NCBI GenBank assembly: GCA_903842755.1 | Contig: CAIMNF010000509.1 | Coordinates: 1 to 31,197, forward strand | Length of the DNA: 31,197 bases | Source of the DNA: Oligoflexia bacterium | GTDB lineage: Bacteria; Bdellovibrionota; UBA1018; CAIMNF01 | Direction: 5' to 3' | In this document: positions 1-31,197 of the stretch, piece by piece | Layout: each line of letters opens with the position of its first letter | Position numbering within the stretch: the first letter of the stretch is position 1 | The notes under the pieces: generated by a model | Told to the model about the DNA's origin: nothing | Seen by the model: the letters and a program-made list of their open reading frames with translations, nothing else | Databases searched by the model: none | Position numbers and translations under genes: made by a program

Positions 1-1191
1 AAAGTTTTCTTTTTCGACAAAAAAACCTGAATTAGGTGAAAGCAAAAACGTTCGGTCCATTCTCACTGAATTGATATACGCTTGGAGCGGATCAAAAGTT
101 TGCTCTTCTTGTCGTATAGAGTTATTTCCTAGATTTGCTAAGAAGAAGGGAATCACCGTATCGATCGCCGTTTGTTGTTGAGCAACAGAGCCTATTTGAC
201 CATTCCATAAAGGGGACATTCCAATACAGCCTGGGGAATCGCTTGTTTGCCACTGGGTGTTGTAGAAATCATGGTTTGCTCCCCATACCGCAATCATCGA
301 TTTAGGTAAGGCGGGCGATTCTTTCGTTTGACTTAGCATTCGGTCGAATGGCTTCATTCCCTCCAGGTCGGAGACGTCACCATCACACATCGGCAGCAAA
401 ACATTCCAAGCGCTTCCCGTTGCGTTTAATGTCAAGTTGGTTTGTCCGTCCACTGGCCCGATTTCGAAAATTGCTTTAAACTGAATCGGGTCTACTATCT
501 GTTTCTGCCATGGCAATTCAGGTTCCGGTTGAGTTTGGTCTTCGTAGATTGTTTTTGCGGCACGTACCCCTTCGCCTCCCCGCGAATGGCCCAATAATCC
601 GATGTTTTGAAAATCGATTTTATTTTGAAAAAGCAGATTGTCTACCGGATTTTGGTTTTCATCTATTAATGGAATTCCGCCAAAATGATTAAGTTGGCTC
701 AGCACCTGCAGGTGCCGGAGGACCAGTCTCCCGCGTGCCAAGTTTAGTCCCCAATCGCCGTGCGCGGAATCAGCGTTACCGCAAGTGATTCCGCGATTTG
801 CGTTCACTGAAGCAACAATGTAGCCCCTTTTTGCAAGTTCAATGGCTAAATATTCATATCCTAAATAGCTTGGAATGGGACTACTTCCCGCAGGGCATAC
901 TCCGGTAAACGTATATTCGCAGCCGGTCGTGGTTGTCGGCGTTCCTGGGTCGTTGCTGATGATGCCGCAAGTATCGTGATTTCCGTGAAGCATGACAATC
1001 ATCGGCAAAGGACCTGTTCCTAGATCGGTCGGCCAATAAAGTTTACCCCAAACCTCGGTATACGTGTCGGCTAAAATTTCTTGATCTTTTGTAGGGGAAA
1101 AACGGTACTCTGCCGACGAATAATTTTTTGCGGGAATCTGCCATTGAGCCTGGCAAAGAGAGTGAATCAGGGTAAATAAATAGAGGATCAT
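1..1191 (-). CDS. Secreted alpha/beta-fold hydrolase, partial (3' end runs off the window)
   Basis: Not in the ORF track. Manual translation from the ATG at 1191 is open to position 1 (397 codons): MILYLFTLIHSLCQAQ...PMIVMLHGNH...YLAIELAKRGYIVASV...IGLLGHSRGGEG (GxSxG nucleophile elbow)...CDGDV...GANHDFYNT (candidate Asp and His). AGGTGA RBS-like sequence upstream. Confidence 0.85.
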   Translation of the reverse strand, partial: MILYLFTLIHSLCQAQWQIPAKNYSSAEYRFSPTKDQEILADTYTEVWGKLYWPTDLGTGPLPMIVMLHGNHDTCGIISNDPGTPTTTTGCEYTFTGVCPAGSSPIPSYLGYEYLAIELAKRGYIVASVNANRGITCGNADSAHGDWGLNLARGRLVLRHLQVLSQLNHFGGIPLIDENQNPVDNLLFQNKIDFQNIGLLGHSRGGEGVRAAKTIYEDQTQPEPELPWQKQIVDPIQFKAIFEIGPVDGQTNLTLNATGSAWNVLLPMCDGDVSDLEGMKPFDRMLSQTKESPALPKSMIAVWGANHDFYNTQWQTSDSPGCIGMSPLWNGQIGSVAQQQTAIDTVIPFFLANLGNNSIRQEEQTFDPLQAYINSVRMDRTFLLSPNSGFFVEKENF

Positions 1192-1204
1192 GATTTGTTC
1201 TTGA

Positions 1205-2032
1205 TCACCTTTTCATCAATAACGTCGAAGAACGTGTTTGAGTTTGTGCATTGTAAAAAACGACTTCGTAATCGGTACGCGCGTTCAGTCCGCCCGTGTC
1301 TAATTGCAAACGATTATCAAACGTTCCTTCTGGCAATGCTTGTTGACTCACTCTTCTTCCATCAAGAGTGTAAAGTATGACCACACTTGATGAACCTGAA
1401 GTATTAATGAAATCATCGGGGAGCCTAAGCTCCGCCGTATTTCCAATTACGGGGTTAGGATAAACGGTTATTTTGGAAAGGGAGTTGCAACGGGGGCCGA
1501 TGCAGATGGGGCGAGAAAATACATACGCGTTATTATTGAATGCCGAATTCAGATCGACTTCTGCGACCGAATTCCGGTATTGCGGATAAAGAAAACTGAG
1601 GTAGTTCACAAATGACCAAAGGCAGTATTGACCCGAAGGGAGTGAGGAGGGGAGTGGAACATTCTCAATATAGGGAATGAAGATTGCCCCTGCGGCAAGT
1701 CCTGAGACATAATTGTTGGCTAGTAATTTCGCGTTAGAATCTAAAGGCGAGGGATTAAGGCGTGAGCTATTGCACCCAAAGCCCACCGGATAAGGAGAAA
1801 GAAACCAACCGACAAAAAAAGGAGTGGTGGCATCTCCAGAACCAATATTTTGAAACACATTTTGAGCAGTAATCGTCTGTTCAGAACTGAGCTGGTAAGC
1901 ATTGGCGGGCTGCGTGCTATTCGGAAGATTTGCAGAAGAGGATGCAAGGTCAGGAAGTGCCGCTAAGCAAAGAGAGTTTAATAATAAAAATACTCCGAGT
2001 TGTGCAGCAAAAGCGAGGAAATGTCTTTTCAC
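1205..2032 (-). CDS. Secreted CARDB/Ig-like domain protein with a C-terminal T9SS type-A sorting-like domain
   Basis: Signal-peptide-like N-terminus. PDL...QNIGSGDA..PFFVGWFLS...SGQYCLW...VAEVD..NN matches the CARDB pattern. The last ~88 aa contain ITVYPNP...LYTLDGRRV...LLMKR. Confidence 0.65.
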   Translation of the reverse strand: MKRHFLAFAAQLGVFLLLNSLCLAALPDLASSSANLPNSTQPANAYQLSSEQTITAQNVFQNIGSGDATTPFFVGWFLSPYPVGFGCNSSRLNPSPLDSNAKLLANNYVSGLAAGAIFIPYIENVPLPSSLPSGQYCLWSFVNYLSFLYPQYRNSVAEVDLNSAFNNNAYVFSRPICIGPRCNSLSKITVYPNPVIGNTAELRLPDDFINTSGSSSVVILYTLDGRRVSQQALPEGTFDNRLQLDTGGLNARTDYEVVFYNAQTQTRSSTLLMKR

Positions 2033-2176
2033 GTGAAGAACTATAATAAATGAATCAACTTTGTCAATGCAGTTTCGAGAGGCATTTTTGTATTACACTT
2101 TATTAGTTTAATTAAAACGGTAAGTAATTTAAAGCGAACCGTGGATAGGGGTAGACAAAACTAAAATAGTCCATTA

Positions 2177-2797
2177 ATGTCTGGAGTCATGCTTTTATCA
2201 AAAATGACTCTCTTTGCCTTCAGCTTTTTATTTTTATTACCCGCGGGTTTTGCGCAAGAGAGGGCTTCAACAACTGGAAATATTCGCTGCAACGTTACTA
2301 GAAATAGTTTCTCCAAAAATGAGAGCGGGACGTATCAGGTTACCTGGGATTGGAAAGAATCGCCACTCTGTCTTATTGGAAAATTAGCGGGTGCAGTCGA
2401 CCTTTTTAGAGATAGCCCCCATCAGCCCGCGCTGATAAAAATCGGCGCGAGCATCGAGGAACCCATTTACTTTGTTCAAAGCACAGTAATGTTAACTTAT
2501 GGAAATTGTCATTTGGCTGTATGGACCGAGCGAGATGCACATTCAGCTAAAACCCTGACTTCCATGATGTTTTATTGGAAAAATCGTAAAAATAAAAAAG
2601 TCTATTCCGTAGATCATTCTACTTACTTTAGCCGCGACCAACAGGTCCTTTTTGATGCTCATTACAATCCTACTTTCCTGCAGGATCATTTAACAAAAGA
2701 AACTTTGATCCCCGCTGCTCCGGAGGACTTCGTGAAACACATCAATGGAGAATCGGAGGATGGCGGCTGCTTTTCCGGATGGCCTTACACAGACTAA
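2177..2797 (+). CDS. Hypothetical secreted protein
   Basis: 206 aa ORF with a hydrophobic signal ending AGFA-Q. No recognisable family motif. Confidence 0.6.
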   Translation: MSGVMLLSKMTLFAFSFLFLLPAGFAQERASTTGNIRCNVTRNSFSKNESGTYQVTWDWKESPLCLIGKLAGAVDLFRDSPHQPALIKIGASIEEPIYFVQSTVMLTYGNCHLAVWTERDAHSAKTLTSMMFYWKNRKNKKVYSVDHSTYFSRDQQVLFDAHYNPTFLQDHLTKETLIPAAPEDFVKHINGESEDGGCFSGWPYTD

Positions 2798-2902
2798 TCG
2801 ACTTAAATCATTGAGAAGAATTTTAGTTGCCACTATTCTTTTTCAATATTCGTTATTTAATAATCTTGACCAAATTACTCAAACCGGTTAAAGTCTGTCG
2901 CC

Positions 2903-4141
2903 ATGACAGCTCACAAAATGGTGTTCAATCGGTTTCTGAGTGTATTTTTGCCGGCTCTCGTTGCTCAGTCTAGCTTTGCCGGGTGCGAAGAAAAATTAAA
3001 TGCAAATCTTTATCCGTGGTCATTGCTTTCGCCCGACGATTTGCCAAAAGATAATCACGGTTATTTTGAAAAGCGCTTTATGGAGGCGCGAATGTTTAAT
3101 TACACGTACGCGTGGGAACAAGAGCAAATAGCGGCGCAGCGAATGCTGTATGAAGACCTTCGTGTCGCTGCAACCGATGAAGACCGTTATGCAGCGATTC
3201 TTAAGGCTGCTCCCCACTATCCGGATTTAGCAAATGAGTCTATTTTGAGCTTGGCTCAAAGCATTTCCACTCCGAGTCTCAGAGAAAAACTCATCGTTGA
3301 ACTTGGGAAGTACGTATTGCCGTTTCCGAATCGAAACCGATTAGAAACGTATCTAGAGCTTGCCAAGTATTTAAGAACACAAGACTTAAAGTTACAACTA
3401 GTTTATAATCTTGCGTTTCATACTCTTCTTGATCCATACGCGATCTACGAAGTCATTCATGAGACATTGCTGCAGTCCGATGAGCGCGATCAAGTCATTG
3501 ATCGCTACTTGCAGTTGGCTGAAAAGTTAAAGTTTGTCTCCACACGGTTGCAGATCCAACAATGGATGAAGTTATGCAACTCGCTTTCGCTCGCAAGGCG
3601 TGTCGAGCAAACATTGAAAGAAGTGAACCAGAATCAGCTACGATTCGTCGAAAACTTTAGTGAGCTCACCCGTCTCTTAGACGGCTTAGGGTGGACGCCG
3701 CTTTTGCCGAATCGTGAAATTCGTAAAGTGGAAATTCTACTAAGTCCTTCAAAGGAAACCCGCATTACCGTAAATTACCCGGCTCCAGGTGATGCGGTTG
3801 ATTCTTATAGCGAGGAAGTGCGAAAGGGGATTTATTACGCCGTTACTCACCATTTAAACTATATCGATCCCTCTGCGGTTGTGACCCGAGAGTCCGAAAT
3901 TAGAGAAATCGTCCTTGGGATTTATAATCTTAATTTTACCCACATTCTGGAGACCTATTTTGGATGGCACCGAACCGAGCTTCAAAGTAATGATCGAGTC
4001 GAGTGGCGTTCTCCGGATCTAAAGTTTAGAATTAATTTAAAGAATGGTCGCGAAGCGGTTCAATTGCCTCGCTATTCCCAGGCAGTAAAAGAGGGAATCT
4101 TAGATGCAGTGACCAGTCGTAAAAGTTACACCCAGCCGTAA
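2903..4141 (+). CDS. Hypothetical secreted protein: helical N-terminal region plus two C-terminal internal repeats
   Basis: 412 aa with a signal peptide (SSFA-G). Repeats at ~aa252-314 and ~aa345-403 share L..xGW...SP....RI...YS..V..GI..AV. Confidence 0.65.
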   Translation: MTAHKMVFNRFLSVFLPALVAQSSFAGCEEKLNANLYPWSLLSPDDLPKDNHGYFEKRFMEARMFNYTYAWEQEQIAAQRMLYEDLRVAATDEDRYAAILKAAPHYPDLANESILSLAQSISTPSLREKLIVELGKYVLPFPNRNRLETYLELAKYLRTQDLKLQLVYNLAFHTLLDPYAIYEVIHETLLQSDERDQVIDRYLQLAEKLKFVSTRLQIQQWMKLCNSLSLARRVEQTLKEVNQNQLRFVENFSELTRLLDGLGWTPLLPNREIRKVEILLSPSKETRITVNYPAPGDAVDSYSEEVRKGIYYAVTHHLNYIDPSAVVTRESEIREIVLGIYNLNFTHILETYFGWHRTELQSNDRVEWRSPDLKFRINLKNGREAVQLPRYSQAVKEGILDAVTSRKSYTQP

Positions 4142-4158
4142 AGATGGAATGACCGAAA

Positions 4159-5214
4159 ATGAAGTTTCTTGGCCCCATCTTTTTGTCCCTATTCTTTTAT
4201 CACTTTGCTTCTGCTCAAGAGGAAATGCTGAAGAATTTTTTTTTGGGTCAAGTGGAACCCAAATATGTCTTCGATTTGTCCTCGCATGGAACTTTGGCAA
4301 AAATCAAAAGTGATCGAATATCCTCATTAAATGTAAAAATTTTGAAAAAACTTTCGAAGCTTGATTTCGTTCCCACGAAAGGCTTATACCCAAAAGTTGC
4401 TTACCCTTTGGCCATTTACTCTGTGGTCACAAAACCTTTGTATCGCCCGTGGGTGCTCACCGATTCTTTTAAGAGCCTCTTGGAGGTCGTACTGAAGAAG
4501 TTGAGTCAAAGCGGTTATCCGAACGTAAAGCTGGAGGTTATTCTAGCGGCCGCAGACCAGGCCTTAGGAGAATTAAAGGCACAAGGGAAAATCGGAGGTA
4601 TCTATTACGGGTTTAGGTATGGGTTAAATCAAATCCGAAACGAGCGTTTTTATATTTTTCTTTCTTCGGATGCAGAATCGGCGATTGAGTCCGTTTTTAA
4701 GGGGAATGAACCCCTAGCTGAATTAGCGCGAACCGCAATCGATGACGCAGAAATCGAAAGAAATGCCCTCAATCCTAGCGAGCTTTTCGAATTGAAGAAA
4801 ATAAAAGTTGCGACTCAGATCTTCTCGCGAAATTCGCCGTACGCCAACCTGCCTCAGGGATGGGAAAATAACCGCTATACTCCGGAAACTGCGCCAAAAA
4901 TTAACGGTGAAGTTCCACTGATTGCTTATTGTGGCGAACAAAGTAACACCATGCTTGAATTTGCGCAGCAGTTAGAAAGTCGCCATTACTTAAAATTCTT
5001 TAATGTCATTTCGCGCATCAAAAGCGATGGTTTATTTAATAATCATACGGCAGTGATCTTACAAAACAGGCGTTCAAAAGCTCTCTTTGTTTTAGACTCC
5101 TGGAATAGCCCCGGAGGCCAGGAAGCTAAAGTTTTTTCTTTTAAAAACTGGGCACTGAAAAAGTATCAAAACGATTTAGCAGCCAATCCCTGCAATCTTG
5201 CTTTAGGGGGTTGA
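4159..5214 (+). CDS. Secreted protein with a transglutaminase/papain-like Cys-His-Asp domain
   Basis: Signal peptide (ASA-Q). YCGEQSNT (C258), NHTAVI (H296) and FVLDSW (D313) occur in triad order. Confidence 0.6.
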   Translation: MKFLGPIFLSLFFYHFASAQEEMLKNFFLGQVEPKYVFDLSSHGTLAKIKSDRISSLNVKILKKLSKLDFVPTKGLYPKVAYPLAIYSVVTKPLYRPWVLTDSFKSLLEVVLKKLSQSGYPNVKLEVILAAADQALGELKAQGKIGGIYYGFRYGLNQIRNERFYIFLSSDAESAIESVFKGNEPLAELARTAIDDAEIERNALNPSELFELKKIKVATQIFSRNSPYANLPQGWENNRYTPETAPKINGEVPLIAYCGEQSNTMLEFAQQLESRHYLKFFNVISRIKSDGLFNNHTAVILQNRRSKALFVLDSWNSPGGQEAKVFSFKNWALKKYQNDLAANPCNLALGG

Positions 5215-5235
5215 TGTCAAGGAAGACCAGGAAAA

Positions 5236-6132
5236 CTAAAGTTCATAGGCGAGTCCCAAACTGCCAAAAAAGCGACTTCCAAACTGGTTCCACCCTAACC
5301 CTAAACGAATTGAGCTTGTTTTTGAGGTATGGAGTTGTGATTCTGTTAAAAATGGTACAGACCATTGAAAAGTACCTGGATTAGAGTAGTTGGGGGATGG
5401 GACCGTGGGTAAGTTATAGTCGCTTGCCATTAAGGCAATGCCGGCGCCAAACTTAAAAGAGTCGGAGAAATAATAATAAACGGTGGTGTGAAGGCGCTGG
5501 GTGTAAGTCAATTGAGCCGAGCTTTGATCCGTAAAAAGTGAAACATCGGCCGGAGTAACGCTCGATATTCCCAGACCAAAGATCATCCCCACGGCAAGGC
5601 TCCATTGATCCCACCCCTGTTGTGCAATCGGAAAGTTTTTCTCCACCCCAAATTCGGCCTCTGTAGTTTGGAGTACAAGCGTATAGGGCGGGGCACCGGA
5701 TTGGGAAGCGTTTAAAGCAATGGTAGTACCAAAAGTGCTGAGGCCATAATAAAGCTCAAATGCTCGCTGATGTGGGACTGGAACTTTTTCGTATTCCTTT
5801 TTTCTTTGAAGAGTAGCGCCATCATCGGGCTCGTCAGTAGAGGCGGGAGATCGAACGGGTGCGATCAAAAAGCAGTTAGGCGTACTGGAATACCATTTTC
5901 CATCGATTAAATACGAATAGAAGTCTTTTCCGTTCCCGGGAATCACTGCTACTTCGGTGGTCTTATTTTTGATCAAATCTGGAGAAACTAAATGATAGCG
6001 GGTCCCATCGAAGATGGAGATTTTACAGGTCGGGTCGCCCGCATTGAAACGAAGTTCCTGCCCAAGCGTATCCAGGCTGAAGATGTTTAAAAGTACGTAG
6101 CAAATAACTGAAACCGTGCGATTGAAGTCCAC
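5236..6132 (-). CDS. Putative outer-membrane beta-barrel protein with a small N-terminal disulfide domain
   Basis: GTG start with an RBS and a signal peptide. Cys pair, then an RSPAS linker, then amphipathic strands ending FFGSLGLAYEL. Confidence 0.6.
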   Translation of the reverse strand: MDFNRTVSVICYVLLNIFSLDTLGQELRFNAGDPTCKISIFDGTRYHLVSPDLIKNKTTEVAVIPGNGKDFYSYLIDGKWYSSTPNCFLIAPVRSPASTDEPDDGATLQRKKEYEKVPVPHQRAFELYYGLSTFGTTIALNASQSGAPPYTLVLQTTEAEFGVEKNFPIAQQGWDQWSLAVGMIFGLGISSVTPADVSLFTDQSSAQLTYTQRLHTTVYYYFSDSFKFGAGIALMASDYNLPTVPSPNYSNPGTFQWSVPFLTESQLHTSKTSSIRLGLGWNQFGSRFFGSLGLAYEL

Positions 6133-6299
6133 CCTTTCTTCTCGGCGCTTTTCATCAAAATGTGAGGTTTATTAGGGTCAAAGCAATGACGTAAATTTTG
6201 TAATGGTTAAAAATCTTTAGTCTCCGGCGCGTCAAAATGAAGCTGGCCTGGGCGTTCCGCCGCTCTTTCCTGATCACACAAAAACCATGTTTCATTAAA

Positions 6300-7700
6300 T
6301 TAATGTGGCGTGGGTACGGCCCAGTAAGGTCCAGTAATGGTAGTGGAAGTGTTGACGGTGGCGGTTTCAGTTTCCAGACCCACGTAAACCGAGCGGCCAA
6401 AAAAGAACGGTAAACCCCAATCAAACATGCTGCTGGCGGTGCCAGCAAGGTTGTAAAATGCCGAATTTCCCGTCGTAAGCAAGGTGTCCGCATTCCCGAC
6501 GGAAAAGGTGTAGGCTTGCGATCCCGAAGAGCTATCATAATTTCCCATGGAAGCGCTATCGCTCCCCGTGGCACAAAAAAAGCCGGTAGCATCGCTGCAA
6601 GAGGAATAATTTCCAGGAAAGTAAAGGGCATTGGAGCCGCTATCTAAAAATGCCGCCGATGAGCTACTGTCCGTTCCCCCGTAGAGCGTACTGCTATATA
6701 CAGTCGCGATCGTAGCCGATATCGAGTCCGTACTCGACGCTTGTTGCCCGTTAGGGTCTGCTTGGAAAACACTAACGCCTGTAGGTGATCCTATTCCTAA
6801 ATCGTAATGCCCATGGACCCCGTTCGCTCCTGTCGCGGAGCTAACGGAAGGCAAGGTCAGTACAATTCCATTGTTATAGGGGGCCGAAAATTTTGAAATG
6901 GGATTGATGGTCTGGTTGGACGTAGAAACGGCTAGTAAGCAGCCGCCTCCGTCTACGCTACAATTGCCGGTATATCCGTCATAACATCCAGTGGAATCGC
7001 ATCCAAAGTAAATTCCGGGATTAGAATCGTCCGTGTGGGTACAGGCTTCTCCGCAATCTTGTTTAAAAATTCCTACACCCAGAATTCCATTATAGCCTGC
7101 GGTACAGGGATCCGTATCGGGACAAAGTGAGGCGCAGCCGGAAGGCATAGTAGAATAATTATAATCGATTACGTGAATGGGGATGTTGGTCGCAGTCTGG
7201 CCCCCTAGAATAATGTCCGCCGTCTTTATTGGACCCCAGTCTGCGCCAGAGCCGAACTCGGCACACTCAGCCAAATTAACCGTTTTGCCGTTCAATGTGG
7301 CCGTTTGCTGAGTTAGAGTTACGTTAGACGCAATGGCAGATGCAAAAACGCGTAAGCCATAACTTCCAGTGTCTAATAGAATATTGCTTACGACAGTGCA
7401 CTGAGATCCACTGGTATGATTCGGGTTGCAAATCGTTACCGATACTAACGGTTCATTTGCATAGATATAAGACCCTTCGCTCGTGGTGCTCGCAATGTAA
7501 AGGGGTATGTTAGTAGCAGAATTTCCGGTAGGAATTTGAGTAGCGGTGGCGCTACTACAACTTGTATTTGCCGCTGGGCAGCCACTGCTGGAAGGGGGCG
7601 AGGATGGTAACTGAGCAGATCCACACGCTACGAAAAGAAAAGAAAATATCGCCAGTAAAAAAGCCGCTAACGGGAACCTTTTAGCGTAATTCATTTTCAC
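6300..7700 (-). CDS. DUF3443 family lipoprotein, pepsin-like aspartic protease fold
   Basis: Lipobox FVAC. VSVTIC...C..VSNILLDTGSYGLRVF is typical of DUF3443. Also NGILGVG, a second motif FLDSGSNALYF, and FDWGLPFFFGRSVYV. Confidence 0.85.
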   Translation of the reverse strand: MKMNYAKRFPLAAFLLAIFSFLFVACGSAQLPSSPPSSSGCPAANTSCSSATATQIPTGNSATNIPLYIASTTSEGSYIYANEPLVSVTICNPNHTSGSQCTVVSNILLDTGSYGLRVFASAIASNVTLTQQTATLNGKTVNLAECAEFGSGADWGPIKTADIILGGQTATNIPIHVIDYNYSTMPSGCASLCPDTDPCTAGYNGILGVGIFKQDCGEACTHTDDSNPGIYFGCDSTGCYDGYTGNCSVDGGGCLLAVSTSNQTINPISKFSAPYNNGIVLTLPSVSSATGANGVHGHYDLGIGSPTGVSVFQADPNGQQASSTDSISATIATVYSSTLYGGTDSSSSAAFLDSGSNALYFPGNYSSCSDATGFFCATGSDSASMGNYDSSSGSQAYTFSVGNADTLLTTGNSAFYNLAGTASSMFDWGLPFFFGRSVYVGLETETATVNTSTTITGPYWAVPTPH

Positions 7701-8130
7701 CTACACCGGGTGGAAGTTGATTTACTAGCCACACTCGGCCCGAAACCGCGCCCATATGGCCCTCCATTTCCACATGGAGCCCATCGACCGTGGCATTGAT
7801 CGTTCCACCATGACGATGAGTACCGCGTGCAGCAACTAGAGCCTTTTGAAATTGAACTAAATGACTTCCTAAGTAAGTATCTAATTTTGGGTTGGATTTC
7901 CCTTTCCAGGTTAACGCAAATACTTTTTGATCTTGCCCAACAAATTCGTGTAAATTCAGCCATTTTTGCGAATGCTCATGAAGGTCATAATGTTTAAAAT
8001 GGCTGATTTTCAGCCGATGAGTCGCGCTTTGTTCTTGAGTTGAGTCCGTGGGAAGTTCGCCCAGCCTTGCAAAGCTGTACGGTGAATAGGAGCAAAAAAT
8101 AAACAGCAAGGAAACCAAATACGTTTTCAC
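7681..8130 (-). CDS. DUF2844 family secreted protein
   Basis: A.LG..P after the signal peptide, HEFV...VFALTWKG..PKL..YLG, and GHMGAVSGRVWL...LPPGV. Overlaps the DUF3443 start, the usual pairing of these two families. Confidence 0.85.
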   Translation of the reverse strand: MKTYLVSLLFIFCSYSPYSFARLGELPTDSTQEQSATHRLKISHFKHYDLHEHSQKWLNLHEFVGQDQKVFALTWKGKSNPKLDTYLGSHLVQFQKALVAARGTHRHGGTINATVDGLHVEMEGHMGAVSGRVWLVNQLPPGVGENELR

Positions 8131-8166
8131 TAAGTTAGGCTAACAAATTTATTTCGTTGAGCCACT

Positions 8167-8205
8167 AAAGAAAAAGGCCAGCGGAAAAATTTGCCGTTGG
8201 CCTTT
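8167..8205 (-). terminator. Probable intrinsic terminator of the nrdB-nrdA operon
   Basis: AAAGGCCAGCGG (8173-8184) and CCGTTGGCCTTT (8194-8205) form a stem with one imperfect pair. On the minus strand it is followed by TTTTTCTTT, about 90 bp past the nrdA stop. Confidence 0.6.
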
Positions 8206-8293
8206 CTTCAAATGGATATGCATTTTGACAAGACCTGTAAAATTAACCGGTCAGGGAACGATCACCGCACTTAACCCCATCCCGTAATGGGGA

Positions 8294-10645
8294 TTAGCTG
8301 CCACAGGCGATGCAATCATTCGGATTTTCGAGTGAACAGACCAACGCCTCTTCCTGCGACTTCTGATTTTCTGCCGTGGCTTTTGGTTGATCAACCGTAA
8401 ATTTAATTGCATCGGTCGCTGCTTTTGTTCGCAAATAGTACATCCCCGTTTTAAGCCCAAGCTTCCAGGCCGCGAAGTGTAAGGAGGTCAATTTTGCAAT
8501 ATTTGCTCCTTCCATATGGATATTTAAGCTTTGGGATTGGTCAATGAAGGGGGAGCGGCTTGCCGCCATTTCCAAGATACGCTTCTGTTTAATCTCCCAA
8601 ACGGTTTTATAAACCTCGCGCAAAGCCGCTGGAATTTCCTCAATCCCTTGAACGGAGCCATTATTTAAAATGATTTTGTCCTTGATGGATTTGCCCCAAA
8701 TTCCTAAGTCAATTAAATCTTGAACCAATGCCTTGTTAATGACGGTAAATTCGCCGGAAAGCACCCGACGGGTATATAGATTTGATGTAATGGGCTCAAT
8801 ACATTCGTTGTTTCCAAGAATTTGCGATGTGCTCGCAGTAGGCATTGGAGCCACTAACAAACTATTACGTACGCCTTGCTTTCTAATTTTAGCCTTTAGT
8901 TTTGTCCAATCCCAAAGCGGGGAAGGGGTAAAATTCCAAAGGTCAAATTGGAGTTTTCCTTCGGAAATAGGCGAACCCGCATAGCTTTCATAAGGGCCAT
9001 TTTTCAACGCTAAGTCGGCACTTGCGCTCAGCGCAGCAAAATAAATCGTCTCAAAGATTTGCTGATTTAAAAAGTTCGCCTCATCTGAATCAAATGGCAT
9101 GCGGAGTTTAAAAAAGGTATCCGCCAAGCCTTGGACGCCAATTCCAATCGGCCGGTTCTTGCGGTTCGAATATTCAGCCTCCGGAACAGGGTAATAATTT
9201 ACGTCAATAACCTTATTCAAATTTATCGTAATTTGGTAAGTAACGTCGTAAAGGTGTTGGAAGTCGTAGGTTTTATCCTTTACAAATTTTGGAAGTGCAA
9301 TAGAGGCCAAATTACACACCGCAATTTCTTTTTCCGAAGTATATTGAATGATTTCAGTACATAAGTTGGAAGATTTGATGGTTCCCAAATTCTTTTGGTT
9401 CGATTTTTCGTTGGCACTGTCTTTATAGAGCATGAAAGGTGAACCAGTTTCGATTTGGGATTCGACGATAGTTGCCCAAAGGTCACGCGCTTTAATTTGC
9501 TTTTTGTAGCGTTTTTCTTGCTCGTACTGAGAATAAAGAGCGCGAAATTTTTCACCGTAGCAATCGGCCAATCCAGGGGCTTCGTGGGGACAAAATAGCG
9601 ACCAGTCTTCATTTTTTTCTACACGCTCCATGAAAAGGTCGTTCATCCATAAGGCATAGAATAGGTCGCGCGCGCGCATTTCTTCTTTTCCGAAATTCTT
9701 TTTTAGCTCCAGAAAATCGAAAATGTCCGCGTGCCAAGGTTCCAGGTAAATGGCGAATGCTCCCTTGCGCTTACCGCCGCCTTGGTCCACATAGCGTGCG
9801 GTATCATTAAATACTTTTAACATCGGAATAATTCCATTGCTGGAACCATTCGTCCCCTTGATGAAGGTACCCTTTGCACGGATGTTATGAATGGAGAGCC
9901 CAATGCCGCCCGCGCTTTGTGAGATCAGTGCACATTGCTTTAAGGTGTCATAAATACCGGGAATGGAATCATCTTTCATGGCCAGCAAAAAGCACGAAGA
10001 CATTTGTGCTTTGTTCGTGCCCGCGTTGAATAGCGTGGGTGAAGCGTGGGTGAAAAACCCCGTGCTCATTAGCTCGTAAGTTTTAAAAGCGTTATCAAAG
10101 TCTTCGCCGTGAATTCCCAAAGCGACCCGCATGAGCATGTATTGCGGACGTTCAATGATTTTTTGATTCACTTTCAGGAGGTACGATTTTTCTAAAGTTT
10201 TATATGCAAAATAATCGTAATCGTAATCGCGCACCGTTTTAATGGTTTGGTTAATTAAATCTGCATTTTTTTGTGAGAGCTCATACAGCTCACGGCTAAT
10301 TAATGGAGAGTGCTCGTGGGTGTACTCTGACTTATTTAAATAAAGCTTTTCCATGCACTCGCTAAAAGTGGTCGGTGTATGACGATATAAGTTTGAAAGT
10401 AAAATGCGCGCGCCTAAAATCGAATAATCCGGATGAGTGCTGGAAAGATAAGCGCAAGTCTCGGCAGAGAGAACGTCTAGCTCTTGCGTCGTAATCCCGT
10501 CATAAATGCCTTCGATCGTCTTTTGGGCCACTAAAACGGGATCAACAAATTTGTCGTTCAAGCCAATGACTAAATTTTGAATTCGGTTGGTAATTTTGTC
10601 AAAACTAACGGGTTCCAGCTTTCCTGAGCGAGACAATACTTTCAT
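8294..10645 (-). CDS. nrdA: Class Ia ribonucleotide reductase alpha subunit (eukaryote-like type) with an ATP cone
   Basis: N-terminal ATP cone ([17 protein letters not shown]), [15 protein letters not shown] (thiyl Cys), [15 protein letters not shown], and C-terminal CIACGS. Confidence 0.98.
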
Positions 10646-10654
10646 TCGTTCTCC

Positions 10655-11638
10655 TTAAAATTCTGCAGACAAATTAAATTCAAAATGGTTTTTAGTTTCT
10701 TGGGACGACGACATTACACCGGCCTTTTGATATTCGGAAACTTTCTTTTCAAAAAAATTAGTTTTGCCTTGAAGTGAGATCAATTCCATCCAATCAAACG
10801 GGTTTGAAGCATGATAATGGTTTGGTAGGTTTAAACTCCTCAAGAGACGGTCCGCTACAAACTCAATGTACTGTGACATCGCTTTGGAGTTCATGCCAAT
10901 CAATGACACTGGCAGTGACTCGGTAACAAATTCCTTTTCAATCAAGACCGCTTCACGAACAATTTCCAGAATGCGCTCATGCGGTAACGGTTTCAGCATT
11001 TGATAAAGATGGCAGGCAAAGTCCGTATGAAGCCCTTCGTCGCGGCTAATGAGTTCATTTGAAAATGTAAGTCCCGGCATGAGGCCGCGTTTTTTTAACC
11101 AAAAGATTGAACAAAAACTTCCGGAAAAGAAAATTCCTTCAACGCAAGCAAACGCAATCAAGCGTTCTGCAAAGCTTTGTTGAGAATCAATCCACTTTAG
11201 TGCCCAATCTGCTTTTTTCTTTACCGAAGGGATGTATTTAATTGCTTTAAAAAGCCGATCTTTTTCTTGAGGGTTCTTAATGTAGGTATCAATCAAAAGT
11301 CCGTAAGTTTCTGAGTGAATATTTTCCATCGCTATTTGAAACCCATAAAAGCAACGTGCTTCTGGAATAGGGACATCTTGATAAAATCGGAGCGCCAAAT
11401 TTTCATTCACGATTCCATCGCTGGCAGAAAAGAAGGCGAGCACAGTGGAAATATAGTGTTTCTCGTCCGCGTTTAGCGAATTCCAATCCGTGAGATCGGG
11501 ATAAAGGTCAATCTCTTCGGCGGTCCAAAATGAGGCGACGGCTTTTTTGTAATAGTTCCATATCTCTGGATATTTAATGGGCATCAGAATAAAACGTTCT
11601 TCGTCATGAAGGGATGAGAAATCTGTTTGCATAGTCAC
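10655..11638 (-). CDS. nrdB: Class I ribonucleotide reductase beta subunit
   Basis: [43 protein letters not shown] and [14 protein letters not shown] start with an AAGGA RBS. Confidence 0.97.
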
Positions 11639-11665
11639 GGTTTCCTTCTTGTTTTTTTATGAGTC

Positions 11666-11698
11666 AATTGCTGTTAATACTTAATTGCTGTTAATACT
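11666..11698. repeat. Tandem duplication of AATTGCTGTTAATACT (2 x 16 bp, 17 bp period) upstream of nrdB
   Basis: Exact copies at 11666-11681 and 11683-11698. Confidence 0.9.
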
Positions 11699-12065
11699 CG
11701 GTCGTTTTTAAAACTCAATGCTGCTGGAGCGTTGTAGATAGATCTTTGTTCGAGTTCGCGGCGGCGTTTATTTTTATAAAATTTATTTGAAAATAGACGA
11801 ATAACCCCTCCCCATCGTTTGGAAAATCTCCCTGTTGAATAAACGTTAACGGAACAAATTTGGGAAGACAACGGGAGGAGTGAAAAAAAATTGGCTAGAG
11901 AAAAAGTCTTTAAGTTTTGTAAAAAGTTGCCCCTCTTTTTTTTTGACGTAATGAATCATCGGTTGGGAATGGAAAAAATTTCATAGTAATACTCTAGAAA
12001 ACAAATTGGATCGGAACTGCGGGATGTGTTTAAACAAGGTCGGGAGTTAACTTATTAAAGTACAT

Positions 12066-13388
12066 TTAGATAATGTATTTTTGGACAAGTGTGAGCGTCT
12101 TTTTGACTAGATCAAAAAAACGATTTTGTGAGATCGCGCGTTGAGGGTTGTTCCAGGTCAGGCTTAAACATGCTTGAACTCCTCGTTCATTTTTCAAGAG
12201 GTAAGTCATGCTGAGGACGCCGGGTTCAGAGCCACCTTTAAAGCCCACAGCCTTCCAATAGGGACTGAGTAATTCTCCGCTATCGATGAGCGGGATATTT
12301 TTCGATAAAATTTTATCAAGCTCCGGGCTTGACCGTTGCCCAAGCCAGAGAATTGCACTGCAATTTTCGTCGGTAGTTGCATGCCACTCGAGTTCTTGAA
12401 TAAAAGTGGGCGAATTCGTCGGTATGCCATTTTGCCCTACGGAAGTGATCGGTATTTGGGTAAGAAGCTCAAGGTCTTTTCTTTTTTCTGGCAGCAAGGC
12501 GTTTAGGTATTCTTGAGTATCCTTCGTGGGGATGGCCCACTTGAGTTTGAACATTTCGAGAGTAGACAACAATGGCAGGTGCTGTGTCTCTGAAAAATTT
12601 CCCATCTTAGGCAACATGTCTTCTACGTTTTCTCTACCCAGGAAATAAAGTAAATGGTCGGTGGCGGTATTGTCACTAATGGAAATCATATTTTCGGCGT
12701 AGTGATACAGAGTTTCCGGCGTTCCAGACGCGATATTTTGCATCGTTCCGGAAGGAAGCGACTTCCATTCTTCGTGGATGGGTAGGATTTCTGTCCATTG
12801 GAGCTGCCCCGCTTGAATGGATTCGAGAAGCTTTCCTAAAATATAGAGCTTGAACGTCGAGCCAATTGAAAAAGACTTGTTCGCATTTTGCGTGAGGTAA
12901 AGTGAGTGGTTTTGAGTGGTGAATGTTGCAGAAAAATGGTGAGCATCATCTAAGACATTAAACGCTGCGGGCAAGTCGTTCCAAGAGTTTAGGTGAATGC
13001 GCGGATCATCGATCCCGTCTAAGGTTAGTCCATCAATGAGCGTTGTTTTTGAATTGTAGTGAAGCCGCACTTGACCGTTAATTCCAAAACTTCCGGTAAA
13101 TTGGACTTGTAAATGATCGTCCGGTTTTTCATGAATGGAAAACTTGGTGCAGGACCCAATATCTTGGTTGAGTTCCTGGAAGATAGACTGGATTTGTACA
13201 AGGGGCACGGCTTGAATAAAATCTTGAGTAAAGTGATTTTGGTACTCTTGGGAGGTGGAGCTAGGATGAAGTTGAATAAGCTGCGAGCAAATAAATGTAA
13301 GGTGATTCTGGAGTTCTGGGGGGTAGGCTAAAGCAGACGTTTTCAAAAGTATTAGCGAAATAATCGGTACCAATTGAAAATTTTTCAT
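12066..13388 (-). CDS. Cpe/LpqF-like serine hydrolase (class A beta-lactamase-like) with an N-terminal extra domain
   Basis: Signal peptide, GSTFK (SxxK), ISDNTATD (SDN), PLLSTLEMFKLKW, and FKGGSEPGV (KGG in place of KTG). Confidence 0.85.
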   Translation of the reverse strand: MKNFQLVPIISLILLKTSALAYPPELQNHLTFICSQLIQLHPSSTSQEYQNHFTQDFIQAVPLVQIQSIFQELNQDIGSCTKFSIHEKPDDHLQVQFTGSFGINGQVRLHYNSKTTLIDGLTLDGIDDPRIHLNSWNDLPAAFNVLDDAHHFSATFTTQNHSLYLTQNANKSFSIGSTFKLYILGKLLESIQAGQLQWTEILPIHEEWKSLPSGTMQNIASGTPETLYHYAENMISISDNTATDHLLYFLGRENVEDMLPKMGNFSETQHLPLLSTLEMFKLKWAIPTKDTQEYLNALLPEKRKDLELLTQIPITSVGQNGIPTNSPTFIQELEWHATTDENCSAILWLGQRSSPELDKILSKNIPLIDSGELLSPYWKAVGFKGGSEPGVLSMTYLLKNERGVQACLSLTWNNPQRAISQNRFFDLVKKTLTLVQKYII

Positions 13389-13505
13389 GGGGGGATCGGT
13401 ATCACGGAAGTAAGACCTAAATCAAGCCTGATTAATCTTGATAAGGATGCTGATTTGTGTCACTTAGGGAACGCAGTTTTTAACTTTAACCATAGGAGAA
13501 TATTT

Positions 13506-13829
13506 ATGAATTGTTCTACACATGAAAAACACGATCACATCCATGGCCCGAATTGCGGGCACCCAGCAGTAAAGCATTTAGACCATGTGGATTATTTGCA
13601 TGAAGGGCACCTTCATCACCTTCATCAAGGTCACATTGATGAACATGAGCTTGAAGCGTCTGAAAAAAATCCCACGACTTGCTCGCCCGTTGCATGCGGT
13701 GTCGATCATGCGAATAGTGAAAAAATTCCTCACGCTGGGCACTTTGATTACCTAGTAAATGGCCGACTTCACCATGCGCACGATGGCCATTGCGATGATC
13801 ATGGGCCAATTGCGCTTGCTACGAACTAA
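13506..13829 (+). CDS. Histidine-rich putative metal-binding protein (107 aa)
   Basis: ATG at 13506 behind an AGGAGA RBS (the track start at 13374 overlaps the upstream gene). 22 His and 5 Cys, with two HxxHxDYLxxGxLHHxHxGHxDxH repeats. Confidence 0.85.
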   Translation: MNCSTHEKHDHIHGPNCGHPAVKHLDHVDYLHEGHLHHLHQGHIDEHELEASEKNPTTCSPVACGVDHANSEKIPHAGHFDYLVNGRLHHAHDGHCDDHGPIALATN

Positions 13830-16255
13830 AGTTCTTTCGAGATTCGAGCAAAAATTTCTCTTCCAGCGGAGTAATGGTTCCCATTATAGCCGTTAGCGAC
13901 GTTGATGGGATAAAGATTATCTAAAATATTTAAGAGGTCGACCGATAGTTTTGTTTTGCTCCACCAAGATCCTTGGCTGAAATCGTAGCCAATACTGGTG
14001 TCAAACGTGAGGTGTGAGGGGAGGCTAAGTGTGTTGTTCGGACCGGTTCTTAAGCCGCTGCCGAATAAGGCTTCCCCTGTCCACCACCAGTGATCTGTCT
14101 TGTAGGTTACCCCGGAATTGGCGGTGTGCACCTGGACATGGTCCAAAAATTGATACCCGCCCGTGCTCGCGCTGGTTCCCGTAGGAAAAGAAAATAGTCC
14201 GCCGCTAATCCCGCTCCCTTTTGCAATTTCATATGAGTAATTGAAATAATCCGCCCATTTCTGATTTAATTTACCTTGTATCGAAAACTCAACGCCATAA
14301 GCGTATCCGTGTGAAAAGTTATACGGCTGAGCAATGGAAGTGTTTAACAGTTGGCTATCGTCCAACATGTTTTTTGCCAATTTTCCGTAAATATTTAGAT
14401 TCATGACTTGGTCATTCCATTGGTGCGAGGCGCCGACCTCGGCGTAATTGTCCTTTTCCGCTTTGATGTCGTAGGGGGCGAGAGCGTTGCCGGCTCCGAT
14501 GTTGACGAAGGTGTCGCGCAGGTTTTCGACAGGGGCAGGTTGAAAAGAAAGTCCGTAAAAGACGTGAAAAACAGTGTTTTCCGATGCTTTATAACTGAGC
14601 CCCAGTCGTGGTTGGAGCCACGAGTCTTGAGTAGTCACGTCTGAAAAATGGTATTGGGTAGCATCGAATCGTAATCCTGCGCTCAGGGTGAGCGTGTGGG
14701 TAAGTTTGTATTCGTCCTGAAGGTACACGCTTTCTAGATAGCCGGTGTCTTCATTATTGTCCGAGCTGTATACCGGCGCTTGTCCTTGCTCCTGCGAAAT
14801 CACGGAGATCGGGCCCGAGGAGTTGGATTGCTGGAGTTGAAACCCAGCCTTGATGAGGTGGGAATCATTCCATCGGTCCGAGAAGTCACCTTTAATTCCT
14901 TCATTCAGAGTGACGCGGTCTTCTGCAAAGCTAGAGGGATTACTGTTCGGAATTGCGCCGGCGTTTGCGGCGTAAAGGTCATTAGTGGGGTCATTCAACA
15001 CGTGAATCTTAGAGATTTTGAAATACGGGGCAAGTTGTAGAAAGGCATGGGGACTAAAACTGTGCTTCCATACGAGTTGAGAATACGCATTATTTTCGGC
15101 TTGAGCGTCGTTCGTGTTGTAGGGAACGTAATTCAGAGGGCCGTTTTGCCACGGATCGGAATAGCCCGAATTAAAAATGGGGCTTGTGGCGCTAAACGAA
15201 GCAGGGAAGTTTGGAATTTGGTAAAAGTTATATGAGTTATAAGTAATAAAAGAAAGTTTGTCTGTATTTCCCAATTGCCAGTCCAATTTAATGAACTCGT
15301 CGTTGCCATTGCTTTGATCATGGACGGCGTCCGAGGTCCCCTGGCTTGGATTGGCTAAGGATTGCGGCTGCGGCGTTTCTAGACCTCGGTCGGTTTGGGT
15401 GTAGCTCGCGGATAAAAAATAATGGAAGTTTCCCGCTGAGTTCGAACCGCTGTAGCTTCCCTGAGGCGTTAAGGTGTTGTAAGCGCCGTAGCCAATCCCC
15501 ACGGTTCCGCCAGGCGTTTCGGATCCGGATTTGGTGATGATGTTCACGACAGCCGAAAGGCGTTCGCCATATTCCGCTGGAATGCCGCCAGTGATGACTT
15601 CCATGTGATCAATGTTTCGAGGGCTAAAGGCTTGTCCAAAAGTGTTGGACGGAGAATCAGGCAGTTGTACCCCGTCAATTTGGTATTGAATGTTGGCATG
15701 ATTCCCACGAATGTAAGACTGACCAAAGGGACCTTGAATGATTCCTGGATTCGTCGTGGCTAATAACTTGGGAAGTTTAATATCGTCACCCTGGGGAAGG
15801 GCTTGAATGGTTTCTTTGTTGATTTCTCGGGTGCTGGAGGGCGCCGTTCCGCTGACCAGGTTTCTTTTGGCTTGAACTTTAACGGTCATGACGGGTTCAT
15901 CTGAACTTTGGTGGTTTTGCTTTAATTGAATTTTGAGCTCGGCATTGGCTCCGGACGCAATGTGGAGTGAAAAGCGATTGGGGTTGAAGTCATTTGCTTC
16001 GGTCACGACGGTGTAATTTCCAAAGTCCAGGGGGTAGGCCTCAAAGTCGCCAGCGGCGCCGGTCGTTTTCTCAAAGAGAGTGCTCCCGTTTTCGCTTAAA
16101 ATTTTTACGTGTGCACCGCCAACCGCAATTCCGTCTTGATCTAAAACCGTGCCGGAGACTGAGCCCGAAGTTCCCGCAACGGAAGCAGTTGAAAAAAAGT
16201 TCGCAAGAGTACACAGAACGAGGAAGCAAGCCTGGCTAAAAAATAGTTTTAACAT
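13826..16255 (-). CDS. TonB-dependent receptor with an N-terminal carboxypeptidase-regulatory-like domain
   Basis: Signal peptide, then GSVSGTVLDQDG...GAHV, a plug (YQIDGV...EVITGGIPAEYG...VVNIITKSG), and barrel strands ending DLLNILDN...GREIFARISKEL. Confidence 0.93.
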   Translation of the reverse strand: MLKLFFSQACFLVLCTLANFFSTASVAGTSGSVSGTVLDQDGIAVGGAHVKILSENGSTLFEKTTGAAGDFEAYPLDFGNYTVVTEANDFNPNRFSLHIASGANAELKIQLKQNHQSSDEPVMTVKVQAKRNLVSGTAPSSTREINKETIQALPQGDDIKLPKLLATTNPGIIQGPFGQSYIRGNHANIQYQIDGVQLPDSPSNTFGQAFSPRNIDHMEVITGGIPAEYGERLSAVVNIITKSGSETPGGTVGIGYGAYNTLTPQGSYSGSNSAGNFHYFLSASYTQTDRGLETPQPQSLANPSQGTSDAVHDQSNGNDEFIKLDWQLGNTDKLSFITYNSYNFYQIPNFPASFSATSPIFNSGYSDPWQNGPLNYVPYNTNDAQAENNAYSQLVWKHSFSPHAFLQLAPYFKISKIHVLNDPTNDLYAANAGAIPNSNPSSFAEDRVTLNEGIKGDFSDRWNDSHLIKAGFQLQQSNSSGPISVISQEQGQAPVYSSDNNEDTGYLESVYLQDEYKLTHTLTLSAGLRFDATQYHFSDVTTQDSWLQPRLGLSYKASENTVFHVFYGLSFQPAPVENLRDTFVNIGAGNALAPYDIKAEKDNYAEVGASHQWNDQVMNLNIYGKLAKNMLDDSQLLNTSIAQPYNFSHGYAYGVEFSIQGKLNQKWADYFNYSYEIAKGSGISGGLFSFPTGTSASTGGYQFLDHVQVHTANSGVTYKTDHWWWTGEALFGSGLRTGPNNTLSLPSHLTFDTSIGYDFSQGSWWSKTKLSVDLLNILDNLYPINVANGYNGNHYSAGREIFARISKEL

Positions 16256-16311
16256 TGGATAAACGCTAAGTTAACCAGAAAAGGCTGGCAATGAAAATGC
16301 AATTGAATTGA

Positions 16312-16995
16312 GTGGAGAAAAGTCCTACTCTGTGGGCTATGCAAACCATAGAGTCTTTTTTTGAACTCATCAAACATGGCGGTTTGATGATGGTGCCGCT
16401 TTTAATTTCTGCTTTTATTGGATTGACGATCATTTTTGAGCGCGGATACATGCTGAAAAAAACCTTTTTTTTACCGGAAAATATTAAAGAAAAGCTGAGA
16501 GCGGACTTGAGTGCCTCCAACAGAGGCGATCGCCAAGCATTAGTAGTTCAGGCTAAAGAGATTGCAAAGGTGCACGCGCGTTCCCCGGTCGCTCAAGTGG
16601 TCCGCATCGGATTAGAAAACGTTGCTGCAGCGCCAGAAGACGTAGAGCGACTGATGGCAAATGAAGCCCAGCGATGGATTCCGTTACTGGAAAAGCGGTT
16701 AGAAATTCTAGACACTATTATTACTGCAGCGCCGCTCATGGGCCTGCTGGGAACCATTACCGGAATGATGGCGTCTTTCAAAGTGTTGTCCGAAAAAGGA
16801 GTGAATGAGCCTAATGCAATTACGGGCGGTGTGGCCGAAGCCCTGATCGCAACCGCCACGGGGCTAGTGATCGCGCTGATTTGTCTGCTTGCTTATAATT
16901 ACTTTAGCGCCGTCGTGAAAGAGTATATCACCTCCATGGAAGAAATGGCGAACCTTTTGCTTGAGGCAAAAGGGGGCAAAAGAAATGAAAATTAA
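16312..16995 (+). CDS. exbB: MotA/TolQ/ExbB proton channel protein (likely start at ATG 16339)
   Basis: GGLMMVPL, APLMGLLGTITGMM and GGVAEALIATATGL. First gene of the exbB-exbD-tonB run. Confidence 0.93.
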   Translation: MEKSPTLWAMQTIESFFELIKHGGLMMVPLLISAFIGLTIIFERGYMLKKTFFLPENIKEKLRADLSASNRGDRQALVVQAKEIAKVHARSPVAQVVRIGLENVAAAPEDVERLMANEAQRWIPLLEKRLEILDTIITAAPLMGLLGTITGMMASFKVLSEKGVNEPNAITGGVAEALIATATGLVIALICLLAYNYFSAVVKEYITSMEEMANLLLEAKGGKRNEN

Positions 16996-17389
16996 GCGTC
17001 CTCCTTTAAAAAAACCGCGAATTGAAATCATTCCCATGATCGACGTCATTTTTTTTCTGTTGGTATTTTTTATGGTGTCGTCGCTCGCGCATGAAAAGTT
17101 TAATGGGATGCCGGTGAATTTACCGAAAACTTCTTCTGCTCCGCAGGCGGTCGTTCAGAAAATTACGCTTTCGATTGAAGCTTCGGGCGATCTTTACTTA
17201 AATAAGAGCAAAGTAAGTTTGGCTAGTTTGGCAGACACCTTGGCGCATCTGATGGCAGCGACTCCCGACGAAACGGTGATCGTGAACGCGGATAAGAACG
17301 CGAATTATGGGCTGGTGATGGCGGCCATGGATCAAGCAAAAAAAATTGGAGTGAGAAAGTTTGCGCTCTTGTCTCATTTTGAAAAATGA
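16985..17389 (+). CDS. exbD: Biopolymer transporter ExbD
   Basis: IEIIPMIDVIFFLLVFFM, VNLPK and VIVNADKNANYG. ATG at 16985 overlaps the end of exbB. Confidence 0.93.
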   Translation: MKIKRPPLKKPRIEIIPMIDVIFFLLVFFMVSSLAHEKFNGMPVNLPKTSSAPQAVVQKITLSIEASGDLYLNKSKVSLASLADTLAHLMAATPDETVIVNADKNANYGLVMAAMDQAKKIGVRKFALLSHFEK

Positions 17390-17982
17390 GTCAGGCCTGG
17401 AGAGTAGAGAGCGGTAGCCGGAACTTGTATTACGCTGCCTTTTTTGCAGCGTCGCTGGAGCTTGGGTTGATTGCCCTGACCGGTGTGAAGTTTCATTTTC
17501 GGCAATCGGAGCCCTCTGTATCCCCCGTGACCCTTGAATCGGAAGTTGTGGTTATTCCAGAAGAACACCCTAAGCTAAGGTCTCAAACCGCACTTCCCCC
17601 AGTTCCGGAAGAAGCGCTGAGTAACTCTTCCCAGGTCAAGCCCAATGCGAGTCCGTCTAAATCTTTAGATGCTCCGAATACGAATCAAATTCAACATGGT
17701 AAGCCTTTAGCAGGGTCGCACGGGCCAGTTTTAATAGAATCTCCAGCGCCGGTTATCCCGGACTATTTAAAAGACAAAGAGATTAATGCCAAAGTCATTA
17801 TCGAGTTTACGGTACTCAAGGATGGAAGGGTATCGCCCCGCCTTTTAGTTTCGAGTGGGAATGAGGAGCTTGATCAAATCGCGATTGGTGCGGCTTCGCG
17901 CTGGAAGTTTTATCCGGCAGAATCGGAGCATCAAGCGATCGATGCAAAAGTAAAATTGCGGATTGTCTTTGAAGTTAAGTAA
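17386..17982 (+). CDS. tonB: Energy transducer TonB
   Basis: Single N-terminal TM helix, Pro-rich linker, and a TonB C-terminal domain (VIIEFTV..DGRV...SSG.EELD..A..A.RWKFYPA). ATGA overlap with exbD. Confidence 0.88.
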   Translation: MSQAWRVESGSRNLYYAAFFAASLELGLIALTGVKFHFRQSEPSVSPVTLESEVVVIPEEHPKLRSQTALPPVPEEALSNSSQVKPNASPSKSLDAPNTNQIQHGKPLAGSHGPVLIESPAPVIPDYLKDKEINAKVIIEFTVLKDGRVSPRLLVSSGNEELDQIAIGAASRWKFYPAESEHQAIDAKVKLRIVFEVK

Positions 17983-18739
17983 ATTTTAAAAATACCTGGG
18001 TCATACAGAGTCCAACCGCAATCCAAGTCAGTGCATGTTTGCGGCTGCGGCTGGAATGAAAGCTGGGCAATAAAAAATCAAAAATGAGGCAACCCAACAG
18101 GGTGCCTGCCGCAAGACTGGTGACAAGAAAAGCAATGTTTTCCGTCACTGATTTTTTGAATAGCAAGGTCAGGAGCACGCCCAGGGGCATGGAAATGGAG
18201 TAGAGGCTGATCGCAATGAAAAACGATTTAGGGCTAGTCTTTTTCTCAAGCAAAACGGAAGAAACCGTCAAGGACTCGTATGCTTTATGCGCGAAGAGTG
18301 CCCAAAATAGGGTTTTGGTAATGGAGCCTGCGTATCCCTCCGAGATGACCAACAGCATGCCGCTGGCCAGACAATGGGCGAACATCGAGGCCATAAAAAA
18401 TGAAATGCTTTGGCCGTGCGAATGTCCGAAAGAGTTTTCGATCGATTCCGCTATTGAGGAATGACTCAAAGGTTTGTGATATTTAAGATGGTACAGATGG
18501 AGAAGTGAGTAAAGGAGCCAGACGGCTGCTACTCCCCAAAGCGTGTGTATTCCACCCATTTCGAATAAGTCCGGAATTAAATCAAAAAAAAGAATTCCCG
18601 CTAGCGCTCCCGTGCCTAAAAGGTAGAAAAACTTAGAGTATCTTCTTAAGTTCTGGATATAGAACGGCAAAATGCAGAGACTCATCATGGATATCGAGAT
18701 CAGCGCGGTTTCGGTTAATATGCTCATCGGTGAGCGCAT
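17975..18739 (-). CDS. ZIP family divalent metal transporter
   Basis: About 8 hydrophobic segments, a His-rich loop (HLYHLKYH...GHSHG), and AHCLASG and AHKAYES in the TM4/TM5 positions. Start is uncertain (18727, 18739 or 18766). Confidence 0.8.
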   Translation of the reverse strand: MRSPMSILTETALISISMMSLCILPFYIQNLRRYSKFFYLLGTGALAGILFFDLIPDLFEMGGIHTLWGVAAVWLLYSLLHLYHLKYHKPLSHSSIAESIENSFGHSHGQSISFFMASMFAHCLASGMLLVISEGYAGSITKTLFWALFAHKAYESLTVSSVLLEKKTSPKSFFIAISLYSISMPLGVLLTLLFKKSVTENIAFLVTSLAAGTLLGCLIFDFLLPSFHSSRSRKHALTWIAVGLCMTQVFLKFT

Positions 18740-18832
18740 TTTAAACGGATTTGGTCCAATTTGCAATCAATATCAAATCAACATAGCGAATAAGACTTGT
18801 GTTTTTCCGCCGAATTTTGTACGACCGGCACC

Positions 18833-19090
18833 ATGAAAAATACAGTAAAAAAATGGATACTCACTTTCGGATTTTCGATGATTTTGGGTGCCTGCGGATC
18901 TAGTGACTCCACAAATAAGAGCTACCACTTAACTTCAAACGGCTGTGATACCGGAACTCACAACTTCAACGATCTAGACGCTTATTGCAAGGGATTGGAA
19001 AACGATCAATTGAATAACGATTGTGCTTTAGATTTGCGTTCTCAGGATTTCACATCCAATGGGTGCCCGGGGACATTTACACCGTTTTAA
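18833..19090 (+). CDS. Small Cys-containing lipoprotein (85 aa)
   Basis: Lipobox LGAC, four further Cys, and TSNGC occurring twice. Confidence 0.75.
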   Translation: MKNTVKKWILTFGFSMILGACGSSDSTNKSYHLTSNGCDTGTHNFNDLDAYCKGLENDQLNNDCALDLRSQDFTSNGCPGTFTPF

Positions 19091-19149
19091 TGAATTGCTC
19101 CTCAAATAAGAAGTCGACAACGGATCATTAGCCCTTTAAACTTAAATCA

Positions 19150-19974
19150 TTGACGAAACAATTATCGTTTAGGACTTTGGGTTTTGTTGGGTTAATTTGT
19201 TCGGTTTCCCTCTTGTCGCCAAAACAGGCCAGGGCGGCCGCAGGAGTTGCGGGATTGCTCAGCATCATTCCTGGACTTGGGCAAATCTATGATGGTGAAA
19301 CTTTGGAAGGCTTGGGTTGGTTTTCCACGGTAATTGGTTTCGAAATTTTTTCGCCCGCCGTAAACATTTCTGCGCCCGTGGCCGGGCAAAATACCCGACT
19401 TTTAGCTCAGGCAGGATATGACCTCTGGTTGTACAACATGTATGATGCTTATCGTGACGCGAAGCCTAGAAACGGGCTTTATACAAACTACAGTGCCTTT
19501 TCTAATTATGTTGCCGCTTTTAATCCTGTAAATGTTGCCGATGCGGTGACAGGCACGTACTTGGGGTTCAATGTGATTCTTGATCGGAAGGAATTGGGTC
19601 ACTTTGGTCAGCTAAATCGCTATCCTTTTTTTGCGTTTGTTGGAATGGGTGAGGAAGGGTTGTTTCGTGGGTTTTTATTTCCTGCTTTTTCGGCGGATGT
19701 TTTTCATTCAAAAATTGCGGGTGCTTTTGCGTCGACCGTACTTTTTGATTTGTTCCACCTAACCAATGGGGCCGCAGATTTCAGAAATAATTTTATTCAA
19801 CGCTTTATTATGGGCTTAGTATTTTGCTGGGCAACGGATCGGAATAAGTACGACCTTAGAGATGGAATTTTCGCCCACTCCATGATCGATATTGGTGCGG
19901 AAGCGGGTGCAGGAACCCCGCATGCCTTTTTGGGAATGACCGGGGTAAAACTTGGGTGGAAGTTTTTTCTATAA
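19150..19974 (+). CDS. CPBP (Abi/CAAX) family intramembrane glutamic endopeptidase
   Basis: GEEGLFRG (EExxxR), FDLFH (FxxxH) and AHSMID. N-terminal IPGLGQIY motif. Confidence 0.85.
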   Translation: MTKQLSFRTLGFVGLICSVSLLSPKQARAAAGVAGLLSIIPGLGQIYDGETLEGLGWFSTVIGFEIFSPAVNISAPVAGQNTRLLAQAGYDLWLYNMYDAYRDAKPRNGLYTNYSAFSNYVAAFNPVNVADAVTGTYLGFNVILDRKELGHFGQLNRYPFFAFVGMGEEGLFRGFLFPAFSADVFHSKIAGAFASTVLFDLFHLTNGAADFRNNFIQRFIMGLVFCWATDRNKYDLRDGIFAHSMIDIGAEAGAGTPHAFLGMTGVKLGWKFFL

Positions 19975-20022
19975 ATGAAACTGAAAAGCCTTAAAAGAAA
20001 GAGAAAATCTTTTCTTGGGAGG

Positions 20023-21633
20023 ATGATGCTTCGATTTTTTAGTTTTTGGATCAGCATATTTCTTGGAGCCTCCGCATTCTGTTCGGCACAGGGGCAAGAC
20101 TTAAGTTCTTGGCGAAAGGAAGTCGTTTACGAAATCTTTGTCCGCAGTTTTCAAGACTCGAATGGAGATGGGGTGGGTGACCTCGACGGGATAACGTCTC
20201 GCCTTGATTATTTGCATGAATTAGGAGTGACCGCGATTTGGTTGACGCCCATTTTTCCTAGCCCTTCGTATCATGGCTATGATGTCACTGATTATGAAGC
20301 GATCAACCCGGATTTTGGAAATATGGACTCCTTTGACCATCTACTGGGTGAAGCCCATCAGCGACAACTAAAAGTGATTTTGGATATTCCCGTCAATCAT
20401 ACGTCTAGCTCCCACCCGTGGTTTTTAGCGTCACAGCCATTCGGAATCTGGGGGCCGTCCGATACTTATTTGTGGAGTAGCGTGCCTCTCGTTTGGTCTG
20501 CCGTCGAAAATGCGTTAGACCATTGGCATTTGCAGGGCGGCTCTTACTATTACTCAACCTTTGGTGAAGCCATGCCCGACTTGAATTGGAAAAACCCCGA
20601 CGTTTTAAGCGAAATTGAGAAGGTTTTTATTTTTTGGATCCAGCGTGGGGTAGATGGGTTTCGGTTGGATGCGGCTCAATACTTGGACAAGGGGCCTAAT
20701 GGTGAAGCTAATACCGCCGCCAATCATCAAATTTGGAAGAAGATCGTACAAGCATGCAAAGCCATTAACCCTTTTACTTATTTTGTGGGAGAAGTTTGGA
20801 CGGATTCCGCAACAATCGCCACCTATAAAGGGGACGGGGATGAGTTAACTCAAGCGTTTGATTTTCCATTGGCTGCGCATGTGGTAAATGCCGTGGTGAA
20901 CCACGATCCAGTAGAGTTCTACCAGGGGCTCTTGGAACGGATGCGCTTCCAGCGTGATCCCTTTTTTGCGTCGCCTTTTTTAACGAATCACGATCAAGTG
21001 CGATTGGCCACCCTTGCAAAGGGAAGTGTGGATCAGTTGAAGCTTGCGGCTGCAATATTATTTACACTCCCGGGAACGCCTTACCTTTATTATGGCGAAG
21101 AAATTGGGCTTCCGGAAGGGATAGATGCCCGATTTCCGGATGATTTGGGAAAACGGACCCCGATGAGTTGGGAGCGGGCTTCGATCGAGCGCGGCTTTAC
21201 CTGGCCAAATTCCAAACCCTGGCAGGACTTTTCGAGTTCGGACTCTTCTATTTCGGTGGATGCGCAACGAAATGTGCCCGGAAGCTTGCTCAGTTCTTAT
21301 CAGGAGTTGATTCATTTAAAGCGGACAACGCCTTCTTTGATCGATGGAACAATCTCTGCGCCGGTTACGTTGGTGGGGAAGGATATTGTTGTCTATCTTC
21401 GCAAAACAGAAGCAGAAGTTACTTTGGTCGCCCTGAATTTTTCACCAAAAGATACTCCTCAGGTCTTAATCGATTTGGCACGGGTGCTTCCGCCCTATTT
21501 TGAGGGTGCGGTTCTTAAACAAATTTATGGCCGTGAGGTTGGCCCCCTTCAATGGAGTACCGACACGTCCATTTTAGTTCCATGGATTCCTGCAGATTCA
21601 GCCGTCGTTTTGAAATTGACTAAAAAAAAGTAG
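20023..21633 (+). CDS. Secreted GH13 alpha-amylase family glycoside hydrolase
   Basis: YEIFVRSFQDSNGDGVGDL, DIPVNH, GFRLDAA (nucleophile), VGEVW (acid/base) and LTNHD. ATG at 20023 follows a GGGAGG RBS. Confidence 0.93.
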   Translation: MMLRFFSFWISIFLGASAFCSAQGQDLSSWRKEVVYEIFVRSFQDSNGDGVGDLDGITSRLDYLHELGVTAIWLTPIFPSPSYHGYDVTDYEAINPDFGNMDSFDHLLGEAHQRQLKVILDIPVNHTSSSHPWFLASQPFGIWGPSDTYLWSSVPLVWSAVENALDHWHLQGGSYYYSTFGEAMPDLNWKNPDVLSEIEKVFIFWIQRGVDGFRLDAAQYLDKGPNGEANTAANHQIWKKIVQACKAINPFTYFVGEVWTDSATIATYKGDGDELTQAFDFPLAAHVVNAVVNHDPVEFYQGLLERMRFQRDPFFASPFLTNHDQVRLATLAKGSVDQLKLAAAILFTLPGTPYLYYGEEIGLPEGIDARFPDDLGKRTPMSWERASIERGFTWPNSKPWQDFSSSDSSISVDAQRNVPGSLLSSYQELIHLKRTTPSLIDGTISAPVTLVGKDIVVYLRKTEAEVTLVALNFSPKDTPQVLIDLARVLPPYFEGAVLKQIYGREVGPLQWSTDTSILVPWIPADSAVVLKLTKKK

Positions 21634-21668
21634 TATTCAGCGGTATTTCCCCGTGAGAACATAAAGTT

Positions 21669-22559
21669 GTGATGCAGATTCGCGCGAGGTTAAATCTAAA
21701 CTCGGTTTTGCCCTACTTGCTTTGGGTTGCTTTGCTTGCCTTTGCTTCGGTTAGTCATGCGCAAGGCATGTATACCTACCATGATAGTCCAAAATGCGAA
21801 CTGAAGGTTTTTCGAAATTCCAGCTGGCAGTCGATTGCCGGAGTGAGCATCCCTGAAGGGCATTCTTTTGCGGTGCTGCATTCTCCTAAAAATCCGGAAG
21901 TGGGCCTGTTTACGATTGATCATCAATATTTTTCAGCAAATAATGATTGTTTGATTCCGGTGGTAAGTAAAGCTTTAAGCAATCAGTCGGAGTCTGAAGA
22001 GGCTCCCTTACAGAAAAAAAGTCCTCGAAAGACGGATTTTCCTCGCTCCTTTTCCATCGGGGCGTTGAGTGCGAAGCAGTCGTTTAGTTTATCCAGTACT
22101 GACGGAAACAAATATGCTCTTGTGGGGACGTTAAAAGGAGTGACCATGGCATTTAGGTATGGGTCGCGCTTGTTAAAATTTGCGATTGAGCCTTATGTCG
22201 GATTGATTACGGTGATCGAAAACGATTCTGCAACACCAACTCCGCCCTTCGTCTACAATGCAGCGAACTATTTAGACCTGGGCTCAAACGTCTATTTTCA
22301 AATTGAGCCGGAGTTAGGAAATTATATTGAGTTGGGAGTAAAGCTCGGAGGAGGCGCTAATTTTGTGAGTTTACCCGCACCATCGAGCGTGAATTATTAC
22401 ACGTATAGTGCTCCAGCGAGCTTTTCATTTTACTTTTCCGCCCAGGTAGACTTTGCTGTTTTTATTGTGCCTAAATTTGGTATTTATTTAAACGTCGGTA
22501 TGAATCAATCCACGGCAAATTTAAGCGAACAATTGGGGCTTCGGTGGAGATATGATTAA
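21669..22559 (+). CDS. Putative outer-membrane beta-barrel protein, same architecture as 5236-6132
   Basis: Signal peptide, Cys-pair N-terminal domain, charged linker, and amphipathic strands ending QLGLRWRYD. Confidence 0.6.
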   Translation: MMQIRARLNLNSVLPYLLWVALLAFASVSHAQGMYTYHDSPKCELKVFRNSSWQSIAGVSIPEGHSFAVLHSPKNPEVGLFTIDHQYFSANNDCLIPVVSKALSNQSESEEAPLQKKSPRKTDFPRSFSIGALSAKQSFSLSSTDGNKYALVGTLKGVTMAFRYGSRLLKFAIEPYVGLITVIENDSATPTPPFVYNAANYLDLGSNVYFQIEPELGNYIELGVKLGGGANFVSLPAPSSVNYYTYSAPASFSFYFSAQVDFAVFIVPKFGIYLNVGMNQSTANLSEQLGLRWRYD

Positions 22560-22575
22560 AACGCGCACGCAGTGG

Positions 22576-23445
22576 TTAATGGTGAACCGAAATGATTTTT
22601 TCTAACCACGCTTTTGCCATCGAGACAGAAATTGCATAGTTCGCATAATCATCTGAATAAGCAGGAAGTTTTAGGCTCGTTTCGCCGCCGTTTCGCTGCT
22701 CCCCTATGTGGAGCGCAATAATTCTACAGGGCTGATCTTGTTCGCAAACCAAAAGTGGGGCACCTGAGGCGCCTCGCTCGGTAGCGCAATCGTGAAAAAA
22801 CACACCTTCAAGATCCGGTCGTTGGCTTCTAATGCTACAACCATGATTCATGGATTGATTAAATACCGCGGTCGAGTGTCCGCGACTATCGGGTGCCCAC
22901 TCGTAAAGGTCGTATGCGGAAATGGTTAAGTTTTGTTCCATGGGCTGAAGATCACGGGGATCCTGGCTAAACGGTAAACTGCCTGATGACTTTCCAATGG
23001 TGCGGGTGAGTACGAGAATAGCGATGTCGTGCGGATATTCGGTCTCGTAATGAGTCATCGAACTTAAGCCCAGGTAGGCCGATTTGACTGAGCTCACTTT
23101 TTCGGCGTGGTTTGCATAATAGCCATAAAGTACGTCCAAACTACGGTGGGGTGCGTTCGGCACGAGGTGGTCTGGTGTAGAGACTTGGGGATTTGAAAAC
23201 GCGCCCAAAACACAGTGGGCAGCCGTTAAAACGAGATTGGGGCCAATGAACGCGCCAGAGCATTTTTCGATTCCGGGAACGCTTACGCTTACTAGCTTAA
23301 AATGATCTTGCGAAGTAGGAAGGATCGGAATTCTGGGATCGGGACCAAATATATTGGCTAAACTAACCGTTGGAACTGCGAAAAAGAGGAGCGTGAGCAT
23401 GCTTTTTTTTAAAATGGCCATTGAAATGAAAATACTTAATTTCAA
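22576..23445 (-). CDS. Secreted trypsin-like (S1, V8-type) serine protease
   Basis: CSGAFIGPNLVLTAAHC (His), HDIAIL (Asp) and CATERGASGAPL (Ser). Confidence 0.9.
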   Translation of the reverse strand: MKLSIFISMAILKKSMLTLLFFAVPTVSLANIFGPDPRIPILPTSQDHFKLVSVSVPGIEKCSGAFIGPNLVLTAAHCVLGAFSNPQVSTPDHLVPNAPHRSLDVLYGYYANHAEKVSSVKSAYLGLSSMTHYETEYPHDIAILVLTRTIGKSSGSLPFSQDPRDLQPMEQNLTISAYDLYEWAPDSRGHSTAVFNQSMNHGCSIRSQRPDLEGVFFHDCATERGASGAPLLVCEQDQPCRIIALHIGEQRNGGETSLKLPAYSDDYANYAISVSMAKAWLEKIISVHH

Positions 23446-23481
23446 TCGCGTTGAAAAGCGGTAAAACGAAATTCAGAATTT

Positions 23482-25218
23482 ATGGTTCAACTCAGGGATT
23501 ATCAGCAAGAAGCAGTCAGCAAAGTGATTCAATTTTTTCAAAAACGGCGCGATCCGGCGATGGTGGTGTTGCCTACAGGTGCGGGGAAAAGCTTGGTGAT
23601 TGCAGAGCTGGCCCGGCAGGCCAGGGGCAGAGTCTTGATCCTGGCGCATGTGAAGGAGTTGGTAGAACAAAATTATCAAAAGTATACGAATTATGGGCTA
23701 GAAGCGGGTATTTTTTCTGCGAGCCTGGGGCAGAAAGATTGGGATCAAAAAGCAATTTTTGGGAGTGTCCAATCCGTTGCTCGGGCACCGAATGATTTTT
23801 TTGAACAGTTTTCACTCTTGGTCATTGACGAATGTCACCGCGTGGCGGACGAAGGGGCAACCCAATACCAAGAGGTGATTAAAAAGCTTTTAGAGCGGAA
23901 TCCTAAGCTCTGTATTTTAGGCTTAACGGCGACCCCGTATCGCTTAGGATTGGGTTGGATTTACGAAGTAGGGCCCAAAGGGGAGTTGAAGTCAGACCAG
24001 CCTCGTTTTTTTAAACAATGCGTTTTTGAATTGCCTCTTTCGTACATGATTCAAAATAAGTACCTCACTCAGCCAGTGAAGGTCGACATTCCGGTAACCT
24101 GTTACGATTTTTCTGAGCTCACCGAAAAAGACCGGCTCTACACGGCGGCCGAAGTAGAGGAGATCTTAAAAAATCAAAAGCGTCTTACTCCGCTCATTAT
24201 CAAAAATATTATCGACATTACGGAGCGCTTCGAGCGCAAGGGGGTTATGCTGTTCTGTAGCTCCGTTCCCCATGCCGAAGAGATTATGACTTATTTGCCG
24301 TCGGAGGATTCGCGCCTGGTTTTGGGGGACACCGATCTGAAGAATAGAAATGAGATTATCGATGACTTCAAAAATAGAAAATTTAAATATTTAGTGAACG
24401 TTTCGGTTCTGACGACTGGCTTTGATGCGCCTCATGTGGACGTGATTGCGATCTTAAGGCCAACAGAGTCCAATAGCCTTTATCAGCAGATTGTGGGACG
24501 AGGGTTGCGCTTGTCGGCTCAGAAAAAAGATTGTTTTATTTTGGATTATACAGGAATGGGACACGACATTTACGCGCCCGAAATTAGTGACCGACGCCCT
24601 GCCAAAGATACGGTCCCTGTCCAAGTTCAATGCCCCGAGTGTGGCTTTATGAATGACTTTTGGGGTTACGTGGATTTCGAAGGAAACGTCGTAGAACATT
24701 TTGGGCGTAAATGCAGAGGTTCTCGCCAAGACTCCGTTACTTTTCAGTGGCGTCCGTGTGGCTTTCGGTTCCGCTCTAAAATTTGTCATCAATGCGGAGC
24801 CGAAAACGACCTCACCGCACAGAAATGTGAAAAGTGTAAGGTTGAGCTTACGGATGCCTCCGCAAAATTGAAACAGGCTAAACTTTCAAAGAATTCCCAT
24901 TTACTTACGCCCGAGCGCATTACCTTTGAAGAACGTTCGGACAAGAATGGCAATCCCTATTTAGAAATTCGCTATTACGATTTTGATGCTCAATATGTAA
25001 GCGAAGCGCATTTTTTTTCGAATCCAACCTCGGTTAAAAAATTTAATATTAATTTTTTGCGTTCCCACCTGAAGCGACCCGAACTTGCGTTAAACTTAAG
25101 GACTCCTTTAGACGTGATCCAAAATCAAAAGCTTTTCAGATTGCCTGCGTTTGTAATTGCACGAAAGCAAGATCGGTTTTGGAAGATCACGGAGAAAATT
25201 TTTGCCGAGGAATTGTAA
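23482..25218 (+). CDS. radD: DNA repair helicase RadD/YejH (SF2 with C-terminal Zn fingers)
   Basis: [32 protein letters not shown] and QIVGRGLR, followed by CxxC clusters and a YYD-containing tail. Confidence 0.9.
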
Positions 25219-25750
25219 AAAGCGGGCCATTTTTTTCGATCCACTCGACCGCTTGCAATAGTGACTGTGCCCGGTAGTTGGGAGGATGAGCCGTTTTAAA
25301 ATCATCCCCCGGTCCTATTAAAATAGACTGGCAGCCTGCGCGATGGCCGGCCTCAATATCGCTTAAACGATCGCCCACCATGAACGAACCCGCTATATCA
25401 ATATTCCACTGGGTTGCTGCTTCGATGAGCATTCCTGGGTTTGGTTTTCGGCAGAGGCACTGATCTTTTTGGTCATGGAAGCATACTTTCAAATCATCAA
25501 TGGGAAGTTCCGAAAGGACTTTTTGGTTCATGGCAATGACCACTTCTTTTTTCTGCCAACCGCGCGCGACGTCGGGCTGGTTGGTAACGACCACAGTGAA
25601 ATAATCAAGGCATTTAAGCTTTTGAAGAGCCTCAAGGGTACCCGGTAAAAACTCAAACTGTTCTAAAGTTTGCGGTGCCCTTTCTTTGCCGTCCCGAAAA
25701 AAAGTACGATTCAATACACCATCCCGATCAAGAAACACTGCTTTTTTCAA
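25187..25750 (-). CDS. gmhB: HAD-IIIA phosphatase, GmhB/heptose-1,7-bisphosphate phosphatase-like
   Basis: [17 protein letters not shown].....C.CRKPNPGM and MVGDR.SD. TTG start at 25750 chosen to avoid overlapping DUF1428. Substrate not certain. Confidence 0.75.
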
Positions 25751-25754
25751 TTGG

Positions 25755-26135
25755 TTAAAACCGCGCAAGAGTTTTAAATCCACCCCAAAAGAAGCGCATT
25801 CCGTCAAAAAATAGATCGTCTGGATTCATGAATTCCGCCAAGCGTGGATCATCCATTACCCGATCCATTGCTTTTTTAAACTGCGCTTTCGTTTTGAACG
25901 TCACCCAGCCGATGCAGACGACTTCGCCGCTTTTCAGTTTTACGCTTCGGGGATAGGATGTGTTGTCACCCTTTTCAACGTGGTCTCCAATACAATCCAT
26001 GACCTCAAGCGCGCCATTCTCCTTCCAAATTGGACCAATGGTATTCACCCATTTTTTGTACCGACTTAAGTTTTTACGGGGCACGGGGACGACGATGCTT
26101 TGAACGTAGACGGACTCGATTTGTTTTTTTTTCAT
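25755..26135 (-). CDS. DUF1428 (YbaA-like) family protein
   Basis: YV...VVPVP.KN...Y, WKENGAL, SYPRSVKLK.GE, VMDDPRL and FDGMRFFWGGF. Confidence 0.88.
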   Translation of the reverse strand: MKKKQIESVYVQSIVVPVPRKNLSRYKKWVNTIGPIWKENGALEVMDCIGDHVEKGDNTSYPRSVKLKSGEVVCIGWVTFKTKAQFKKAMDRVMDDPRLAEFMNPDDLFFDGMRFFWGGFKTLARF

Positions 26136-26273
26136 GTTTTTAGTGTAAGTTCAATTTTTTGTGAGGGCAAGGTCGCTTTGAAATACGGGTCACTTTAAGG
26201 AGCAAAGGCAATTTTGAATTTTTTTCTTTTTCCGCAATGTAGGGTAGGTACCGTTAGCGGAGAACGATGTCGT

Positions 26274-26615
26274 CTAGTTTTTGTCGGATGTACCTGACGC
26301 ATCATCTTTGCAGCGAATGATAAAATCTTTATCTGTATGGGAAGAACTAGTTCCGCCCCCAATTCCATTTTTTGAAAACCCCATACCCTCACTGCCAATC
26401 CCTGTAACTTCCTTATCCACCACCGAGTAACCATAAGGACAAGCTTCAGATGCAGCTTTATAGCATTTTACCATTGAACCACGGCACTGGAGTGCAATTG
26501 CGAGTTTGCCATCGGACCATGTAATCTCATCTGATTTGGGTTTACAGCTTGAGCATCCGGCGAGATGCATCAAGACTAAAAATAGAGTCGCGTTTTTTAA
26601 CGGTATTACTTTCAT
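26274..26615 (-). CDS. Small lipoprotein with a Cys-stabilised domain
   Basis: ATG at 26615, lipobox LAGC, and C....M.KCY..A...CP.GY...IRC pattern. Confidence 0.65.
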   Translation of the reverse strand: MKVIPLKNATLFLVLMHLAGCSSCKPKSDEITWSDGKLAIALQCRGSMVKCYKAASEACPYGYSVVDKEVTGIGSEGMGFSKNGIGGGTSSSHTDKDFIIRCKDDASGTSDKN

Positions 26616-26912
26616 TGCTGATTTTGCGCTTTCGATAAAATTAAATTGATTATAAATAATATTTTCATAAAAACTTCTGATAGGCGAGGGATATGTTTTT
26701 ACGAAACTAAAAATATGGGCTCTGTGATGGGTTGGAGACCCTAAAATCAAATTAGGATGCGCGACTTCGACAAGTTATTGAAAGTAGATCTGCGCTAATT
26801 AGATTGGTCAAAGTTAGTTTAAGCATGGATATCAAACTTAGAAAAATAGAGCATTTTGGCTCAAAAAAAGGTGGTAATATCGTTTGATCTTTTTTAAAAA
26901 ACTCTGGGGGAA

Positions 26913-27083
26913 TTAACGAATCGAGTGTAAAACCGGGTCCTCAATTTCAAAGCCTTGCCTGATCCAATAGAGTGCCGTAGTCCTTGGAATCTTCAAATGA
27001 GGAAAAAAATCTGCTCGCCCGGTCCTAGCGATCAAGGCCTTAATCTTCGGATCAAAGGACGAATAATTTGGACTCCGTCTCCT
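26913..27083 (-). pseudogene. N-terminal HTH fragment of a DDE/integrase-core transposase; start codon lost
   Basis: Frame reads RRRSPNYSSFDPKIKALIARTGRADFFPHLKIPRTTALYWIRQG...*, resembling the Y..R.K..I..TG...F..L.IPRSTA..W leader of such transposases. GAGGAGG RBS is followed by AT-AGG, one base short of ATG-AGG. Confidence 0.5.
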
Positions 27084-27128
27084 ATTTTTGTCCTCCTCGA
27101 ATGTATTCTATTAGAGGAGGACAAAAAT
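27084..27128. repeat. Perfect 15 bp inverted repeat with a 15 nt loop
   Basis: ATTTTTGTCCTCCTC (27084-27098) and GAGGAGGACAAAAAT (27114-27128). Confidence 0.9.
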
Positions 27129-27166
27129 TCGACAACTGAAGGGTCGACTTTTTCGGTAATAATAGC
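27124..27166 (+). repeat. Site L: AAAATTCGACA-N7-GGTCGACTTTTTCG...ATAATAGC
   Basis: Internally inverted half-sites around a 7 bp spacer (ACTGAAG). An inverted copy lies at 28465-28504. Confidence 0.8.
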
Positions 27167-27253
27167 GGCAATAATGGTTCGAGATTGCAAATGGTTGCGG
27201 CTGATCTCTATCTATGGTAAATGCGGTTGCAATGGAGGGTAACCGGCTAGTAC

Positions 27254-27279
27254 GGGTTCGAATCCCTCCCTCTCAGCCA
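27254..27279 (+). other. tRNA-Ser-like 3' fragment (att-core-like), not an intact tRNA
   Basis: GGGTTCGAATCCCTCCCTCTCAGCCA gives a T-loop, 3' T-stem, acceptor strand, G discriminator and CCA. No complementary 5' acceptor strand or D/anticodon arms upstream. Confidence 0.65.
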
Positions 27280-27298
27280 GGAGAGAAAGGTTAAGTGT

Positions 27299-27667
27299 AT
27301 GATAAAAGCTACTTTGCTTATTAGGCTATGTATTGCAGCATTTTTTTCTTGTCTTCTGATTCAAAGCATTGGTCAAGCTTGGTTCGCTAACTGTACATTT
27401 TGGGGCCGAAACATAGGATGGCAAACTGAAATTTCAATTTGGAATCTTGGAATGGCTTTAGTTCTTCTTCCTATAAGTCGTAGTGAAGAATTCTCAAGAA
27501 AAGTACTGCCTGGCTTGATGGTCTTATCTTTATCTTTTGGAATAAATCATATCTTAGCGTTCAGTAGTGCCGGTCATTTTATGTTAGGTAACTTAATGGG
27601 GTTCGCCAGCAATTTTTTGATGGTTGCTCTTGGAGTAATTGCACTTTCGAACGGAAAAAAGTTTTAA
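27299..27667 (+). CDS. Small multi-TM membrane protein (possibly DUF6790-like)
   Basis: 122 aa with about four hydrophobic segments, GWQTEI..WNLG and GINHI. AGGAGA RBS-like sequence upstream. Confidence 0.55.
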   Translation: MIKATLLIRLCIAAFFSCLLIQSIGQAWFANCTFWGRNIGWQTEISIWNLGMALVLLPISRSEEFSRKVLPGLMVLSLSFGINHILAFSSAGHFMLGNLMGFASNFLMVALGVIALSNGKKF

Positions 27668-27714
27668 TTGAAAAAACAATTAAACTCAAACTCGCTGCTA
27701 TTAAAGCGCGTCTC

Positions 27715-27933
27715 ATGATGTGACTTCAATTCGCTCTTGCGTTTGGTATTTTAGTTGGTTTTGCCAACAAAGCCGCTTTTGGCGTTTCCGAAAATCTATA
27801 CAAAACCGTCGGGGCCATTTTCTTTATTCCTGCAGCAGCACTTTTTATCCGATCATTGTTCGCACTTGGTGAATCTCTGACACCCGATCCAGTTCGAAAG
27901 GCGAACGCTATATGGAATTTAGAATCTAGGTAA
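27715..27933 (+). pseudogene. Fragment of an isoprenylcysteine carboxyl methyltransferase (ICMT/PEMT)-like membrane protein
   Basis: Frame reads MM*LQFALAF...GAIFFIPAAALFIRSLFALGESLTPDPVRK...*. TGA sits at a likely Trp codon, and the frame truncates before the usual G.Y...RHP motif. Confidence 0.5.
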
Positions 27934-27940
27934 GGCAAAG

Positions 27941-28165
27941 CTAAACTGATTTGACTTGCTTTATTTTTAACTTTTTACAAAACTGATCAGGCGTCATCAT
28001 TTCAATGCCCGAAACCTTCTTGTGCTTCAAAAGCCCCTTATCCTCGCTCATGATGGCAAGAAACTGTCCTGTGATCCAAGCCTGAATGATCTTTTGCGGT
28101 GTCCCACCAGCAACGAGTGCACTGACTACAACGTTCGTATCAACGACTGCTCTTTTTAAGCTCAC
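27941..28165 (-). pseudogene. PIN-domain (VapC/PIN_3-like) toxin with a large in-frame internal deletion
   Basis: RAVVDTNVVVSAL...G.F.AIMS joins directly to EDKGLL....SGIEMMTP.QF, giving ~74 aa against the ~130-140 typical of the family. Confidence 0.75.
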
Positions 28166-28394
28166 GCCTGACGTTCTTTTGAATCTTGAGTGCATTACCC
28201 ATCGCAGCTTTTGCGGTCAGACCGGCTTTCTTGGCATCTGATTTAACTTCAGCTAAAATAGAGAGCGCATCTTTTTGTTCATGCGAAAAAGTCTGACACA
28301 TTTCCTGAACTCCACGCCGAATCAACTCAGCCATTGAAACGCTTTGGATAAAAGGGGCCGGTGGGAGTTGAGCCCACGTCCAAAAATGGTCCAT
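28140..28394 (-). pseudogene. RHH/CopG-type antitoxin, apparently 5'-disrupted
   Basis: VSMAELIRRGV matches RHH helix B, but the expected N-terminal strand and helix A are not recognisable. Its stop overlaps the PIN gene start. Confidence 0.55.
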
Positions 28395-28464
28395 CGCTAA
28401 ATTCTACATGCTTAGTAATCCATCCATTCAAAATACGTAAAAAGTTCAAGAGGATCAATGCAAT

Positions 28465-28504
28465 GCTATTATCGAAAAAGTCGACCTCTTAAATGTCGAA
28501 TTTT
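28465..28504 (-). repeat. Site R: inverted copy of site L with a different 7 bp spacer
   Basis: Plus strand reads GCTATTAT-CGAAAAAGTCGACC-TCTTAAA-TGTCGAATTTT. Confidence 0.8.
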
Positions 28505-28579
28505 CGAAAAGCTCAGATTGTTTCTGATCGCAGTTTTTTATTAATGAAAGATATCGTTGAAAAAAATAATGGCTGCAAC

Positions 28580-28600
28580 TTTTACGATGGGATCGTAAAA
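28580..28600. repeat. Perfect 9-3-9 palindrome
   Basis: TTTTACGAT-GGG-ATCGTAAAA. Confidence 0.85.
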
Positions 28601-28601
28601 G

Positions 28602-28730
28602 CGCCAAACTTCCACATTTCCTTTTTCGCTAAGTCGCACAAGCCGATCCGAGTAAGGTGTAGCGGTAGCTACTCCGCACGAGGTGAGGCGCAGTAAGACG
28701 ACGCGAAAAAGGAAATGTGGAAGTTTGGCG
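28602..28730. repeat. Perfect 28 bp inverted repeat enclosing 73 nt
   Basis: CGCCAAACTTCCACATTTCCTTTTTCGC (28602-28629) is the exact reverse complement of 28703-28730. Confidence 0.95.
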
Positions 28731-28772
28731 GTATCGACCAGAATCAAGTAATTTCGCTACTTTAACCCCCGT

Positions 28773-28793
28773 CTTGTCCTATTATAGGACAAG
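28773..28793. repeat. Perfect 9-3-9 palindrome
   Basis: CTTGTCCTA-TTA-TAGGACAAG, 25 bp past the integrase stop. Confidence 0.85.
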
Positions 28794-28817
28794 CTCGTGC
28801 GTTATTACAATAATTTT

Positions 28818-30032
28818 CTAGTCCCCCTTCTTAATTTTAAAGTCGATCATATTTACAATTTTTTCCATCACAGCAGAATCAGTAGGGATAAAACGAAGCG
28901 CTTCTGTTGCTCCGGCTTCTTCGATCCCTGCCATTCGAATATATCTTTGCATGGTTTTCATGTCTTTCCATCCAGCAATTTTCATTACTACTGTTGCAGG
29001 AATTCCCGCAGATATCAATTGCGTAGCGAAGCACGCCCGCAATGTATGAAAACGAATTGATGGAAGTTGATTTGATACGCAAAAGCCCCTTAAGAGCGCT
29101 GCTTGATTGCCCGATACCCACTCAGTGAAGTGGGGAAGTAAATAATCATCCGTATTTAAAGATTCAATTTTAAGTTCGTAAGTAAAAAACCAATATAATT
29201 CACTCGAAATGGGCACTGTCCGCCAGTATCCCGCCTTAGTGGGTCCAACACGTTTCAGACGTGAGTTCCAGTTTCTTCTGACTCTGATAAAGCCATAGCG
29301 TCGATTGTGGAAGGGGAGTTCATCTTGTTTCTTTGCATCATCTAAAGAAATCATTTCAACATCACCGCGCTTGAGTTCCAGCAACTCCCCGCTTCTACAA
29401 CCCGTGAAAACTGCGACGACCCAAATTGGGTACCAAGGATTTTCCTGTTCTTTCGCTTTCCGAAGGAGTGTGCGAATTTCTTCCAAATTTAATATTTCAG
29501 GTATTTTTTCAACCTTGTCACTTTCAAGCTCTACGCCCCGGACAGGGGTATCCAAAACTCCTTGAATGATTCTTTCCTCAATTCCCCAGTTGTAAATTAA
29601 ATTGATCACGCTTTTAAGGTTTTTAACGAATTGATGTCCTTTTCCTTCAAGTTTTGCCTTCGTGAGAATATCTCGACCATCCCCACGGTTGATTTCTGAA
29701 GCGGGTCTATCTAACCACGGAGCAGTGTATCTTTGCGCTCTTGCAGCATAGTCATTAATGGTAGTTCCTGAATAATGTCCAGCTGAGTAAAGTTCCTGAT
29801 GCCGTTGCCAGCGATTAATCACGTCTTTCCATTTAATGCCCGTTGATTCAAGAAGAAGTAGTTTTTCGCTAAGGTTACGAAAAAGCTTCTTTTCCTCGCT
29901 AATGGCAGCTTTTTCAGATTCAATTCCATTAATCCGTTTTTGTACACGAATAGAGCGGTCTTTTCGACTTCGTAGATCAACATAAACCTGCCAGAAGGTT
30001 TTGCCGTCTTTTTCGTACTTTGAAATTGCCAT
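28818..30032 (-). CDS. int: Tyrosine recombinase/integrase (three-domain type with an N-terminal arm-binding-like region)
   Basis: TGCRSGEL (Arg), TKAG (Lys), FHTLRACFAT (HxxR), AGWKD (Trp at the His/Trp position) and MQRY (Tyr). GAGGAG RBS. Confidence 0.95.
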   Translation of the reverse strand: MAISKYEKDGKTFWQVYVDLRSRKDRSIRVQKRINGIESEKAAISEEKKLFRNLSEKLLLLESTGIKWKDVINRWQRHQELYSAGHYSGTTINDYAARAQRYTAPWLDRPASEINRGDGRDILTKAKLEGKGHQFVKNLKSVINLIYNWGIEERIIQGVLDTPVRGVELESDKVEKIPEILNLEEIRTLLRKAKEQENPWYPIWVVAVFTGCRSGELLELKRGDVEMISLDDAKKQDELPFHNRRYGFIRVRRNWNSRLKRVGPTKAGYWRTVPISSELYWFFTYELKIESLNTDDYLLPHFTEWVSGNQAALLRGFCVSNQLPSIRFHTLRACFATQLISAGIPATVVMKIAGWKDMKTMQRYIRMAGIEEAGATEALRFIPTDSAVMEKIVNMIDFKIKKGD

Positions 30033-30044
30033 GAATTCTCCTCG

Positions 30045-30272
30045 TTAAAATAATGAGGATTCAAGAAGTCTATCGAGTTCGATTCTGCGAAAGTAAAGTC
30101 GCCTATGAAACTTTCTAGGCCGAATATAACCCCTAAAAACCATGATTCTTAGGGCATTTACTGTCTTTCGTAGATATTTTGCAGCATCTTTTGAATCAAA
30201 CCATGTCATTTTATCAAAGTTTTCATCAAAAATTTCCTGATCAGTCGCAAGTTCCATTGTACTCATTTTCAA
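30045..30272 (-). CDS. Excisionase-like HTH_17 / recombination directionality factor
   Basis: WFDSKDAAKYLRKT..ALR....RG.I....F..RLYFRR.ELDRLL, directly upstream of int. Confidence 0.8.
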   Translation of the reverse strand: MKMSTMELATDQEIFDENFDKMTWFDSKDAAKYLRKTVNALRIMVFRGYIRPRKFHRRLYFRRIELDRLLESSLF

Positions 30273-30297
30273 ATCCTTTCAAAGTAATTTCTTAAAC

Positions 30298-30645
30298 TTA
30301 GGCTTTTCCAGATTGACCACTTGCCAGAAGCAGCCCGATGAACTCATCTTTAGAGATTTTTCCATGTTTCGAGCAGTACTCTTTGTACTTAAGTTCCATG
30401 CGGTCACGATTTGACAGGGATTGCTCTTTTAGTTGTTCAAGTAGCTCTGGTTTGATAAGCGAAATTGCCAATTGAACATAGTCATCAACGGTAAGCTTTC
30501 TTCCAAAATCCTTTTTATTGAGTTGCGCAAGATCGGTAAGGATCTTCTTTTTGGTTTCTCGGCGTACTCTGACATTATCAGTTCTCACCAGCTTAGCTTT
30601 TTTTGCCGATGAGGTTAGGGTATTGTTTTGTGTTTCGGTGCTCAT
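30298..30645 (-). CDS. Hypothetical DNA-binding protein, RHH-like
   Basis: NVRVRRETKKKI strand-helix pattern followed by TVDDYVQLAI. GGAGG RBS. Co-oriented with xis-int. Confidence 0.55.
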   Translation of the reverse strand: MSTETQNNTLTSSAKKAKLVRTDNVRVRRETKKKILTDLAQLNKKDFGRKLTVDDYVQLAISLIKPELLEQLKEQSLSNRDRMELKYKEYCSKHGKISKDEFIGLLLASGQSGKA

Positions 30646-30662
30646 TTATGCCTCCAGTAGTT

Positions 30663-30685
30663 TTACCTCGAATTTACCGAGGTAA
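30663..30685. promoter_or_regulatory. Operator-like palindrome upstream of the RHH-xis-int genes
   Basis: TTACCTCG-AATTTAC-CGAGGTAA, about 18 bp upstream of the 30645 start codon. Confidence 0.5.
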
Positions 30686-30693
30686 GTTGTTTG

Positions 30694-31197
30694 TTAAAGA
30701 TTAAGTGATCGTCCTTGATCCATGGTTTTTGAAGTTGATAATTCTTTTGCTTGTATTGGTTCCCAAAGCAATTCCGTTTCTATTGCAAATGGATCGAGCG
30801 AATTTTTAAGTTCTTGCATGAAGGTTAAAATTTCAGGGCAGTTACGATTGGAAGTATTAGAGATGACGGAAAGCTTTTTAAGTTGTGGCTGTCTTGCCAC
30901 CATTTGGTGGATCATTTCAATATTTGGTTCAAAAAGTGCTGCGACGGAGAGGTGTGATTTTTGTGTGATGGCTTGTGGTGCTTGTTTGAGAATTTGTTTT
31001 GGCTCTAGAAATAGTTTTATTTCAGTTGATTTCTTTGCTGGTTCGACAAATAGGTTTTTTACATGACCACTTTTTGACCTCTGAAACTGCCCGTTCTGTT
31101 TTTTTGAATATTCAATAAATCCATCCCTTTCGTTGTTAAGAAGAAACTTGATCGCGCCGCTATTTGAAACAGACACTCGCTGTTGTTTGAAGAGTTC
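30694..31197 (-). CDS. C-terminal part of an unknown island protein (possibly a replication initiator)
   Basis: The frame stays open from the track's GTG at 31176 to the window edge (ELFKQQRVSV...), so the true start is outside. Function inferred only from position. Confidence 0.5.
   Translation of the reverse strand, partial: ELFKQQRVSVSNSGAIKFLLNNERDGFIEYSKKQNGQFQRSKSGHVKNLFVEPAKKSTEIKLFLEPKQILKQAPQAITQKSHLSVAALFEPNIEMIHQMVARQPQLKKLSVISNTSNRNCPEILTFMQELKNSLDPFAIETELLWEPIQAKELSTSKTMDQGRSLNL

Follow-up and report, generated by a model that had tools for sequence, protein, structure and literature searches.

A TonB-dependent receptor, its own ExbB-ExbD-TonB genes and a ZIP permease in a probable reduced transition-metal island of an Oligoflexia bacterium, with zinc as the favoured metal

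Results

Six genes with overlapping ends form the locus

The locus occupies positions 13506-18739 of a 31,197-nt stretch of DNA (the window) from an uncultured Oligoflexia bacterium (GCA_903842755.1 CAIMNF010000509.1:1-31197). It holds six open genes, which encode a His/Cys-rich 107-aa protein (+), a TonB-dependent receptor (TBDR) (-), ExbB-ExbD-TonB (+), and a short ZIP permease (-). This layout had been proposed in a preliminary description and was confirmed, as all six reading frames are open and five have Pfam matches above curated cut-offs. The features are as follows.

13506..13829, + strand: cytoplasmic His/Cys-rich 107-aa protein with two repeats (translation; widespread uncharacterised family)
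13826..16255, - strand: TBDR, 809 aa, with signal peptide, N-terminal CarboxypepD_reg domain, TonB-box-like MTVKVQA, plug, and barrel (Pfam)
16297..16313, no strand: operator-like site ATGCAATTGAATTGAGT, with 12/16 positions of ATGCAAAT-N-ATTTGCAT, between the TBDR gene and exbB, 26 nt upstream of the exbB ATG
16339..16995, + strand: ExbB (PF01618, 115.7 bits; alternative GTG start 16312)
16985..17389, + strand: ExbD (PF02472, 105.2 bits; alternative TTG start 16961)
17386..17982, + strand: TonB, with N-terminal membrane anchor, Pro-rich linker, and TonB_C (PF03544, 47 bits)
17975..18727, - strand: short ZIP-family permease, 250 aa, or 254 aa from 18739 (PF02535, 42.5 vs 35.1 bits)
18738..18766, - strand: promoter-like TTGCAA-17-TAAAAT directly upstream of the ZIP gene (match to consensus alone)

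As described earlier, the outer gene pairs overlap tail to tail, by 4 bp for the His-rich gene (13506-13829) and the TBDR gene (13826-16255) and by 8 bp for tonB (17386-17982) and the ZIP gene (17975-18727, or 18739), with no terminator-like site at either convergent junction. The gap between the TBDR gene and exbB is below the claimed 90 bp, measuring 83 bp if exbB starts at the ATG (16339) and 56 bp if it starts at the GTG (16312), and the genes within exbB-exbD-tonB overlap by 11 bp and 4 bp. Promoter-like sites were no more numerous in the region than in shuffled controls, and no riboswitch was found in the island region. The scan of window ORFs, which covered most of those of 90 aa or more, gave no ABC-transporter or siderophore-synthesis Pfam match, in line with the claim that such genes are missing nearby, and eight of the ORFs flanking the locus had no Pfam match of any sort.

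Matches to MotA_ExbB, ExbD, and TonB_C, all above the cut-offs, identify the adjacent trio as genes for an ExbB-ExbD-TonB energising complex; NCBIfam models did not separate the ExbB from the TolQ equivalog. In alignment with a congener's ExbB, which is 60% identical and is encoded beside the congener's TBDR, the start falls at the ATG at 16339; the ExbD start at 16985 was preferred by alignment with relatives and the protein is 75% identical to the congener's ExbD. The genome has four TonB_C genes, this tonB among them.

The receptor falls outside the curated TBDR subfamilies

The window receptor is a TBDR of the Plug and 22-strand barrel type: CarboxypepD_reg, Plug, and TonB_dep_Rec_b-barrel all matched above cut-offs (PF07715, 32.9 vs 23.9 bits; PF00593, 93.2 vs 27 bits), and Foldseek related its model with a probability of 1.00 to many solved TBDRs, that is, to the generic TBDR fold. 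The consensus-like MTVKVQA at residues 123-129 is a putative TonB box, in which V127 is near-invariant across the family. Placement of the receptor among known clades gave no assignment. All 13 matches to NCBIfam curated TBDR subfamilies (siderophore, haem/transferrin, B12, PqqU, and others) lay far below their cut-offs, the best being TIGR01783 (83.7 vs 223.5 bits), and no PDB chain was matched by phmmer at E<=0.001. A ZnuD-type zinc receptor was considered and rejected, as there was no PDB match by phmmer, ZnuD was absent from the best 50 Foldseek matches, and the protein has no His-run; kinship with ZnuD was not detectable. The His clusters that structure prediction was expected to reveal could not be shown: the 21 histidines are dispersed over 809 aa with no run and no His-rich loop, and the predicted model (pLDDT 63, plug <50) is too poor in plug and loops to reveal a metal site.

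The permease is the only ZIP transporter of the genome

The permease is a ZIP transporter by its PF02535 gathering score, with a match spanning residues 117-253, the C-terminal half alone; it scored 36.5 bits in a six-frame genome search. A loop rich in His (HLYHLKYHKPLSHS...GHSHG) is present, and the core helices read FAHCLASG and FAHKAYES, which are kept within the subfamily. ZupT has a core motif of the HNxPEG type, and HCLASG and HKAYES depart from the canonical ZupT/BbZIP motifs, a divergence that counts against a metal-transport reading of the locus. The protein did not reach the TIGR00820 model, and none of the solved ZIP structures in the PDB aligned to it by sequence. The start at 18727 was preferred by alignment with relatives. 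The subfamily comprises 83 clusters, and every organism-named member comes from a Bdellovibrionota-type MAG. The genome encodes no other ZIP, and no ZnuA-type binding protein was found in it; both observations uphold the proposal of a ZIP route rather than ZnuABC.

The TBDR, its TonB complex, and the ZIP permease are linked in relatives

Orthologues of the TBDR in Oligoflexia MAGs are 48-79% identical, and the receptor is present in 2/17 searched genomes of the genus. In a phylum sample of 401 genomes, 17 carry the TBDR and six carry both it and this ZIP subfamily; in five of these six, from three genera, the two genes lie within 2.1 kb of each other, and three of the four metagenome ZIP contexts include the TBDR. 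The TBDR, its own TonB complex, and ZIP are thus linked beyond chance. Against this, ZIP adjoins the TBDR in just 5 of the 17 TBDR-bearing genomes of the phylum sample. Of the 26 ortholog loci, 12 have the exbBD-tonB trio directly beside the TBDR gene, and the congener locus holds the ZIP gene, a Fur-family gene, the TBDR gene, and exbBD-tonB together.

In related Oligoflexia/Bdellovibrionota, the conserved unit consists of this TBDR with its own ExbB-ExbD-TonB, a ZIP of this subfamily, and a regulator of the Fur family. Often a P1B ATPase of the CPC type and a CDF transporter accompany it, and the fuller islands run in the order FUR / ZIP - P1B ATPase - 107-aa protein - (CDF) - TBDR / ExbB-ExbD-TonB. 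Every gene that surrounds the island in relatives is a transition-metal gene (Fur-family regulator, P1B ATPase, CDF), and their P1B ATPase, with its CPC motif, passes the Cd/Zn-type model TIGR01512. The window seems to hold a reduced, rearranged copy of this island without regulator, ATPase, and CDF, so that the description of it as self-contained was not borne out. Nor is the symmetric five-part neighbourhood conserved: the exact layout was found in no other genome or locus examined, and the His-rich gene lies near the TBDR in a single further locus among the 26 orthologs (L016).

The locus might instead be a leftover juxtaposition, with the TBDR and TonB set importing non-metal-ion cargo, as some CarboxypepD_reg-type receptors do, and with the His-rich gene and perhaps the ZIP gene having landed there by rearrangement to work apart. 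The unique layout, the lost regulator, and the position of ZIP on the opposite side of the cluster compared with the congener fit such an origin; the loci of the two congeners that carry the TBDR have no flanking genes in common, the receptor stands outside every curated subfamily, and 14/26 ortholog loci have no metal gene with the query set used. We consider it very unlikely. The TBDR-ZIP adjacency recurs in three genera and three metagenome contigs in differing gene orders, which argues for selection on the linkage, and adjacency of His-rich and TBDR genes recurs with distant TBDRs (L167, L183, L200), at L200 in a convergent arrangement identical to that of the window. In relatives, moreover, the operator occurs ahead of ZIP and also ahead of the TBDR/exbB genes.

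A palindromic operator is shared by the promoter gaps of related islands

This palindromic operator, ATGCAAAT-N-ATTTGCAT, is common to the promoter gaps of related islands. Sites scoring 12-14 of 16 are present in the TBDR-exbB gaps of L141, L142, L015, and L016, L141 and L142 having been left out of the motif derivation, and in the promoter gap of L122. In this genome, 316 of 3.42 million positions score >=12 (9e-5 per position), so about 0.008 sites would be expected in the 83-bp gap, where one was seen. The genome has no cluster regulator, which counts against the metal-island reading; its single Fur-family gene is of another type, and any metal-responsive control here is therefore putative.

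The cluster regulators of relatives score higher with Fur than with Zur models, all below cut-offs, which counts against zinc and raises the alternative that the same architecture serves ferrous iron or manganese. The regulators would then be genuine Fur/Mur/PerR-like sensors, Fe(II)/Mn(II) would enter through the ZIP permease, an ability known from ZupT, and in relatives surplus iron would leave through the P1B ATPase and CDF. The best partial NCBIfam and PDB matches of the regulators are Fur proteins, two ferritins, Bfd, and a haem-type receptor lie right beside the regulator in one relative (L142), and L011 and L030 have HiPIP genes upstream of the TBDR gene. However, the regulator scores are all far below the equivalog cut-offs, with the Zur of M. 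tuberculosis and S. coelicolor scoring nearly as high, and no iron gene occurred in the His-rich family contexts read, where the metal genes are of zinc type (ZnuABC, COG0523, alpha5-ArsR). An SPC motif marks Fe/Co-type P1B pumps, whereas the relatives' ATPase has CPC, and znuABC adjoins one TBDR relative. We regard iron or manganese as unlikely.

The His/Cys-rich protein belongs to a widespread family with zinc-gene neighbours

The 107-aa protein contains 22 His and 5 Cys. Neither Pfam nor NCBIfam models match its ORF, which we take to be a real gene because more than 970 homologue clusters (974) were found and AGGAG lies 8 nt ahead of the ATG. The family ranges from Bacillota to Pseudomonadota, and its alignment has 27 invariant columns, chiefly His/Cys/Asp. 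The AlphaFold2 model (pLDDT 87.4) is all-beta with 2 x 4 strands, and Foldseek returned no PDB match for it. In the window, the gene occupies the place that is usual for the regulator in related islands.

Its closest homologue (66% identity) lies between a Fur-family gene and ZIP, ~2.4 kb downstream of ZnuA/ZnuC/ZnuB genes, and a Planococcus homologue adjoins COG0523, with a FolE2-type GTP cyclohydrolase gene ~6 kb off. Across 80 metagenome loci, the commonest neighbours were ArsR (15), COG0523 (8), Fur (5), TBDR (3), and ZnuBC (2). Thirteen of 14 ArsR regulators upstream of homologues contain DxHx10Hx2(E/H), the canonical Zn(II)-sensor site (PMC11672702). Depending on lineage, the family is associated with sensors of zinc excess (alpha5 ArsR/SmtB) or with modules for zinc starvation (COG0523, ZnuABC, ZIP, TBDR). 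Distant relatives of the TBDR likewise adjoin znuABC (L044) or COG0523 and a His-rich gene (L167, L200). Among the contexts of full-length homologues that were examined closely, about half lacked a nearby metal gene, which counts against zinc.

Cobalt or nickel is a further candidate, the TBDR importing the metal or a chelate, ZIP passing it inward, and the His-rich protein acting like Hpn/RcnB-type Ni/Co binders. His-rich proteins are classic nickel binders, and some Co/Ni sensors also employ the alpha5 site known from ArsR sensors. Two relatives have a DmeF-type Co/Ni CDF, a point against zinc: the one in L016 is flanked by the regulator and His-rich genes and scores above the cut-off of the DmeF (Co/Ni efflux) equivalog (347 vs 250 bits), and the one in L122, 47% identical to it, lies next to a regulator of that type and a His protein with a single repeat. 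Set against these findings, no nik, cbi, urease, or hydrogenase gene and no NiCo or cobalamin riboswitch lay near any copy examined, the COG0523 and ZnuABC neighbours indicate zinc, and the ATPase passes the Cd/Zn-type model, leaving a cobalt/nickel island quite unlikely in our judgement.

Discussion

Zinc is the metal favoured by gene context. We lean to it because the His-rich homologues adjoin COG0523, ZnuABC, ZIP, and Fur genes and follow alpha5-ArsR, because TBDR relatives lie near znuABC or COG0523, because the relatives' P1B ATPase passes TIGR01512, and because the genome searches yielded one ZIP and no ZnuA. The earlier suggestion of Zn/Ni/Co rather than a ferric siderophore stood insofar as context places zinc above a siderophore; nickel and cobalt were not singled out, and zinc leads. 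The broader view of the locus as a metal island was likewise supported in part, by the linkage and the metal-gene context, and failed in its symmetric layout, self-containment, and receptor His clusters. With somewhat more confidence than doubt, we read the locus as a reduced, rearranged accessory island for transition-metal acquisition and homeostasis in Oligoflexia/Bdellovibrionota, with zinc as the most likely metal.

On this reading of a reduced island, the TBDR, energised by the ExbB-ExbD-TonB encoded next to it, would bring a divalent metal in short supply through the outer membrane as free ion or small chelate, and the adjacent short ZIP permease would carry it inward, presumably as the main inner-membrane route because the genome has no ZnuA-type binding protein. 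In the cytoplasm, the His/Cys-rich two-repeat beta protein would bind the metal and buffer it, store it, or hand it over; we infer this storage role in the island. In fuller islands, the embedded Fur-family repressor would be expected to act via the palindromic operator in every promoter gap, with the CPC-type P1B ATPase and CDF giving the opposite flux. In the window, regulator, ATPase, and CDF are missing, and one weak operator copy is left.

A more tentative idea, which we put at somewhat under an even chance, is that the His-rich two-repeat beta proteins form a class of bacterial cytoplasmic proteins, widespread and so far undescribed, that buffer zinc or hand it over and would be the histidine-based equivalent of metallothionein. 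If so, the window protein would be the cytoplasmic terminus of a TBDR-to-ZIP import route in place of ZnuABC.

Comparison with known systems

The His-rich homologues often lie behind alpha5-motif ArsR/SmtB genes, as smtA does after smtB, or beside COG0523, although neither ArsR nor COG0523 adjoins the window gene. Unlike the Cys-cluster SmtA-type metallothionein, the protein is His-dominated and predicted to fold as a two-repeat beta protein. The permease resembles the ZupT/ZIP family (PF02535) in its length of ~250 aa, its Pfam match, its His-rich cytoplasmic loop, and the automatic annotation of relatives as ZupT, and differs in matching Pfam by its C-terminal half alone, in missing TIGR00820 and the PDB ZIPs by sequence, and in belonging to a subfamily that frequently adjoins a TBDR and whose named members are all Bdellovibrionota-type MAGs.

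Caulobacter Zur represses TBDR genes together with uptake genes, whereas it activates a P-type ATPase (PMC4176598). The island is akin to Neisseria ZnuD and Caulobacter ZnuK/ZnuL/ZnuM in that a TBDR would scavenge a divalent metal and that, in relatives, a Fur-family regulator is paired with a palindromic operator. Its TBDR has no detectable sequence relation to ZnuD (phmmer, PDB), which lies outside the best 50 structural matches, and carries an N-terminal CarboxypepD_reg that sets it apart from ZnuD/ZnuK/ZnuL/ZnuM; the operator sequence differs from Caulobacter Zur boxes, the regulator of those Zur-regulated systems is missing in the window, and the inner-membrane partner is a ZIP permease, not ZnuABC or ZnuGHI. 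The island is best read as a variant of the known Zur-type TBDR systems, a cluster of known kind, and the part of it that deserves attention is the widespread, unstudied His-rich family.

Gene layout of the island

The contig that we studied belongs to a 3.4-Mb genome (615 contigs, 97% complete) whose nearest public relatives are Oligoflexia/Bdellovibrionota MAGs. A preliminary description had proposed a six-gene metal-uptake island on it, and this layout was confirmed by ORF listing, translation, and Pfam searches, with slightly corrected start codons. Matches exceeded the curated Pfam cut-offs for five of the six genes, the exception being the His-rich ORF.

Island genes in the window, from ORF listing and translation and, from the receptor onward, Pfam matches above curated cut-offs
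13506-13829, + strand, His-rich ORF, 107 aa
13826-16255, − strand, TonB-dependent receptor (TBDR), 809 aa
16339-16995, + strand, exbB
16985-17389, + strand, exbD
17386-17982, + strand, tonB
17975-18727, − strand, ZIP permease

The compact arrangement also held up: the convergent overlaps are 4 bp (His-rich/TBDR) and 8 bp (tonB/ZIP), the divergent TBDR and exbB genes are 83 bp apart, the convergent junctions show no terminator-like hairpin, and the scanned window ORFs include no ABC-transporter or siderophore gene. Searches of the region for a riboswitch (cobalamin, NiCo) as an alternative means of control and for inverted repeats of at least 14 nt found none. A small ORF divergent from the ZIP gene (18833-19090, + strand) has no Pfam match; its product has a signal of the lipoprotein type (ILGAC), and the mature part contains five Cys. 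This ORF could be a member of the island or unrelated.

An accessory island, reduced and rearranged in the window

The symmetric five-part neighborhood is not conserved across genomes. TBDR orthologues are many (48-79% identity), and we inspected 26 loci, 23 from a scan of species-representative genomes and three more taken from related genomes. Adjoining the receptor are the exbB-exbD-tonB trio in 12 of these, a Fur-family regulator in three, the ZIP subfamily of the window in three (in one case truncated by an insertion sequence), a CDF transporter in two, and the His-rich gene in only two. In the congener G003, the order is ZIP(−), Fur-family gene(+) convergent with TBDR(−), then exbB-exbD-tonB(+), so that the slot taken by the His-rich gene in the window is that of the regulator in G003.

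The ZIP subfamily comprises 83 clusters, and every organism-named one is a Bdellovibrionota-type MAG. Three of four ZIP contexts revealed a fuller island (FUR, then ZIP, P1B ATPase, 107-aa membrane protein, sometimes CDF, and TBDR, followed by ExbB-ExbD-TonB), some with a second Fur paralogue. Across a phylum sample of 401 genomes, the TBDR and the ZIP subfamily were each found in 17; they occur together in six and lie at most 2.1 kb apart in five of these, the five genomes spanning three genera. That the island is a chance juxtaposition with a non-metal receptor is very unlikely in our estimate. Since the TBDR was found in only two of 17 searched genomes of the window's genus and the two congeners' loci have no flanking gene in common, the island is accessory, and the window copy is a reduced, rearranged version. 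At one Bdellovibrionales MAG locus (L029, 2897-3910), the ZIP beside the TBDR and a Fur-family gene is reduced to its last 75 residues, and a DDE transposase fragment comes after the remnant.

The P1B ATPase of the fuller islands carries a CPC motif and, at its N terminus, an HMA_2-like domain that bears a His-rich tail; the enzyme passes the Cd/Zn-type model TIGR01512. We located it in two metagenome loci, with CPC in the fourth helix and an unusual AAIVHNAST stretch in the last helix, a combination that fits none of the P1B subgroups known to us.

8701-11043 of locus L141, P1B ATPase
8718-10982 of locus L142, P1B ATPase

Compared with these enzymes, a 117-aa ORF after the ZIP gene of G003 (6236-6589 of its locus on contig C314), likewise HMA_2-like with a His-rich tail, is the stranded N-terminal domain of the island ATPase. 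The island is decaying in G003 too.

A palindromic operator is shared by the regulator-bearing loci

The promoter gaps of regulator-bearing loci have in common the palindrome ATGCAAAT-N-ATTTGCAT, with a 7-1-7 layout, as is typical of a Fur-family box; it is perfect over 10-1-10 in locus L016. We scored sites as matches out of 16, with sites of 12 or more occurring at 9e-5 per position in the window genome. Sites of 12 to 14 were present in L015 (exbB/TBDR and fur/ZIP gaps) and L016 (exbB/TBDR and fur/dmeF gaps), with one site in L122. They were also present in the two loci left out of the motif derivation, L141 (exbB/TBDR, fur/ZIP, and CDF/tonB gaps) and L142 (fur/ZIP and TBDR/fur2 gaps), which together hold 10 sites versus about 0.2 expected. 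The window keeps a single operator-like site:

16297-16313, operator-like site, 12/16, 26 nt before exbB

About 0.008 such sites are expected in this gap and about 0.03 over the three gaps examined; neither the His-rich gene nor the ZIP gene is preceded by one. The only Fur-family gene of the window genome is not of the cluster-regulator type (27% identity); the congener has two Fur-family genes. Genome-wide operator searches in both genomes, tried as a route to the regulon and the metal, gave best matches that were intragenic or beside a transposase, a sugar kinase, or a dehydrogenase; the operator seems confined to the island. The cluster regulator could not be assigned to Zur or Fur either: NCBIfam and PDB sequence searches gave it close Fur, Zur, and PerR scores, all below cut-offs.

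Features of the receptor and its partners

The TBDR reached no curated subfamily. Its predicted structure (mean pLDDT 63, plug below 50) was too poor for seeking His clusters, and Foldseek showed no more than a generic TBDR fold (11-15% identity to all matches), so that it gave no placement by substrate. Among distant relatives (27-33% identity), one is divergent from znuABC (L044) and two adjoin COG0523 and a His-rich gene (L167, L200), with the convergent His/TBDR arrangement of the window recurring in L200. The window genome has four TonB_C genes versus only two or three receptors, a single ZIP, and no ZnuA; no solved relative of the ZIP was found by sequence.

Outer-membrane barrels usually end in an aromatic residue; alignment of the receptor family shows a conserved C-terminal KEL (13826-13840 in the window). 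The same genome has a fragment of a second TBDR paralogue, with 47% identity over its last 169 residues, at one end of a 1.6-kb contig (C186, features at 3-512 and 772-1330). Behind it, on the other strand, come two small ORFs that overlap; we read them from their sequences as a probable toxin-antitoxin-like pair and not as metal genes. In L011 (8464-8859) and L030 (5010-5405), the gene immediately upstream of the TBDR orthologue encodes a HiPIP (high-potential iron-sulfur protein), and after this gene comes one for an 800-aa membrane protein without a Pfam match.

The His-rich ORF represents a widespread family

The His-rich protein belongs to a family of 974 clusters at 90% identity, found in at least 564 metagenome stretches and ranging from Bacillota to Pseudomonadota with about 55% identity across phyla. 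Two repeats make up the protein, and 27 of its positions, most of them His, Cys, or Asp, are invariant. AlphaFold2 gave a confident all-beta model of two times four strands (pLDDT 87.4) with no PDB match by Foldseek, and the family has neither a family model nor a structure. ESM Atlas matches were clusters wrongly labelled 'threonine dehydratase' plus, at half length, ZnuB-like ABC-3 permeases, and our literature search found no description of the family, only known Zur/TBDR background. These results fit a reading of the ORF as encoding a folded, putatively metal-binding domain.

The nearest homologue, 66% identical, is flanked by a Fur-family gene on one side and a convergent ZIP on the other and has ZnuA, ZnuC, and ZnuB genes about 2.4 kb upstream. 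A Planococcus homologue adjoins COG0523, and a FolE2-type gene is found about 6 kb from it. The commonest neighbors at 80 metagenome loci were an ArsR-family gene directly upstream (15) and COG0523 (8), followed by Fur (5), TBDR (3), and ZnuBC (2). Thirteen of 14 ArsR proteins upstream of homologues contain DxHx10Hx2(E/H), which in canonical Zn(II) sensors is the alpha5 site (PMC11672702). Half of the full-length contexts inspected in detail had no metal gene, which is among the points away from zinc.

Within the phylum, the 48-residue His/Cys repeat occurs mostly in single-repeat or differently arranged small proteins (L119, L121-L124, L129, L136, and others), and the two-repeat form is rare (3/401 genomes); therefore, the repeat behaves as an independent domain. 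Single-repeat forms adjoin ZnuABC, or ZIP, or a cluster-type regulator with a DmeF-like CDF.

Which metal, and by what route

The regulators could not be classed by sequence, and the TBDR falls in no curated subfamily. Gene context is the best evidence on the metal, and from it we infer, with modest confidence, zinc-type uptake. Iron or manganese would fit the Fur-like scores of the cluster regulators, the ferritin, Bfd, and haem-type receptor genes adjoining the island in L142, and the HiPIP genes upstream of two receptors; we consider it unlikely. Cobalt or nickel, to which the CDF of L016 points by passing the DmeF Co/Ni model, is quite unlikely. Under zinc-type uptake, the TBDR, powered by its own ExbB-ExbD-TonB, would move the metal across the outer membrane, the ZIP permease would pass it inward, and its cytoplasmic binding would fall to the His-rich protein. 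The Fur-family regulator embedded in the fuller islands would coordinate uptake with the P1B ATPase and CDF. Caulobacter offers a precedent: its Zur acts both as a repressor of TBDR and uptake genes and as an activator of a P-type ATPase (PMC4176598).

The His-rich family, more than the symmetry of the island, is the most interesting outcome and the more useful lead. Its contexts tie it to both zinc-excess and zinc-starvation circuits, and if the protein binds zinc, it would fill a gap on zinc buffering in bacteria without Cys-type metallothioneins. Many members now carry the wrong label 'threonine dehydratase'.

Comparison with known systems

To our knowledge, outer-membrane zinc uptake has been worked out for few receptors, namely ZnuD and ZnuK/L. 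In this clade, a TBDR accompanied by a dedicated TonB set recurs in combination with a ZIP, not with an ABC importer, and the regulator, operator, importer, P1B ATPase, and CDF form a compact local regulon amenable to in vitro study. The island is a variation on known metal-scavenging TBDR systems, not a new kind of system: ZnuD and ZnuK/L/M are metal-scavenging TBDRs under Fur-family control, and the Acinetobacter tonB-exbB-exbD genes are Zur-regulated. Unlike ZnuD, to which it shows no detectable kinship, the window's receptor clade has a CarboxypepD_reg N terminus, and the island departs from the ZnuD and ZnuK/L/M systems in its recurrent inner-membrane partner, a ZIP permease, in its operator sequence, and in the additional His-rich protein.

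Follow-up and report, generated by a model that had tools for sequence, protein, structure and literature searches.

The window analyzed here is the whole of contig C509 (31,197 bp), one of the 615 contigs of an Oligoflexia MAG. A tyrosine recombinase (Int), with generic Xer and integron-integrase similarity only, is encoded on the minus strand at 28818-30032, which makes the palindrome-rich tract at 28465-28793 the 3' flank of int. The features of this region, listed from int onward along the minus strand, are:

28818-30032, minus: tyrosine recombinase (Int), 404 aa (PF00589, 52.6 bits)
28773-28793, no strand: 10-1-10 palindrome between the int stop codon and the hairpin
28602-28730, minus (sense, the int strand): hairpin repeat copy of ~120 nt (inverted repeat, model R1, fold)
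28656-28676, minus: apex 21-mer CGGAGTAGCTACCGCTACACC, with a 5-bp tip stem GTAGC/GCTAC and the loop TACC
28579-28601, no strand: 10-3-10 palindrome adjoining the sense 3' end of the hairpin
28467-28504, no strand: site R, one arm of a 38-nt, 84% inverted repeat (partner arm 27124-27161)
28354-28417, minus: ssrA (tmRNA) 3' fragment, 64 nt (partial RF00023 match, 16.8 bits; identity to ssrA ends)
27941-28334, minus: vapB-like antitoxin ORF (probable start 28334) overlapping a PIN-like ORF (27941-28195), downstream of the ssrA fragment

Inverted Repeats in the 3' Flank of int

A perfect 28-bp inverted repeat had been reported in this flank by an earlier note on the same DNA, and its arms (28602-28629 and 28703-28730) were complementary at 28 of 28 positions, with 73 nt in between. 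Within the window this was the longest perfect inverted repeat with a loop of 150 nt or less; the longest in 30 shuffled versions were 10 to 13 bp. The hairpin starts 88 nt past the int stop codon, on the same strand, and comprises the outer 28-bp perfect stem, an imperfect inner stem inside it and a conserved apex. As described before, its loop carries GTAGCTAC near the centre and AGTAAG twice. Folding of 28340-28817 gave structures far better than shuffled sequence on both strands (z scores of -8.1 and -7.9). The proposed extension of the stem by GTCG/CGAC came down to a weak 5-bp pairing across asymmetric loops that overlaps the adjoining palindrome. A 68-aa minus-strand ORF across the hairpin (28541-28747) was dismissed as spurious. 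The bases just ahead of the hairpin (...ACCGCCA) resemble a vestigial tRNA-type 3' end, a resemblance too weak for use.

Both short palindromes beside the hairpin, originally called as 9-3-9, are real, each call having been one pair short. The palindrome at 28579-28601 lies outside the hairpin family and was missing from the flanks of other copies. The one at 28773-28793 is centered on the -10 hexamer of a promoter-like site (TTGTAA-18-TATAAT, 28810-28781, minus strand, 10 of 12 matches), which makes it a possible operator; the site could be an operator-controlled promoter directed away from int, across the hairpin. That none of these structures has terminator polarity was borne out, as neither strand of 28100-29000 has a terminator-like site. 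Intrinsic terminators consist of a G+C-rich stem-loop and a U tract behind it, a combination absent here, and the flanks of 56 copies of the family showed no consistent T run.

Site R also proved real, and each arm of the repeat to which it belongs has an internal 11-7-11 dyad that is recombinase-site-like. The two arms bracket 1.3 kb that hold a 122-aa ORF, the vapBC-like pair (the PIN-like ORF reaching 25.3 bits against PIN_3, below the cut-off, and weakly resembling TIGR00305) and the ssrA fragment. Judged from this arrangement, the bracketed segment may be invertible or a cassette.

An ssrA 3' Fragment Near the Hairpin

ARAGORN predicted neither a tRNA nor a tmRNA gene for the window, and no Rfam family matched it at the gathering threshold. 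At E ≤ 10, the region 28250-28900 gave one partial tmRNA match, outside the hairpin (16.8 versus 47 bits), and otherwise chance-level matches. An intact, unusual tmRNA at 28354-28770 was considered and rejected, as only the last ~64 nt align with tmRNAs of the genus. This fragment comprises the 3' strand of P2 (CUAAGCAUGUAG helix strand), T-arm and acceptor strand, with a degenerate acceptor end that reads GGCCCC TTTT in place of GGCTCCACCA. Its identity to the 3' end of ssrA is 84 to 90%, both in the genus and in its own genome (contig C496, positions 1-188), and its T-stem is closer to the genus consensus than is that of C496. The latter contig opens midway through ssrA and continues into an XRE-like ORF. 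Taken together, the window fragment and C496 resemble both junctions of one ssrA-integrated island that the assembly has broken up, and we infer that the fragment is a displaced att-type remnant of such an island, not closed in this assembly because its ends lie on different contigs. Synteny between the window flanks and the ssrA neighborhoods of relatives was absent, and otherwise did not extend beyond one host gene, so the limits of the island are not definable from empty sites. The order within the window is int, hairpin, 184 nt, ssrA 3' fragment, which places the hairpin in an att-proximal zone at the margin of the putative island.

The Hairpin Belongs to a Dispersed Repeat Family

To describe the family, a covariance model (R1; 121 positions, 36 pairs) was built from 11 copies. 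It matched the window at 28606-28726 on the minus strand across model positions 1-121 (97.2 bits, E of about 1e-21 to 1e-23); the window copy is itself one of the 11 sequences behind the model, and the exact apex 21-mer is common to independent copies too. Only this one R1 copy was found in the genome of the window. The apex 21-mer occurs exactly in Oligoflexia, Desulfuromonadales and MFD02832 bin MAGs. Four records contained it: a MAG of the same genus (G003), where a 77% identical hairpin stands immediately behind tRNA-Arg; the 1.27-Mb MAG OY970170 (G405), in three places; a Desulfuromonadales MAG; and a high-GC coding region, where the match was taken as chance. Gene neighbors of the exact-apex copies were ordinary (ychF, hypD/hypE and, nearby, dnaK), and further diverged copies were present in G405 and the Desulfuromonadales genome. 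The tip stem varies by compensating substitution, for example from GTAGC/GCTAC to GTACT/AGTAC. Scans with the apex 20-mer returned no match among viral contigs and four in metagenomes, one of them apparently a true copy; the other metagenome matches lay in coding sequence and were set aside as chance, as was the match at L027. Literature searches on the apex sequence and on Gracilibacteria repeats yielded nothing relevant. On these sequence comparisons, the window's inverted repeat forms the outer stem of a lone member of an uncatalogued, non-coding, dispersed family of hairpin repeats, ~120 nt long.

Among 59 aligned copies, 88.6% of the paired cells were complementary, versus 65.7% in shuffles and 33 to 47% in slid controls. 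Covariation was found at 33 of the 36 stem pairs with 533 double changes in these copies, a level equaled by none of 500 shuffles. The apex (GTA-S...S-TAC) was nearly invariant, and three of its pairs (G-C, U-A and A-U) were constant throughout the 59 copies. Strand preference was marked: the sense strand carries 90 A.C mismatches versus 38 G.U pairs, and in 52 of 56 copies the more stable fold was that of the antisense strand (mean difference, 9.2 kcal/mol). The antisense strand was likewise the better folder in all 12 Oligoflexia copies. For the consensus, predicted energies were -32.5 kcal/mol antisense and -19.4 kcal/mol sense. The strand that is necessarily transcribed in some contexts, such as within rplU-rpmA, is thus the poorer folder, which counts against simple selection on a 3'-UTR RNA; the strand data are compatible with either an antisense RNA or a structure at the DNA level. 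Differences between orthologous copies in the outer stem were paired, and in one copy the inner arms matched a paralogue in the same genome, not the orthologue, together suggesting copying between arms or between copies.

A motif resembling TGGGAAG(T) was seen in the first 10 to 20 nt past the hairpin in many copies of G405 and its relative G407 (L073, L070 and others). It also resembles part of the 3' arm of the window hairpin, so the family unit may exceed the hairpin that was modeled.

Most Copies in the Genus Abut tRNA Genes, and Related Hairpins Follow ssrA

Five of the 17 genomes of the window's own genus carried R1 copies, one to five each. Besides that of the window there were 11, of which nine start 0 to 4 nt past a co-oriented tRNA gene (Glu, Val three times, Met, Gln twice, Leu and Arg), and the outer stem of the hairpin pairs with the terminal ACCA of the tRNA. 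At seven of these nine, the last 11 to 26 nt of the tRNA (T-loop to CCA) recur as a direct repeat 19 to 170 nt past the hairpin, and in three of the tRNA-end units an inverted copy of the T-arm and acceptor follows the hairpin immediately. The tails of the tRNA-Arg and tRNA-Met units are homologous. No clean empty site was found for the tRNA-Gln locus.

At ssrA of another genus member, G002 (L018, G002:C1, 1567-2700), we observed a tandem array with three copies of the ssrA 3' end. After each copy, at a distance of 1 to 2 nt, stands a hairpin with arms that match those of the family but with a weak R1 score (18 to 26 bits), and the order along the array is hairpin, inverted T-arm copy, conserved tail, next 3'-end copy. 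The first hairpin of the array has 26-bp perfect arms of different sequence. A similar unit, present singly, was seen in G016. The succession of hairpin, tail and gene-3'-end copy is common to the window and the tRNA units of sister genomes, but in the window it is int, in place of a tRNA, that lies upstream, at 88 nt.

Gracilibacteria Copies Are Inserted DNA at Stop Codons

Outside the genus, the family was carried by 12 of 41 relatives of G405 (Candidatus Gracilibacteria/Peribacteria), at 1 to 65 copies per ~1 Mb; one family-bearing MAG is labeled Eubacteriales. Five genomes of ~1 Mb had R1 counts of 16, 10, 12, 65 and 10, and the other carriers one or two, while an even sample of 150 genomes from the same phylum had no copy at E ≤ 1e-12. 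All genomes compared, here and in the genus, are MAGs.

With Gracilibacteria ORFs read in genetic code 25, 33 of 56 copies had the stop codon of an upstream, co-oriented ORF between -10 and +15 nt from the element start, a lower bound as the flanks are short, compared with 6 of 56 on the opposite side; in 27 copies the stop fell within -6 to +3 nt. Two Gracilibacteria flanks reading 'ggtacgc...' were examined as tRNA ends and rejected as such. At one locus, G405 carries a copy that G407 lacks: the flanks are 176 nt apart in G405 and 27 nt apart in G407. Three genomes have the element in the rplU-rpmA spacer, beginning at the stop codon, and at least eight have none there. The element is therefore inserted DNA, as filled and empty orthologous sites coexist. 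Insertion into an existing terminator hairpin at rplU-rpmA was rejected, since genomes without the element lack any hairpin at that site. Comparison of filled with empty sites revealed no target duplication, though one of 4 nt or less would escape it, and no Gracilibacteria copy showed a repeat of its upstream 45 nt above the shuffled control. One copy (1522-1644, minus strand) sits in frame under code 25 inside murB (L192, G421:C58, 1009-2052, plus strand), between the FAD-binding and C-terminal domains.

The Hairpin Does Not Accompany the Integrase

The three closest Int homologues (62 to 65% aa identity) have no hairpin downstream; in its place stand an unrelated short palindrome and another gene. 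For the homologues in G003 and G008 (L063 3300-3360 and L065 1265-1310), we noted that this short palindrome, GGCACTCA ... TGAGTGCC, is conserved and is followed by a conserved gene. Conversely, none of the other 11 genus copies has an Int homologue within 1.5 kb. The family is moreover scattered through other genomes, at up to 65 copies per ~1 Mb. Absence beside close Int homologues and dispersal as a repeat are outcomes that the earlier note had itself named as refuting its proposal. Its specific suggestions of a sib-like retroregulator, a single-strand origin or an Int-specific att hairpin as the defining role are consequently unsupported. What survives of the broader idea, a folded single-stranded DNA, att site or structured RNA, is a constrained folding element with massive covariation in an att-proximal zone; the Int-specific role does not.

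Neither did the family follow a candidate mobilizing enzyme. By genome, Y1 (IS200/RAYT) genes and the element occurred together in 6, the element alone in 6, Y1 alone in 10 and neither in 19, with no association between them. Element-only genomes include G405 (16 copies) and G407 (10), and no Y1 gene was present in G000, G405 or G406. A DEDD IS110 transposase was found in none of the element-bearing genomes searched and only in G431. This relative of G405 (1.5 Mb) has 29 IS200-like Y1 genes, three IS110 genes and no hairpin copy.

Discussion

Weighing these data, we lean, by a modest degree above even, toward the hairpin being a member of a selfish mobile DNA family that settles at the 3' ends of genes and has no dedicated role for this integrase. 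The family would settle exactly at the gene 3' boundary, co-oriented with the gene, and would move horizontally; the last bases of the gene are drawn into the outer stem of the hairpin. The window copy would have arrived within, or inserted into, a tRNA/tmRNA-end module, and would not be needed by this integrase. Complementarity of the arms is probably kept at the DNA level by copying between arms or copies, not by selection on a co-transcribed RNA, and locally the window copy would do no more to the int transcript than any large hairpin in its 3'-UTR. Several findings pull against a selfish family. No mobilizing enzyme emerged among the Y1 and IS110 families profiled. Insertion without target duplication in Gracilibacteria and with 11- to 26-nt repeats in Oligoflexia is not obviously covered by one mechanism. 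Orientation, abutment to gene ends, conserved internal loops and the apex would equally fit a functional RNA or a component of a recombination site. The window copy is also atypical, lying 88 nt past the int stop where others lie 0 to 6 nt past a gene end, and beside a tyrosine recombinase and an att-type fragment.

That setting suits a different view, which we hold to be possible if unlikely: the hairpin would be a working part of an integrative module targeting tRNA and tmRNA genes, an arm adjoining the core att site (in the order hairpin, tail, core). A tyrosine integrase might use it as a structural or accessory-binding element, or an island might provide it as the insulator or 3'-end hairpin of the tRNA or tmRNA gene being rebuilt. 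The int-less tRNA units would then be miniature derivatives moved in trans and the window the int-bearing form, making its copy the informative one. The nine of 11 genus copies that abut tRNA 3' ends, seven of them with the T-loop-to-CCA repeat that is the classical signature of tRNA att sites, agree with such a module, as do the homologous tails of two units at different tRNAs, the ssrA tandem array of G002 (hairpin, inverted T-arm copy, tail, 3'-end repeat), the order of int, hairpin, 184 nt and ssrA 3' fragment in the window, and the island-like continuation of the ssrA-bearing C496 into an XRE-like ORF. It sits poorly, however, with the three closest Int homologues lacking the hairpin, with the other copies having no Int nearby, and with the Gracilibacteria copies, which follow protein genes (rplU, ychF and others) and show no detectable target repeat. 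A single unit family would, in addition, require a separate core for each tRNA, and the ssrA fragment is only 84 to 90% identical to the genome's own ssrA.

Also doubtful, to a similar extent, is the idea of a mobile hairpin, shared across phyla, that homes precisely on the 3' boundary of genes by an undescribed route and copies the last bases of the gene, inverted, into its outer stem. In Gracilibacteria that boundary would be the stop codon, in Oligoflexia the CCA end of a tRNA or tmRNA gene, and homing would involve neither a transposase of the profiled types nor a classical target duplication. The route might be, for example, a hairpin-primed insertion, or insertion by a recombinase acting on the folded strand, aimed at gene ends. 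If so, the int-bearing window copy could hint at the enzyme.

A functional structured RNA appears improbable to us. It might act within the 3'-UTR or between cistrons, read with the upstream gene (as a stabilizer, for instance, or to display the conserved pyrimidine loop UUUCCUC), or as an antisense small RNA with the purine-rich internal loop as its functional fold. The very strong covariation and conserved apex speak for such an RNA, as do the strict orientation to the upstream gene, with the start at the stop codon or CCA end, and the location inside the rplU-rpmA operon, where the sense strand must be transcribed. The better antisense consensus fold, with G.U pairs where the sense strand has A.C, also speaks for it. 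Against an RNA of either kind, copy number ranges from 0 to 65 among close relatives, most of which lack the element; its presence is polymorphic by insertion; one copy lies in frame within murB; the co-transcribed strand is the one that folds worse; and no Rfam family matches. Finally, although a 28-bp perfect duplex on the int strand, 88 nt past the int stop, would suit RNase III, we give very little credence to a lambda-sib-like retroregulatory stem that controls int by integration state, since the hairpin is not conserved with Int, stands elsewhere behind tRNA and housekeeping genes, and sits between int and the att-type fragment, a position in which integration would leave it joined to int, unlike sib.

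A selfish family at gene ends finds partial parallels among known repeats. Like REP/BIME and the REPINs mobilized by RAYT, it consists of non-coding extragenic palindromes in many copies just behind genes, with complementary arms and a GTAG/GTAC-type motif at the apex. Unlike REP, it is about three to five times longer, and unlike REP and REPIN it is most conserved at the apex and least at the ends, with an identical 21-mer in several phyla; no association with Y1/RAYT genes, the partners of REPINs, was seen. The Rickettsia palindromic elements (RPE) and Coxiella MITEs (PMC5896051) are palindromic repeats of ~100 to 150 bp in small genomes, tolerated beside genes and occasionally inside them, a habit shared by the in-frame murB copy. 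Most hairpin copies, however, abut a stop codon and are not in frame; the family is not known to be related to these elements in sequence, and the hosts differ (Gracilibacteria, Oligoflexia).

Size, hairpin potential, patchy copy number and insertion polymorphism are shared with classical MITEs such as Correia/NEMIS and ERIC. MITEs carry target duplications, whereas none was detected for the Gracilibacteria copies, and the repeats of 11 to 26 nt at Oligoflexia tRNA ends lie 19 to 170 nt past the hairpin, an un-MITE-like position. Variable termini around a conserved center are the reverse of terminal inverted repeats recognized by a transposase, and no autonomous partner was found among the Y1 and IS110 genes profiled. 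Integron attC sites (e.g., the Vibrio VCRs) offer another likeness, namely an imperfect hairpin of ~120 nt at a co-oriented stop codon whose non-coding strand folds better, with a tyrosine recombinase beside the window copy. Yet the hairpin ends lack the RYYYAAC/GTTRRRY core boxes and the outer stems are variable; the family stands next to housekeeping genes with no attI or cassette array; and empty sites lack the hairpin alone, their flanking genes remaining. The genus hairpins also resemble parts of tRNA/tmRNA islands and their int-less, CIME-like remnants in lying within short inserts bounded by tRNA 3'-end repeats, in the tandem units at ssrA and, for the window, in the combination of int with an ssrA 3' fragment. 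They differ from islands in that the units are about 250 to 300 bp, that one type of unit occurs at many tRNAs, and that in another phylum the hairpin spreads by itself, behind protein genes.

For the window, the result removes a tempting wrong annotation, that of an Int-specific att hairpin or a sib-like regulator; its att-type landmark is instead the ssrA 3' fragment, 184 nt from the hairpin. The family is unusual among bacterial palindromic repeats in combining an identical 21-nt apex across phyla, arms that change together and a start pinned to gene ends, and it reaches about 65 copies in a 1-Mb candidate-phyla genome. Such elements confuse the prediction of gene ends, terminators and sRNAs in Gracilibacteria, which use genetic code 25. 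They are also marks of horizontal exchange linking ultra-small bacteria with predatory lineages of the Oligoflexia type, and may point to an undescribed form of gene-end targeting.
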